A stretch of DNA of 64,000 nucleotides from an uncultured Rhodospirillaceae bacterium (GCA_964343605.1 CAYFKJ010000006.1:153133-217132), one strand, 5' to 3'. Positions 1 to 64,000 are shown, counted from the first letter of the stretch. Program-made: numbers and translations. The notes: a model not told the origin generated them from the letters alone.

Positions 1-1
1 G

Positions 2-1537
2 GAACTTGTGGTCTACGGCGGTATCGGCCGGGCGGCGCGCAACTGGGAGGCCTTCGACCAGATCACGGCAAGCCTCAAGGATCTTGACGACGACGAAACC
101 CTGATCGTCCAGTCGGGCAAGCCGGTCGGCGTTTTTCGTACCCACAAGGACGCGCCGCGCGTTCTGATCGCCAATTCCAATTTGGTGCCGGAGTGGGCCA
201 ACTGGGATCACTTCAACGAGCTCGATAAGGTCGGCCTGATGATGTACGGCCAGATGACGGCGGGGTCGTGGATCTACATCGGCAGCCAGGGCATCGTTCA
301 GGGTACCTACGAAACCTTCGTCGAGGTCGGTCGCCAGCACTACGACGGCGATCTCTCCGGGCGGTGGATTCTGACGGCCGGTCTGGGCGGCATGGGCGGG
401 GCGCAGCCGCTGGCCGCCACCTTGGCGGGGGCGTCCCTGCTGGCGGTGGAATGCCAGCCCAGCCGGATCGATTTCCGCCTGCGCAGCGGCTATCTCGACG
501 AAAAGACCGATTCGCTCGACGATGCCCTGGCCATGATGGAGAAATCCTGCGCCGAAAAGAAACCGCTATCCGTGGGCCTGTTGGGCAATGCCGCGGAGAT
601 CTATCCGGAGATGGTGCGCCGGGGCGTGCGGCCCGACGCCGTCACCGATCAGACCTCGGCCCATGATCCGCTCAACGGTTACCTGCCGGCGGGCTGGACG
701 CTCGATCAGTGGGAAACCCAACGGGAGCGCGATCCCAAGGCGGTAGAGGCCGCCGCCAAAGAGAGCATGGCCGTTCAGGTCCGCGCCATGCTGGACTTCT
801 GGCACGGCGGCGTACCGACACTGGACTACGGCAACAACATCCGCCAGGTCGCCAAGGATATGGGCGTCGCGGACGCCTTCGATTTTCCCGGTTTCGTGCC
901 GGCCTATATCCGGCCGCTGTTCTGCCGGGGCATCGGACCGTTCCGTTGGGCCGCCCTGTCGGGAGATCCGGAGGACATCTACCGCACCGACGAGAAGGTC
1001 AAGGAACTAATCCCGGATGACCCGCACCTGCACAACTGGCTCGACATGGCGCGGGAGCGCATCCACTTCCAGGGCCTGCCCTCGCGCATCTGCTGGGTCG
1101 GACTGGGCCAGCGCCATCGTCTGGGCCTCGCCTTCAACGAGATGGTGGCCAAAGGCGAACTCACCGCACCCATCGTGATCGGACGCGATCACCTGGATTC
1201 AGGCTCGGTGGCCAGCCCCAACCGGGAGACCGAGGCTATGAAGGACGGCTCCGACGCCGTGTCTGACTGGCCGCTCCTCAACGCCCTGATCAACTGCGCC
1301 TCGGGCGCCACCTGGGTGTCGCTGCACCACGGCGGCGGCGTCGGCATGGGGTATTCCCAGCACGCCGGCATGGTCATCGTCTGCGACGGCACCGACGATG
1401 CAGCGCGTCGGATCGAACGGGTTCTGTGGAACGATCCGGCGTCGGGCGTCATGCGCCATGCCGACGCCGGTTACGAAAGCGCGGTCGCGTGCGCCAGGGA
1501 AAACGGCCTCAAACTGCCGTCGCTGGGTATTGGCTGA
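2..1537 (+). CDS. hutU: urocanate hydratase (urocanase), 5'-truncated by window edge
   Basis: ORF open to the first base in frame 2. Translation matches the urocanase core ([51 protein letters not shown]) through to a stop at 1537. Confidence 0.9.
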
Positions 1538-1543
1538 GCGGCC

Positions 1544-2716
1544 TCAAGGCCACTTGACGACCTTGCAGTATTTGACGCCCTTGTCCTTGATCGCCTGGCA
1601 GATGCCGGCGGCGATGGTTCTCTGGCCGACGGGGCCGTAAATCAGGCGGTAGAAGGTTCCCTTGTCCTTGACCGCCACCGGCTCCTGGGTGTGGTCCAGA
1701 TCTTCCAGTTCCAGTTCGAGCGACTTGCGCAGCCGGGCGGCGCCTTTATTCAAGGCATTTTCGTTGCGGTAGGAGCTGAGATGAATGCCGAACCCGCCCG
1801 TCGGTTTAGGCGCCGGTTTCACGGCGGCCTGCTTGGGTTCCGCTTTTTCATCCTTCTTGGCATCCATTGCCGGTTTTGTCAGCGGCATGGGCGCCGATTC
1901 GGGTTCAGGCGCGGGCATGCCGGTCGATTTCGCCGACAGGTAAGCCCCCAGCGCCGAGAGCTTGCGCACCTCAGAGTTCAAGCGGTCCACGCGGGTCGTC
2001 AGGCTCTCCATGCCCAGTTCGACGGCAAGCAGGCGGGAATGCGTGTCGTCATCCGATTTATCGGTCTGCTCGTGCATGGATGGCTTTTCGGCCATCTGTT
2101 CTTTCGTATCCTCGTCCTTCCCGGGGTCTTCCCGGTTGTCGTTTTGCGCCATCTGTTCCGGTTTCTTCTCCGGCATTTTTTCTTCCGCCTCGGCGGGCTT
2201 CATTTCCTTAGCAGGTTGGGTGCTGCTCACCATGGCCCGCCGGACGTGCACCTGCTTGAGCTTGCCGTCCTCGTTCATGTGTTGGTAGCGCTGCATGCGC
2301 AGGTTGTTGAGGTCGGGCAGTGCGGCTTCGAAGTTGCGGAAGTCGAGAGCGACGTTGCCGAACATCACGTCGAGCCCGACGGACATTTCGATATAGCGCG
2401 TCTCGCCGTCCTCCAGTGTGAAGGAGAGCCGCTTTTCGGCATCCATTGTAGTGGCGACGTCATGAGGACCGGGCGGCGCATCGACGACTAGGAACTGGCC
2501 GTTGACGAACTTGCCCAGGAACTTGTTGTCGAGGTAGGCGTGAGGCTCGACCGAGTATCCGAACATGCCGGCGCGATAGAAGAAGATGCGCCCGGCGCCG
2601 TCGGCCAGCGGCGGAAGGTCGTTGATCTGGGGTCCAGGGTCTGCGGGCGCGCGGGTGCAGGCCGCAATTCCAAACAAGATGGTAATCACGACAGCCAGCC
2701 GAATTGCGACGCGCAT
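1544..2716 (-). CDS. SPOR-domain lipoprotein with DUF2846-like N-terminal domain
   Basis: Start set at the internal Met (MRVAIRLAVVITILFGIAAC) giving a lipoprotein signal peptide with Cys lipobox. Lys/Glu/Pro-rich low-complexity linker. C-terminal SPOR-like fold (FGIHLSSYRNENALNKGAARL...FYRLIYGPV). Confidence 0.7.
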   Translation of the reverse strand: MRVAIRLAVVITILFGIAACTRAPADPGPQINDLPPLADGAGRIFFYRAGMFGYSVEPHAYLDNKFLGKFVNGQFLVVDAPPGPHDVATTMDAEKRLSFTLEDGETRYIEMSVGLDVMFGNVALDFRNFEAALPDLNNLRMQRYQHMNEDGKLKQVHVRRAMVSSTQPAKEMKPAEAEEKMPEKKPEQMAQNDNREDPGKDEDTKEQMAEKPSMHEQTDKSDDDTHSRLLAVELGMESLTTRVDRLNSEVRKLSALGAYLSAKSTGMPAPEPESAPMPLTKPAMDAKKDEKAEPKQAAVKPAPKPTGGFGIHLSSYRNENALNKGAARLRKSLELELEDLDHTQEPVAVKDKGTFYRLIYGPVGQRTIAAGICQAIKDKGVKYCKVVKWP

Positions 2717-2925
2717 AAGCTCCCCCGTTACCGAACCAATCTCAGGTGCGGGCAATCGTCGCGTTTGGACGATGCCAAGTCAATCAATCATTGAAGGCAT
2801 CGCGACGAAAAAGCCTGCCAACCCAACCGGTAAAGTGAAATTTTGCCGTTTCCGGGCGTTAGCCTGTATGGTCTCCCTGCAGCGCGTCCGCCGGTCGCCG
2901 ATATCTCTCACGAAGGTCTTGTTAG

Positions 2926-4221
2926 ATGCGAACACCCGAATTTTTCCGTCCGGACGTCATGGCCCGCGTTCGGGACAAGTTTCACCACGTCGATCATTGT
3001 CCCGTCGTCGACGCGCCCCGCATTTTCTTCGAAAGCGGCGGCGGTTCATTGAAGCTGAAGACGGCGGTTGCGGCCAGCGCCGAGGTCGAGGGTTTACCGG
3101 ACCAGGAAGGCCGTGACAACGACGCTTCGCGCTATCTCTCGAAGCTGTTGGACGACGGCCGCGAGGACCTTCATCTGGTATTCGGTTCGGCCAACCTGGG
3201 CGCCGCCCGCGGCCAGGTGATTTCGGGCGAAACGGGCACTCGTCTGTTGTACCGCGTCATCCGTTCGATCGCCCTGTCGGCCCCGCCGGGTCCGGTGCTG
3301 TCGTGCACGCTGGAGCATCCAGCCAGCCTGGATGCCGCCCGGCAATGGGCCGCCAATACCGACCGCGAGTGGATCGAGGTGCCGTTCGATGCCGAAACGG
3401 GCACAGCCAGGCCGGAACATTACGCCGCCGCGATCACGCCCGACACCCGCCTTGCGACGGTCATCCACACCAGCATGCTGACGGGCTTCGTGGTCGATCT
3501 GGAAGGCATCGTTCAGGCGATACGGGAAGTAGCGCCCGATTGTTTTATCGTGGTGGACGGTATCCAGCACGCGCCCCACGGAGCCATGCACGTCGACCGC
3601 TATGGCGTCGATGCCTACGTTTTTTCGCCCTACAAGGCCTATTCCCGCTTGTCGCTGGGCTTCGGCTGGATCAACGACCGCGTCGTCAAGGTGCCGCATG
3701 AACACATGTTGGGCGGCGATCCCGACAAATGGGAACTGGGATCACGTGATCCGGCGTTCTACGCGGCCCAGACCAAGGTTGTCGATTATTTTTGCTGGTT
3801 GGGCGGGCTGAGCTCGGGCGCAACCGGCCGGCAGGAGCTTCTCGACGCCGGATCGGCGGCCATGGCGGCGCACGAGGCCGCCCTGATCGACCTGCTGCTG
3901 TTCGGCGACGATGAGATCAAGGGTCTTTCGCAGTTCGACAATATCACGCTGGTCGGACCGGCCCAGCTCGAGGGCCGGGAGGGCATCGTTTCTTTCAACC
4001 TGACGGGCGTGCCGGCGCCGGAATTGGTGCGCAAGTTCGCCGACCGGAATATCCGCGTACACGCCCGCATTTCCGATGCCTATTCGGGCCGCATCCTGGC
4101 GGCACTTGGGATAGAGGATTGCCTGCGCGTGTCGCTTTGCCACTACAATTCGCCGGCGGAGGTCAAAACCTTTCTCAAGGTTCTAGGGGAGTTTGCCGCC
4201 GACGCCGAGCAAGTCGGCTAG
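2926..4221 (+). CDS. aminotransferase class-V fold PLP-dependent enzyme (cysteine desulfurase / selenocysteine lyase-like)
   Basis: 431-aa ORF with class-V fold signatures (HTSMLTGFVVDLEGI, FSPYKAY candidate PLP-Lys region, C-terminal LCHYNSPAEV). Confidence 0.65.
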   Translation: MRTPEFFRPDVMARVRDKFHHVDHCPVVDAPRIFFESGGGSLKLKTAVAASAEVEGLPDQEGRDNDASRYLSKLLDDGREDLHLVFGSANLGAARGQVISGETGTRLLYRVIRSIALSAPPGPVLSCTLEHPASLDAARQWAANTDREWIEVPFDAETGTARPEHYAAAITPDTRLATVIHTSMLTGFVVDLEGIVQAIREVAPDCFIVVDGIQHAPHGAMHVDRYGVDAYVFSPYKAYSRLSLGFGWINDRVVKVPHEHMLGGDPDKWELGSRDPAFYAAQTKVVDYFCWLGGLSSGATGRQELLDAGSAAMAAHEAALIDLLLFGDDEIKGLSQFDNITLVGPAQLEGREGIVSFNLTGVPAPELVRKFADRNIRVHARISDAYSGRILAALGIEDCLRVSLCHYNSPAEVKTFLKVLGEFAADAEQVG

Positions 4222-4650
4222 TTCATCCAAGAGCCTGCCATCGGTTTCGCTGGACGCGTCCAGTTTCATGCCGGCGATCACCGGCCCCGCCAACCGGCGG
4301 TAGACGATGGGGCCGAGGAAGAGGGCGAGAAAGTCCGGGAATTCAAGCCGCGACAGGCGGCCGTCAGGGTTTTGCCTGCGGGCGGTGTGGAAAAGGCCTT
4401 CGAGGTGGGCGACGAAGAACTTCAGCGGCCAGACACGGCCCCCACCGTCTTTACCGCTGCCGATGCGGTCAATCATGTCGCGCATGACGAGCCGAAGGGA
4501 TTGGGGACGCCGCCGGCTCCAGGCCTCGACCTCCAACGCGATGGCCAGAAGCTCGGTATTCGCGGATCCGCCCCGGGACCGGGCCACCACGTCTTTCAAT
4601 TCGCTGCCCAAACCGCTCAGCGGCATTTCCGAAAGCCCGTTGGTCGACAA
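4183..4650 (-). CDS. hypothetical protein, possibly a C-terminal fragment of a transcriptional regulator (TetR-like C-domain resemblance, no HTH)
   Basis: Only protein-like frame across 4222-4620. Composition is not Arg/Pro garbage, and no DNA-binding helix-turn-helix is present. Overlaps the convergent aminotransferase 3' end by 39 nt. Confidence 0.3.
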   Translation of the reverse strand: MSTNGLSEMPLSGLGSELKDVVARSRGGSANTELLAIALEVEAWSRRRPQSLRLVMRDMIDRIGSGKDGGGRVWPLKFFVAHLEGLFHTARRQNPDGRLSRLEFPDFLALFLGPIVYRRLAGPVIAGMKLDASSETDGRLLDELADLLGVGGKLP

Positions 4651-5176
4651 TCTGCTTTATCTGCTGATCTGTGCCGCCGTCATCGGCACCGTGTACTGGG
4701 CGTTCGAGCGCATCGTGAAATCACCATGGGGGCGGGTCCTGCGTGCGATCCGGGAAGACGAGACGGCGGCGGAAGCCCTTGGCAAGAACGTATTCCGCAT
4801 CCGCCTTCAGGCCTTCGTTCTGGGATCGGCCGTCATGGGACTGGCCGGCGGCCTTTACGCGAACTTCATGGGCTTCATCAGTCCGCAGGATTTCCTGCCC
4901 ATCTTTACGATCCAGATTTACGTCATGCTGATCGTCGGCGGCAGCGGCAACAATCTGGGGGCACTCCTCGGCGGCCTCGTCATCTGGGCGCTGTGGTCGG
5001 CCAGCGGCAGCCTGATCGCGGCGGTGTTTCCGCCCGACTTCCAGACCCAGGCGGCGGCGGTGCGCATAGTTCTCATAGGCCTCGTGCTGGTCTTGATGCT
5101 GCTCTATCGGCCGCAGGGGTTGCTGAAGGAGCGCAAAACGGTTTCCGAAGCGGCAAATATCGGAAGAGAAACATAG
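4622..5176 (+). pseudogene. livM: branched-chain amino acid ABC permease LivM, C-terminal fragment only (gene remnant)
   Basis: Translation from about 4622 matches the LivM C-terminal half (RAIREDETAAEALGKNVFRIRLQAFVLGSAVMGLAGGLYA...LVLMLLYRPQGL). The upstream in-frame sequence is Arg/Ser-rich nonsense with no N-terminal half and no LivH/G/F partners nearby. Confidence 0.6.
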
Positions 5177-5299
5177 ATCACGCCGAATCAGAGTCGTCGA
5201 CCCGCCTTCGAATCCAGGTCAGATTGTGAAAGAATTTTGGGCTGTATTCCGATTCGGCTTTTGTCTATCGTGTCGCTTTCCTGTCGAAGTTGGGGTTCG

Positions 5300-5710
5300 A
5301 TGAAATTACCGATCCGTCTTCTCGTCGCGCTCAGCCTGATCGCGGCGACCACCGAAATCCAATCTGCAGCGGCTCAATCGGTGGCGCCCTATCCGCCGTT
5401 GATGTCGGACATGGCAGCGCACATGAAAGCCTATTCGGGCCAAGGCCAATTGACCGGCCAGACTGCCGCCCCACGGGCCACGCAAGCTCAGCTCAAACCC
5501 AAACGGACGACCCGACCAAAGCCGAGGAAAAACAGATACGCCCGTGCCGATCAGCAAACGGGGTTCCAGGTTACCTCAGGCCTTGCGACGTCGATCGGTA
5601 TCGGCATACTGACTGCTATCGGTCTGGCAATCTCGTTGGTCATCTCGGATGACGCCACAGCCACGGCGGCAGGCACCAGCAGCACCTCGACCACGACTTC
5701 GACGAACTAG
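5300..5710 (+). CDS. hypothetical secreted/membrane-anchored protein
   Basis: Start chosen at MKLPIRLLVALSLIAATTEIQSAAA (signal peptide). Basic central segment, a C-terminal hydrophobic helix and a Ser/Thr tail. Confidence 0.45.
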   Translation: MKLPIRLLVALSLIAATTEIQSAAAQSVAPYPPLMSDMAAHMKAYSGQGQLTGQTAAPRATQAQLKPKRTTRPKPRKNRYARADQQTGFQVTSGLATSIGIGILTAIGLAISLVISDDATATAAGTSSTSTTTSTN

Positions 5711-5724
5711 ACTTCGAACGATCG

Positions 5725-5949
5725 CTATTCGTCGTTTTCCGGATCCATCAAGCGATGCAGATGGACGATGAAGTATCGGGTCAGCGCGTCATCCACGGTG
5801 GCATGGGCCTTGGCCCGCCACGCTTCATGGGCGGCCTGATAGTTCGGGTAAACGCCCACGATATCGACCTTTTCAAGATCTTCGAATTCGGTTTCGGTGG
5901 GATCGGTCAAGCGGCCGCCGATAACCAAATGCAAGAGCTGTTTCGCCAA
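5725..5949 (-). CDS. DUF4170 family small protein
   Basis: 74-aa ORF MAKQLLHLVIGGRLTDPTETEFEDLEKVDIVGVYPNYQAAHEAW..., typical of the conserved alphaproteobacterial DUF4170. Confidence 0.65.
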   Translation of the reverse strand: MAKQLLHLVIGGRLTDPTETEFEDLEKVDIVGVYPNYQAAHEAWRAKAHATVDDALTRYFIVHLHRLMDPENDE

Positions 5950-6056
5950 CTATTCCTCCCGAACAAGTATGCTGGATTGGCGTTCTTTAGTGCATTTCGT
6001 CGGCGGTTGGAAGTCGTAATGCCGGGCCACCCGCGCTCTCGCCCGTTAGGGTTAGG

Positions 6057-6296
6057 CTAAAGCTTGCCGTGGGTGCCGTCGCATCTCGGTGCGTTCTTGC
6101 TTTGTTTGCAGCCGCAGAAAAAAATCGTCTTGCTCTCCTCGGCCTCGAAGACGACGGGGGAAAGTCCAACCTCCTTGTGGGAGCCGTCGCAAAACGGTTG
6201 TTTCCGGCTGCGGCCGCAGGCGCACCAGAGATACTTCTTGCCGGCTTCAACATCCACCGGAAACGGGGCTTTCTGGGCGATAACGGATTCTGACAT
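6057..6296 (-). CDS. CDGSH-type iron-sulfur domain protein (two CDGSH motifs)
   Basis: 79-aa product from ATG at 6296 with two CxC...CDGSH/CDGTH motifs (CACGRSRKQPFCDGSH, CGCKQSKNAPRCDGTH). The upstream part of the listed 169-aa ORF is rejected. Confidence 0.8.
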   Translation of the reverse strand: MSESVIAQKAPFPVDVEAGKKYLWCACGRSRKQPFCDGSHKEVGLSPVVFEAEESKTIFFCGCKQSKNAPRCDGTHGKL

Positions 6297-6396
6297 GGTA
6301 ATCCTCGCAATCGGCTTCGTTACCAGAAAGCTAGGGGTTAATTCAGATTGGGCAAATCGACGCGCTGATGCCCGCGCGCCGCGCCGCCTGCCGCCA

Positions 6397-6858
6397 TCAT
6401 TTTTCGGCGCTGACGATCTCCAAGGTGGCGCCGTTGACGCCGCTGATGCGAATGCGGGTGCCGGCGGGAAGATCCGGCCCTTCCACGGCCCAGCCGGAAT
6501 CCCCGATTTGAACGCGGCCACGGCCGCCAACAATGGGCTCGGACAGCACAAGCTCGCGGCCCACAAGTTTTTGCCCCCGCTGATTGAGCGTGGGGTGATC
6601 GGTTTCGATCGGCCGGCTTTTCAAGTATCGCTTGGAAACGACGATGCTGACAATGGACAGGACGGCAAACACCGCCAGTTGGGCTTTCCAGTCCAGGTCG
6701 GGCATGAAAAACACCAGTCCGCCCACAACCGCGGCGGCGATGCCCAGCCAGAGAAATATTGCACCGGGAGCCAAGGCCTCCAGCAGCACCAGCGCGCCCG
6801 CAGCGATCCACCAAGTCCAAAAGCCGAATTGATCGAGGTAGGCAAGGAATTCAGTCAT
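6397..6858 (-). CDS. NfeD-family membrane protein (stomatin operon partner, OB-fold C-terminus)
   Basis: N-terminal TM helices and a C-terminal beta-rich OB-like domain (GRGRVQIGDSGWAVEGPDLPAGTRIRISGVNGATLEI). Lies immediately upstream of the SPFH gene on the same strand. Confidence 0.8.
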   Translation of the reverse strand: MTEFLAYLDQFGFWTWWIAAGALVLLEALAPGAIFLWLGIAAAVVGGLVFFMPDLDWKAQLAVFAVLSIVSIVVSKRYLKSRPIETDHPTLNQRGQKLVGRELVLSEPIVGGRGRVQIGDSGWAVEGPDLPAGTRIRISGVNGATLEIVSAEK

Positions 6859-6863
6859 GCCGG

Positions 6864-7841
6864 TTAACTCCGCGAATCCGGAATTCGCGACGACCCGTCG
6901 CGATCCTCGTCGTCGCTCTTCCCGAAGGATTCCTTGGCAAGCTCCGCGATGCCGCCGATCGAGCCGATCAGGCTGGCTGCCTCCATAGGCAGAAACATAA
7001 CTTTCTGGTTGCGGGCGGTCCCGATGTCGGACAGGGCTTCCACGTATTTCTGCGCCACGAAATAGTTGATCGCTTGGACGTCGCCCTGGGCGATCGCCTC
7101 CGACACCATGGAAGTCGCCTTGGCTTCCGCCTCAGCTTGGCGTTCCCGAGCCTCGGCGTCCCGAAAAGCGGATTCTCGCCGGCCTTCGGCTTCCAGGATG
7201 GCGGCCTGTTTCTCGCCTTCGGCGCGCAGAATTTCCGCTGCCCGTTCGCCCTCCGCCTCTAAGATCGCAGCGCGTTTGTCGCGTTCCGCTTTCATCTGCC
7301 GGGCCATGGAATCGACCAGATCGCGCGGCGGGGCGATGTCCTTGATTTCGATGCGCGTCACCTTGACGCCCCAGGGCGAGGTCGCGTGATCGACCACCTG
7401 CAGCAGCTTGGCGTTGATTTCGTCGCGCTTCGACAGCAACTCATCGAGATCCATGCCGCCCATCACGGTCCGGATGTTGGTCATGGTCAGATTGAGTGTG
7501 GCGTATTGCAATTGGCTGACCTCGTAAGCCGCCGATGCAGCGTCAAGAACCTGGAAGAATACCACGCCGTCCACCGCGACCATGGCGTTGTCCTTGGTGA
7601 TGACTTCCTGGGTCGGGACGTCGAGGACCTGCTCCATCATATTCATTTTCGCACCGACGCGATCGATGATGGGGATGATCAGGTGGAGCCCCGGTTTCAA
7701 CGTTCGCGTGTAGCGGCCGAACCGTTCAATGGTGTACTCGTAACCTTGGGATACCGCTTTGACACCGAGAAAAACAATAAAAATCGCAACGATTACCAAC
7801 ACAATCACGAATACTGCGGCACCAGTCATTTCAGCGGGCAT
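6864..7841 (-). CDS. SPFH/band-7 (stomatin-like) protein
   Basis: N-terminal TM helix plus SPFH domain (YEYTIERFGRYTRTLKPGLHLIIPIIDRV...), followed by a coiled-coil EAEGE repeat region. Confidence 0.9.
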   Translation of the reverse strand: MPAEMTGAAVFVIVLVIVAIFIVFLGVKAVSQGYEYTIERFGRYTRTLKPGLHLIIPIIDRVGAKMNMMEQVLDVPTQEVITKDNAMVAVDGVVFFQVLDAASAAYEVSQLQYATLNLTMTNIRTVMGGMDLDELLSKRDEINAKLLQVVDHATSPWGVKVTRIEIKDIAPPRDLVDSMARQMKAERDKRAAILEAEGERAAEILRAEGEKQAAILEAEGRRESAFRDAEARERQAEAEAKATSMVSEAIAQGDVQAINYFVAQKYVEALSDIGTARNQKVMFLPMEAASLIGSIGGIAELAKESFGKSDDEDRDGSSRIPDSRS

Positions 7842-7964
7842 AAGCCATTCCCTTCAAAAGCGATCACGTGACGGACACGCCATTTCAAAAAATATTACAA
7901 CAATTAGTTCGCACAATGATTGTATGTAAGTGGGTGCGTCGAAGTCATCATAATACGATCAACG

Positions 7965-9875
7965 TTAACCCGGTCCTAAGCCCACCTTGGTCATGCCGTC
8001 GATGTAATGGTTTCTGTCGTCATCCTGCAGGAACGGCTCGGTCTTGAGCTGATGGTCGAAATCAAAATCGGGCGCGCGCCGGCGATATTCGGCGGCAGCT
8101 TCGCGCGCCGCCCCCATTTCGCCCAATTGGGCGTACGAGATGGCGAGCCAACGGTAAGTGCCCGCGCCAGGAGTCTGCACCTTGCGCAGAGCTGCGATAG
8201 CATCCTCGTATTTACGTTCGGTGTAATGCACCATGCCTTCGAACCATGAATACCAAGCGGGCGGTGTGAGGGTCATGGTGCGCCCTTTTTCGATCAGTGG
8301 CATGGCCTCCCCGACCCGGCCGGAATAGGTCAGCAGGCGGGCCAGCAAAACATAGCCGTCCGGATCATTGGGATTGATGGCGATGGCCCGTTCCTGGGCG
8401 TCGATGGCGTCCGCGTGGCGGTGAAGCGACATATACACGGATGCCAAGGCGGCGAAGTTTGAATGCGAATCGGGATTGACGCGCACTCCCGTCCGGGCCG
8501 CGTCAAGGGCTGCCTGAAGCGAACCCTGGGGATCGTCGCTCCAACGTTCCGAAGCATCGATCATATGGGTCCAAGCCAAACTGGCGTAGGCCCGGAAAAA
8601 ACTAGGATCGAGGTCGATGGCCTGTTGATAAAGCTCGCGGGCTTTATGGTTGTTGTCCGCCGTAAACTTGAACCAGTATTCGCGGCCCTTGAGGACGAGA
8701 TCGTAGGCTTTCAGGGTGTCGGGATCACGGGATTTGGCGCGATTGCGCTCCGTTTCCACCAGCTTTCCCGACAATGTGGCGACGATCTTCTGCACGACCT
8801 CGTCCTGAACGTCGAAGATATCCTCCAGCGTTCTGTCGAAGCGCTCGGCCCAAAGATGGTGGCCGCCTTCGGCATCGATAAGCTGGGCCGCGATGCGCAC
8901 CCGATCACCCGCCCGGCGGACACTGCCCTCAAGGACATAACGCACATTCAACTCCCGGCCGACGTCCTGGACCTTCACGGCCTTACCCCGGTAGGTGAAG
9001 ACGGTATTGCGGGCAATGACCAGAAGCTCCTGGAAGCGCGATAGTTCGGTGATCAGGTCCTCGGTAATGCCGTCGGCGAAATAGTCCTGTTCCGGGTCAC
9101 CGCCGAGATTGTCGAACGGCAGCACCGCAATGGCCGGCCTGTCGGCGGCATTGGCGGGCTGGGGGGGCGCATCGGCACTTTGCGCCAAAGCCGCAACGGC
9201 TGCGCCTGATCTGTCGGCCCCGCCAGCGCCAGCTACGGCGGCTTCGGCGGACGCCGTTTGCTGGCCGCTGATGTCCGGAGCGCCCTCGAAAAGGACGCGG
9301 AAAGCCCGAACGGGCTGTTCGATGTTTTTCAGGGCGTGTTCACCCATATCCTCCAGTTGATATCCCGGGCGGTGGCGGATTTGCTCGTTGACGCTGGCCG
9401 AGACCCAGATGCCGCCAGGTTCCGCCAGCGCTTCGATGCGGGCGGCGATATTGACCCCATCGCCATAGATGTCTTCATGGTCTTTCAGGATGTCGCCGAG
9501 GTTGATGCCGATCCGAAACTGCACCTTGTTCTCCTGGGGCACGTTCCGGACCCGTTGGCCGATTTCAGTTTGGATGATAACCGCTGCGGCGACAGCGTCT
9601 GAAACCGAGGGAAACTCGGCCAGAAAACCGTCGCCGGTAAGCTTCACGATACGGCCTCTGTTGGCGTCGATGGCAGGATCGACGACTTCCCGCCGATAGC
9701 TCCACCACGCGGCCATGGTTGCATCCTCATCCAACTGCATGAGACGTGAATAACCGGCGATGTCGGCGGCAAGGACGGCCGCCAGCGTGCGTGCGAAATC
9801 AACGTCGCTCAAGTTCGATCTCCCAGCGGGCCAGGGAAGGCGCGATATCGGGGCCCACGGCCGAAGCGTCAGCAT
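7965..9875 (-). CDS. class III adenylate/guanylate cyclase with C-terminal TPR-repeat domain
   Basis: CHD cyclase domain (LAADIAGYSRLM...KLTGDGFLAEFPSVSDAV...GINLGDI...YGDGVNIAARIE), a central CadC/TolB-N-like segment (IAVLPFDNLGGDPEQDYFADGITEDLITELSR) and TPR repeats. Exact start is uncertain (TTG at 9884, ATG at 9875, or a downstream TTG). Confidence 0.85.
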   Translation of the reverse strand: MLTLRPWAPISRLPWPAGRSNLSDVDFARTLAAVLAADIAGYSRLMQLDEDATMAAWWSYRREVVDPAIDANRGRIVKLTGDGFLAEFPSVSDAVAAAVIIQTEIGQRVRNVPQENKVQFRIGINLGDILKDHEDIYGDGVNIAARIEALAEPGGIWVSASVNEQIRHRPGYQLEDMGEHALKNIEQPVRAFRVLFEGAPDISGQQTASAEAAVAGAGGADRSGAAVAALAQSADAPPQPANAADRPAIAVLPFDNLGGDPEQDYFADGITEDLITELSRFQELLVIARNTVFTYRGKAVKVQDVGRELNVRYVLEGSVRRAGDRVRIAAQLIDAEGGHHLWAERFDRTLEDIFDVQDEVVQKIVATLSGKLVETERNRAKSRDPDTLKAYDLVLKGREYWFKFTADNNHKARELYQQAIDLDPSFFRAYASLAWTHMIDASERWSDDPQGSLQAALDAARTGVRVNPDSHSNFAALASVYMSLHRHADAIDAQERAIAINPNDPDGYVLLARLLTYSGRVGEAMPLIEKGRTMTLTPPAWYSWFEGMVHYTERKYEDAIAALRKVQTPGAGTYRWLAISYAQLGEMGAAREAAAEYRRRAPDFDFDHQLKTEPFLQDDDRNHYIDGMTKVGLGPG

Positions 9876-10061
9876 AATTGGCAATGCGGATACTAGCCAT
9901 ATATAGGGGCCGGTGGCGTCCGATTCACGGAATCTTCACTGCGATGTGTTTAGCTAGACCCATGTCGGCCGTTCAGATCGTCCAGGTTTCCAGTTTGTCA
10001 CCCCCCAAAGGAGTGCTAAGTTTTTGATATTAGAATTCAAAACGCATTCTGAGGGCTCAAT

Positions 10062-11375
10062 ATGCTGATGAATTTGGTCAGGCGACGTGTGTTTGCCGCA
10101 TTGGGGTTGGTTGCGGCTCTGGTGATCGGCGCGCCGCTCCAGCCGGTTCAGGCTGAATCGCTGCGCGAAACGCTGGCGGAACTGGTCAAAAATCACAAAC
10201 GCATGAAGGCTGCCGCCGCTGATCTGGAAGCTGCGCGGGAGGGCGCGATGGTTTCCGGCGGCAGTTGGTACCCGACATTGGATGTCACCGGGCACTACGG
10301 CTTCGAGGAACAGCGCAAGGGTGAGGGCACGGCCGACACCCATTTGCCGACGCGTGAATTGGATTTCAAGATCACCCAGTTGCTCTACGATTTCGGCTCG
10401 ACCAACGTTTCCATCGAGCAAGCGGATCTTGGCGTAACTCAGACGGAAGCCATTTTCGAAGCCACCCTTCAGGGTCTGCTGTTGGAGGCGATCTCGGCGC
10501 ACCTCGGCATCATCAGCGCCAACGAAATTCTGCGCTTCGCCAAAGGGTCGGAGGCCAACATCAAGCGCCAGACCGAATTGGAAGACGCCCGCGTCAAACG
10601 AGGTTCCGGTTTTTCGACGGATGTTCTGCAGGCCAAGGCCCAATTGGCCGGCGCCCAGGCACGACGCGTCCAGGCTGAAGGTGCCCTGCATCAGGCCCGC
10701 TACCGTTATCTCGCCGTTTTCGGCAAACTGCCGGACGATGTGACGAAGCTGAAAAAGCCCGCGACGCCGTTCGATCTCCTCCCCGACAACGTTGATGCGG
10801 CGGTTGGTCAGGCGCTGGAGAAAAATTTGCAGATTCAGGCCACGCAAATCGCTTCCACAATCGCTCGCAGCCAAACCAAGAAGTCATTCTCCGACGGCTT
10901 CCTGCCGACCTTCAACCTGATTGCCGAAAACAAGTACAAGGAAGACGTGGCCGGCACCGTCGGCTTCAAAGGCGAGCAGATCATCCGTATCGAAGGCACT
11001 TACTCGTTCAATTTGGGCGGAACCTCGTTCAACACTGTTGAGGCCAGCAAACAAGCTTACCTCGCCGCCGAGAGCCGGTTGGGGGATGCCAAGAACCTGG
11101 TGGCCGAACAGGCTCGCGTGGCCTGGCAACAGTTGGAGACCAGCCGTCTCAACGCGGAATTCCTGCGCAATCAAGCCAATATCGCCAGCGAATTCCTTGA
11201 TCTTGCGCGCAAGGAGCGGCGTCTCGGCAGACGTTCGCTGATCGACGTTCTGGCTGGCGAGACGGCCCTGATCAACGCCAGTTCAGATGCGGCGGCAGCC
11301 GAGACAGCTGTTTCGACCGCCGCTTTCTCCCTGCTGGCGGTGATGGGCCAGTTGAGCCTCGATTCGGTCAAGTAG
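10062..11375 (+). CDS. tolC: TolC-family outer membrane channel (type I secretion outer membrane protein)
   Basis: Signal peptide, two-repeat TolC architecture with LYDFGST-type motifs, 437 aa. Located directly upstream of the T1SS substrate. Confidence 0.85.
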   Translation: MLMNLVRRRVFAALGLVAALVIGAPLQPVQAESLRETLAELVKNHKRMKAAAADLEAAREGAMVSGGSWYPTLDVTGHYGFEEQRKGEGTADTHLPTRELDFKITQLLYDFGSTNVSIEQADLGVTQTEAIFEATLQGLLLEAISAHLGIISANEILRFAKGSEANIKRQTELEDARVKRGSGFSTDVLQAKAQLAGAQARRVQAEGALHQARYRYLAVFGKLPDDVTKLKKPATPFDLLPDNVDAAVGQALEKNLQIQATQIASTIARSQTKKSFSDGFLPTFNLIAENKYKEDVAGTVGFKGEQIIRIEGTYSFNLGGTSFNTVEASKQAYLAAESRLGDAKNLVAEQARVAWQQLETSRLNAEFLRNQANIASEFLDLARKERRLGRRSLIDVLAGETALINASSDAAAAETAVSTAAFSLLAVMGQLSLDSVK

Positions 11376-11397
11376 AGGTAAAGGAATCGATCCCGGC

Positions 11398-14300
11398 ATG
11401 GCCCTTCCCACCCCGCAATTCGGACCCCAAACGGTGCTGGACCCAGGTCTTCCGGCGTTCCTGCTGGATGCCGAATCAGAGGGTATCTCACTCGCCGTGC
11501 CGGGTGGGGATTTCGTTCTCAAAGCGGACTATCTGCGACAGGGGCCAGATCTGCTTCTCCAGGGAGACGGCCAATCGGTGCTGGTGCGCGGGTATTTCAC
11601 ACACGAGGCCCCACCGGATCTGACGACCACGGACGGCGCCGGCATCATAAGCGGCGATTTGGCGGTAAAATTGGCGGGACCCGCCACGGCCGGTCAGTTT
11701 GCGCAAGCGGCGCAGCCGGCGGACAGTGCCTCTATCGGCCAAGTCGAAAACGTGGCGGGACGGGCTTTCATCACCCACCCCGACGGGACCCGCATTCAGG
11801 CCGAAAGCGGCAGTAAAATTCTCCAAGGCGATCTCGTCGAGACCGAAGGCGGCGCCAGCATCGGTATCGTCTTCGCCGACGACACCACCTTCGCTCTCGG
11901 CGAGGAAGGCCGCATGGTGATCGATGAATTGATATTCGATCCCGGGTCGGATGACGGCAACGCCGCCTTCAACGTCGTGCAGGGGGTGTTCTCTTTCGTC
12001 AGCGGTGAAATCGCCAAGTCCGGCCCCGACGCCATGGTCGTGAAGACGCCCGTCGTGACCATCGGCATCCGGGGTACCACCGTGGCCGGCCGGGCGGCCG
12101 CTGAAGGGACCGCCAATACCATTACCCTACTGCCCGACCCTGGCGGTGCCGTCGGCGAAATCAGCGTCAGCAACGACGTCGGCACGCTGGTCCTGAACCA
12201 ACCCCTGCAGACCACCCAGGTCACCAGCGCTTTCGTGCCGCCGGCGCCGCCGATCACCCTGCCGGCCGCCGCGGCCCAGCAGTTGTACGGCCAGGCCACC
12301 GCTGCCATGCCGCCGCCACCGCCGCCTCGCGAGGACACTGACGATGCCGATGAGGGCGACGATCAGCAGGAGGGTGAACAGGCCGCCGAGGGCGAAGGCG
12401 AGCCCGAGGAGGGTGAAGGCGAAGAAGGCGCGGAAGGCGAACCCACCGAGGGCGAACAGGCTGCGGAAGGCGAGGGTGAACCCCTGGAAGGCGAGGGCGA
12501 ACCCGGGGAAGGCGAACCTGGAGAGGGTGAACCAGGCGAAGGCGAACCTGGCGAGGGCGAACCTCAAGCTGCTGAGGGCGAACCCGGAGAAGGCGAGCCC
12601 GGAGAAGGCGAGCCCGGCGAGGGAGAACCTGGTCCAGGCGAAGGCGAACCCGGCGGACCCGCAGAGGGCGAACCTGGACAGCCCGGCCCTGAAGAGGGCC
12701 AGCAAGTGGCCGGCGACGGCCAACCCGGGGAAGGAGAACCGGGTGAAGGTGGTCAGCCGGGTGAGGGTCCTGAAGGCCCTGGCGGGCCGGGTCAACCGGG
12801 CCAGGGACCGGACGATCAGAATCTGGCTGCCGCCACGGATGCCTTTAGCGATGCGGTCGAAGGCGGCGCCACTCAAGAGGAAGCTTTCCTGGCCGCCGCC
12901 GAGGCCGCGGGCGCCTCACCCGAGGAAGCTGCCGCTGCGGCTGAAGCCTTCGAACAGGCGCTGGCCGGCGGCGCGTCTCCAGCCGAGGCCCTGGCCGCTG
13001 CGGCAGCCTCACAAGCCGGTCCCGGTGGTCCGCTAGGCCCCGGCGGCTTCGGTCCGGGTGGTCCCGGCGGTCCTGCTCCCGGTAGCCCTGAAGCAGAAGC
13101 CCAAGCCGCGTTCGACAACGCCTTGGCGCAGGGCCTGTCAATGGAGCAGGCTTTTGCCGCTGCCGGTCAGGCAGCCGGCTTCGGGGGACCTCCACCGGGT
13201 ACCCAGGATTTCGCCGCCTTGATCGATCCCGCGACCGGCCAGCCGGGCGGACCCGGCGGCCCACAACCGTTCTCGCCGTTCGGCCCGGCGGGTTTCGGAC
13301 CAGGCGACCCGTTCGGACCCGGCCCCGGCGACTTTTTCGGACCGGGACCAGGTGACTTCTTCGGACCGGGGCCCGATGACCATTTCGGACCTGGATTTGG
13401 CCCAGAATTCGGTCCTGATTTCGGTCCGGAATTCGGCCCCGAGTTCGGACCGGAATTCGGATTCGGACCAGACCCTTTCTTCGACCCTGCGTTCCAAGAT
13501 CCGTTTTTCGACCCGTTTTTCGACCCCGCCTTCGACGATCCGTTTTTCAGCCCCGACGAATTCTTCATCGATCCGGAAGGCAATATCGTCTTCTTCGACG
13601 ACATCACCACCGACGATCTCATAGGCGACAATACAACCGATCAATTTAGCGAATTCCTGACGGCGAGCACGGGAGATGACAGTCTTATCGGCGGCGACGG
13701 CAACACCCAGTTCGAGATGATCCAGGGCTCGTCCCTGGGAGGATTCGACACGGTCGATGGCGGCCTTGGCACGGATGAGATCACGCTCCGGGGATTGACG
13801 GATATCCAGTTGATCTACGACGCCTCGACGGAGCAGGCGCAATACGCCAACGCCGGCGGCAATATCTCAGGACAGATATCGCTCTTTTCGGTCGAACAGT
13901 TGTTCGCCGACAACGGGACGGAAGCCCGTGTGCGGCTGGAATTCGGCACCGACAACTCCGGCTTCGGTTATATCCTGTCCGGCAGTTCTTCGGCCGATTC
14001 GATCACCTTGGGCGACGGCTCTGGGGCGGTTGACCTCGGCAACGGATCCCTCAACCACGATATCGATGCCCAGTCGAGTTTCCTCGGCTCCATTGTGTTC
14101 GGCGGCGGCGGCGACGACAACCTGACCGGACTGGCCGGCGTCAGCGACATCCTTTATGGCGGTAGCGGCAACGATACGTTGACCGGCCGGGGCGGCGGCG
14201 ACGCTCTGGACGGCGGCGACGGTAACGACCGCTTCATTTTCCGTTCAAGCTCGGATTTCCAGGAAGAATCGAGCAGTCAACCGGGCGGCAGCATCCTGGG

Positions 14301-15906
14301 CGGCAACGGAACGGACGACGTAATCCAATTCGGCGACGGTACGGGCTCGGCACAAACCTTCACCATGGCCCAGTCGGGCAGCAACAGTACCCTGGTGACG
14401 GGCATCGAGAGGTTGAACTTTCAGGAGGCTTCCTCGACGGCGGTCGTCAACGGTTCGATCTTTACCGGTTCCAGCAACAGCATTACGACCATCAACGCCG
14501 AATCCGGCGCCACCAACCTGACCATCACCGGCGCCTTCGGATCGCTTGACCTAAACACCGTCACCACGGTCTCCAGCAACGTGACCAACCTGAGCGTCAA
14601 TTCCACCGGCGGGTCGACTTTTTTGCGGGATGCCAACGATTCCACGGGGCGCACCCTGACCGGAACCTCGAATTCGGATCAGTTGGTCGGCCAGGGCGGG
14701 GCCGATACGATGAACGGCGGCGATGGAAACGATACGTTTTCCGTTTCAAGCAACTCCGACATCGTCTCGGGTGAAACGCTTAATGGCGGTAACGGCACGG
14801 ATCGGATCAACGTCGAATCAGCCAGTGTCACGTCGTTGACGCTGACAGGAGCCACCCTCAACAGCGTTGAGACCATAAACACCACCGAAGCGACCAGCGG
14901 CATCACGCTGACTGCCGGCTCAAGCGAACTGTCTGGCGTGACGACCATCTCTGGCGGCAGCGCCACCGATACGCTATCACTCACCAACAACACGACGCTG
15001 ACGGGCAAGACCATCAACGGTTACGAAAATCTTTCGCTGGCCGACGGCGTCACCGCGACGGGCACCGAATCGAATCTCGGTATGACGACGTTTAGCGGTA
15101 CCTCCGGTGGATCCGACGAGGAACTCACGATTTCATCCGGTAACTTCACCGCCAGCGGCGATACCTTCACGAATATCTTCCAAATCACCCTGGGCGAATC
15201 GTCGGCGAATCAGACCATGACGATCAACGGATCGACGACCCTCAACAGCACCCGGATCGTCGGCTCCCTCAACAGCAGCGTCGGCGACAGCATTTCCGCC
15301 AACGGCAACGTGACGTTCAACGGCGCCGACCTGATCAATATCGAGGACCTGACGCTGGCCGACGGCAGCGGCACCCGCCAGACCCTCTCGGTGAGTAATC
15401 AGAGCGACTTCAATGTGACCGAGATCGAAGGATTTACGGCCGGTACCGGATCAACCACCGATATCTTCGACTGGACGTCGGCCCTGCAGTCGGGCAACGG
15501 CACGACAACCGGACTGACCGCTTCCGATGACGTTGTGCTGAGCGAACAGACCTCGCAGCTCTCCACTGATTTCCTGTCGACAGGGACGTTCGGCGCCATC
15601 GAGTTCAACTTCAGTGGGGCGAACATCAGCAACGATTTCCTGACCACCGCAGAATCGACCTTGCTGACATCCATTGCCGGTAAGCTCGACGGGGCGGGGG
15701 TCGCCGGGGCGGCGACCACCGAGGGCTCGGCCAGCTCCGATGTCTTGATGGTGTTTTACGAAGCCGCAAGCCAGGGAAGCACATCCGACGCCATAATCGT
15801 GCGCTACCAGGAAGGCACGACGACGTCGGACGCCTTCTCAAGCGACCTCAGCGTGGTGGCCATCCTGCAAGGGGTGACGGACATAACGGACACCAATCTG
15901 GCATAA
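11398..15906 (+). CDS. giant secreted type I secretion substrate: FecR-like N-terminal domain, hyper-acidic GEGEP tandem repeats, Ala-rich and Gly/Pro/Phe-rich repeats, RTX calcium-binding repeats, C-terminal secretion signal
   Basis: 1502-aa ORF. FecR-like region (AGRAFITHPDGTRIQAESGSKILQGDLVETEGGASIGIVF). Residues 300-480 are (GEGEP)n. FGPEFGPDFGP and DPFFDPFFDPAF repeats follow. Nonapeptide GGxGxD repeats (GGSGNDTLTGRGGGDALDGGDGNDRF, NGGDGNDTF, NGGNGTDRI). Ser/Thr/Asn-rich beta region and a C-terminal ...DLSVVAILQGVTDITDTNLA tail. Co-located with the ABC/MFP/TolC genes. Confidence 0.85.
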   Translation: MALPTPQFGPQTVLDPGLPAFLLDAESEGISLAVPGGDFVLKADYLRQGPDLLLQGDGQSVLVRGYFTHEAPPDLTTTDGAGIISGDLAVKLAGPATAGQFAQAAQPADSASIGQVENVAGRAFITHPDGTRIQAESGSKILQGDLVETEGGASIGIVFADDTTFALGEEGRMVIDELIFDPGSDDGNAAFNVVQGVFSFVSGEIAKSGPDAMVVKTPVVTIGIRGTTVAGRAAAEGTANTITLLPDPGGAVGEISVSNDVGTLVLNQPLQTTQVTSAFVPPAPPITLPAAAAQQLYGQATAAMPPPPPPREDTDDADEGDDQQEGEQAAEGEGEPEEGEGEEGAEGEPTEGEQAAEGEGEPLEGEGEPGEGEPGEGEPGEGEPGEGEPQAAEGEPGEGEPGEGEPGEGEPGPGEGEPGGPAEGEPGQPGPEEGQQVAGDGQPGEGEPGEGGQPGEGPEGPGGPGQPGQGPDDQNLAAATDAFSDAVEGGATQEEAFLAAAEAAGASPEEAAAAAEAFEQALAGGASPAEALAAAAASQAGPGGPLGPGGFGPGGPGGPAPGSPEAEAQAAFDNALAQGLSMEQAFAAAGQAAGFGGPPPGTQDFAALIDPATGQPGGPGGPQPFSPFGPAGFGPGDPFGPGPGDFFGPGPGDFFGPGPDDHFGPGFGPEFGPDFGPEFGPEFGPEFGFGPDPFFDPAFQDPFFDPFFDPAFDDPFFSPDEFFIDPEGNIVFFDDITTDDLIGDNTTDQFSEFLTASTGDDSLIGGDGNTQFEMIQGSSLGGFDTVDGGLGTDEITLRGLTDIQLIYDASTEQAQYANAGGNISGQISLFSVEQLFADNGTEARVRLEFGTDNSGFGYILSGSSSADSITLGDGSGAVDLGNGSLNHDIDAQSSFLGSIVFGGGGDDNLTGLAGVSDILYGGSGNDTLTGRGGGDALDGGDGNDRFIFRSSSDFQEESSSQPGGSILGGNGTDDVIQFGDGTGSAQTFTMAQSGSNSTLVTGIERLNFQEASSTAVVNGSIFTGSSNSITTINAESGATNLTITGAFGSLDLNTVTTVSSNVTNLSVNSTGGSTFLRDANDSTGRTLTGTSNSDQLVGQGGADTMNGGDGNDTFSVSSNSDIVSGETLNGGNGTDRINVESASVTSLTLTGATLNSVETINTTEATSGITLTAGSSELSGVTTISGGSATDTLSLTNNTTLTGKTINGYENLSLADGVTATGTESNLGMTTFSGTSGGSDEELTISSGNFTASGDTFTNIFQITLGESSANQTMTINGSTTLNSTRIVGSLNSSVGDSISANGNVTFNGADLINIEDLTLADGSGTRQTLSVSNQSDFNVTEIEGFTAGTGSTTDIFDWTSALQSGNGTTTGLTASDDVVLSEQTSQLSTDFLSTGTFGAIEFNFSGANISNDFLTTAESTLLTSIAGKLDGAGVAGAATTEGSASSDVLMVFYEAASQGSTSDAIIVRYQEGTTTSDAFSSDLSVVAILQGVTDITDTNLA
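12490..12650 (+). repeat. 15-bp imperfect tandem DNA repeat (GGCGAACCTGGNGAG)n encoding GEGEP pentapeptide repeats
   Basis: At least 9 consecutive 15-nt units are visible in the sequence, lying inside the T1SS substrate CDS. Confidence 0.8.
13380..13460 (+). repeat. 9-bp tandem repeat (TTCGGNCCNGAN)n encoding FGP(E/D) repeats
   Basis: ttcggacctggatttggcccagaattcggtcctgatttcggtccggaattcggccccgagttcggaccggaattcgga lies inside the T1SS substrate CDS. Confidence 0.7.
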
Positions 15907-15941
15907 GCTAGTCACTTGGCCGGGATGACGCCGATATCGCC

Positions 15942-18203
15942 ATGAACGATCCCGCTGCCGAAGCGGAAAGAGCGCGCCAATCCATGTCGGCGGGCGCCCC
16001 GGATCGGGCGCTTGCCATCTGGGAATCCTTACTCCAGCATCAGCCAAACTTGATCGAGGCAAGAATCGGTGCTGCAGATTGCCTCATGGCTTTGAAGCGG
16101 CCGGCCGAAGCTGTCGAGCACTATCGCGCCGCTGTGGCAGGAGGCGCCGATCAGGCCAACCTGCTGTTCGGCCTGGGAACGGCGGAGGCCGCGGCGGGCG
16201 TCCTGGCCGAAGCCCGTCGACATCTAGAAGCGTCCCTCAAAATCGATGATGCCAATCCCCACGCGCACAACAACCTGGCCTCGGTGCTACTACGCCAAAA
16301 CGACCGTCCGGGTGCGCTGCGACACTTCCGCCGCGCACTTGAGCTCAAGCCTGATTTGGAAAGCGCACGGAACGGTGCGGCCACCGCCGCGAGAGAACCC
16401 CGGCGGACGATCGAGAGCTACCTGTCACGTGGATTCGCGGCGGTAAACAAGTCGGAATTCGCCTCCGCCAAACACGAATTCCAGGGGGCTGTAATTGATT
16501 CACCCCTCAGATCCGAAGCTTGGGTCGGCCTCGGTTTGGCTCAACTTGGCCTTTGGGAGCGACAGGAGGCACTTGAATCTCTCGACGAAGCAGTTCGACT
16601 CGATCCGGAAAACGTTGAGGCCCTGTATCACCGCGTCATTGCTCTGAGGGCACTGGGGCGGGCCGAGGAAGCGGTTGAAGCGTGTCAGAGCGTTTTGGCG
16701 GTTGAACCGTTGGAGGTCCGGGCCTGGGCGGCGCGCGGAGCCATTGAATTGGAACGGGGTCGCGTGACCCAGGCAATTCCGGACTTAGAGAAGGCCTTGG
16801 CGGGGCGGCGTCATCAGAGCCGGGAAGCGGTCCTTGCCGCGTTGTGTTTCGCTTATCGCATTATCGGTCAATGGGGCAAGGAGTATGAAACGGCGCGTCG
16901 CGAACTGATTTCGATTTTTCTTGACGACGATTATGTGCTCGGTCCGCTCGTTGTCGCACCATTTCAACTCCTGCCATTGGGAGTTCCTGCCGAGGTGCAG
17001 CAAATCGCGGCCCGTCGCGCCAGTGCCAGGGGCGATTCGGGTGCCGTGACATTGCCTGCGGTCGCAAAAAAGGCCGGCAGAGCACAAATCAGATTGGGGT
17101 ACATGTCGCCCGACTTTCGCAATCACAGCATTGCCGCTTCGATCAGAGACGTCATCGCCTCACACGATCGCAATGAATTCGAAGTTTACGGGTTCGCCCT
17201 TAATCAAGACATGGACGAAACGACGGAGTACTTCATTTCGTCGTTCGATCGATTTCACACCCTTGCTTCGCTTAGCCATATCGCTGCGGCGAGGGTGATC
17301 GCCGAACTGGGCATCGATGTACTAGTCGATCTGGCCGGTCACACCAAAGGCGGCAGGCCGGAAATTTTGGCCCAAGGTCCGGCAGCCGTGCAGGTTCATG
17401 CTGTCGGATATGGCGGACCGGTGTGTGCCTCCTATTTGCCTTGGCGCTTGACCGACGCAATATCGACGCCCAGCGGAATCAGACGATATTTCGACGAGAA
17501 ATTGATCGATTTGCCGAACAACGCCTTGCCGGCATCCCGTCCCGCCGTTGAGCCCAGGCCGTTCACTCGGCAAGAGCTCGGATTGCCTTCAGATGCACCG
17601 GTATTTGCGAATTTCGGCGGCACCTACAAAATCGATCCCGAGAGCTTCGATGCCTGGGCCGCAATACTGAAAAGTGTACCCGATGCCCGCTTGCTGCTGT
17701 TGGATTTGGGGCCTACGGTGCGGTCCAACATGTGGCGCGAAGTAGAAGTGAGGGGAGTTGCGCCCAATCGGCTGATCTTCACGCCCTTCACCGATCCGGC
17801 CAGCCATCTGGGCCGGTACGGAGTGGTCGACCTCTGCCTGGATACCCTGGTTCACAACGGCGGCGTGACCACCACCGATGCCCTGTGGATGGGGACGCCT
17901 GTCCTCACCACCTATCGCAGCGATCTGCCCGACCGTACCGGAGCATCGCTTCTGGCGGCGGCCGGTCTCCCTCAGTTGGTTGCCACCGACAACGCCGACT
18001 TTGTATCCCGCGCCGTTCAAATGGCAACCACGCCCGGGGCGCTGGCTGCCCTGCGCCGCCAAGTTGTCGCCAATCAAGAAACCGCGCCGCTGTTCGATAC
18101 CGCCCTCTATACCCGAAATCTGGAGATGGCGCTGCTGGACCTCTGGGCGCGGGCGGTCGATAATCGGCCGTCTTTGCAGGGAGACGCCGAACGCGATGCT
18201 TGA
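15942..18203 (+). CDS. TPR-repeat protein fused to GT41-family glycosyltransferase (O-GlcNAc transferase / HMW1C-like)
   Basis: N-terminal TPR repeats and a C-terminal GT41 catalytic region (RLGYMSPDFRNHS, VDLAGHTKGGRPEIL, ...LVHNGGVTTTDALWMGTPVLT). Sits between the T1SS substrate and the ABC exporter. Confidence 0.8.
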   Translation: MNDPAAEAERARQSMSAGAPDRALAIWESLLQHQPNLIEARIGAADCLMALKRPAEAVEHYRAAVAGGADQANLLFGLGTAEAAAGVLAEARRHLEASLKIDDANPHAHNNLASVLLRQNDRPGALRHFRRALELKPDLESARNGAATAAREPRRTIESYLSRGFAAVNKSEFASAKHEFQGAVIDSPLRSEAWVGLGLAQLGLWERQEALESLDEAVRLDPENVEALYHRVIALRALGRAEEAVEACQSVLAVEPLEVRAWAARGAIELERGRVTQAIPDLEKALAGRRHQSREAVLAALCFAYRIIGQWGKEYETARRELISIFLDDDYVLGPLVVAPFQLLPLGVPAEVQQIAARRASARGDSGAVTLPAVAKKAGRAQIRLGYMSPDFRNHSIAASIRDVIASHDRNEFEVYGFALNQDMDETTEYFISSFDRFHTLASLSHIAAARVIAELGIDVLVDLAGHTKGGRPEILAQGPAAVQVHAVGYGGPVCASYLPWRLTDAISTPSGIRRYFDEKLIDLPNNALPASRPAVEPRPFTRQELGLPSDAPVFANFGGTYKIDPESFDAWAAILKSVPDARLLLLDLGPTVRSNMWREVEVRGVAPNRLIFTPFTDPASHLGRYGVVDLCLDTLVHNGGVTTTDALWMGTPVLTTYRSDLPDRTGASLLAAAGLPQLVATDNADFVSRAVQMATTPGALAALRRQVVANQETAPLFDTALYTRNLEMALLDLWARAVDNRPSLQGDAERDA

Positions 18204-19890
18204 AGTCTTGCGCAGACTAGCGGTCCGGCCGGTGCTGGCAGTTGAAATGCTGGCAGCGTCCCTGTTCGCCAATGTGCTGGCCCTGGCGACGCCGATCTTC
18301 GTCATTCAGGTGCTCAACCGTTACGTCGCCCATGGCGTCGATTCGACGCTCGCGACGTTGACCGGCGGGGCGGTCATCGCCATCGTGCTGGAATTCGGCT
18401 TCCGCCGCGTCCGACTGCGCTTTGCCGAAGCTGTCAATTCCAAGCCCGACGAAGCTTTGTCATTGGATACCTACGCTGTTTTGACCGGCGCCAAGGCAGC
18501 CGCCATGGACATGTTGCCGCCCGGATTGCGGCGCGAGGTTCTGTCCGGCGGAGATACCATTCGCCAGGCCTTTTCCGCACCCCACCTCTGCACCCTGATG
18601 GATGTGCCTTTTGCCCTGCTGTTCCTCGGCGCCTTGCTCCTTTTGCATCCGCTCCTCGCCTTCGTGGCCGGCGGGTTCGTTCTTGCCGTATTCCTGGCCG
18701 TGCTGGTCGGCATGGGCTCGATGCGCGGTTTGACCAAAGCGATGTCACAGGCCGGCGGCCGGCGCGGCGTGCTCATCGATTCGGCGATCGATGCCGCCGA
18801 CGCGGTCCGGGTATTTAACGCGGCAGGATTTCTGCGTCGCCGCTGGGCCCAGGGGGTGCGCGTTCTGGATGGGCTCAAGCGCCGCATCGGCAGCCGCCAA
18901 AATGCCATTCAAGGTCTGATTCAAAGCGCCCATGCGCTGATGACCATCGCCATGATCAGCCTCGCCGCCTTGCTGGTCGTTCGCGGCGAACTGGACGTCG
19001 GCACCATGATCGGCGCCAATATTCTGGCCTTGCGCGCGCTCGTTCCGCTGGCCAGCATGGCGCAGATGACGGAGGGCTGGGCCCGGGCGCGCCAGGCCCG
19101 GGACATGTTCGCCGAGTTTTCGCGCCTGCCCAGGGAACGCGAAGACGGGACGGCGATCGGCGCTTATTCGGGACGGGTCGGACTGACCGATGTCACCTTC
19201 GCCTACCCGGGGTCACAAGCGCCGTTGTTCGAACAACTCGATTTCGAACTTCAACCCGGCGAAGTGTTGGTGGTGACGGGTGCCAACGGTAGCGGCAAGA
19301 CCACCCTGGCGCGGCTGCTCGTCGGCTTGCTGGAACCGGTGCGCGGCCACGTGCTGGTGGACGGCATCGACCTTGCCCAGGTGGCGCCGGCGTGGTGGCG
19401 CCAGCAGATCGTCTATCTGCCGCAGGAGCCGAGGTTCCTCGGCGCCAGCCTGCGGGAGAATTTCCTGGCCTTCCGGGAGGACCTCGATGCGGCGGCGATC
19501 CACGCCCTGCTCGGTCGCGTCGGTTTGCAGGAATTCGTCGACCGCCACGCCGACGGGTTGGACATGCCGCTTCTGAACGGCGGCACCAATCTGTCTCTCG
19601 GCATGCGCCGCCGACTGGCGCTGGCCCGCGGTCTGGCCCATGACGGCAAACTGGTGATCCTGGACGAACCGACCGAAGGTCTGGACGCGGAGGGCGCGGC
19701 GCACGTTTATGCCGTGATGAACCAGCTTGCCTCCGAAGGTCACACCATCATCGCCTTCTCCCATGACGCCCAAATCATGCGCGGGGCGCATCACGTTCTC
19801 GATCTCAATGAAAAGCCGGTGCCCAAATTTTCAACCCTGGCCCAAATGACCCCGCCCAGGGCGGCCAATCTGCCGGAGGCCGGGCAATGA
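18196..19890 (+). CDS. type I secretion system ABC transporter (PrtD/HlyB family ATPase-permease, no C39 peptidase domain)
   Basis: Start MLEVLRRLAV overlaps the upstream stop by 8 nt. Six-TM domain plus NBD with Walker A (GANGSGKTT), signature (LSLGMRRR) and Walker B (LVILDEPTEGLD). Confidence 0.9.
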   Translation: MLEVLRRLAVRPVLAVEMLAASLFANVLALATPIFVIQVLNRYVAHGVDSTLATLTGGAVIAIVLEFGFRRVRLRFAEAVNSKPDEALSLDTYAVLTGAKAAAMDMLPPGLRREVLSGGDTIRQAFSAPHLCTLMDVPFALLFLGALLLLHPLLAFVAGGFVLAVFLAVLVGMGSMRGLTKAMSQAGGRRGVLIDSAIDAADAVRVFNAAGFLRRRWAQGVRVLDGLKRRIGSRQNAIQGLIQSAHALMTIAMISLAALLVVRGELDVGTMIGANILALRALVPLASMAQMTEGWARARQARDMFAEFSRLPREREDGTAIGAYSGRVGLTDVTFAYPGSQAPLFEQLDFELQPGEVLVVTGANGSGKTTLARLLVGLLEPVRGHVLVDGIDLAQVAPAWWRQQIVYLPQEPRFLGASLRENFLAFREDLDAAAIHALLGRVGLQEFVDRHADGLDMPLLNGGTNLSLGMRRRLALARGLAHDGKLVILDEPTEGLDAEGAAHVYAVMNQLASEGHTIIAFSHDAQIMRGAHHVLDLNEKPVPKFSTLAQMTPPRAANLPEAGQ

Positions 19891-21188
19891 CCGATCGGCA
19901 GACCCAAGCCGATGCCGGCCACCACGGCGCCGGCGCCGCCAGCCACTTTCTATTGGCATTGTGCCTGCTTGCCGTCGCCGCTTTTGGCGCCTGGAGCCAT
20001 TTCGGCAAGCTGGATGTCGTCAGCGACGCCATCGGCGAGGTCGTGCCGTCCTCCCAGGTGAAGTCGATCCAGCATTTGGAGGGCGGGATCGTAAGGGAAA
20101 TCCTGGTCCGCGAAGGGGACGGGGTGAAGTCGGGGCAGCCCCTGGTCGTGCTGGAACAAACGGCATCGGACGCCGATGTCCAGGAACTCGTCGTGCGCAT
20201 GCGGGCGCTGCGCGTCGACGTCGCCCGCCTGGAAGCCGAACTGTCGGGAGCCAAAAGCATCAACTTCCGCAAGGATTTCGCGGCGGCCCACAAGGCTTTG
20301 GTCGCGGAGGCGCGCAAAAGGTTCAACACGCGCATGAGCCGCATCGACACCGAAATCGCGGCCCAGCGACAGCTGATCACCCAGCGACGCGAGGAAGCCC
20401 GGGAAATCCGCGCCCGCATCGACAAGCGGCGAAAAAGCCTCGTCTTGCTGAAGGAACAGATCGCCATCAGCGAGGAGTTGATGAAGGAGGATCTGACCAA
20501 TCGAATGCTGCACCTCAACCTTTTGAAGGAGGAAACCTCGCTGGTCGGCGGCGTGGCGGAGGACGAGGCGGCATTGAAACGGGTTGAGGCAGGGGTGACG
20601 GAAGCGCGTGCCCAGACCTCCGCCCTGCGGCATCAGTTCAACGAAACCGTTCGCCAGGAATTGGACACCAAGCGCCGCTCGCTCGACGAATTCACCGAAC
20701 GCATGTCCAAGCTCAGGGACAATCTTGCGCGGACTACTTTACGCTCACCCGTGGATGGCGTGGTCAAATCTCTCCACATCGCGACCGTGGGCGGCGTGGT
20801 GCGGCCGGGCGGCGACGTTATCGACGTCGTTCCCGCCGGGGACCGCCTGGTGATCGAGGCCAAGCTGCCGGCCCAGGATGTCGGATACGTCGCACCCGGC
20901 TAGTTGGCCAAGGTGGCGCTGGCCTCTGCCGATGCCGTTCGCTTTGGGCGGATCGAGGGACGAGTTGCACACATCAGTCCCGACACGCTGACGACTGAAG
21001 ACAATGTCCCCTACTACAAGGTCAGGGTGGAAACGGCGGTGGATTACTTCGAACGCCGCGGCGCGCGTTACTCCCTGGTGCCGGGGGTACAAGTAATCTG
21101 CAGCATCCAGACCGGCCGGCGCTCGGTGCTGGAATACCTGCTGGACCCCTTCCTCGGAGCCTTTCAGGCCGCTATGCAGGAGCGTTGA
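19887..21188 (+). pseudogene. HlyD-family type I secretion membrane fusion protein interrupted by an in-frame TAG at 20901-20903
   Basis: ORF 19887-20903 (338 aa) ends ...DVGYVAPG-stop. The same frame continues at 20904 with LAKVALASADAVRFGRIEGRVAHISPD (94 aa), which is the contiguous conserved HlyD C-terminal beta-barrel. TAG sits where HlyD homologues have Gln (CAG). Confidence 0.8.
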
Positions 21189-21201
21189 AGGGCCGGACCG
21201 A

Positions 21202-21621
21202 TCAAGCCATGTCCGCGCGGAAACGCTCTGTTTGAGAGGCCCGTTCCGCGGGCGGCGTTTCCAGCCACAACTCGATGCGGTTCAGGATGTCCTCCAGCGA
21301 CGCCTGCTTGGTCAGGTAGTCCGCCCCGCCGGCCGCGAAGGCCTGATTGATGGTTTCCCTGTCGTCAAGCGCCGAGACGAACAGGATTGGGATGTCTTCG
21401 CCGAAGCGTTCGCGAATCATGCCGCAACCTTTGATGCCGTCTATTTCCGGCATCATGATATCGGTCAGGATGATGTCGGGTAGGTTTTCCTCAAGAACGC
21501 CGAGCGCCTCCTCAACCCCCGAGGCGGCGCTGACGATATACCCCTTGGCTGTCATCATATCGCCATAGAGCCGGCTCAACATGTTCTCGTCTTCGATCAA
21601 AAGAATGGTTTGGCCACTCAT
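21202..21621 (-). CDS. single-domain response regulator (CheY-like receiver)
   Basis: ILLIEDENMLSRLY...ILTDIMMPEIDGIK...ILFVSALD... with conserved Asp and Lys positions and no output domain. Confidence 0.85.
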   Translation of the reverse strand: MSGQTILLIEDENMLSRLYGDMMTAKGYIVSAASGVEEALGVLEENLPDIILTDIMMPEIDGIKGCGMIRERFGEDIPILFVSALDDRETINQAFAAGGADYLTKQASLEDILNRIELWLETPPAERASQTERFRADMA

Positions 21622-21698
21622 AATTGCACCTAAGAATTACCCCCAAAAAGTGCGGTGAATGATGACCGCCCGCATTCCCTAGCCAAACGGGCAGGCGG

Positions 21699-22739
21699 TT
21701 ATTCATTCTTCTCCGCCACGCCGGCCTCCGCAAAGGTCGACATGCCGATGTGGGCGGCCAGGGCCGACCTGACGATTCCCAGCGCCACCGCCGCGCCCGA
21801 CGCTTCGCCCAACCGCATGTCGAGATCAAGCAGCGGAGCCTTGTTCAAGGCCGCCAGCAGCCGTTTGTGCCCCGGCTCCTGCGAAACGTGTCCGACTAAT
21901 GTGTGCTCTAGACCGCCTTCGATCAATCTAAAAATGGGTGCCACGGCGGCGGTGGCGACGTAGCCGTCGATGATAACCGGGATGCGCCGGATCCGGGCGC
22001 CCAACACGGCGCCGGCCATGGCCGCGAGTTCCCGGCCGCCGACGCGGCGCAGAACCTCGAGCGGATCGGACAGGGATTCGCCATGGCGTTCCATGGCGCG
22101 GTCGACGACATCGGCCTTAAGTTGCAACCCGGCGTCGTCGACGCCCGTGCCGCGGCCGACCCAATCGGCGCCCCTGCCGCCGAACAGGGCGCAGGCCACG
22201 GCCGCCGCCGCCGTGGTGTTGCCGATGCCCATTTCGCCGATGCACAGGATGTCGGTCTCGACGGACAGGGCCGATATGCCCGCCGCCATGGCCGCCGTTA
22301 CCTCGGCCTCCGTCATCGCGGGGCCTTCGGTGAAGTCGGCGGTCGGCCGGTCGAGATCCAGGGGTACGACGTCGAGCCGGGCGCCGTTGGCCTCGCTGAG
22401 TTGATTGATGGCGGCGCCGCCATGGCTGAAATTGGCGACCATCTGGACCGTGACTTCGGCCGGAAAAGCCGATACGCCCTGGGCGGTAACGCCGTGATTG
22501 CCGGCAAAAACGCAGACCTGGGCATGATCGGCGCTGGGCGGGTGCTTGCCCTGCCAGGTGGCCATCCAGACGGCGATATCCTCCAACCGGCCCAAGGCGC
22601 CAGCCGGCTTGGTCAATTGGGCATCGCGTTCACGGGTGCGCTCGGCGGCCTCTGCGTCAGGACCCGGCGCCTCCTTCGCCAGGGCACGGATGTCGTTCAG
22701 TCCGGAAATTTGTTCGGCCAAGGTCATGGGATCGAGCAT
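21699..22739 (-). CDS. cobT: nicotinate-nucleotide--dimethylbenzimidazole phosphoribosyltransferase
   Basis: 346 aa with CobT motifs (CIGEMGIGNTTAAAAV, IIDGYVATAAV). Confidence 0.9.
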   Translation of the reverse strand: MLDPMTLAEQISGLNDIRALAKEAPGPDAEAAERTRERDAQLTKPAGALGRLEDIAVWMATWQGKHPPSADHAQVCVFAGNHGVTAQGVSAFPAEVTVQMVANFSHGGAAINQLSEANGARLDVVPLDLDRPTADFTEGPAMTEAEVTAAMAAGISALSVETDILCIGEMGIGNTTAAAAVACALFGGRGADWVGRGTGVDDAGLQLKADVVDRAMERHGESLSDPLEVLRRVGGRELAAMAGAVLGARIRRIPVIIDGYVATAAVAPIFRLIEGGLEHTLVGHVSQEPGHKRLLAALNKAPLLDLDMRLGEASGAAVALGIVRSALAAHIGMSTFAEAGVAEKNE

Positions 22740-22833
22740 GGGGGGTCCTTCGAATAATTGAAATTTTTCAACGAATGAAAGTCTATGTGCAGGCCGACAA
22801 CTGTCCTATAACCGATGCCTCAAGGCCAGCATT

Positions 22834-23676
22834 TTGTCGTGCCGGAGGCCGATTGACGGGCGAAAAGTGACGGAAAACGAACGCGACGGAAACGACGGAT
22901 CGGGGGAACGCCTAAACGGCAATCTGGTCGCCGACATCAAACAGTCGGCGGCGTTCTTGACGCGCCTCCCGGTAACGGTCCCACCCGGCACGCCCAGCCA
23001 TGCCCTGGCCACCGCCATGCGGGTTTTTCCCGTCGTCGGCGCCGGCATCGGCTTAGCCGGTGGGCTGGTATTCGCGTTCGCCGCTTGGTTGGGCATGTCT
23101 GGGTGGCTCTGTGCGACATTCGCCCTCGCGGCCCTGATTTTGATTACGGGGGCTCTCCACGAAGATGCCCTGGCGGACGTTGCCGATGGTTTCGGCGGCG
23201 GCCGGAATCGCGATGCCAAGCTGGAAATTATGCGGGATTCACGGGTCGGTACCTACGGTGTTCTAGCCTTGGTGATCGCGGTGCTGGCTCGCGTTGCTGC
23301 CCTTGCCGCTCTGGAGAACCCCGGCCAAGTCATTGCCCTGCTCGTGGCGGCGGGGGCTGCCTCACGGGGCGTCATGCCCATCGTCATGCACGTTCTCGAA
23401 CCCGCCCGCACGGACGGCCTGGGCGCCGGCGCGGGTAGGCCGGATCGCAGTACGGTCTATTGGGCGGCGGCCATTGTTCTTGGAATTGCCGTGGTGACTC
23501 TCGGTATCGCCGCCGCGGTGGTGTGTTTGGCGGCCGCAGCCGCAGTGGCCTGGGGCATGGCGCGGCTGGCGCAGACCCAGGTGGGCGGCTATACCGGCGA
23601 TGTCGTCGGCGCCTGCGGGATGCTGGCGGAAATCGGCTTTCTGGCGGCTGCAACCGTTGTCCTTCAGGCCACGTAA
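22834..23676 (+). CDS. cobS: adenosylcobinamide-GDP ribazoletransferase (cobalamin synthase)
   Basis: Membrane protein with FLTRLPV, ALHEDALADVADGFGG and GYTGDVVGA motifs. Start codon uncertain (ATG at 22834 gives a slightly long N-terminus). Confidence 0.85.
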   Translation: MSCRRPIDGRKVTENERDGNDGSGERLNGNLVADIKQSAAFLTRLPVTVPPGTPSHALATAMRVFPVVGAGIGLAGGLVFAFAAWLGMSGWLCATFALAALILITGALHEDALADVADGFGGGRNRDAKLEIMRDSRVGTYGVLALVIAVLARVAALAALENPGQVIALLVAAGAASRGVMPIVMHVLEPARTDGLGAGAGRPDRSTVYWAAAIVLGIAVVTLGIAAAVVCLAAAAAVAWGMARLAQTQVGGYTGDVVGACGMLAEIGFLAAATVVLQAT

Positions 23677-23786
23677 ACTGAGGATTTTAGCGCTTCCGGG
23701 CACTTGTCGGCGCCAAAGCGAAAGCTTATAATTCCAGACGTCCGGGCGACGGGCGGTGTAAGCGTGATCAGGGAGTATTTCAAATC

Positions 23787-23999
23787 ATGACCCAACAAGA
23801 TAAGCAGGCCAAAGCAGTGGCGCAGGCCCAAATGACTGATCAGGTCGTTTCCGGTGTTCGCACGGCAGCTCTCGCCCCGGCGCTTCTGGCGGCTCTCCTT
23901 GGCACCTTTATTATTTTCGGCGTTGGCTTTGCCAACTCCGCGGCGGTGCACGACGCGGCGCACGACACGCGGCACGCGGCATCGTTCCCCTGCCACTAG
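23787..23999 (+). CDS. cbtB: cobalt transporter subunit CbtB
   Basis: 70-aa single-TM protein with a His-rich C-terminus (AAVHDAAHDTRHAAS), immediately upstream of cbtA. Confidence 0.75.
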   Translation: MTQQDKQAKAVAQAQMTDQVVSGVRTAALAPALLAALLGTFIIFGVGFANSAAVHDAAHDTRHAASFPCH

Positions 24000-24008
24000 G
24001 CTAACTCC

Positions 24009-24710
24009 ATGAAATTGTTGCGGCGCGTAATATTCAGCGCAGCGTTGGCCGGTGTCCTCGCCGGCCTTCTTCTGTATGCGGTTCAGTCGGTGTTCGTCGT
24101 ACCGCTGATCCTGGATGCGGAAAACTACGAAACAGCTGAACCGGCGCAACAAGCGCAACCAGCCGACGACGGTCATTCCCACAGCCACGAGCACGCGGGC
24201 GGGGATGATCATGCGTTGTTCGGACTTGAGCGCCGTTCGCTGCTGACCGCCGCGGCGGACGCGGTGACAGGCGTCGGTTTCGGTCTTCTCTTGGTCGCCG
24301 GATTCGCCCTGCGAGGCGGTGTCGACTGGCGGCGCGGACTGGCTTGGGGCGTGGCCGGCTTCATGGCCTTCACCTTGGCCCCTGCTATCGGCATGCCGCC
24401 CGAATTGCCGGGCGATTTTGCCGCCCCCCTGGCCGATCGTCAGTTCTGGTGGTTCTTTGCCGCCGTCGCGACGGCGGGCGGATTGGCCTTGGTCGCTTTC
24501 GCCGAATCCTGGCCCTGGCGGGCCGCCGGTCTGGTTCTGATCGCCCTGCCGCATATCGTCGGCGCCCCCAGTCCGGAGGAGCACGGCGGCCTCGCGCCGG
24601 ACGAATTGCGCCAGAGCTTCCGTATCGCCGCGCTTGCCACGATGGCCCTGTTTTGGGTGGTCCTGGGCGGGCTTGCCGGGTTCTTTTATCGCCGTTTCGA
24701 GAGCGCTTAA
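24009..24710 (+). CDS. cbtA: cobalt transporter subunit CbtA
   Basis: 233-aa multi-TM protein with a His-rich loop (DGHSHSHEHAGGDDH), typical of CbtA. Confidence 0.8.
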   Translation: MKLLRRVIFSAALAGVLAGLLLYAVQSVFVVPLILDAENYETAEPAQQAQPADDGHSHSHEHAGGDDHALFGLERRSLLTAAADAVTGVGFGLLLVAGFALRGGVDWRRGLAWGVAGFMAFTLAPAIGMPPELPGDFAAPLADRQFWWFFAAVATAGGLALVAFAESWPWRAAGLVLIALPHIVGAPSPEEHGGLAPDELRQSFRIAALATMALFWVVLGGLAGFFYRRFESA

Positions 24711-24719
24711 GCCCCCCGG

Positions 24720-26054
24720 CTAGTCCTGCCGGTCCACCAAATGGATGAAGGATCCGGCGACTGATCCTTTGACCAACCCCGCCCGTCCAAGCGCCGTGCC
24801 ACGGGCATCATGGGCTTCGAACAGGGGGGCGTTTTTCTCGAAGTCCTCGTGCACCACCGTGGCGTAGTGGAATTCGTGTCCCCGATAGCCGGTTGCGCAC
24901 GCTCCCAATGGTCCGTCCCCACAAAGCGACACGGCGCGGTAACCGAGATGTAATCGGCGCTCCGCGAACGATGTCTCCAGAGCGAGAAGACCGGCCATGC
25001 GGTGGCTGACGCCGTCCGCGTCGGTCAGCATCTCCCCCAACACCATGTAGCCGCCGCACTCACCGAAGACATTCGCACCTCTTTCGGCGGCGTTGGTCAA
25101 ACCGTCAATAAAGCCTTTGTTTGCGGACAATTTGCCGGCATGGAGCTCGGGGTAGCCGCCGGGAAGATACACAGCGTCGGCCCGTTCGTCGGGACACTCA
25201 TCGGCCAGCGGGGAGAAAAATCGGATGTCCGCGCCCTCGGCCCGCCAGCCGTCCAGCACACCGGGATAGGTGAAGGCGAAGGCGCCATCGCGTGCCACGG
25301 CGATGAAACCGCCCAGGGCCGGCAACGGCGCCGACGCATGCTCGGCGGTGTCCGCCATAGGCCGGGCGAGCGCCAACAGGGCGCCGGTATCGATGTTCGC
25401 CGCCGCGACATCGGCCGCCGCCTCCAGGCGGGCATCCAGATCGCCGTGCTCGCCGGCCTGCACCAGCCCCAAGTGCCGCTCCGGCAATTCCAGGCGTTCA
25501 TCGCGCGGAAGGTACCCCAAGACGGCGATATCCAGTCCCTCACACGCAGCCGCCAGCGTCAGGCGGTGGCCTTCGCCACCGACCCGGTTGAAGATGACGC
25601 CCGCCACCTCGACACCGGGACGGTGGTTGGCAAAGCCCTCGACGACGGCGGCAGCAGAAGCGGCTTGGCCCTTCACATCAATCACCAGCACCACCGGCAG
25701 GCCGGTCTCGGCTGCAATGTCGGCGGTCGAACCGCTGCCATCAGGGGCGCCGTCGAACAGTCCCATGACGCCTTCGCCGATCACATGAGCCGCGCCGGCA
25801 ACGGTGTCCGCGAGGACGTGATCCCGGGTCTCGCGACGCATGGCCCAGCCGTCGATATTGCGGCAGACCGTCGACCCCGCGGCGCTATGGAAGGCGGGAT
25901 CGATATAATCCGGTCCGACTTTGAAGGAATGAACCTCGATGCCTTCGCGACGGAAATGGCGCAAAAGGGCCAACGTCGTGACCGTCTTGCCGCTGCCCGA
26001 AGCGGGCGCGGCGATGATCAGTCCGGTGGGCGGTGGTGAGGTTGATTCCGACAT
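24720..26054 (-). CDS. cobB: cobyrinic acid a,c-diamide synthase
   Basis: Start MSESTSPPP. N-terminal CbiA ATPase (APASGSGKTVTTLAL) and a C-terminal glutamine amidotransferase (GECGGYMVLG). CbiA/CobB family. Confidence 0.9.
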   Translation of the reverse strand: MSESTSPPPTGLIIAAPASGSGKTVTTLALLRHFRREGIEVHSFKVGPDYIDPAFHSAAGSTVCRNIDGWAMRRETRDHVLADTVAGAAHVIGEGVMGLFDGAPDGSGSTADIAAETGLPVVLVIDVKGQAASAAAVVEGFANHRPGVEVAGVIFNRVGGEGHRLTLAAACEGLDIAVLGYLPRDERLELPERHLGLVQAGEHGDLDARLEAAADVAAANIDTGALLALARPMADTAEHASAPLPALGGFIAVARDGAFAFTYPGVLDGWRAEGADIRFFSPLADECPDERADAVYLPGGYPELHAGKLSANKGFIDGLTNAAERGANVFGECGGYMVLGEMLTDADGVSHRMAGLLALETSFAERRLHLGYRAVSLCGDGPLGACATGYRGHEFHYATVVHEDFEKNAPLFEAHDARGTALGRAGLVKGSVAGSFIHLVDRQD

Positions 26055-26133
26055 GCTCTTGTTATACGGCGTCGCACTGCCCGGGGATACGCTTTTGCCC
26101 AACCTGTGTCAGGAATGATCTAATATCGCCGCC

Positions 26134-27228
26134 ATGACGGAGACGCCCGACAAATCCCTGCGCCGCGGCTGGACCACGGGCGCCTGCGCCACGGCCGCCG
26201 CCAAAGCCGCCTATCAGGCTTTGTTGAGCGGGGCGTTTCCCGATCCCGTCACCATCACACTGCCGGGCGGCCAGCAACCGGCGTTCGCTCTGGCCCGTGA
26301 AGCTCTCGCGGCCAACTCGGCCAGTGCGGCCGTGATCAAGGATGCCGGCGACGATCCCGACGTCACCCACCTGGCGGAAATCGAAGCCTCGGTCAGGCTC
26401 GGCGATGCCGGCAGTGGTATCACGTTCAGGGCGGGCGAGGGTGTCGGTACGGTAACGCTGCCGGGTCTGCCGCTTGAGGTCGGCGAACCCGCCATCAACC
26501 CGGTGCCGCGCAGGATGATCGCGCAAGCCCTGGATGAGGTCGCGCACGACCACGGCGGCGTCGGCGATATCGAGGTGACGGTTTCGGTTGCGGGCGGTGA
26601 GGAACTTGCCGAACGAACCTGGAATCCGCGCCTCGGCATTCTGGGCGGAATTTCCATCCTGGGCACCACCGGCATCGTCGTGCCCTTTTCCTGTGCCGCC
26701 TGGATTCACTCCATCCATCGTGGCATTGACGTCGCGCGGGCGGTCGGCCATGGGCATGTGGCGGCGGCCACCGGGCGCACATCGGAAGCGGGACTGCGCA
26801 CCGTCCACGATCTGCCCGACACGGCGATGATCGACATGGGCGATTTCGCCGGCGGCATGTTGAAGTACCTGCGCGACCATCCGCTGCCGCGCCTCTCCAT
26901 CGGCGGCGGCTTCGCCAAGCTTTCCAAGCTGGCCGCCGGCGCTCTCGACCTCCACTCCTCACGCAGCCGGGTCGACACCGGCTGGCTGGCCGCCGCCGTG
27001 GCCGAACTCGGCGCCGCCGCGGAGGTGGTGGAGTTCATCCGCAACGCCAACACCGCAAAGGAAGCGCGGGACATTGCCTTGCGCCACGGTTTGGATCTTG
27101 CTGACGTGGTGGCCCGGCAGGCGCGGGAGACGGCGCTCGCCACCCTGAGCGGCGGCACAGAGGTCGAAATCATCGTCTTCGACCGGTCTGGCGCGATGAT
27201 CGGGCGCGCCGGGGGTTGGCCGTCATGA
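26134..27228 (+). CDS. cbiD: cobalt-precorrin-5B (C1)-methyltransferase
   Basis: LRRGWTTGACATAAAKAA and ILGTTGIVVPFSCAAWI signatures of CbiD. Confidence 0.9.
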   Translation: MTETPDKSLRRGWTTGACATAAAKAAYQALLSGAFPDPVTITLPGGQQPAFALAREALAANSASAAVIKDAGDDPDVTHLAEIEASVRLGDAGSGITFRAGEGVGTVTLPGLPLEVGEPAINPVPRRMIAQALDEVAHDHGGVGDIEVTVSVAGGEELAERTWNPRLGILGGISILGTTGIVVPFSCAAWIHSIHRGIDVARAVGHGHVAAATGRTSEAGLRTVHDLPDTAMIDMGDFAGGMLKYLRDHPLPRLSIGGGFAKLSKLAAGALDLHSSRSRVDTGWLAAAVAELGAAAEVVEFIRNANTAKEARDIALRHGLDLADVVARQARETALATLSGGTEVEIIVFDRSGAMIGRAGGWPS

Positions 27229-27971
27229 GGCTCCTGATCCTCGGCGGTACGGCGGAAGCGGCGTCCATCGCCGAACAAGCCGTGGCGCTGTCTGGTACGG
27301 AGGTCATCACCTCCCTGGCGGGCCGGACGCGCGCCCCCCGCAAGGTGCCGGGTGAACAGCGCATCGGCGGCTTCGGCGGGCCGGAAGCGATGGCCGACTA
27401 TCTACGCAATCAACGGATCGATGCTCTGGTCGACGCTACCCACCCTTTCGCCCTCAACATCTCCGCCAATGCGGCGGCGGCCTGCGATGCCGCCGGGGTG
27501 TCGCGTCTCATGCTGGTGCGGCCTCCCTGGAAACCGGGCCCGGACGACAATTGGATTTCCGTGGCGAACGCCGCCGGCGCTGCTTCGGAAATAAACGCGC
27601 GCGGTTACCGGCATGCTTTTCTCGCTACCGGCCGGCAGGAACTCCCGGCCTTTGCCGACATGCCCCACATCCGGCTGCTGGTGCGGCTCGTGGACCCGCC
27701 CGCGGCGGCGCTGCAACTGGCCGATTACGAGGTGGTGACGGGCCGCGGACCCTTCGTCGAGGCCGAGGAGCACGACATGCTCAGCCGCCACGGGATCGAC
27801 GTTATCGTCGCCAAGAATGCCGGCGGGATCGGCAGTTGGCCGAAGCTGGCGGCGGCCCGGCGGCTCGGTATCCCGGTGGTGATGATCGAGCGATCCGGGC
27901 GGCAAACGGGCGAGATCGTCGAGACCGTTGACGACGTGATGGCCTGGTTAGGAGCGTTTGTGGCGCAATAG
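27225..27971 (+). CDS. cobK: precorrin-6A / cobalt-precorrin-6A reductase
   Basis: MRLLILGGTAEA... matches the CobK/CbiJ family. ATGA overlap with the cbiD stop. Confidence 0.85.
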   Translation: MRLLILGGTAEAASIAEQAVALSGTEVITSLAGRTRAPRKVPGEQRIGGFGGPEAMADYLRNQRIDALVDATHPFALNISANAAAACDAAGVSRLMLVRPPWKPGPDDNWISVANAAGAASEINARGYRHAFLATGRQELPAFADMPHIRLLVRLVDPPAAALQLADYEVVTGRGPFVEAEEHDMLSRHGIDVIVAKNAGGIGSWPKLAAARRLGIPVVMIERSGRQTGEIVETVDDVMAWLGAFVAQ

Positions 27972-28709
27972 GTGTACGTGGTCGGGCGCGTAAAGCCGGC
28001 TTTCCTCGAAACTGTCCTCACCCAGAACTTGGCCGACCATCACCAGGGCAGTCCGGGTGATCTTGGCGGCCCGGCATTTCTCGCGGATGTCCGCCAGGGT
28101 GCCTGTGATAATCTGTTGGTCCGGCCAGCTCGCGCGGTAGATAACGGCCACCGGACAGTCGGCGCCGTAATGGGGGATCAGGTCGGCGGCCACCTGCTTC
28201 AGGTTCCGCACCGATAGATGCACGGCGAGCGTCGCGCGGGACCGGCCGAGTTCCGCCAGCTCCTCGCCTTCCGGCATGGCCGAGCTTTTCATGGCGGTGC
28301 GGGTCAGGATGACGGTTTGGCTGATACCCGGCAGGGTGAGTTCCCGGCCCAATGCCGCCGCGGCCGCCGCGAAGGCGGGAACGCCCGGCGTGATGGTGTA
28401 GGGAATATCCAGGCCGTCGAGCCTGCGCATCTGTTCGGCAATGGCGCCGTAGAGCGAAGGATCGCCCGAATGCACGCGGGCGACGTCGAGGCCTTTTTCG
28501 TGCGCGGCCACCATCTCCGCCAGGATTTCATCCAGGTTGAGCGGCGCCGTGTCGATCACCCGGGCGTCGGCGGCTGCCGCGGCGACGATCTCCGCGGGCA
28601 CCAGCGATCCGGCGTATAGCACCACGGGCGCCGATTCGATCAGACGCAAGCCGCGCACCGTGATGAGGTCGGGCGCGCCGGGGCCGGCGCCGATGAAGTG
28701 CACGGTCAC
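27948..28709 (-). CDS. cobM: precorrin-4 / cobalt-precorrin-4 C11-methyltransferase
   Basis: GTG start (MTVHFIGAGPGAPDLITVRG) overlapping the cbiGH stop (GTGA). Tetrapyrrole methylase fold. The listed longer ORF N-terminus is rejected. Confidence 0.85.
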   Translation of the reverse strand: MTVHFIGAGPGAPDLITVRGLRLIESAPVVLYAGSLVPAEIVAAAAADARVIDTAPLNLDEILAEMVAAHEKGLDVARVHSGDPSLYGAIAEQMRRLDGLDIPYTITPGVPAFAAAAAALGRELTLPGISQTVILTRTAMKSSAMPEGEELAELGRSRATLAVHLSVRNLKQVAADLIPHYGADCPVAVIYRASWPDQQIITGTLADIREKCRAAKITRTALVMVGQVLGEDSFEESRLYAPDHVHLLRHKRS

Positions 28710-30538
28710 GACGAAGCCTCCGATTTGTTCGCGTCCATCTTCTTGGCGTAGCCGCGTGGGGTGTAGACCCGTGCCCCCCCGCCCAGCTCGATCCGCTGGG
28801 TCATGGAGGAACCGACCAGCACCACCGTCAGCATGTCGACGTTGGCAGGATCGAGCGCACCCAGGGTGGTGTGACGCAGGCCTTCGCTGGGCCGTCCGAG
28901 GTTGCGGGCGAGCATGACCGGTGTTTCCGCCGGGCGGTGTCGGAGGAGGATATCGCGGGCCTCGGCCAACTGCGTCGTGCGGCGCTTGCTGACGGGGTTG
29001 TAGAAGGCGATGACGAAGTCCCCGGCGGCGGCGGCTTCGACGCGGTCGCGGATAACCTCCCACGGCGTCAGCAGGTCGGAAAGCGAGATGGCGCAGAAAT
29101 CGTGACCCAGCGGTGCGCCGGCTCGCGCCGCCGCCGTCTGCAGGGCGGAAACGCCGGGCACGACGATCACTTCCAGCCGCGCCCAATCGGGCCGGGTTTC
29201 AAGCTCCCTGTCGATCAGTTCGTAAGTCGGCGACGCCATGGCGTAAATCCCCGCGTCGCCCGAACAAATCAAGGCGACGTTGCGCCCTTCGGCAGCGAGG
29301 TCAAGGGCGGCGCGTACGCGGGCCTCTTCCTCGCCGAGGGCGAAATCGTGACGCGGCTTGCCCGCGGCCGCCGGGCCGAGAAGGTCGAGATAGAGGCTAT
29401 AGCCGATCAAGTCGCTGGCCGCGGCCACGGCGGCATCGGCTTCAGGGGTACGCATGGCCGCGTCGCCGGGTCCGATGCCGACCAGCGTCAGGCGTCCCCG
29501 GGCGCGTCCAACGGTGGCGCTATCGATGATGCCGGAGGCGCGGGCGACAGCGCAGGTCGCCCTTTCGCTCTTTTGTTTCTCGACAATCAGCTCGCTGTCT
29601 GGTCCGGCGGCGGCAAGCGCGGCGGCCTCGCTCACGCCGTGGCAGCCAACCTCTGCGAAGACGATGTCGGACGGATTGGCGAGCCGCGGCGTTTCGGCCT
29701 CCAGCGCGGCGGCGTCAAAAAAGCGGACCGGCACCCCTAAGTCGGTGGCGGCGGAATGAACTGCCGCTTCGTCTGCCTTGAGGTCGAGCGAGACGATGCA
29801 CGAGACCGACTCGGGCGCCAGTCCGGCTTCCCTTAAGGTTCCGCGAACGAGGTCGACAACCTCTGTCGCCGAGGCGCCGCGTTCGCAGCCGACACCAACG
29901 GCAAGGACGGCCGGGTGCAGGACGACGCCGGGTGCCGATGGCGATGACCGGTCGGTGATGCGAACGCTTGTTTTTCCCCCATCGCCAAACGTTTGGCCGT
30001 CGGTCAGCCAGGCGGCATCGACGCCGGGGCAGTCGTTCTCGAGTGCGACGGCTTCGGCGGCCAGCAACGCTGCGGTGACGTCCTTGGCGGCGCGCCGATC
30101 GGCTATGCGCCAACCGGCCGGCGGTTCGTCCAGGGCGAAACCCAACCGGTTGTCGCCCGCGGTGGTAACGACAGCGTCTCCGCCCAAGGCCCCGGCAATG
30201 TGGCGGGCCATGTCGTTGCCGCCGCCATGGCCGCCCAGCAGCGGGACGACATGGGCGGCATCTTCCGTCACCGCGATTACGGGCGGTTCGACCGTCTTGT
30301 CGTGCAGTTCCGGCGCCAGAAGGCGGATCAGGATGCCGGCGGCGCAGACGCCGACGATGGGCGTGCCGGCGGTAAAAAGCTCGCGCAGGTGGTCGCCGGT
30401 TTCGCTGAACTCCAGATCGGCCCCTTGCGTGCGTCCGGCAAGACCGTGGACGCGGGCGCCCGGCAGGGCGGCCGCCACCCGCCAGGCGGTTTCCAGGCCG
30501 CGCGCCGTGAGCGCGATGACGGCGGGCGCGGCGGTCAT
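28706..30538 (-). CDS. cbiGH: fused cobalt-precorrin-5A hydrolase (CbiG) / precorrin-3B C17-methyltransferase (CbiH/CobJ)
   Basis: 610 aa. N-terminal CbiG N and C domains, then a C-terminal methylase domain (LTLVGIGPGDAAMRTPEA...LICSGDAGIYAMAS). Confidence 0.85.
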   Translation of the reverse strand: MTAAPAVIALTARGLETAWRVAAALPGARVHGLAGRTQGADLEFSETGDHLRELFTAGTPIVGVCAAGILIRLLAPELHDKTVEPPVIAVTEDAAHVVPLLGGHGGGNDMARHIAGALGGDAVVTTAGDNRLGFALDEPPAGWRIADRRAAKDVTAALLAAEAVALENDCPGVDAAWLTDGQTFGDGGKTSVRITDRSSPSAPGVVLHPAVLAVGVGCERGASATEVVDLVRGTLREAGLAPESVSCIVSLDLKADEAAVHSAATDLGVPVRFFDAAALEAETPRLANPSDIVFAEVGCHGVSEAAALAAAGPDSELIVEKQKSERATCAVARASGIIDSATVGRARGRLTLVGIGPGDAAMRTPEADAAVAAASDLIGYSLYLDLLGPAAAGKPRHDFALGEEEARVRAALDLAAEGRNVALICSGDAGIYAMASPTYELIDRELETRPDWARLEVIVVPGVSALQTAAARAGAPLGHDFCAISLSDLLTPWEVIRDRVEAAAAGDFVIAFYNPVSKRRTTQLAEARDILLRHRPAETPVMLARNLGRPSEGLRHTTLGALDPANVDMLTVVLVGSSMTQRIELGGGARVYTPRGYAKKMDANKSEASS

Positions 30539-31269
30539 GCACCGACCCCGTTCCGGCCCACTTCGCCGACCCAGGCGTCACCGCGGCGGTGCACCAGGAT
30601 CATGGAAAAATAAGGCGCCACATCCCCGGTCATTTCGGCAAGCGGCATCGATTGCTGATTGGACATGGTGGCGCGCTCGACATAGCGAGCCCGATCGGTC
30701 AGTTCGAGCCGCTCGATCACATCCCTGATCTTGCCGAGGTGACGCCCCACCTTGATGATGGCGGCGGCATCGGCGTCGCGCAGCTTGGCCTCCAGTTCAG
30801 CCTCGGCCAGCGGGCCGGGAAGCACGCTGAGGGTGTCGTTGAGCGCGGCCAGCGGCGAATGCGTAACCGCGGCGCAGGCCGTGAGCGACGACACCCCCGG
30901 TATGACTTCGACCTCGTGATCCGCCGCCAGACGGCCGAAGAGATACATGAAGGAGCCGTAGAAAAAGGGATCGCCCTCGCAGATGCAGGCGACGTCACGG
31001 CCGGCCAGCAAATGCTCGGATATCTCGCGGGCGGCCTGGTCGTAAACGGATTCGGCGGGAAAGTGGCCCGGCGTCATGGGAATGCGGATGGGGATCTCGG
31101 TTTGGCCGCCCGGCAGGTGATCGGCGACGATGGCGCGGGCCAGGCTGTCGCCGTCGTCGGGCGCGGGCCAGGCGATGACCGGGCAGTCGCGCAGCAGACG
31201 CAACGCCTTCAATGTGATGAGTTCCGGATCGCCGGGCCCGACGCCCAGTCCGTAAAGGGTACCACTCAT
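30535..31269 (-). CDS. cobI: precorrin-2 / cobalt-factor-2 C20-methyltransferase
   Basis: LYGLGVGPGDPELITLKA...CICEGDPFFYGSFMYL matches the methylase family. Overlaps the cbiGH start by 4 nt. Confidence 0.9.
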   Translation of the reverse strand: MSGTLYGLGVGPGDPELITLKALRLLRDCPVIAWPAPDDGDSLARAIVADHLPGGQTEIPIRIPMTPGHFPAESVYDQAAREISEHLLAGRDVACICEGDPFFYGSFMYLFGRLAADHEVEVIPGVSSLTACAAVTHSPLAALNDTLSVLPGPLAEAELEAKLRDADAAAIIKVGRHLGKIRDVIERLELTDRARYVERATMSNQQSMPLAEMTGDVAPYFSMILVHRRGDAWVGEVGRNGVGA

Positions 31270-31284
31270 GTTCGTTTCAGTTCC

Positions 31285-32505
31285 TCAGTTGGATTTCGTC
31301 ACGCTCCATTGCGTGACCGGCGCCAGTGCGCGCCACATGTTGAATTTGCCGCGGACCTCGGCGCGGGAGATTTCCAGACGCCGCAGCTCTCCGCCGTACT
31401 GTTTGTGCAGCGCCAGGACCCTGGCCTCGCCCTCCGCAGTGACGACGTTGGCCACCAGCCGGCCCCCTGCCGGCAGAGCCTGCCAAGCGGTCTCGAACAC
31501 GCCATCAGTCGTGATGCCGCCGCCGATGAACACGGCGTCCGGTTGCCCAAGATCCGCCAATGCAGCGGGTGCTGCGCCGATGACGAGCTCCAGCTTGGGC
31601 GTTCCCAATGCGGCTGCGTTTTCGGTGATGAGGCTCGCCCGTTGCTTGCTGCGCTCGATGGCGACGGCGCCGCCGTGCTCGGACGCCCGCATCCACTCGA
31701 TGGCGATAGTGCCGCAGCCCGCGCCGACGTCCCAAAGTGTTTCGCCGGGCTTGGGTTGCAGGGCGGCCAGCGTGACCGCGCGGACTTCGCGCTTGGTCAT
31801 TTGGCCGTCGCTGCGAAAGGCCTCGTCGGGCAGGCCCGGTGATCGGCTGAACGCGATGGCGCCCTCGTCCGCGATACAATGGATGCCGACGGAAACGAAA
31901 TCATCGGTGGGTTCGTCGGGCCAGTTGGCGGCCAGGGCATCGATGCGTTGCTCGTCCGCGCCGCCCATACGGCAAAGCGCTGTCATGGCGCTGCCGCCGT
32001 AGCCCAGCTTGACGAGTTCGGCGGCGATCTCGCGGGGGCTTTTGCCGTCGCGGCAAAGCACGACGAGGCGCGCCCCGGGCCGCAAGTGTCCGTTGACCGT
32101 TTCGACGGGACGGCCGTGCACGGTGAGACAAGCCGTTTCGGCCTGGGGCCAAACGAGGCGCGCACACGCCATGTCGAAGGCCGAGGATCCGGGAATGACG
32201 GTCATCTCCTCGGGCGCAAAACGCGCACTCAGCTTGACGCCGACGCCGTACCACATGGGATTGCCCGTCGCCAGCACGGCAACCTGCCGTCCGGCCGAGC
32301 CGTGTTTGGCCAGATCGTCAAAGAGATCCTCCAGCGGCGTCGGCCACTCCAGCAAGTCGTGTGTCTGTTTCGGCATCATCGCCAGGTGGCGTTTCCCGCC
32401 GGCGACGATGTCGGCAGCGTCAAGCAGCGCGCGGGCCGAGGCGGAGAGACCGTTCAGGCCATCCTCGCCGATGCCGATCACCGATAGCCAGGGGTTTGCC
32501 GTCAT
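31285..32505 (-). CDS. cobL: precorrin-6Y C5,15-methyltransferase (decarboxylating), CbiE/CbiT fusion
   Basis: 406 aa. N-terminal CbiE methylase (SVIGIGEDGL...) and a C-terminal CbiT SAM-MTase (LWDVGAGCGTIAIE). Confidence 0.9.
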   Translation of the reverse strand: MTANPWLSVIGIGEDGLNGLSASARALLDAADIVAGGKRHLAMMPKQTHDLLEWPTPLEDLFDDLAKHGSAGRQVAVLATGNPMWYGVGVKLSARFAPEEMTVIPGSSAFDMACARLVWPQAETACLTVHGRPVETVNGHLRPGARLVVLCRDGKSPREIAAELVKLGYGGSAMTALCRMGGADEQRIDALAANWPDEPTDDFVSVGIHCIADEGAIAFSRSPGLPDEAFRSDGQMTKREVRAVTLAALQPKPGETLWDVGAGCGTIAIEWMRASEHGGAVAIERSKQRASLITENAAALGTPKLELVIGAAPAALADLGQPDAVFIGGGITTDGVFETAWQALPAGGRLVANVVTAEGEARVLALHKQYGGELRRLEISRAEVRGKFNMWRALAPVTQWSVTKSN

Positions 32506-33152
32506 TGGTCGTCCTCACTGGTTGCGGCGACGGCGTTGACCGCGGCGGCGGCCAGCGCACTGCCACCGCGCCGGCCCTTCAGCGTTATAAAAGGTACGCC
32601 GAGATCGGCGTCGATCAGAGCCTGCTTGCTTTCGGCGGCGCCGACGAAGCCGACGGGGAAGGCCAGGATGGCGGCAGGCCGGGAAGCGCCCTCGTTCAGA
32701 AGTTCGAGCAGCCTGAACAGCGCCGTCGGCGCATTGCCGATGGCGACGACGGCGCCCGAGAGCGGACCCATCCAGAGATCGACGGCGGCGGCGGATCGCG
32801 TGGTTCCAAGCATGGCGGCCTGGTCGGCGATGGACGGCGTGTCCAACGTGCAGATCACCTCGTTCCCGGCGGGCAGGCGGCGGGCGATGATGCCGTCCGC
32901 CACCATGCGGCAATCCGCCAGCACGGGTGCGCCATCAACGAGGGCCCGGGCCGCCGCCCCCGCCACGTCGCCCGACCACGAAAGATCGCCGGTGATGTCC
33001 GGCATGCCGCAGGCGTGCACCAGCCGCAGCACCAGTCGGGTCAGGTCTTCCGGCAGACCTTCGGTATCGGTTTCCGCCCGCACCATTTCGAACGAGCGGC
33101 GGTAGATCTCCGCCGGGTCGCGCAGGTAGTCGTATGTCCTGTCCCCGCTCAC
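32502..33152 (-). CDS. cobH: precorrin-8X methylmutase
   Basis: 216 aa matching CbiC/CobH (VAIGNAPTALFRLLEL, AILAFPVGFVGAAESK). Confidence 0.9.
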   Translation of the reverse strand: MSGDRTYDYLRDPAEIYRRSFEMVRAETDTEGLPEDLTRLVLRLVHACGMPDITGDLSWSGDVAGAAARALVDGAPVLADCRMVADGIIARRLPAGNEVICTLDTPSIADQAAMLGTTRSAAAVDLWMGPLSGAVVAIGNAPTALFRLLELLNEGASRPAAILAFPVGFVGAAESKQALIDADLGVPFITLKGRRGGSALAAAAVNAVAATSEDDQ

Positions 33153-33161
33153 GTTCCGCCT

Positions 33162-34121
33162 TTAGCTTTCACCGTCGTGGTGATGGTGATGAGCGTGTCC
33201 ATGGTGATGGTGGTGGTGGCCGTGATCGCCGTCCGTGCCGATGCCCTGGACATGGTGGTGGTGGCCGACCTGTGGTGCGCCGTGTTCGGCCTCGAAACCG
33301 ACAAGCTGTTCGCGGTACTTGCAGAGCTGGCAGTTCATGTTGGGATTGCCTTCGATGATCTCGTGCATGCGCTCGATGAAGGTATCCAGAACCTGGGGAT
33401 GATCGTTGAGGTAGCCCGCCTTGATAATGTCGATGTCCGGGTATTTCTCGTTGGCGGTGTCGGCGGCGTCGTAGATGCGCGTGACAAGGATGCCTGAAAA
33501 CAAGAAATAGGGAAAAACCACGATACGTTTGAAACCGAGCTTGGCCGCGTAATCGAGACCGTCTGCGATTAGGGGAACGGCGACGCCCGAGTAGCTCGTT
33601 TCCGCCCAGCCCAGGTCGAGGCCCTCCCACAGGAAGCGCGTGATCTTGGTGACGTTGGAATTGGCGTCGGGATCGGAAGCGCCGCGTCCCACCACCATCA
33701 ACAGTGTGTCCTCCCGGCCGATCTCTTGGCGTTTGTCGGCCTCGGCGATGGCGTCTTCGATACGCGAGGCGGCGGCGTTGATCAACTTTAGGCTGACCGC
33801 CAGTTCGCGGGCGAAGTGAAGCTCGACGTCCGGATTGTCGCGGGAGAATTCGTTCAGCACCGACGGGATGTCGTTCTTGACGTGGGCGGCGGCGAACAGC
33901 ATGCCCGGCAGGGCGAAAATGCGCTTGCAGCCCTTCTCGACCAGTTTGTCGAGCCCCTCGCGGATGATCGGCAGCGCAAATTCCAGGAAGCCGTGTTCGA
34001 CTTCGTAGTCCGGCAGCAGCTCACGCAAGCGCACGGCGAGGTTCTCGAATTCCGCCACGGCGATGTCGTCGCGGCTGCCGTGGCCGCAGATCATCACGCC
34101 GGTCTTAATCTCATCACTCAT
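33162..34121 (-). CDS. cbiX: sirohydrochlorin cobaltochelatase, long form with Cys motif and poly-His tail
   Basis: Tandem CbiX domains (VMICGHGSRDD...) with a C-terminal MNCQLCKYR and His-rich tail (GHHHHVQGIGTDGDHGHHHHHHGHAHHHHHDGES), as in CbiX-long proteins. Confidence 0.85.
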   Translation of the reverse strand: MSDEIKTGVMICGHGSRDDIAVAEFENLAVRLRELLPDYEVEHGFLEFALPIIREGLDKLVEKGCKRIFALPGMLFAAAHVKNDIPSVLNEFSRDNPDVELHFARELAVSLKLINAAASRIEDAIAEADKRQEIGREDTLLMVVGRGASDPDANSNVTKITRFLWEGLDLGWAETSYSGVAVPLIADGLDYAAKLGFKRIVVFPYFLFSGILVTRIYDAADTANEKYPDIDIIKAGYLNDHPQVLDTFIERMHEIIEGNPNMNCQLCKYREQLVGFEAEHGAPQVGHHHHVQGIGTDGDHGHHHHHHGHAHHHHHDGES

Positions 34122-34228
34122 ACCGTTTTCCTCAAATTACCGGGGTCTCATAACACCGCCGGTGGTCTGTGCCAAATTTCACCGCGCCCGAAGTTGACGC
34201 CGGCGGTTTCGCAAATCATTGTCTGGCG

Positions 34229-35221
34229 ATGTTTTCCTTCGCCTTGCCCGAGGCGGCCCTGGCGCCGCTGGTTATTCTGTTGCTGGCCTTGGCCGCGGAT
34301 GCGGTGATCGGCGATCCGCCCGCATTGTGGTCCCGCGTGCCTCATCCGGTCGCCCTTATCGGCAACTTGATCGGCTGGGCCGACGGCGCCTTCAACAAGG
34401 AAGACGACGGCGCCGACGCGCGCCGCTCCGCCGGTGTGGTCTTTGCCGCCGCGCTGATCGTCTGCGGGGCCTTGGCGGGTTGGGCCCTGGCCCAGGTCTG
34501 CCGCGCGCTTTCCATCGGCGTCGTGCTGGAGATCGTCTTTGTCGCCGTCTTCCTTGCCGGGCGGTCGCTCTATGACCATGTCGCGGCGGTGGCGCGCGGT
34601 CTCAGTGAACGCGGCCTCGCCGGGGGGCGGGCCGAGGTGGCGCGCATCGTCGGGCGCGATCCCGAACAACTGGACGAGGCCGGCGTGGTCCGCGCCGCCA
34701 TCGAATCCCTGGCCGAAAACTTTTCCGACGGCGTTGTCGCACCGGCCTTCTGGTATGCCCTCTTCGGCCTGCCGGGCCTGCTCGCCTACAAGGCTCTCAA
34801 CACCGCCGATTCCATGGTGGGGCACAAAAGCGATCGACACGCCGATTTCGGCCGGGCCGCTGCCCGGCTCGACGATTTCGCCAATCTGGTCCCGGCCCGT
34901 CTGAGCGCGTTGTTGATCTGCGCCGCCGCGGCTGTGCTGCCGGACGCCTCCGGCGGCCGGGCCTATGCCGTGATGGTGAGGGACGCGTCTCAGCATCGCT
35001 CCCCTAACGCCGGCTGGCCGGAAGCCGCAATGGCGGGGGCGCTGGGCGTCGCTCTGGCAGGGCCGCGCGTGTACGCCGAAGGAGCGGTGGATGATGCCTA
35101 CATGGGTGGCGAGGGCCGGCGGGAAACCAACGGCGCTGAGCTCGCCCGAGCCTTGCGGCTCTATTTCTGGGCCAATGCCGTATTGGCTGCCGCAATAGCC
35201 TTTCTGGCGTGGCTGATATGA
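34229..35221 (+). CDS. cobD: adenosylcobinamide-phosphate synthase
   Basis: Start chosen at MFSFALPEAALAP. Multi-TM CobD/CbiB family (HPVALIGNLIGWAD, NTADSMVGHKSDRH). Confidence 0.85.
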   Translation: MFSFALPEAALAPLVILLLALAADAVIGDPPALWSRVPHPVALIGNLIGWADGAFNKEDDGADARRSAGVVFAAALIVCGALAGWALAQVCRALSIGVVLEIVFVAVFLAGRSLYDHVAAVARGLSERGLAGGRAEVARIVGRDPEQLDEAGVVRAAIESLAENFSDGVVAPAFWYALFGLPGLLAYKALNTADSMVGHKSDRHADFGRAAARLDDFANLVPARLSALLICAAAAVLPDASGGRAYAVMVRDASQHRSPNAGWPEAAMAGALGVALAGPRVYAEGAVDDAYMGGEGRRETNGAELARALRLYFWANAVLAAAIAFLAWLI

Positions 35222-35225
35222 AGGT

Positions 35226-36692
35226 TTAACGGTCACCGGCGATCTCCAAAATCCGTTCCGTGTGCAGGTGCGCTTCCAAATGGTCGGCCAGGCCGTCCAA
35301 GGCGGCATCGACGCCGGTCTCGTACTCCAAAGAACCGCTGCCGCCGAGACGCGCAATGAGGGCGTGGCGAAACTCGTCTGAAGCAAACAGGCCATGTACA
35401 TAGCAGCCCATCACGCGACCCTGGGCGTCGACGGCCCCATCGGCGTGTTCGCCGTCGAGCGTCAGCATGGGCGAGGCGGTGCCGGCGCCGGCAGTATCGC
35501 CGCAATGCATTTCGTAGCCGCTGATGGCTGCCCTGTCGCGGGTGTCGAAACCGCTCACCTTTCTCAGTGATTTGTCACCGGCGATTGTGGTCTCGACATC
35601 CAGCAGCGCGAGGCCCGTCTCGCTGCCGGGCGCGCCCTCCAGACCGTCGGGATCGTGCACCGCCTTGCCGAGCATCTGAAAACCGGCGCAGATGCCGAGC
35701 ACCTTACCCTTGCGCCGGACGTGGGCTGCGAGGTCTACATCCCAGCCCTGCTCCCGGAGGAATCGAAGATCGGCCAGCGTGGCCTTCGATCCCGGCAGAA
35801 TGACGAGATCGGCATCGCCCGGCAGGGCGCGGCCGGCCTCGACAAACTCAAGGTCGACGCCGGGTTCGGCAATCAGGGGGTCGAAGTCGTCGAAGTTGGC
35901 GATGCGCGAAAGCTTCGGCACGGCGATGCGGATATCGCCTCCGTCCCGATTGCCCGGGCCTCGCTCCAGCACAACGGCGTCCTCTGCGGGAAGGCGGGCG
36001 GCGTCGGGCCAGAAGGGAACAAGGCCGAGGGTGGGCCATTCCGTGCGCTTTTCGATCTCCGCCATACCGTCGGCGAACAGAGCGGCGTCGCCCCTGAAAC
36101 GATTGACGATGAAGCCCCTGATCCGCGCCCGTTCGTCAGTCGGCAGCAGGGCATGGGTGCCGACCAGGCTGGCGATCACGCCGCCCCGGTCGATATCCGC
36201 GATCAGCGCCACCGGCACGTCGGCGGCTTCGGCGAAACCCATATTGGCAATATCGGCCGAACGCAGATTGACTTCCGCCGCGCTGCCCGCCCCTTCGATC
36301 AGAACGATGTCGGCTTCTTTGCCGATCGCCTCGAAGCCAGCCAGCACGTCGGCCATCAGACGGGGCTTGAGGTCGGTGTATTCCGCCGCCGTCGCATTGC
36401 CGCGCACCCGGCCGCGCACGACGACCTGGGCGCCGACATCTGTCTGCGGTTTGAGTAGCACCGGGTTCATGTCGGCCACGGGCTCGACGCCGGCGGCGCG
36501 GGCCTGCAAAGCCTGGGCCCGCCCGATCTCCCCGCCGTCCGCCGTAACGGCGGCATTGTTCGACATGTTCTGCGGTTTGAACGGACGTACTTTCAGGCCG
36601 CTGCGGGCGAAGCTGCGCGCCAGGCCCGCGACGATCAGCGACTTGCCGACGTCGGAGCCCGTGCCCTGGAACATGATGGCGGGGGTGGTCAC
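35226..36692 (-). CDS. cobQ: cobyric acid synthase
   Basis: 488 aa. N-terminal CobQ ATPase ([18 protein letters not shown]) and a C-terminal GATase ([11 protein letters not shown]). Confidence 0.9.
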
Positions 36693-36698
36693 GGCCGA

Positions 36699-37349
36699 TC
36701 AGAACTCGATGCCGACCTGGGCCTTGACGCCGCTGCGGAAGGGGTGTTTCACCTGCGTCATTTCCGTCACCAGATCGGCTGCCTCGATGATCTCGTCCTT
36801 GGCGTTGCGCCCCGTCACCACGACGTGAAGCATGTCGGGCCGGGCGCTCAAAACCTCAACCACCTCGGCCAGGTCGAGATAATCGTAGCGCAGCACGATG
36901 TTGATCTCGTCGAGGATGACCATGTCGTAGGTCGGTTCGGCGCCCCGGCAGGCCTCGATCATTTCCTTGGCGACCTCCCAGGCGTTCTTGGCGGCGGCGA
37001 TGTCGCGCTGGCGGTCCTGGGTGTCCCAGGTAAAGCCTTCACCCATGGTGCGGATGGTGACCTGGTCGGGGAAGTTTTCCAGCACGACACGTTCGCCGGT
37101 CTCCCATTTGCCCTTGACGAACTGGACGATGCCGACCTTCATGCCGTTGCCGACGGCGCGCGTCGCCAGACCGAAGGCCGCCGTGGATTTGCCCTTGCCC
37201 TTGCCGGTATGAACGATCAGGAGGCCCTTCTCGATGGTCTTGGTGGCGAGCATCTTGTCGCGCGCCGCTTTGCGCTTGGCCATTTTTTCGGCATGGCGCT
37301 TGTCCAGTTCCTCTTCCGTCTCGGAAGATTTTGGCGTCTCTTCGGTCAT
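36699..37349 (-). CDS. cobO: cob(I)yrinic acid a,c-diamide adenosyltransferase
   Basis: Start MTEETPK. P-loop GLLIVHTGKGKGKSTAAFG typical of CobO/BtuR. The 5' extension of the listed ORF overlaps cobN and is rejected. Confidence 0.85.
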   Translation of the reverse strand: MTEETPKSSETEEELDKRHAEKMAKRKAARDKMLATKTIEKGLLIVHTGKGKGKSTAAFGLATRAVGNGMKVGIVQFVKGKWETGERVVLENFPDQVTIRTMGEGFTWDTQDRQRDIAAAKNAWEVAKEMIEACRGAEPTYDMVILDEINIVLRYDYLDLAEVVEVLSARPDMLHVVVTGRNAKDEIIEAADLVTEMTQVKHPFRSGVKAQVGIEF

Positions 37350-40300
37350 GATGCCTCCTTGGTGGCTGCGTCGGCAGCCGTGAGATCCTTGAGGATGCCG
37401 TGCGTGGAATTGAGCCGCGGCCGCCACAGGCCGCGCTCCTGCGCTTCGAGGAACTTTTCGGCCATTTCACGCAAGGCGTCGGGGTTGTTGTCGGCGATAA
37501 AGTCGCGCACAGCCTCGTCGCCGAGGTAGGCGTCGAACACGGCGTCGAAGTGATGGTCCTCCACGGCGTGCGCGGTGGCGGCGAAGGCGAACATGTAATC
37601 AAGCGTTGCCGCCATCTCGAAGGCGCCCTTGTAGCCGTGACGCATGACACCGGCGATCCACTTGGGGTTCACCACGCGGGCGCGCACCACACGGGCGATC
37701 TCGTCCTGCAGGGTCCGGACCTTGGGCGTTTCGGGCCGAGAATGATCGTTGTGGTAAACGCTGGGTGCGCTGCCGGAATGAACCTCCACGGCGGCGGCGA
37801 GGCCGCCCTCGAACTGATAGTAATCGTCCGAATCCAGAAGGTCGTGCTCGCGGTTGTCCTGGTTCTGCACGACCGCCTCGATGGCACCCAGGCGGCGTTC
37901 GAAAAGACCGTGTTCTGCCTTGCCCTCCGTGCCGCCGCCATAGGCGTAGCCGCCCCAGGCGACGTAGGCGCGGGCGAGATCCGCCTGGGTCTCCCAACCC
38001 TTTTCGTCGATCAACGCCTGCAAACCGGCCCCGTAGGCGCCGGGCTTGGAGCCGAACACCCGGTGTCCGGCACGCGCGCGCGCGTCATCTTCGGCCACGC
38101 CTTCGGCGACCAGAGCCGCGGCGTCGCGCCGGACGCGGGCAGCCAGGGGATTGATGTCGTCGGGCTCGTTGAGATCAGCAACGGCTCGGGCCGCGCTGTC
38201 GATCAGATCCATCAGGCTGGGAAAGGCGTCACGGAAGAAACCGGAGACGCGCAGAGTGACGTCCACGCGCGGCCGGTCGAGCAGGTCGGCGGGCAGGATT
38301 TCGAACCCCGTGACGCGGCCCGAGGCGCCCTCCCAGGTCGGCTTGGCGCCCATCAGGGCCAACGCCTGGGCGATGTCGTCGCCGCCGGTGCGCATGTTCG
38401 AGGTGCCCCAGGCCGAGATCGCCATGCTGCGCGGCCAGGCGCCGTGGGTCTGGCGGTGATGGGCGACCAGCAGGTCGGCCGATTTCCAGCCGAGATGCCA
38501 GGCGGCCGGCGTCGGCACGGTGCGGGTGTCGACGGAATAGAAGTTGCGCCCGGTAGGCAGCACGTCGGGCCGGCCCCGCGTCGGCGCGCCGGACGAGCCC
38601 GGCTCGAGGAAACGACCGGCGAGCCCCGTCAGCAGGCCCGTCATTTCCGCCTGACCGCAGTCCTCAACCATCGGGCGGAGCGTTTCGTCGATGTAGCCGA
38701 GTACGGCGAGGGTGCACGGCCATTCGCCGGGCAGATCGGTCGAGCCGGCCACCAATCCGAGGGCCAACAGTTCCAGCCGTTCCAGTGTGTCGCCGACGGT
38801 ACGCCAGGGATCTTCGGAAACGCCGGCCAAAACCTCAGGCCGGGGGCCTTGCCAGGTTGCCCCCAGTTCGCAGTCCAGGGGGTCGAAGCCGCCAAGGCCG
38901 GCATCGGCGGCCAAGGCGCGCAGGATCGAGGCTTCCGCCGCCTCCGGGCCGCGCGGTACCCGCACCAGGGCGACCAGCAGGGCATTCAGGAGATCGTCCT
39001 CGGGAGATTGGCCGAAGACGTGCAAACCGTCGCGGATCTGCATTTCCTTCAGCTCGCAGAGATAGTTGTCGAGCTTGGCCAGCGCCGTCGCTTCATCGTC
39101 GGCGTCGGCGATGCCGACGTCCCTGTCCAGGCCGAGCGTTGCGGCGGTTTCCAGTATCTGTTCGCCCAAGATGCGCAGGCGGCGGGGATCAACGCTGGCG
39201 GCCTCGTAATACTCATCGCACTTGGCTTCCAAATCGCGCAGGGGGCCGTAGGTTTCAGCCCGCGCCAGGGGCGGCGTCAGATGGTCGACGATGACGGCGC
39301 TTGTGCGGCGCTTGGCCTGGGTGCCCTCTCCGGGATCGTTGACGATGAAGGGGTAGAGGTGCGGAACGGCTCCGAAGGCGGCCTCCGGAAAACAATCCTC
39401 CGACAGTGCCAGGGCCTTGCCCGGCAGCCATTCGAGGTTGCCGTGCTTGCCGACGTGGACGACGGCCTGGGCGCCGAATCCCTCGCGTAGCCAGGCGTAG
39501 AAGGCGAGGTAACCGTGCGGCGGCACGAGATCTGGGTCGTGGTAGGTCTTGACCGGATCGATGTTGTAGCCGCGTGCGGGCTGCAATCCGACCGCGACGT
39601 TGCCGACGCGGAACGCCGGTATGGCGAAGGCGCCGCAGTCGAGTTCTCCGGCGCGGTAGAAGGGATCGTCTTCCGGCGGGCCCCATCTTTCCGTCACCTG
39701 TTCCCGGACGGTTTTGGGCAGGCGGGCGAAATAGGCCGAATAGTCGGCGAGCGACAGCGTTTCGGAAATCTCGCGTTGGCGGTCCGGGTTGTTGGTCGGG
39801 CCGCGTTTCAGGCGCTCAACCAGTTCGTTGCCGTCCGCCGGAGCGTCTTCAACCCGGTATCCGGCATCCGCCATGGCCGTCAGCATGCCGGCGGCGGCGG
39901 CCGGCGAATCGAGGCCGACGCCGTTGCCCATGCGGCCGTCTCGGTTGGGATAGTTGGCCAGCACACACGCGATGCGGCGCTCGGACGCCGGCGTGCCGCT
40001 CAGGTCGGCCCAGGCGGCCGCCAGGGCGGCCACGAATTCGATGCGGTCGGGCACCGGCCGGTAGGCGACGATGGACGTTTGGCTCTGCTCGTCGAACCGG
40101 GCTTCCGCTTTGAAAGAGACGGCGCGGCTCAAGATCCTGCCGTCGACTTCCGGCAGGGCGACGTTCATGGCGATATCGCGGGCCGCCAGACCGCGCGTGC
40201 CTTCGCGCCAGCCTTCCTCGTTGGATCCGGCAAAAACCACCTGCAGGACCGGCGCGCCCGGTTTGTCGAGGGGCCCCGGCGCCCGCACTGCCCCGGGCTT

Positions 40301-41125
40301 GGCAACAGCGAATCCGGTGGCGTTTAGAACCACAGCCGGCGGCGCCTGGGTGAACGTTTCTTCCAGTACACCTGCCGCGACGGGATCCTTGAGGCTGGCG
40401 ACGAAGACCGGTAACGGGCGAAGACCTTGTTTCTCCAGCGCAACGGTCATGGCGTCGATGGGCGCAAGGTTGGAGGCCTGGTAGAGGGCGCGGTAGAAAA
40501 CGACCGGCACGACACCGCCTTTGCCCTGCCACCGCTCCTGAATTGTAGCCAGGTCGACCGCGCCCAATCCGGGCCAGTAAAGACCGCCGCGCATCAAGGG
40601 CGCCGGTTCGCGCCATTCCGTCTCGCCACCGATCAGCGCGGCGGCGTTGTTGAGGAATTGCCGGGCGTTGTCGGGCCCGCCCTGAACGCAGTACTGCCAC
40701 AGGCGATGGACGTCTTCCGCCATAAGTGTGCTTAGGCCGCTGAGCTCGGGGTCCGGTTGGTCGTCGCCCGGCAAGATGGCCAGGGCGATGCCCTTGCGCC
40801 GGCAGACCTCGGTGACGCGCTCGACGCCGTAGGGCCAGTAACCGACGCCGCCCAGCAGCCGGACAACGACCAGCTTGGCTTGCGCGACAATGTCGTCGAC
40901 GTAACCGTCCACCGACATGTTGTGGCCGAGGTGGAGGAGACTGGCCAGCCTGAGCCGCGGTGCTGCGTCGCCCATGTCGTCGATGAGGCCGGCCTGTGCC
41001 GCCGCCAGCATGGCGAGCTCGGTATCCGCCGCCGACAGCACGACGACGTCGCCCGGCGTCTGGCCGAGGTCGATCGCTTCGCTGCCGTCGTCGACGGCGC
41101 CGGGCTTGGCGGCAAGGAGGTGCAT
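37346..41125 (-). CDS. cobN: cobaltochelatase CobN subunit (late, ATP-dependent cobalt insertion type)
   Basis: 1259 aa with CobN/Mg-chelatase H-family homology along its full length. Confidence 0.9.
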   Translation of the reverse strand: MHLLAAKPGAVDDGSEAIDLGQTPGDVVVLSAADTELAMLAAAQAGLIDDMGDAAPRLRLASLLHLGHNMSVDGYVDDIVAQAKLVVVRLLGGVGYWPYGVERVTEVCRRKGIALAILPGDDQPDPELSGLSTLMAEDVHRLWQYCVQGGPDNARQFLNNAAALIGGETEWREPAPLMRGGLYWPGLGAVDLATIQERWQGKGGVVPVVFYRALYQASNLAPIDAMTVALEKQGLRPLPVFVASLKDPVAAGVLEETFTQAPPAVVLNATGFAVAKPGAVRAPGPLDKPGAPVLQVVFAGSNEEGWREGTRGLAARDIAMNVALPEVDGRILSRAVSFKAEARFDEQSQTSIVAYRPVPDRIEFVAALAAAWADLSGTPASERRIACVLANYPNRDGRMGNGVGLDSPAAAAGMLTAMADAGYRVEDAPADGNELVERLKRGPTNNPDRQREISETLSLADYSAYFARLPKTVREQVTERWGPPEDDPFYRAGELDCGAFAIPAFRVGNVAVGLQPARGYNIDPVKTYHDPDLVPPHGYLAFYAWLREGFGAQAVVHVGKHGNLEWLPGKALALSEDCFPEAAFGAVPHLYPFIVNDPGEGTQAKRRTSAVIVDHLTPPLARAETYGPLRDLEAKCDEYYEAASVDPRRLRILGEQILETAATLGLDRDVGIADADDEATALAKLDNYLCELKEMQIRDGLHVFGQSPEDDLLNALLVALVRVPRGPEAAEASILRALAADAGLGGFDPLDCELGATWQGPRPEVLAGVSEDPWRTVGDTLERLELLALGLVAGSTDLPGEWPCTLAVLGYIDETLRPMVEDCGQAEMTGLLTGLAGRFLEPGSSGAPTRGRPDVLPTGRNFYSVDTRTVPTPAAWHLGWKSADLLVAHHRQTHGAWPRSMAISAWGTSNMRTGGDDIAQALALMGAKPTWEGASGRVTGFEILPADLLDRPRVDVTLRVSGFFRDAFPSLMDLIDSAARAVADLNEPDDINPLAARVRRDAAALVAEGVAEDDARARAGHRVFGSKPGAYGAGLQALIDEKGWETQADLARAYVAWGGYAYGGGTEGKAEHGLFERRLGAIEAVVQNQDNREHDLLDSDDYYQFEGGLAAAVEVHSGSAPSVYHNDHSRPETPKVRTLQDEIARVVRARVVNPKWIAGVMRHGYKGAFEMAATLDYMFAFAATAHAVEDHHFDAVFDAYLGDEAVRDFIADNNPDALREMAEKFLEAQERGLWRPRLNSTHGILKDLTAADAATKEAS

Positions 41126-41136
41126 TCCGGAGCGCC

Positions 41137-42177
41137 TTAGGTGCCGCCCAGCGCCGCGACGATGCCCGCCCGGTCGAGACCTGTCTCACCGATAACCACG
41201 AGGCGGCTTAGGCGTTCTTCGCCGGCCTGCCAGTCGCGGTCGAAGTAGTGCTGAATGCGCGGCCCGACGCCCTGTACGACCAGGCGCATGTCCTTGCCCT
41301 CGACCACCGCAAATCCCTTGATGCGTAAAATGTTGTGGGCTCTCACGGCGTCCTCGATGCGGGCGCAGAGAACGGCGGGATCGTTGGTCGGCGGCAGGTC
41401 AACGTCGAAGCTCTCGAAATCGTCATGGTCGTGCTCGCCGTCGACGTCGTCGTGATGTGAGGGACGCCCGTCAAGGTCGTCTTCCGCCGCGGCGTCGATG
41501 CCCAGCAGAACCTCGGCGTCGATGCGGCCGTGCGCCGTGTGCACGATCTTCACGGCCTCTCGGGCCTCCGACAGCACGTCGCCTGCGACCTTTTCCGCCG
41601 TTGCGCCGTCCATCAGATCGGTCTTGTTGAGGACGATCATATCGGCACAGGCCAATTGATCTTCAAACAGTTCCTCAAGCGGGCTTTCATGATCGAGGTT
41701 GTCATCCAGCGCCCGTTGGGCGTCCACGGCGTCGACGTCGGTGGCGAAGAGACCATCCGCTACCGCCGGGCCGTCGATCACTGCGACGACGCCGTCGACC
41801 GTGACCCGGGTTCTGACCTCGGGCCAGTTGAAGGCGCGCACCAATGGTTTGGGCAGGGCCAATCCCGACGTCTCGATGACGATGTGATCCGGCGCCTCGG
41901 GCCGGTTCAGCAGGGCCTCGATGGTGGGCAGGAAATCGTCCGCCACGGTGCAGCAGAGGCAGCCGTTGGCGAGCTCGACGATGTCGTCCTCGGCGCAGGT
42001 TTCCTCGCCGCAGGCCTTGAGGATTTCCCCGTCGACGCCGATGTCGCCGAACTCATTGATGATCAGGGCGATGCGCCGGCCATTTGCGGTCTCCAGCAAA
42101 TGGCGCACGAGGCTGGTCTTTCCGGCGCCGAGAAAGCCGGTAATGACGGTAGCGGGAATACGGGTGGTCTGGGTCAT
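41137..42177 (-). CDS. cobW: CobW/COG0523 G3E-family GTPase metallochaperone
   Basis: GFLGAGKTS P-loop, GCLCCT metal motif and a His/Asp-rich stretch (HHDDVDGEHDHDD). Confidence 0.9.
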   Translation of the reverse strand: MTQTTRIPATVITGFLGAGKTSLVRHLLETANGRRIALIINEFGDIGVDGEILKACGEETCAEDDIVELANGCLCCTVADDFLPTIEALLNRPEAPDHIVIETSGLALPKPLVRAFNWPEVRTRVTVDGVVAVIDGPAVADGLFATDVDAVDAQRALDDNLDHESPLEELFEDQLACADMIVLNKTDLMDGATAEKVAGDVLSEAREAVKIVHTAHGRIDAEVLLGIDAAAEDDLDGRPSHHDDVDGEHDHDDFESFDVDLPPTNDPAVLCARIEDAVRAHNILRIKGFAVVEGKDMRLVVQGVGPRIQHYFDRDWQAGEERLSRLVVIGETGLDRAGIVAALGGT

Positions 42178-42752
42178 GGGCCCTGTTCGCTGTTGTGGGA
42201 TGGGGTCTTGAGATAAAGAGGTAGGCCGGCGGCGATGAAAACCACGAAACCGGCGGCTTCGGCTAGGCGCTGGTTGAGGCGTCCGGCATGGTCGCGAAAC
42301 TCACGCGCCAGGGCGTTGTCGGGCACGATGCCGAGGCCGACCTCGTTGCTGACCATGACGACGGGCTGTTCCGCCGCATCGATTGCCCGGATCAGGTCCT
42401 CACCGGCGGCGTCGATGTCGGCGTCGGCGGCCATTTGGTTGGAGAGCCACAGCGTCAGGCAGTCGACCAGAACGGCGCCCGAACCGGCTGGCGCGCGGCC
42501 GAGGGCGGCGCCAATGTCATGGGGGGCTTCGATCGTCGTCCAGTCCGGACCGCGGCGCGTTTGATGCTCACGGATGCGCACCGCCATTTCGTCGTCCCCG
42601 GCCTCGGCCGTGGCGATATAGGTCCAGGGCGCGGGCATGCATTCGACGAGACGTTCGGCGTACCGGCTTTTGCCTGATCGGGCGCCGCCCAGCACCATGG
42701 TGAGGGCGGGCAACAACCCCGGTCCGGCCGTCTGCAAGCTGTTGTCCGACAT
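42174..42752 (-). CDS. cobU: bifunctional adenosylcobinamide kinase / adenosylcobinamide-phosphate guanylyltransferase
   Basis: Start at ATG 42752 (MSDNSLQ), preceded by a GGAGGGAGG Shine-Dalgarno. P-loop LGGARSGKS. The GTG at 42785 is rejected. Confidence 0.85.
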   Translation of the reverse strand: MSDNSLQTAGPGLLPALTMVLGGARSGKSRYAERLVECMPAPWTYIATAEAGDDEMAVRIREHQTRRGPDWTTIEAPHDIGAALGRAPAGSGAVLVDCLTLWLSNQMAADADIDAAGEDLIRAIDAAEQPVVMVSNEVGLGIVPDNALAREFRDHAGRLNQRLAEAAGFVVFIAAGLPLYLKTPSHNSEQGP

Positions 42753-42789
42753 GCCCGTCGCCTCCCTCCGAGGTTGGTGGGTCACAAGA

Positions 42790-42835
42790 AAAATACGCCG
42801 GCTGCCCTTCGGGCAACGCGAACGCGGGGTTGAGG
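42790..42835 (-). terminator. candidate terminator-type expression platform of the B12 riboswitch
   Basis: Minus-strand hairpin GUUGCCC-GAA-GGGCAGC followed by CGGCGUAUUUUUCUU. It lies between the aptamer and the cobU Shine-Dalgarno. Confidence 0.5.
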
Positions 42836-42869
42836 TGCTGAGGAGGTCTCCTGGCTTGGGGTCTTCGAT

Positions 42870-43020
42870 TTGCGGGCGCCTTCCCGACCGAAGGGGCCGT
42901 GCGGCCCGGTCAGTGGCGGTTGCCCGAAATCTCCCCCCTACAGTTGCGGGGGCAGCGCCGGACTGGCAAATCCGCGATTTCGGCTGCGGACCGCTTCACC
43001 GGCTTCCCTGTTCTCAACAC
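42870..43020 (-). ncRNA. cobalamin (AdoCbl) riboswitch aptamer upstream of the cobU-cobW-cobN-cobO-cobQ operon
   Basis: Minus-strand reading gives ...GAACAGGGAAGCCGGTGAAGCGGTCCGCAGCCGAAATCGCGGATTTGCCAGTCCGGCGCTGCCCCCGCAACTGTAGGGG...CAACCGCCACTGACCGGGCCGCACGGCCCCTTCGGTCGGGAAGGCGCCCGC. It contains the GGGAA-CCGGTGAA core, the CCCGCAACTGT element and the GCCACTG B12 box. Confidence 0.8.
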
Positions 43021-43071
43021 TGTGGCGAAGCTATCACGCGGGCGCGGGCCGCGCCAGACTCGAATGAACGG

Positions 43072-43138
43072 CTCAATAAATGGGGACAGGTACGATTTAC
43101 GCAATTCACGTAAATCGTGCCTGTCCCCATTTATTGAG
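43072..43138. repeat. AT-rich near-perfect 30-bp inverted repeat (hairpin with 7-nt loop)
   Basis: ctcaataaatggggacaggtacgatttacg / caattca / cgtaaatcgtgcctgtccccatttattgag. The single mismatch forms a G-U wobble in RNA. Embedded in a locally AT-rich patch of a 65% GC genome. Confidence 0.7.
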
Positions 43139-43403
43139 ACCAAAAAGAAAGTGGCCCGGCCACCGCCCCCCTTCGCGAGTCGAGGGGTCCCGTATATGTC
43201 GGGGGACGGCAACCGGACCGCAGTGGAGGCCCAATGCTGATTAATATGGTTTGGCAATGGGGCGGCGCTGGGGCGAAATTGGGGCAATATTAAGGCGCAT
43301 GGCCGGGGCAATTTTCCGTCCCACAGGCGATTGACCGACCGGCAACGGCACACTACCGTTTTCGCATGACTATCAGCCCGCCCGCCCGCTCCCGACGACC
43401 GGC

Positions 43404-44354
43404 ATGAGCATCTTTCTGGCCAAGCGTTTTGCGACGTTCATCGCCACCCTGCTGGGGGCGTCCATCGTCGTCTTCGTGATCCTGGAAATCCTTCCCGGCG
43501 ACCCCGCCATGACCATCCTGGGGCCCGATGCGGACGAGGAGGCTTATGAAGCCCTGCGCATCCAACTCGGCCTCCACGACCCGGCTTATGAACGTTATTT
43601 CAGATGGATCGGCGGCATCCTGCGCGGCGACCTCGGGATTTCGTACGCCTATTCCGTTCCGGTCGGAGATTTGATCTGGGAGCGTCTCCAGCTTTCCGTC
43701 CCGCTGGCCATGCTGGCCATGGCAATGACGGTGGCGGCGGCCCTGGTGCTCGGCGTCTTCGCCGCGGCGCGCCACAACAAGCCCGGCGATTACGGCGTGA
43801 TGGCGTTCAGTCAGCTCGGCATCGCCGTGCCCAATTTCTGGTTCGGCATCCTGCTGATCCTGCTTTTTTCCGTCTATCTCCGCTGGTTTTCCTCCGGCGG
43901 TTTTCCGGGCTGGGGCGAGGGCTTCTGGCCGGCCTTCAAGGCGATGCTGCTGCCCGCCATTGCGCTGGCCACAGTCCAAGTGGCGATCCTGGCCCGCACG
44001 ACCCGCTCAGCCGTGCTGGAAACCCTGCGCGAGGACTACGTCCGCACCGCCCGCGCCAAGGGCCTGAACGCCAGCGCCACGCTATGGCGTCATGTCCTGC
44101 GCAATGCCCTGATCCCCGTGATAACCATTATGGGGCTGCAGTTCGCCAACCTGCTGGCCGGTACTATCGTGATTGAGAACGTCTTCTATCTGCCGGGACT
44201 GGGGCGGCTGGTCTTTCAGGCCATCGCCAATCGCGACCTCATCGTCGTCAAGGACGTCGTCCTGCTGCTGGCCGGCATGGTCATTCTGGTGAATTTCACC
44301 GTCGATCTGGCCTATGCCGTGATCGATCCGCGCCTGAAGGTCCACGATGTCTAG
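43404..44354 (+). CDS. ABC transporter permease, DppB/OppB-like
   Basis: 316 aa with 6 TM helices and an EAA-like loop (VRTARAKGL). Confidence 0.85.
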   Translation: MSIFLAKRFATFIATLLGASIVVFVILEILPGDPAMTILGPDADEEAYEALRIQLGLHDPAYERYFRWIGGILRGDLGISYAYSVPVGDLIWERLQLSVPLAMLAMAMTVAAALVLGVFAAARHNKPGDYGVMAFSQLGIAVPNFWFGILLILLFSVYLRWFSSGGFPGWGEGFWPAFKAMLLPAIALATVQVAILARTTRSAVLETLREDYVRTARAKGLNASATLWRHVLRNALIPVITIMGLQFANLLAGTIVIENVFYLPGLGRLVFQAIANRDLIVVKDVVLLLAGMVILVNFTVDLAYAVIDPRLKVHDV

Positions 44355-45222
44355 CGCCGAAATCCCGCAGGTTTCGCGCCCAGGGCCGGTGTCGTTCATC
44401 AGACGCGCCCTGCGCTATCGTAATTTCGTCATCGGCGGCATCCTGACGGCGCTGGTCATTATCACGGCGTTCGTCAGTCTCGTCTGGACGCCGCACTCCG
44501 CCACCGTATTGTCGGTTCGGGAAAAACTGCGCACGCCGTCGTGGGAGCACTGGCTCGGCACCGATCACTTTGGGCGCGACGTGCTGTCGATGATCATGGT
44601 AGGCGCGCAGAACTCGCTGGTCGTCGGCATCGTCGCCGTCGGCATCGGCGTCGTGGCCGGCGTGGCGCTGGGTCTCTGGGCCTCCGCCCGGCGCGGCTGG
44701 ACGGAAGAAATCATCATGCGGCTGTCCGATTTCACGTTCGCCTTTCCCGCCATCCTCTCGGCCATCATGATCACGGCCCTTCTGGGTCCGGGAGCGGTCA
44801 ATTCGATCCTCGCCATCGGCATCTTCAACATCCCGGTCTTCGCCCGCATCGCGCGGGGCTCGGGCAACGCCATCTGGTCGCGCGAATTCGTGCTGGCGGC
44901 GCGGGCCGCCGGCAAGGGCAGCTTCCGCATTACGGTCGAGCACATCCTGCCCAACATCACCAGCGTCATCGTGGTTCAGGCCACCATTTCGTTCGCCATC
45001 GCCATCCTGGCGGAGGCCGCCCTTTCCTATCTCGGCCTCGGCACCCAGCCGCCGCATCCGAGTTGGGGGCGCATGCTCAACGACGCCCAGACCTTCATGT
45101 TCAACGCGCCCTACCTCGCCATCTTCCCGGGTGCTGCGATCTTCCTGTCGGTGTTGGGTCTCAACCTGCTGGGCGACGGCTTGCGCGACATCCTCGATCC
45201 GCGGCTGACGAGGGGGCGTTAG
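44347..45222 (+). CDS. ABC transporter permease, DppC/OppC-like
   Basis: 291 aa, overlaps the upstream gene by 8 nt. Carries the BPD_transp_1 motif. Confidence 0.85.
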   Translation: MSSAEIPQVSRPGPVSFIRRALRYRNFVIGGILTALVIITAFVSLVWTPHSATVLSVREKLRTPSWEHWLGTDHFGRDVLSMIMVGAQNSLVVGIVAVGIGVVAGVALGLWASARRGWTEEIIMRLSDFTFAFPAILSAIMITALLGPGAVNSILAIGIFNIPVFARIARGSGNAIWSREFVLAARAAGKGSFRITVEHILPNITSVIVVQATISFAIAILAEAALSYLGLGTQPPHPSWGRMLNDAQTFMFNAPYLAIFPGAAIFLSVLGLNLLGDGLRDILDPRLTRGR

Positions 45223-45225
45223 GCC

Positions 45226-46245
45226 ATGTCATTGCTCAAGGTCGAAAACCTCGACGTTACGCTGAAGACGGCCAGCGGTCCGGCCCGCGCCGTGCGCAAT
45301 CTGGGCTTTTCGCTCGACCGCGGCGAAACGCTCGGCATCGTCGGCGAATCGGGCTGCGGAAAATCGATGACGGCACTGGCGCTGCTGGGTCTTTTGCCGG
45401 AAAACGGCGTTGCCACGGGACGTATCGATCTCGACGGCCGGAACCTGCTGGAACTCGACGATGCGGCCATGTGCACCGTACGCGGCAACCGCATATCGAT
45501 GATCTTCCAGGAACCCATGACGTCGCTCAATCCCCTGCACACCATCGGCCGCCAAGTAACCGAGCCGATGATCCTGCATCAGGGCATGACCCTGAACGAC
45601 GCCCGGGCGGAAGCCGTAAGATTGTTGGAACGCGTCGGCATCGCCGGGGCGGAGCGGCGCCTCGACGCCTATCCTCACCAGATGTCGGGCGGCCAGCGCC
45701 AACGGGTAATGATCGCCATGGCGCTCTCCTGCCGTCCCGACGTCCTGATCGCCGACGAGCCGACGACGGCGCTCGACGTCACCATCCAGGGACAGATTCT
45801 CGACCTGATCGCCGACCTCGTGGAGGAAACGGGTATGGCGTTGATCCTGATCTCCCATGATCTCGGGGTGATCGCTGAAACCGTCGATCGCGTCATGGTG
45901 ATGTATGGCGGCGCCGGCGTCGAATCCGGACCGACCTCGGCGGTGTTCCAGTATCTCGCCCATCCCTATACGCAGGGCCTGTTTGCTGCCGTGCCGCGCC
46001 TCGGCATGGGTCACTCGGCGGGGCGGGAAGCGAGGCTCGCTACCATTCCCGGCATGGTGCCCGACCTCGTGGATCTACCGGCGGGCTGCACCTTCGCTGA
46101 CCGCTGCCCCATCGCGGATCAAGCCTGCGCCGGCTCCATCCCGAGCAATGGCGAGGTTGAAGACGATCCGGGGCACCTGGTCGCCTGCCTCAAGCTGGCG
46201 GAGGCGCTGTCGCGATCCCAAGCCGCCGCCGGAGAGCCCCAGTGA
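45226..46245 (+). CDS. ABC transporter ATP-binding protein, DppD/OppD-like
   Basis: Walker A GESGCGKS, signature LSGGQRQR, Walker [12 protein letters not shown], plus the oligopeptide C-terminal extension. Confidence 0.9.
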
Positions 46246-47207
46246 CCGCCCCGGTGCTCAAGGCTTCGGACGTCGTGCGGCACTACGTGCTGCCCCGTGA
46301 AAGCCTGTTCCAGCCGCCGGGCAGGGTCTTCGCCCTCAACGGCGTGAGCATTGAGATCGCCAGGGGCCGCAGCCTCGGCGTGGTCGGCGAAAGCGGTTGC
46401 GGGAAATCGACCCTGGCCCGTTGCGTCATGGCGCTCGAACCGTTGGACGGCGGCCGGGTGGAAATCGACGGAGGTGACCTGTCGGCCCTTTCGCCCGAAG
46501 CCCTACGCGACTTGAGGCGCCACTTCCAGATGGTCTTTCAGGATCCTTTCGGCTCGCTCGATCCCCGTCACACCGTCGGGCGGATCGTGGCCGAACCCCT
46601 GGACGCGCTGGAGCGGCTGGACAAGGCGGAAAGCCGGGAGCGGGTCACGCGCGTGCTGGCCTCGGTCGGCCTCAAGGAGGCCGATGCGCAAAAATACCCC
46701 CACGAATTCTCCGGCGGCCAGCGTCAGCGTATCGCCATCGCCCGTGCCTTGGTGACCAAGCCCGCCCTGATCGTCGCCGACGAACCGGTGTCGGCGCTGG
46801 ATGTGTCGGTCCAGGCCCAGGTGCTGAACCTGTTGCAGGACCTGCAGGATGAGTTCGGCGTCACCTATCTGCTGATCAGCCATGACCTCGCGGTCGTCGA
46901 ATACGTCTGCGACGAGGTTGCGGTAATGTATTTGGGTTCCATCGTTGAGCAGGGACCGACGTCCGACGTGTTTTCCGAACCGGCCCACCCCTATACCCGT
47001 GCGTTGCTGGATGCCGTGCCGCAAATCACGCCGGGACGACGCAAGCGTCAGCGTCTGGCAGGCACCGTTCAGAGCCCCACGCACCTGCCCAAGGGATGCG
47101 CCTTCGTCGAGCGCTGCCCGGTGGCGGAGGCGCGCTGCCGCGAAGCACGGCCGGTATTGAAGGATGTCACGCCGGGCCACGCCGCCGCTTGTTTCCTGAA
47201 CGAGTGA
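46242..47207 (+). CDS. ABC transporter ATP-binding protein, DppF/OppF-like
   Basis: Walker A GESGCGKS, signature FSGGQRQR, Walker B IVADEPVSALD. ATGA-type overlap with the upstream gene. Confidence 0.9.
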   Translation: MTAPVLKASDVVRHYVLPRESLFQPPGRVFALNGVSIEIARGRSLGVVGESGCGKSTLARCVMALEPLDGGRVEIDGGDLSALSPEALRDLRRHFQMVFQDPFGSLDPRHTVGRIVAEPLDALERLDKAESRERVTRVLASVGLKEADAQKYPHEFSGGQRQRIAIARALVTKPALIVADEPVSALDVSVQAQVLNLLQDLQDEFGVTYLLISHDLAVVEYVCDEVAVMYLGSIVEQGPTSDVFSEPAHPYTRALLDAVPQITPGRRKRQRLAGTVQSPTHLPKGCAFVERCPVAEARCREARPVLKDVTPGHAAACFLNE

Positions 47208-47313
47208 GGAACTGCCGAGGCGAGCATCTGGGCCAAGTCCGGCTTTGACGAATTCGTGAATTTCGTGGCATGCTGACGCTCAGCACAAAGGCCGTATTCG
47301 ACATCGGGGGCGC

Positions 47314-47682
47314 ATGAGCGACGTACTCAGTTTCGATGACTTTCGGCCCGCCCGGTCGAGGACGACCAATCGGGCGGGAAAGGAAACCGTCGTCGTCTTT
47401 GGCCGTGTCGAACTCGACCTCATTCTTCAACTTTACAGCCGCATGGTTATGGCGGGCGATTGGCGGGACTACGCCGTCGCCTTTGAACGGCACGAGGCCG
47501 TGTTCTCCATCTTTCGGCGATCCTCGGAAATTCCGATTTACCGCATCGTCAAGAGGCCGAAGCTGGCCCGCAAACAGGGCGCCTACGCGGTAATCACGGC
47601 CGAAGGGCGCATCCTGCGCCGGGGCCGCGAACTCGCCGCCGTTTTAAAGGTGCTGGAGAAAAAGGCGCTAAAGCTCGTCTAG
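47314..47682 (+). CDS. conserved hypothetical protein (DUF2794-like)
   Basis: 122-aa ORF with a protein-like composition, resembling the widespread alphaproteobacterial DUF2794. Confidence 0.55.
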   Translation: MSDVLSFDDFRPARSRTTNRAGKETVVVFGRVELDLILQLYSRMVMAGDWRDYAVAFERHEAVFSIFRRSSEIPIYRIVKRPKLARKQGAYAVITAEGRILRRGRELAAVLKVLEKKALKLV

Positions 47683-47685
47683 CGG

Positions 47686-48429
47686 TTAGAGCGCCGCGCG
47701 ACCGGCGATGTAGAGCCCCATGGCCAGTAAAGCCAGGAAGAAAGTCCGGCGAAACTGGCGCTCCGAGAAGCGCCGGCGCAACCGGGTGCCGAGCGCCATG
47801 CCCGCAAAGGCCGGGACGACCGCCAGCGCGGACAGGGCGGCAATTTCCGACGACATCAGCCCCCGCCCGCCAAGAGCAACGAGCAGCGCTGCCGAGACCG
47901 TCGTGAACGACACACCGAGCGTTTGGATCAGCATCTCGCGGGGGAGGTTCAGCGCCTGCACGTACAGCGATCCCGGCACCACGAACGACCCGGTCATACC
48001 CGTCATCACGCCCGAAATAGCGCCCATCAGGGGATTGAGCAGCCGTTCAAACCGCCCCGGCGCCGGGACTTGAAACATCGTCAGACTGCTGGCGGCGTAG
48101 ACGATCAGGATACCGCCCAGCAGGGCCATGAGAAGGTTCGCATCCGCCGTCGCCAGAACGCCCGCGCCCACCCAGGTGCCCAAGCACAGGCACAGAAAGA
48201 AGAGCCAGAGCCGGCGCAGGATGTTCAGAAGGTGCGGGCCGGCGAGCCCCTGCCAGATGTTCGTAGCGATGGCGGGGATCAGCATGAGGGCGATGGCGTC
48301 CTTGAGTCCGAGAAGGGCGGCCATCAACGCCAGTGAAATGGTCGGCAGTCCGAGACCCACCACACCCTTGACGAAACCGGCAAGCACGAACACGGCGGTG
48401 ACGATCAGTAGGTGTTCGGGCGACCACAT
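47686..48429 (-). CDS. TSUP-family (TauE/SafE) sulfite/anion exporter
   Basis: Start MWSPEHLLIVTAVFVLAGFVKGVVGLG. Two-repeat 4-TM architecture with Gly-rich motifs. The longer listed ORF N-terminus would run through a terminator hairpin and is rejected. Confidence 0.8.
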   Translation of the reverse strand: MWSPEHLLIVTAVFVLAGFVKGVVGLGLPTISLALMAALLGLKDAIALMLIPAIATNIWQGLAGPHLLNILRRLWLFFLCLCLGTWVGAGVLATADANLLMALLGGILIVYAASSLTMFQVPAPGRFERLLNPLMGAISGVMTGMTGSFVVPGSLYVQALNLPREMLIQTLGVSFTTVSAALLVALGGRGLMSSEIAALSALAVVPAFAGMALGTRLRRRFSERQFRRTFFLALLAMGLYIAGRAAL

Positions 48430-48457
48430 GGTCCCGCAACTTAATCTGACAAGCCAA

Positions 48458-48500
48458 GACGGCAAGGAAAAAGGGCCGTCCTGAGGGGAGGACGGCCCTT
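48458..48500 (-). terminator. rho-independent terminator-like hairpin (GGGCCGTCC-loop-GGACGGCCC) flanked by A-run and T-run
   Basis: aaaaagggccgtcctgaggggaggacggcccttt. On the minus strand it is followed by UUUUUCC. It lies 270 nt downstream of the folD stop and 28 nt upstream of the tauE start. Confidence 0.6.
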
Positions 48501-48772
48501 TAGAATTTGGCGTGAGCCGGAGGTCCACACCGCTCACGTCCCTCGCCGTCTTTCCCGATTTCCCGTTTTACGAGCTTGAATGATCGCAACCCGGGTGGGG
48601 TTTATGCCAGACGGCGTTACGCGTTTCGCTCCAGCGGTTGGGGGCCGAATGAAGCAAACAGCGCTGAGGTAATTATAAGTCTCAATTTCCCAAATACTCC
48701 AAACAAAATTTTGCGATTTTGGGCAATGGAGTAAGAAAATTCCTATTATTTGGTCGTTTTCTGGGAATTAAG

Positions 48773-49666
48773 TCACAGATTCGGTACATCCACCCCTGAC
48801 TGGCGGCAGCAGGCCGTCAGCGTATTCAGCAACAAACATGCGATCGTCATCGGTCCGACGCCGCCGGGAACCGGCGTAATCGCGCCGGCGACAGCGGCGG
48901 CCTCCTCGAAGGCCACATCTCCGACAACCCGGGTCTTGCCCTCGTCGGCGCCGGGAATGCGGTTCATGCCGACGTCGATCACGGTGGCACCCGGCTTGAT
49001 CCAGTCTCCGCGGATGAGTTCAGGTCGGCCCACGGCGGCGACAACGATATCGGCCCGGCGGACGACGGACGGCAGATCCCGGGTGCGCGAATGGGCGACG
49101 GTCACGGTACAGTTCTGCGCCATGAGCAGTGCCGCCATGGGCTTGCCGACGATGTTGGAACGCCCGACGATGACGACCTCGAGTCCGCTGAGGTCCCCGA
49201 GCGTATCGCGCAGCAACATCACGCAACCGAGCGGCGTACACGACACCAGGGCATCCTGTCCGGTGGCCAACAGGCCGGTATTGATGACGTGGAAGCCGTC
49301 GACGTCCTTGGCCGGATCGATAGCCGAAATAACGGCATGTTCGTTGATTTGATCCGGCAACGGCAACTGCACCAGGATGCCGTGAACCCGGGGATCGGCG
49401 TTGAGTTCCGCCACCTTGGCCAGCAGGGTCTCCTCGGTCGTGTCCTCGGGCATGCGGAACTCGAAGCCCTCCATGCCGGCTTCGATGGTCTGCCTGTTCT
49501 TGTTGCGCACGTAGATCTGGCTGGCCGGATCCTCGCCGACGAGCACGACCGCCAGTCCGGGCGTCAGGTTGTGATCGGATTTAAGCTTGGCCACCTGTTC
49601 GGCGATACGGGCCCTGAGATTGGCCGAAAAGGCGCGGCCATCGATGATTTTGGCGGTGGGTTCGGT
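48773..49666 (-). CDS. folD: bifunctional methylenetetrahydrofolate dehydrogenase / methenyl-THF cyclohydrolase
   Basis: Start [15 protein letters not shown]. Motifs [15 protein letters not shown] and [12 protein letters not shown]. Confidence 0.9.
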
Positions 49667-49692
49667 CATGAAACTACTCGCGGGTTGGGGGG

Positions 49693-50130
49693 TCAAACGT
49701 CGTCGGTCTCGTCGAAGTCACTGTCCGGGTCGGCATCCAAAAGCGCCCAGCTAATGCGTTCGGCATGTTCCGCCAGGGTCTCCTCGTCGGCCTCGACCGC
49801 GGCCTCAGGGTTTTCCCACGGCGTGCCGGGCCAGCCGGGGTCGCCTTCTTGGCGGGGAATAACATGCCAATGCAGCCAAGGCACGATATTTCCGAACGAA
49901 GCAACGTTCATCTTGTCCGCGTTGTAGAGTCTGGCCAGCGTCTGCGTAACAAGGCGTACCTCGCCCATCATTAGAAGGTACTCCTCACCATCCAGATCGT
50001 GTATCTCGCGCCACTCCTCCTGGGCGATGAGCAGGCAGCGGCCTGGATAGCTCCAGTCGCGCGCGAGGCGAACCTCGGTGGTTTCCAATTCGACCACCGG
50101 ATAGGTCGATGCGATCAACCTTTCGTCCAT
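49693..50130 (-). CDS. HIT-family (histidine triad) protein
   Basis: 145 aa with an HWHVIPR histidine-triad motif. Confidence 0.75.
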
Positions 50131-50133
50131 TGG

Positions 50134-52089
<1,956 letters not shown>

Positions 52090-52248
52090 GGGCGCATCCT
52101 CAACGGCAAGTCACAAAATTTACGTCTCGTGCGCGGAGTATAGCGCGGCCCAATTTTCTGCCAAGCGCCGCGTCGAACATCCCGGCGCAGGGCTGCCATG
52201 CATCGGCGCGGCTGGTGTAAAACGTGCCTGCCGTATACCCTTGGCCGA

Positions 52249-53250
52249 ATGGGGAATTCCGAAAAAACAGAAGCGATCGGCGCCGGCGGCGCTTCCGATG
52301 CGCTCCGCGCAGCCTTGTGGATGGTTGCAGCGTGTGCTGGCTTCGCTTGCATGACGGGCGTGATCCGGCACATTTCGGAGACCTTGCCACCCTTCGAAAT
52401 TGTGTTCTTCCGCAATCTCTTCGGTTTGCTGGCGCTGACGCCGTGGCTCATGAGGAACGGTGTCTCCGCCCTCAAAACCGATCGCCTGGGGCTCTATTCG
52501 GTTCGGGCGCTGACCGGACTGACGGCCATGATGACCTGGTTTTGGGCTGTCAGCATCGTGCCGTTGGCAGACGCCACCGCGCTGTCGTTCACGGCGCCAA
52601 TGTTCGCTACCGTTTTGGCGGTGTTCTTCCTCGGTGAAACGGTCCGCCTTAGGCGCTGGTCGGCGACACTGATCGGCTTCGGCGGCGCCATGATCATCTT
52701 GCGGCCCGGCGTCGGCGAGCTCGACCCCGCCCTGCTGATCGTGCTGATCTCGGCCGCTGCCATGTCCATGTCGGGAATCTTCGTCAAGAAGCTGACGTCG
52801 ACGGAAAGCCCGGCCAAAGCCGTGGCCTGGTCGGGCATCATGATGGTGCCGCTCTCGTTCGTGCCCGCGCTTTTGGTTTGGCAATGGCCTACCGGCGAGG
52901 CCTGGGTCTGGCTCATCATCCTGGGCATTGCCGCGACGGGATCGCACATCGCCATGAACCGCTCAATATCCTTGAGCGATATCACAGCCGTACTGCCTTA
53001 CGATTTCACCCGCCTGCCGTTCGCCGCGCTGGTCGGCTACCTGGCCTTCGACCAGATGCCGGATCTCTGGACCTGGGTCGGCGCCGCCGTGATCTTTACC
53101 AGTTCCATCTATATCGCCCGGCGGGAATCCCGCTTGCGGCCGGACGATCCGCTGCCCACCGCCGCCGCCGCCGGAACGGCCCGGCCCGCCGACGTCGGCC
53201 TGGAGGTCGAAGCCGGCTCCGCGCGGGGCGGCCGGAAGGCCACCGAATGA
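52249..53250 (+). CDS. DMT-superfamily (EamA) transporter
   Basis: Start MGNSEKTEA. 10 TM helices in two EamA repeats. Confidence 0.8.
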   Translation: MGNSEKTEAIGAGGASDALRAALWMVAACAGFACMTGVIRHISETLPPFEIVFFRNLFGLLALTPWLMRNGVSALKTDRLGLYSVRALTGLTAMMTWFWAVSIVPLADATALSFTAPMFATVLAVFFLGETVRLRRWSATLIGFGGAMIILRPGVGELDPALLIVLISAAAMSMSGIFVKKLTSTESPAKAVAWSGIMMVPLSFVPALLVWQWPTGEAWVWLIILGIAATGSHIAMNRSISLSDITAVLPYDFTRLPFAALVGYLAFDQMPDLWTWVGAAVIFTSSIYIARRESRLRPDDPLPTAAAAGTARPADVGLEVEAGSARGGRKATE

Positions 53251-54191
53251 GCGACGCCTGGTTCGAAGCGCTCCTGCCCGGATTTTCGCGTGCCTGGAGG
53301 AAGCTCCCGCCCAACGCCCGCGGCGCGCTCTGGATGATGGTGGGGGCAGTATTTTTCTCCTGTATGGCGGTGCTGATCAAATCCTTGGGCGGCAGGCTGG
53401 GATCGCCCGTCATCACCCACTTCCGGGCGTTGTTCGGTCTGGCGGTTGTGATGCCCTTTGCCCTGCGTTACGGCGTCGGGGGGCTGAAGACGGAACGCCT
53501 GCCGCTGCACATCCTGCGCGGCGCGATCGGGTCCTGCGCCATGATGCTGGGGTTTTACTCGCTCACCAAACTGCCGCTGGCCGATGCCGTGGCGCTTTCG
53601 TTCACGAGGCCGTTTTTTCTCATCGTACTTGCGGTGATCTTCCTCGGCGAAGTCGTCCGCGTTCGCCGCTGGAGCGCCACCGCTGTCGGCTTCATCGGGG
53701 TGGTGGTGATGGTGCGGCCGACAGGAACGGTCGAAATCGCTACCTTCGCCGCCATTCTGGGCGCTTTGCTGGTGGCGGGGGCCGTGGTTTGCGTCAAGAA
53801 ACTCTCCACCACGGAACGCCCTTCGGTCCTGCTCTTCTATTTCGGCATCGTCTCCTGTCTCGTGACGTTGGGACCGGCGGTGGTCTATTGGCGTACGCCC
53901 ACGGCACTCGAGTTTGCGGCACTGATCGCGGTCGGCGCCACGGCGGCGACGGGCCAGGCCTGCGTCGTCCGGGGCCTCGCCGTCGGCGACGCCACGGCGG
54001 TGGCGCCGTTCGACTACACCCGACTGCTGTTCGCCGCCGCGTTCGGCTACCTGGTCTTCGGCGAGGTGCCGGACGCCTGGATGTGGACAGGGGCCGCCAT
54101 TGTGGTTACCGCGTCCGTCTACATCGCCCAGCGGGAAATTCGCCTGGGCCGGCGGGAAACCGCCACGGCGCCGCCGCGCGAAGGCAATTGA
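53247..54191 (+). CDS. DMT-superfamily (EamA) transporter, paralogue of the upstream gene
   Basis: Start MSDAWFE overlaps the upstream stop (ATGA). Same two-EamA-repeat architecture. Confidence 0.8.
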   Translation: MSDAWFEALLPGFSRAWRKLPPNARGALWMMVGAVFFSCMAVLIKSLGGRLGSPVITHFRALFGLAVVMPFALRYGVGGLKTERLPLHILRGAIGSCAMMLGFYSLTKLPLADAVALSFTRPFFLIVLAVIFLGEVVRVRRWSATAVGFIGVVVMVRPTGTVEIATFAAILGALLVAGAVVCVKKLSTTERPSVLLFYFGIVSCLVTLGPAVVYWRTPTALEFAALIAVGATAATGQACVVRGLAVGDATAVAPFDYTRLLFAAAFGYLVFGEVPDAWMWTGAAIVVTASVYIAQREIRLGRRETATAPPREGN

Positions 54192-54266
54192 ACGAGCAGT
54201 CGACTATCTGCTACATCACCTCTTGAACAATGTTTCCCCACCCAACTAAATCAGACGGAGAACCCC

Positions 54267-55028
54267 ATGGATATTAACGGACTTGCCGCCATCGTGACCG
54301 GCGGCGGCTCAGGACTGGGCGAAGCCACGGCTCGCCGGCTGGCTGCCGCCGGCGCCAAGGTCGCCTGCCTCGACGTCAACGCGGAGGCGGCCGAGAAGGT
54401 TGCCGGTGAAATTGGCGGCGTCGGCGTATCCTGCGACGTCACCGACGGGCCCGGCACCGAGGCCGCCATCGCCCAGGCCGCCGAAGCCCACGGCCTCGCG
54501 CGCATCGTCGTCAACTGCGCCGGCGTCGGCATTCCCGGCAAGGCCGTCGGGCGCAACGGCCCACTGCCCCTGGAGGACTTCGCCAAGGTCGTCAACATCA
54601 ACCTGATCGGTACGTTCAACGTCTGCCGCCTGACGGCCCACGCCATGCAGCAGGAACCGACCATCGACGACAATGCCCGCGGCGTCATCATCAACACCGC
54701 TTCGGTGGCGGCCTTCGACGGTCAGATCGGCCAGCCCGCCTACGGTTCGTCCAAGGGCGGCGTCGCTGCCATGACGCTGCCGCTGGCGCGTGAATTCGCC
54801 CAGTGGGGCATCCGCGTCTGCACCATCGCGCCGGGCCTGTTCGCCACGCCGATGATGTTCCTGCTGCCTGAGGAAGCGCAGAAGAGCCTCGGTGACAGCG
54901 TGCCCTATCCCTCGCGCCTCGGCGATCCCGACGAGTACGCCCAACTGGCGCAGCACATCTGCGAGAACCAGATGCTCAACGGCGAAACCATCCGCCTCGA
55001 CGGTTCGCTCAGGATGGCGCCGCGCTAA
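54267..55028 (+). CDS. short-chain dehydrogenase/reductase (3-hydroxyacyl-CoA dehydrogenase type-2-like)
   Basis: TGGGSGLG cofactor motif, NCAG, and the catalytic S...YGSSK signature. Confidence 0.85.
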   Translation: MDINGLAAIVTGGGSGLGEATARRLAAAGAKVACLDVNAEAAEKVAGEIGGVGVSCDVTDGPGTEAAIAQAAEAHGLARIVVNCAGVGIPGKAVGRNGPLPLEDFAKVVNINLIGTFNVCRLTAHAMQQEPTIDDNARGVIINTASVAAFDGQIGQPAYGSSKGGVAAMTLPLAREFAQWGIRVCTIAPGLFATPMMFLLPEEAQKSLGDSVPYPSRLGDPDEYAQLAQHICENQMLNGETIRLDGSLRMAPR

Positions 55029-55038
55029 AAGACCAAAG

Positions 55039-55446
55039 ATGAAAACCCCGCCGCAATCCAACGATTTCTGGCCCAGCGCCGCGGACATCGAGACGATTGC
55101 GGCGGCGGTCTATGCCGAACTCCCGGAGCGCTTCAAGGCCTCCATCAAGGATATCGTCTTTCGGGTCGAGGAATTTCCAGACGACGAGATCTGCGCCGAT
55201 TTCGATCTCGACTCCCCATTCGATCTGCTGGGCCTTTATCAGGGTCTCAGCCTCGATCGCCAGTCGGTATCGGACATCGGCGGCGCGCTCGACATGATCT
55301 TCCTCTACCGCCGCCCCATCATCGACTACTGGCAGGCTGAAGGCGGCGATCTGGCGCACATCGTCCAGCACGTCCTGATCCACGAAATCGGCCATCACTT
55401 CGGATTTTCGGACGCCGACATGGAGGCTATCGAGCGCGATGCGTGA
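55039..55446 (+). CDS. zincin-like metallopeptidase-family protein (DUF1025-like, HExxH)
   Basis: Start MKTPPQSNDF. C-terminal VLIHEIGHHFG zinc-binding motif. Confidence 0.65.
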   Translation: MKTPPQSNDFWPSAADIETIAAAVYAELPERFKASIKDIVFRVEEFPDDEICADFDLDSPFDLLGLYQGLSLDRQSVSDIGGALDMIFLYRRPIIDYWQAEGGDLAHIVQHVLIHEIGHHFGFSDADMEAIERDA

Positions 55447-55524
55447 GACAATTTGCGCTCTTGACCCCGACTAAAGGCCGCTCGAAACTTGTGCTTAGGC
55501 CACAAGGACCAACCGGAGGTCGGC

Positions 55525-57999
55525 ATGGCGTCATCCGATCATGTGCCCGGCGCGCTGAGACCTGAGCAGCTCTATTCGAGATGTGATCCCGAAACACTGC
55601 CTTTCGGCCGCACCGACGAAGCCGATGGATACACAGGTGTACTGGGCCAAGACCGGGCTGTCGAGGCCGTCCAGTTCGGCATCGGCATCCGGCGCAAGGG
55701 GTATAACCTCTTTGTCCACGGACCAGAGGGCACGGGTCGTCATTCCACTGTGCGGGAATTTCTCGATCGCCGCGCCGCCGGCGAGGCGGTACCTGCCGAC
55801 TGGTGCCTCGTCAACAATTTCGCTGCACCCCACCAGCCCCTGGCCATCGAATTGCCGGCCGGCCGGGGGGCGCTGTTTCGTGATGACATTTCGGGACTGC
55901 TTGAGGAGCTCGACACCGCCATCCCCTCCGTCTTCGAAGCGGAAGACTACCGCGCCCGCCGCCAATCCATCGACGAATCGTTCAAGGAGCGCCAGGAGGA
56001 GGCGTTCGAGTCGCTGCAGGAAAAGGCACGGGAATTCGATATCGCGCTGGTTCGCACGCAGATGGGCTTCGCGCTGGCGCCCATGAAGGACGGCGAGGTG
56101 ATCGCGCCGGAGGCCTTCAAGGAACTGGATGATGCGGCGCGCGCCAAATTCGAAGAGGACCTGGAAGTACTGCAAAAGGAATTGCAGGAAACGGTCCAGC
56201 AACTGCCGGCCTGGGACAAGGAACGGCGCGAACAAATCCGCGACCTCAACCGTGAAGTCACGATGTACGCAGTGGGCCATCTGATTGATGCCCTACGTGA
56301 CGCCTATGACGAGTTTCCCCGGGTCACAGAGTATCTCACCGCATTGCAGGGCGACGTGGTCATCAATGCCGACGCCTTCATGAAATCCGACGAGAGCGCC
56401 GCGCCGCTGCAGGCGCTGGCGGCCATGAAGCCGCCCCAGGAAGCCGATGTGACGCGACGCTACGTCGTCAATCTCATGGTGGACAACGCCCACACCGTCG
56501 GCGCGCCGGTGATCTATGAAGACATGCCGAGCTATTCCAATCTGATCGGGCGGGTCGAACACATCTCCCAGATGGGCGCTCTGGTCACGGATTTCGCCAT
56601 GATCAAGGCGGGCTCCCTGCACCGCGCGAACGGCGGCTATCTGCTGATCGATGCGTACAAGCTGATGATGCAGCCCTATGCCTACGAGGCGCTGAAGCGG
56701 GCCATCACGGCCGGCAGCGTTCGAATCGAATCACTCGGCCAGGTGCTCAGCCTCGTCAGTACGGTTTCTCTGGAGCCCGAACCCATCCCCATCGACGTCA
56801 AGGTGGTGCTGATCGGCGCGCCTCGGCTTTACTACATGCTCAACCAACTCGATCCCGAATTCGCCGATCTCTTCAAGGTTTCGGTGGATTACGGTTGGGA
56901 TATGCCGCGCGAGGACGGCAACACGGCGGCCTATGCAAACCTCATCGCGACCTTGTCGGCCAAGGAAGACTTGAAGGCTTTCGATGCACCGGCGGTCGCC
57001 CGCCTGATCGAGTTCGGCGCCCGCGAGGCTGACAACGCCGGCAAGCTTTCCACGCAAATGGGCCATGTCGCCGACGTTATGCGCGAAGCCGACTACTGGT
57101 CTCAGCAGGCTGGCAATGGGGTTGTGGGCGCAGCGGACGTGCAGGCCGCCATCGATGCCCGTATCAGGCGCGTCGACGCCATGAGGGAACGCAGCCAGGA
57201 AGCGATTGCAGATGGCCTCAAACTGATCGACACGGAAGGCGCCAAAGTAGGCCAAATCAATGGCCTATCGGTGCTGTCGCTGGGCGCCTTCGCGTTTGGC
57301 GGCCCGAGCCGCATTACCGCCCGCGTCCGGCTCGGTAAGGGGCAGGTGGTCGACATCGAACGCGAGGTGGAACTGGGCGGGCCGATCCACTCAAAAGGCG
57401 TGCTGATCCTGTCGTCGTTCCTGGGCGGCCGTTTCGCATTGAACCGCCCGCTCTCCCTCTCCGCCAGCTTGGTCTTTGAACAGTCCTACGGCGGAGTCGA
57501 TGGGGATTCGGCATCATCGGCCGAACTCTATGCGCTGTTGTCGGCACTTTCCGAAACGCCCATCAGGCAATGCTATGCCGTAACGGGCTCGGTCAATCAG
57601 ATGGGCGAGGTCCAGGCCATCGGCGGCGTCAACGAAAAGATCGAAGGCTTCTTCGACATCTGTTCCGCCCGCGGCCTGAGCGGCGAACAGGGCGTCCTGA
57701 TTCCTACAGCAAACGTCCGACACCTGATGTTGCGAACGGACGTCGTAAAAGCCTGTAGTGAGGGCAAGTTTTCCGTCATTCCCATTGCGACGATCGATGA
57801 GGGTATTGAAATTCTCACCGGCGTAACAGCGGGGCTGCGTGACGATAAGGGTGACTTCCCGGCCGGATCGGTCAACCATCTGGTTGAACGGAAGTTGATC
57901 GACATGGCGGATGATCTCAGGAAGTTCAGCCAATCGCCGGACAAGGACAAAGCCGGCGGCCCCGAGGACTCGGATAGCAGCCGGGAGGCCACCAGGTGA
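55525..57999 (+). CDS. Lon-like ATP-dependent protease (COG1067 / LonB-like: AAA+ ATPase plus S16 peptidase domain, no Lon N-domain)
   Basis: Walker A FVHGPEGTGRHS, a long helical insert, Walker B region GYLLID, and a C-terminal Lon proteolytic domain (GPSRITARV...DGDSASSAELYALLSALS...KIEGFFDIC) with the Ser-Lys dyad context. Confidence 0.8.
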   Translation: MASSDHVPGALRPEQLYSRCDPETLPFGRTDEADGYTGVLGQDRAVEAVQFGIGIRRKGYNLFVHGPEGTGRHSTVREFLDRRAAGEAVPADWCLVNNFAAPHQPLAIELPAGRGALFRDDISGLLEELDTAIPSVFEAEDYRARRQSIDESFKERQEEAFESLQEKAREFDIALVRTQMGFALAPMKDGEVIAPEAFKELDDAARAKFEEDLEVLQKELQETVQQLPAWDKERREQIRDLNREVTMYAVGHLIDALRDAYDEFPRVTEYLTALQGDVVINADAFMKSDESAAPLQALAAMKPPQEADVTRRYVVNLMVDNAHTVGAPVIYEDMPSYSNLIGRVEHISQMGALVTDFAMIKAGSLHRANGGYLLIDAYKLMMQPYAYEALKRAITAGSVRIESLGQVLSLVSTVSLEPEPIPIDVKVVLIGAPRLYYMLNQLDPEFADLFKVSVDYGWDMPREDGNTAAYANLIATLSAKEDLKAFDAPAVARLIEFGAREADNAGKLSTQMGHVADVMREADYWSQQAGNGVVGAADVQAAIDARIRRVDAMRERSQEAIADGLKLIDTEGAKVGQINGLSVLSLGAFAFGGPSRITARVRLGKGQVVDIEREVELGGPIHSKGVLILSSFLGGRFALNRPLSLSASLVFEQSYGGVDGDSASSAELYALLSALSETPIRQCYAVTGSVNQMGEVQAIGGVNEKIEGFFDICSARGLSGEQGVLIPTANVRHLMLRTDVVKACSEGKFSVIPIATIDEGIEILTGVTAGLRDDKGDFPAGSVNHLVERKLIDMADDLRKFSQSPDKDKAGGPEDSDSSREATR

Positions 58000-58826
58000 G
58001 CGCTTCGGCGGAGAAGGATTCGGGACGGCCTTCGGCGCATCTGCTGCTGGCGCTTGACGCTTCGCTGGGCGGAGAGATCGCCACGAATTCAGCCGTTCGG
58101 ATGGCCGCCAGGCTGGGGGCCGACATCGAAGGACTGTTCGTCGAGGACGACAACCTCCTACGCGCTGCTGGATTGCCCTGTTCCCGGCTGGTCCGGCTCT
58201 CAACAGCGCGGATCGAGGAATTCACCACCGAATCGATGGCTCGGGACCTCCGGCTGCAAGCCCGCACGGCTCGCCGGGCCTTGGCTGATGCCGCGGATCG
58301 GCGAAACATCAACTGGACTTTCACGGTCGCCCGCGGAGCGGTTGGCGAAAAAATACTGGCGGCCGCGCCGGCGTCCGAGTTGGTGGTAATGGGACGCGCC
58401 ACACGAGGGAACCGGCCCCGTCTCGGATCGACCGCACGCTGCCTGGCGGCGGAGGCGCCGGCCGTACTGTTCGCCTGCGAAGTCAAATCCACGGGTCCAG
58501 TGCTCGTCGATTTTACCGGCAGCGCCTCTAGCCGCCGGGCGTTGTCATTGGCGGCCAAGCTCGCTTTGCCCGGTGAAGGGCTTGTCGTCTTGCTTTCCGG
58601 TGATGGGGCATCTCATGCCGAGGCAGAAAAAATCCTTCGGGGCTTTCGATTTGAGGCTCGCTACCGCGTACTCAAAGGCATGGGACTGACGACTTTGGAG
58701 CTCGCCGTACACGAGACGGCGGGTGAGATGCTGGTCGTCGCTGCCGACAATCCGGCCCTTGCCGAATTTCCCATCGAAAAGGCCATAGAAGCTCTCGACC
58801 TGCCTGTTCTGCTTGTCCGCCAATAG
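57996..58826 (+). CDS. tandem universal-stress-protein-like (adenine nucleotide alpha-hydrolase-like) protein, partner of the Lon-like protease
   Basis: 276 aa with two USP-like halves (HLLLALDASLGGE...ELVVMGRATRG and PVLVDFTGSASSRRAL...EMLVVAADNP). GTGA overlap with the protease stop. Confidence 0.55.
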   Translation: MSASAEKDSGRPSAHLLLALDASLGGEIATNSAVRMAARLGADIEGLFVEDDNLLRAAGLPCSRLVRLSTARIEEFTTESMARDLRLQARTARRALADAADRRNINWTFTVARGAVGEKILAAAPASELVVMGRATRGNRPRLGSTARCLAAEAPAVLFACEVKSTGPVLVDFTGSASSRRALSLAAKLALPGEGLVVLLSGDGASHAEAEKILRGFRFEARYRVLKGMGLTTLELAVHETAGEMLVVAADNPALAEFPIEKAIEALDLPVLLVRQ

Positions 58827-58847
58827 AGACGCGGGCTATGTAAGGGT

Positions 58848-59222
58848 ATGGACACCATCAACCTCGCTGAAAAACTCGCCTCCTTCGACGAACACTGGTC
58901 GCCCAAACTGATCGCCGAGGTCAACGGCCAGGGAATCAAGGTCGTCAAGGTGCTGGGCGAATTCGTCTGGCACCACCACGCCGATGCCGACGAACTTTTC
59001 CTCGTGATTCGCGGCAGCCTGCGCATGCTTTATCGCGATGCCGACGGCGCCGAGCTGGAAAGCACGGCCGGGCCGGGCGAGTTTATCGTCGTGCCGCGTG
59101 GCGTCGAACACTGTCCCGTCGCCGATGAGGAAGTCGAGATCCTGCTGATCGAACCCACCGATCTGCTCAACACCGGCAACGTCCGTGATGCCAAAACGGT
59201 CGACAGGATCGACCGGATTTAG
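58848..59222 (+). CDS. cupin-domain protein
   Basis: 124 aa with a cupin-2 signature (GEFVWHHHADADELFLVIRG...FIVVPRGVEH). Confidence 0.8.
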   Translation: MDTINLAEKLASFDEHWSPKLIAEVNGQGIKVVKVLGEFVWHHHADADELFLVIRGSLRMLYRDADGAELESTAGPGEFIVVPRGVEHCPVADEEVEILLIEPTDLLNTGNVRDAKTVDRIDRI

Positions 59223-59225
59223 AAA

Positions 59226-59993
59226 CTAATGCTGGAAGGCTTTGCTGGCGGGAACCGCCAAGCCGTAGGTTCGGCCGGAGTTCATCCCGGTGCCCACATG
59301 GACACCGATCACCGACAGGCGGTCGCCGCGACGGATCAAAATGGGCGATCCGCTGTCGCCCTCGATGGCGTCGCAGTTGTGTTTCAAAAGGCGTCCGTTT
59401 TCGTTGTACCCAAGAACCTCGCAACCGGTATTGAGCGAAAGCGACATCGCCATGTCCTTGCTGTATCCGGCCTGCAGCACGGCCACCGTCGTTTCGGGCA
59501 ACCCTTCCAGATCGGCCGGCTTCAGTCGGCCGATGGGGATGAAGCCGAAATCCTCCGCCGCCGGATTGGTCAGCGTCAGGATGGCCCAGTCGTTGGCCGT
59601 GTGCCGAGGGCTGGCGCCGAATTTCTCGGGGTAGTTCGCAGCCCTGCGGTAGGACGCGACGGGAGAGTGCGCGGCCGCGGTGCCCCGGCTGTAGCCAGCT
59701 TGGAAATGAAGGAAATCAGGCGGCGCCCAGCGCCATTCCTTGTGATCCCAAAGGCAATGCGCAGCCGTTAGTACTTCGCTGGGGCTGATCAAGGTGCCGG
59801 TGCAGTGGCGTCCGTTCAATATGTTGATGCGCCCCACGGCGCGCCAGGGGTAGCCCCGGGCGTCGATCTTGACCCGGTTGTCTTCGCCCAGCACGCCCAA
59901 TTTCTTGACCTTGGCGTCGGCGGGTGCCGTCAAACCCGAAACGCCCATGGCGAACACGATGAAGAGGATGATGAGGCGCGGGACCCGGTGCAT
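59226..59993 (-). CDS. secreted trypsin-like serine protease (S1 family)
   Basis: Signal peptide. Catalytic triad context TAAHC (His), D in NDWAIL, and GDSGSP (Ser). Confidence 0.85.
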   Translation of the reverse strand: MHRVPRLIILFIVFAMGVSGLTAPADAKVKKLGVLGEDNRVKIDARGYPWRAVGRINILNGRHCTGTLISPSEVLTAAHCLWDHKEWRWAPPDFLHFQAGYSRGTAAAHSPVASYRRAANYPEKFGASPRHTANDWAILTLTNPAAEDFGFIPIGRLKPADLEGLPETTVAVLQAGYSKDMAMSLSLNTGCEVLGYNENGRLLKHNCDAIEGDSGSPILIRRGDRLSVIGVHVGTGMNSGRTYGLAVPASKAFQH

Positions 59994-60053
59994 GGGCGCA
60001 CACTAAACCAAGCTGCGGCCAATGCGAATAAACAATCGGTGAGAGAGCGTGGA

Positions 60054-60767
60054 TTACGAGTCTAATAACTTGTCCACGTATGCCGGAACGACCTCCGTCG
60101 CCGGCCCGTGAATGCATTCCGCGAACAGGGTTGCCCCCTCTGACGGTTCCAGGTTGAGCTCCGCCGTATGGGCGCGGCCCCGCCGCCGGACTTCGGAGAC
60201 GTAACCGGCCGCCGGATAGACATTGCCGGACGTGCCGATGGAGAGGAAGAGGTCGCAGGCCGCCAAGGCGCTGTCGATGCGGTCCATCTCGAAGGGCATT
60301 TCGCCGAACCAGACGACATGCGGGCGCATAAAGCTTTGGCTGCCGCAGGCGGTGCACTTCGTTTCCAGGTAAATGTCCTCGGTACAGACCGTGATGTGTC
60401 CGCAGTTGGCGCAACGCGCCTTCAGCAGTTCACCGTGCATGTGCAGGACATTCCTGCTGCCGCCCTTCTCGTGGAGGTCATCGACGTTTTGCGTGACGAT
60501 GAGGACATCGGCCGGATGTTCGGCCTCTAGCCGCGCCAGGGCGACATGGGCGGCGTTCGGTTCGGCGTTGACCAGGTTCTTGCGCCGGGCGTTATAGAAA
60601 TCGTGGACCATGACCGGATCGCGTGCGAACCCTTCCGGGGTCGCGACGTCCTCGAGATTGACCTTGGTCCACAGACCGTCGACGTCGCGGAAGGTGCCGA
60701 GACCCGATTCTGCGGAAATGCCGGCGCCGGTGAGGATGACGATGGATTTGTAGTCACTACTGGACAT
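60054..60767 (-). CDS. NAD-dependent protein deacylase (Sir2/sirtuin family)
   Basis: Start MSSSDYK. GAGISAESG NAD-binding motif, Zn-ribbon CANCGH...CTACG, HG catalytic His and VVWFGE. Confidence 0.85.
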   Translation of the reverse strand: MSSSDYKSIVILTGAGISAESGLGTFRDVDGLWTKVNLEDVATPEGFARDPVMVHDFYNARRKNLVNAEPNAAHVALARLEAEHPADVLIVTQNVDDLHEKGGSRNVLHMHGELLKARCANCGHITVCTEDIYLETKCTACGSQSFMRPHVVWFGEMPFEMDRIDSALAACDLFLSIGTSGNVYPAAGYVSEVRRRGRAHTAELNLEPSEGATLFAECIHGPATEVVPAYVDKLLDS

Positions 60768-60842
60768 GTGCGCGACCCGTTCGAACTTTGCCGGTACAAT
60801 GCCTCCCGAACGAAATCGACGCAAGTTGGAGGGTCTCCGCGA

Positions 60843-64000: not shown

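Follow-up and report, generated by a model that had tools for sequence, protein, structure and literature searches.

The locus consists of five tightly packed genes, all on the plus strand of a 64,000-nucleotide window (the whole stretch of DNA analyzed in this study), which encode a TolC-family channel, an acidic RTX protein of 1502 aa (further called the cargo), a TPR-containing glycosyltransferase (TPR-GT41), the ABC exporter of a type I secretion system (T1SS), as well as a HlyD-family adaptor (Table 1). The host is a marine Rhodospirillaceae-like bacterium. An earlier annotation made from this DNA without database searches (the sequence-only reading) had described five contiguous, co-oriented genes with short or overlapping junctions, and this is what we find: gaps of 22 and 35 bp are followed by overlaps of 8 and 4 bp, the 8-nt overlap being that of the GT41 3' end with the ABC start. 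No terminator-like site was found at the GT41/ABC junction, and within the locus, sites resembling promoters or terminators are not more frequent than expected by chance from shuffled sequence.

Table 1. Genes and protein features of the T1SS locus and its neighbors (positions in the window)
Feature	Position	Strand	Size and evidence
Class III adenylate/guanylate cyclase with C-terminal TPR	7965..9884	-	Pfam Guanylate_cyc and TPR
TolC-family outer-membrane channel	10062..11375	+	437 aa; PF02321 (OEP) 162 bits
RTX cargo, polyanionic	11398..15906	+	1502 aa
FecR-fold domain of the cargo, aa ~113-280	11734..12237	+	Pfam FecR 32.8 bits
Low-complexity spacer of the cargo, ~430 aa	12310..13602	+	composition per 100 aa, motif counts, tandem DNA repeats
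RTX calcium-binding nonapeptide blocks of the cargo, aa 788-976 and 1107-1140	13759..14817	+	PF00353 33.9-42.2 bits
Ser/Thr/Asn/Gly-rich C-terminal half of the cargo, 30-37% S+T	14395..15906	+	composition, clade conservation
TPR-GT41	15942..18203	+	753 aa; PF13844 221 bits
T1SS ABC exporter	18196..19890	+	564 aa; ABC_membrane and ABC_tran
HlyD-family periplasmic adaptor, TAG-interrupted	19887..21188	+	TIGR01843
Single-domain response regulator	21202..21621	-	PF00072 87 bits

The transport components belong to known families. The TolC homolog scores 217 bits with TIGR01844, slightly below the cut-off of 225. The exporter has the ABC transmembrane (PF00664) and nucleotide-binding (PF00005) domains, and its best NCBIfam matches are the T1SS models TIGR03375 and TIGR01842, both below the equivalog cut-offs; it aligns with TIGR01842 over the full length and with TIGR03375 only from model position 152. 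An N-terminal C39 or C39-like domain is absent from it. A C39-like domain is typical of adhesin exporters.

The cargo has the unusual composition attributed to it by the sequence-only reading. Its net charge is about -197, it contains no Cys, and we counted 12 GEGEP, 14 FGP, and 6 DP[FA]F motifs and 7 GGxGxD-type nonapeptides; tandem repeats in DNA, with periods 15, 12, and 39, underlie the repeat tracts. In the spacer, an acidic (GEGEP)n tract is combined with helical repeats rich in Ala and with repeats of the Gly/Pro/Phe type (FGPE, DPFF), and similar tracts are present in orthologs. Full-length orthologs (1494-1837 aa) are encoded in the JGI contig and the loci L087-L089 and L094. Both the FecR (28.7-32.8 bits) and HemolysinCabind (33.9-42.2 bits) matches exceed the Pfam cut-offs, and the RTX blocks match the beta-rolls of serralysin and CyaA in PDB. 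Thus the RTX repeats claimed earlier are confirmed, and the C-terminal T1SS signal claimed with them may be retained as a presumption: the C-terminus (...VVAILQGVTDITDTNLA), conserved within the clade, is the presumed secretion signal, and the last 301 aa have no match among the family models.

The N-terminal part of the cargo starts with a small beta domain (aa ~20-95) followed by the FecR-fold domain, whose AlphaFold model has a pLDDT of 83. The cargo family profile matches the anchoring domain of the Marinomonas primoryensis adhesin MpIBP (5IX9, E 1.9e-9), and a Foldseek search with the N-terminal domain finds FecR/PupR domains together with 5IX9 (TM 0.76, 61 columns); the score with the LapA retention model NF033682 (retention_LapA) is 31.4 bits, below the cut-off of 50. 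By these matches, the first half of the FecR-fold domain shares homology with the plug, or retention, module found in RTX adhesins, and therefore the cargo is probably held on the cell surface and not released. Accordingly, of the "FecR-like, sensor-type" domain of the sequence-only reading the first word stands and the second does not. A FecR-type anti-sigma regulator has an anti-sigma N-domain, a transmembrane helix, a periplasmic FecR domain, and adjoining genes of an ECF sigma factor and a TonB-dependent receptor; here only the FecR fold is common, the domain is N-terminal in a 1502-aa RTX protein, and the neighbors are T1SS genes, so this assignment was rejected.

LapA of Pseudomonas fluorescens and MpIBP are also T1SS-exported, very large acidic proteins with a C-terminal RTX beta-roll. 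They differ from the cargo in the array of Ig-like extender domains, which in the cargo is replaced by the disordered acidic, Gly/Pro/Phe-containing spacer, and in the placement of the retention-like segment, which in the cargo lies within the larger FecR-fold domain with ~110 extra residues before it. The operon in turn differs from theirs by its glycosyltransferase gene, by the exporter lacking a C39-like domain, and by the absence of a LapG/LapD-type release system, none being found within 10 kb in the syntenic contigs or among the scanned ORFs of the window. Because of the latter two differences, the known retention mechanism is paralleled here only in part. No Ig-like extender domain was matched by Pfam in the cargo, where the low-complexity acidic, Ala, and Gly-Pro-Phe repeats are found instead; a tandem array of such domains has been set as a minimum criterion for RTX adhesins (bioRxiv 10.1101/2025.09.30.679566).

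The product of the GT41 gene combines TPRs (aa ~1-330), matched by multiple TPR families, and a GT41 catalytic domain (aa ~331-753), so that Pfam agrees with the sequence-only reading for this protein as it does for the FecR domain. It is similar to the human, fly, Xanthomonas, and Thermobaculum OGT and to SPINDLY (E from 1e-73 to 1e-44 for the OGTs and 1e-36 for SPINDLY), and from this similarity is assigned to the cytoplasmic protein glycosyltransferases of the OGT/SPINDLY type. The same order of TPR and GT-B catalytic domain is seen in human OGT, XcOGT, TtOGT, and SPINDLY, and the key Lys and the His/Arg/Thr/Asp contacts with the nucleotide-sugar are conserved: H395, K563, H622, R625, T643, and D646, invariant in nine homologs, are equivalent to H558, K842, H901, R904, T922, and D925 of human OGT. 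Loss of catalytic residues, which had been named as a point against the sequence-only reading, is thus not observed at these six positions. The enzyme differs from metazoan OGT by the absence of the intervening domain and by being encoded inside a secretion operon. The donor sugar is not assignable, since the equivalents of OGT H920 and K898 are Gly and Pro, respectively.

While the OGT-like part of the earlier classification holds, the HMW1C-like part does not. The HMW1C/NGT subfamily has an all-alpha domain replacing the TPRs; its structures 3Q3E and 8J30 match the enzyme only at E = 1.2, against 1e-60 to 1e-36 for the OGT/SPINDLY type, and the TPR domain is present. HMW1C/NGT is also a cytoplasmic GT41-class enzyme that glycosylates an adhesin, HMW1, before secretion, but it has no significant similarity to the enzyme considered here (E = 1.2 with 3Q3E), lacks TPRs, and serves two-partner secretion. 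The glycosylate-then-export pathway proposed by the sequence-only reading therefore loses this analogy and is consistent with the comparative context described below.

In all eight close metagenomic loci (ABC at least 68% identical), the GT41 gene is directly upstream of the ABC gene, and three further related contigs also carry it between the cargo and exporter genes. The complete order TolC-cargo-GT41-ABC-HlyD is observed with GT41 identities of 78% in L001, 48% in the JGI contig and L002, and 46-52% in L087-L094. Hence the position of GT41 between cargo and exporter, pointed out by the sequence-only reading, is fixed in a clade spanning 46-78% GT41 identity. Among more distant relatives of the exporter, no GT41 hit is found upstream of ABC in any of the 72 loci with ABC identity of at most 56%, about 55 of which have enough upstream sequence for a judgment. 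As cargos of this family and their T1SS occur widely in the absence of GT41, the enzyme is a clade-specific accessory, and since its distant paralogs are near a T1SS in only 3 of 79 loci, GT41 in general is not tied to type I secretion.

In more distant loci, the GT41 slot is occupied by a PKHD-type 2OG-Fe(II) hydroxylase (nine loci) or a TPR-sulfotransferase (three loci), and in loci of other distant relatives it is empty. The finding of these enzymes in sister clades indicates that the slot is a place for cargo-modifying enzymes and suggests a chemical modification of the cargo ahead of its export. Further, in a sister population (16 contigs) a natural 5.68-kb deletion has removed most of the cargo gene together with GT41, the T1SS genes remaining intact. 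Finally, in Sphaerotilus and Leptothrix a gene for a giant ALTTAQ-repeat protein is followed by GT41 and then by ABC and HlyD; this giant protein is unrelated to the cargo, and the arrangement is an independent recurrence.

The observed gene content and order, the homologies of the parts, the clade-wide GT41 slot, the purifying selection (see below), and the alternative slot enzymes lead us to favor, with some confidence, a surface-retained polyanionic RTX protein exported by a T1SS operon that has its own cytoplasmic modifying enzyme. Modification in the cytoplasm followed by export appears to be the best-supported reading of the genomic context, and we found no description of it in the literature for such an operon. 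The cargo would be made in the cytoplasm and stay unfolded there owing to low calcium. TPR-GT41 would bind it via the TPR domain and attach single sugars, most likely by O-linkage to Ser/Thr of the C-terminal half; given O-linked glycosylation, this half, rich in both residues, would be the likeliest acceptor. The modified cargo would then pass the ABC-HlyD-TolC channel with its C-terminus leading, and the RTX blocks would fold with calcium outside the cell. The N-terminal retention-module/FecR-fold domain, unable to pass, would plug the channel, exposing the spacer of ~430 residues and a glycosylated head at the cell surface, where the protein could serve in adhesion, cation binding, or as a surface coat. 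The acceptor region is not pinpointed by comparison of cargos, because those of GT41-bearing and GT41-lacking loci overlap in composition, acidic tracts, Ser/Thr content, and NxS/T density, no feature separating the two groups; an excess of NxS/T sequons is likewise not specific to GT41-bearing loci.

Parts of this scheme have precedents. In operons of the hlyCABD type, the acyltransferase HlyC/RtxC modifies a toxin before T1SS export. The raxX-raxSTAB operon similarly combines a T1SS with a cytoplasmic enzyme, the sulfotransferase RaxST, which sulfates RaxX ahead of export by RaxAB (PMC6637879). The cargos of these systems are a pore-forming toxin and a small peptide, whereas here a giant surface protein is paired with a putative modifying enzyme of another class, a GT41 glycosyltransferase. 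A possible functional analog is FlmG of Caulobacter crescentus, a soluble alphaproteobacterial flagellin O-glycosyltransferase with TPR and GT-B domains, which binds its substrate by the TPRs and glycosylates flagellins in the cytoplasm ahead of export (PMC7591256). It is likened to TPR-GT41 by the function proposed for the latter and differs in using flagellar type III secretion and a pseudaminic acid donor. Glycosylation of RTX proteins is known for SwmA and oscillin (PMC3034196).

An alternative would be that a single insertion at the base of the clade brought in GT41, which acts on another protein, such as a flagellin, pilin, or regulator, its position being meaningless for the cargo. Most loci of the cargo/T1SS family indeed lack GT41, 76 of the 79 paralogs are encoded away from any T1SS, no GT41-specific cargo feature was found, and other targets of bacterial OGT homologs are known, for instance the pilin of Synechococcus elongatus (PMC9306852). 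Yet the slot is strictly conserved in all members of a clade with such divergent GT41 sequences, the junctions with ABC are tight or overlapping, enzymes of two other kinds fill the same slot in sister clades, the deletion variant has lost GT41 along with the cargo, and Sphaerotilus and Leptothrix have independently paired a different giant protein with GT41 and a T1SS. Hence we regard a passenger gene as unlikely.

Still less probable is that the GT41 protein is mainly a TPR chaperone or holdase that keeps the huge unfolded acidic cargo competent for export, or delivers it to the ABC exporter, with catalysis dispensable or vestigial. The TPR domain is long (~330 aa) and matches a model for type III chaperones, SycD/LcrH, below its cut-off (71 against 105 bits), TPR proteins act as secretion chaperones elsewhere, and the alternative sulfotransferase also has TPRs; these, though, resemble those of GT41 only generically, and the PKHD hydroxylase from the same slot has none. 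Moreover, the OGT nucleotide-sugar-binding residues are invariant both in the orthologs and in 30%-identical paralogs, and conservation is no lower in the catalytic domain than in the TPRs.

The sequence-only reading had called the locus complete, but in hlyD an in-frame TAG (20901-20903) breaks the coding sequence into 338 aa, a stop (Gln339), and 94 aa. Relatives have CAA or CAG (Gln) at this position and intact HlyD orthologs of 433-435 aa, and the two fragments correspond to positions 7-326 and 329-422 of TIGR01843 (276 and 89 bits). The locus has no further frameshifts or stops, and apart from this codon it is under strong purifying selection, with dN/dS of 0.098 for GT41, 0.04-0.07 for the remaining locus, and 0.018 for the hlyD segment past the stop. 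The stop thus likely either arose by recent mutation or reflects an error of sequencing; unless the latter holds, the secretion system may be inactive in this genome, since its adaptor gene carries a nonsense codon. That the whole locus is a decaying, functionless remnant, as this codon and the deletion in the sister population might indicate, is very doubtful given dN/dS of 0.04-0.10 in every gene, the low value past the stop, the lack of other disruptions, and the possibility that a single C-to-T change is a sequencing or assembly error.

The genes adjoining the operon are also kept in the GT41-bearing clade. The divergently transcribed cyclase gene, which could have a regulatory role, is present in L003, the JGI contig, and L087-L089 (63-79% identity in the last), and the convergent response regulator gene in L001, L003, the JGI contig, and L087-L092 (55-67% identity in the last).

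The secretion operon, its neighbours and the compared loci are listed in the table below. Five ORFs in the same orientation lie within positions 10062-21188, and Pfam and NCBIfam identify them as genes for a TolC-family channel, a giant cargo protein, a GT41 glycosyltransferase with TPRs, an ABC exporter and a HlyD-type adaptor, upholding the co-oriented, tightly packed order described in the sequence-only reading. The junctions, in gene order, are a 22-bp gap, a 35-bp gap, an 8-nt overlap and a 4-nt overlap. Promoter- and terminator-like sites inside the locus do not outnumber those of shuffled sequence, and uncoupling of the GT41 gene by its own promoter or terminator was therefore rejected.

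Features of the operon and of related loci (L numbers denote related loci or contigs found in the searches, followed by locus coordinates; other positions refer to the window)
Feature	Location	Strand	Remarks
Class III nucleotide cyclase with TPRs	7965-9884	-	divergent neighbour of the operon
TolC-family channel	10062-11375	+	437 aa; OEP, 162 bits (Pfam)
Cargo protein	11398-15906	+	1502 aa; FecR, 28.7 bits, and HemolysinCabind, 33.9 bits, both above cut-off
TPR-GT41	15942-18203	+	753 aa; Glyco_transf_41, 221 bits, and many TPR families
ABC exporter	18196-19890	+	564 aa; ABC_membrane and ABC_tran
HlyD-type adaptor	19887-21188	+	TIGR01843 HlyD; frame interrupted by TAG
In-frame TAG of hlyD	20901-20903		codon Gln339
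Single-domain response-regulator receiver	21202-21621	-	convergent neighbour of the operon
Cobalamin riboswitch	42830-43039	-	86.8 bits
PKHD hydroxylase	L101 9036-9713		
PKHD hydroxylase	L149 9085-9762		
PKHD hydroxylase	L129 9232-9915		
PKHD hydroxylase, further loci	L096, L117, L118, L123, L125, L128		
TPR-sulfotransferase	L096 3008-4336		
TPR-sulfotransferase	L120 1879-3186		
TPR-sulfotransferase	L137 5946-7361		
Sphaerotilus uruguayifluvii locus	L084 2248-16642		
Leptothrix MAG locus	L082 2575-21422		
Deletion in sister population	equivalent to 12273-17953		5.68 kb
Fused ORF at the deletion	L003/L004/L005 10001-11116		371 aa
Locus with two N-domain genes	L006 10001-21095		long-read contig
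N-domain-like ORF	L042 8614-9036		Sideroxyarcus MAG

The catalytic half of the glycosyltransferase (residues 331-753) matches the fly, human, Xanthomonas and Thermobaculum OGT with E-values of 1e-60 to 1e-44 and the plant SPINDLY with 1e-36, while the HMW1C-like NGT (3Q3E) is matched with E = 1.2 only. Thus the earlier comparison with HMW1C stands at the level of a GT41 that modifies an adhesin before secretion, but not as a subfamily assignment, the enzyme being of the OGT/SPINDLY type. The residues H558, K842, H901, R904, T922, and D925 of human OGT correspond to H395, K563, H622, R625, T643, and D646, respectively, and all six are invariant both in orthologues and in paralogues of 30-34% identity. 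The catalytic residues are thus present, and the enzyme looks active. Human OGT H920 and K898 are replaced by Gly and Pro, so that no donor sugar can be assigned from the residues. No hydrophobic stretch resembling a signal peptide is present at the N-terminus, and for this reason the glycosyltransferase is presumably cytoplasmic.

The exact GT41 sequence of the window has no database record. Orthologues of this gene are few, forming five clusters at 47-78% identity, after which identity falls to about 31%; their contigs keep the TolC-cargo-GT41-ABC-HlyD order with the response regulator downstream. A metagenome scan with the ABC exporter yielded 80 loci. At exporter identity of at least 68%, a GT41 gene (46-52% identical) occupies the position directly upstream of the exporter gene, hereafter the slot, in all eight loci, the junctions lying between an 8-nt overlap and a 15-nt gap. 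At 56% or less, GT41 is upstream of the exporter in none of the 72 loci, of which about 55 have enough upstream sequence to judge, and many of which show the arrangement of TolC and a FecR/RTX cargo. Nine GT41-lacking loci contain instead a PKHD-type 2OG-Fe(II) hydroxylase similar to YbiX/PiuC (about 225 aa; Pfam 2OG-FeII_Oxy_3 and PKHD_C; NF003974, 239 bits), in most cases directly upstream of the exporter, between it and the cargo, and in L125 directly after TolC. In three loci the slot holds a 435-471-aa protein with TPRs and a Sulfotransfer_3 domain, and one of them, L096, also has the hydroxylase, the two genes being in tandem. In others among the GT41-lacking loci, the slot is empty or taken by an insertion sequence. 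A TPR module specifically common to the GT41 and the slot sulfotransferase was considered and rejected, the similarity (32% over 68 aa) being generic TPR likeness.

A genome scan with the GT41 found 3 of 79 paralogue loci adjoining a type I secretion system (T1SS). In Sphaerotilus uruguayifluvii, a 2453-aa ALTTAQ-repeat protein is followed by GT41, a methyltransferase, the ABC exporter and HlyD, and a Leptothrix MAG has a similar order with a GT1-like gene in place of the methyltransferase. The ALTTAQ-repeat proteins of these loci are 2300-2450 aa long, GT41 follows within about 70 bp, and the exporters have an N-terminal extension. GT41 and a T1SS have here been paired independently with a different giant protein. 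The Leptothrix locus also has a 461-aa ORF after HlyD.

The cargo has a net charge of about -197, seven Lys and no Cys. It contains 12 GEGEP motifs in the acidic tract, 14 FGP, six DP[FA]F, and seven RTX nonapeptides, as well as an Ala-rich segment, in agreement with the unusual make-up noted earlier; tandem DNA repeats underlie its low-complexity tracts. Ser and Thr account for 30-37% of the C-terminal 500 residues. Since the acidic spacer has just 3-5 of them per 100 residues, an O-linked sugar would probably be attached in the C-terminal half. The NxS/T sequons (31 observed, 14.9 +/- 3.2 expected) were considered as evidence of N-glycosylation and rejected as such, as the reverse motif is also enriched and the excess is not GT41-specific: z-scores are only +1 to +2.5 in other GT41-bearing cargos and up to +3.7 in GT41-lacking ones. 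Likewise, acidity, Ser/Thr content, Cys content, and sequon density do not discriminate between cargos of GT41-bearing and GT41-lacking loci, and a compositional hallmark of the former was rejected.

The first 304 residues of the cargo belong to a sizeable family of 230 clusters (E < 1e-5), whose few named hits come mostly from Alphaproteobacteria, Rhodospirillales or Magnetococcales MAGs or marine metagenomes and are all annotated as FecR domain-containing and nothing more. The structure predicted by AlphaFold from 45 homologues, a confident one (pLDDT 83, pTM 0.77), has a small beta domain (residues ~20-95) and a beta-sandwich (~113-280). Foldseek relates it to the FecR/PupR-type periplasmic domains 4M0H and 6OVK and also to the "cell surface anchoring domain" 5IX9 (TM 0.76, rmsd 1.0, 61 columns), which is the N-terminal anchor of the ice-binding RTX adhesin of Marinomonas primoryensis. 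A single-sequence phmmer search of PDB with this domain gave no match; the family profile was required, and it matches 5IX9_A (deposited as "Antifreeze protein") at profile positions 103-178 with E = 1.9e-9. The NCBIfam retention-module model scores 31.4 bits on the cargo, under its cut-off of 50. From the profile match, the Foldseek results and this score, the domain is better interpreted as homologous to the retention (plug) module of RTX adhesins, a module that folds without calcium, halts secretion and anchors the adhesin in the outer-membrane channel (bioRxiv 10.1101/2025.09.30.679566). The FecR fold of the earlier description is thus retained, based on Pfam and Foldseek, but its sensor-type reading is not. 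The operon differs from those of canonical RTX adhesins in three respects: a disordered acidic and Gly/Pro/Phe spacer of about 430 aa replaces the Ig-like extender array, the exporter lacks a C39-like domain, and neither LapG nor LapD was found among the window ORFs scanned or within 10 kb in the syntenic contigs.

Two minor observations concern the same domain. In the GT41-lacking locus L006, a single ABC-HlyD pair is preceded by two genes with FecR/retention-type N-domains, called at 364 and 356 aa; these calls look frameshift-fragmented, groEL being split on the same contig. In a Sideroxyarcus MAG, an ORF 32% identical to the N-domain is directly upstream of a GT41 paralogue, with no T1SS genes detected within 10 kb.

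As sequenced, the locus is not complete, contrary to the sequence-only reading: hlyD is broken by an in-frame TAG. The same codon is CAA or CAG (Gln) in relatives, whose HlyD is intact (433-435 aa), and the NCBIfam match continues from the 338-aa ORF (model positions 7-326) into the following 94 codons (329-422). In comparisons with relatives about 79% identical in nucleotide sequence, the nearest named one being an uncultured Rhodospirillaceae MAG, pairwise dN/dS is 0.04-0.10 for all operon genes and 0.018 for the part of hlyD beyond the stop. Given these low values throughout, the TAG must have arisen very recently as a nonsense mutation, or else it is a sequencing error. Within the operon, GT41 evolves fastest (78% amino acid identity to the nearest relative, compared with 87-92% for the cargo C-terminal part, ABC, HlyD, and TolC), with dN/dS still at 0.098. 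In a sister population (L003-L005), a deletion with 9-nt microhomology at the junction joins cargo codon ~292 to GT41 codon ~671, creating an ORF that consists of the cargo N-terminal domain and the last ~80 GT41 codons. TolC, ABC, and HlyD are intact there, the cargo and GT41 having been lost jointly. An assembly artefact is unlikely, as 16 contigs, drawn from several samples, have the identical junction.

In type I secretion, unfolded proteins pass directly out of the cytoplasm, and HlyC acylates haemolysin ahead of export. In the operon described here, the cargo would remain unfolded in the low-calcium cytoplasm, where the TPR-GT41 would bind it and attach monosaccharides; the modified chain would then leave C-terminus first and fold outside with calcium, and the N-terminal plug would hold it at the cell surface. 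Such modification before export with surface retention is the model best supported by genomic comparison, because of the conserved slot, tight gene coupling, purifying selection, intact catalytic residues, joint loss of cargo and GT41, alternative slot enzymes, and independent recurrence. There are parallels: FlmG combines a TPR substrate-binding domain with a GT-B domain and works in the cytoplasm before export (PMC7591256), RaxST operates with the RaxAB exporter (PMC6637879), and glycoproteins are known among RTX proteins, namely SwmA and oscillin (PMC3034196). Three other explanations each have some support and fit the comparative pattern less well. GT41 may be a passenger with another target, a reading to be weighed against the conserved slot and the joint deletion, or a TPR chaperone without catalysis, against which stand the six invariant residues. 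Finally, the locus may be a dead remnant, as the broken hlyD could suggest, which agrees poorly with purifying selection across the operon.

Only two operon-encoded modifications of T1SS cargo are, to our knowledge, well known, acylation of Lys in RTX toxins and sulfation of Tyr in RaxX, and an OGT-type enzyme in such an operon would put glycosylation on that list. We also know of no substrate for most bacterial OGT homologues, for which this cargo would be a concrete, genetically linked candidate. RTX proteins that carry glycans, SwmA and oscillin among them, were described decades ago, the glycosylating enzyme not being named in the sources found. No report of a GT41/OGT gene in a T1SS operon was found in full-text literature, a body outside which most subscription journals lie. 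All parts of the system belong to known kinds, and operon-encoded modifiers that act before export are already known in principle. The most interesting generalization is the interchangeable slot (glycosyltransferase, hydroxylase or sulfotransferase), which the enzymes of sister operons make directly testable. We tentatively suggest, with rather less than even confidence, a widespread marine proteobacterial, mostly alphaproteobacterial, T1SS family with a modular modifier slot, in which lineages differ in the slot enzyme (GT41, PKHD prolyl-hydroxylase-like oxygenase or TPR-sulfotransferase) that would decorate a giant polyanionic RTX protein, retained at the surface, ahead of its export, and which would include the first dedicated glycosylation pathway of a T1SS substrate. 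If true, pre-export modification would be a general, diversifiable way to tune the cell surface, beyond toxin acylation and RaxX sulfation, and would point to unexplored tailoring of a highly charged surface protein by abundant marine bacteria, which might influence adhesion, the binding of cations, and recognition by phages or grazers.

Both genes flanking the operon, encoding the cyclase-TPR protein and the response regulator, are kept across the GT41-bearing clade at 55-79% identity; their products may be regulators of the operon, or the arrangement may be no more than shared synteny. Further downstream (~21.7-42 kb) is an ordinary cobalamin biosynthesis cluster, including CobT, CobS, CbtAB, CbiG-type, CobQ, CobN, and CobW genes.
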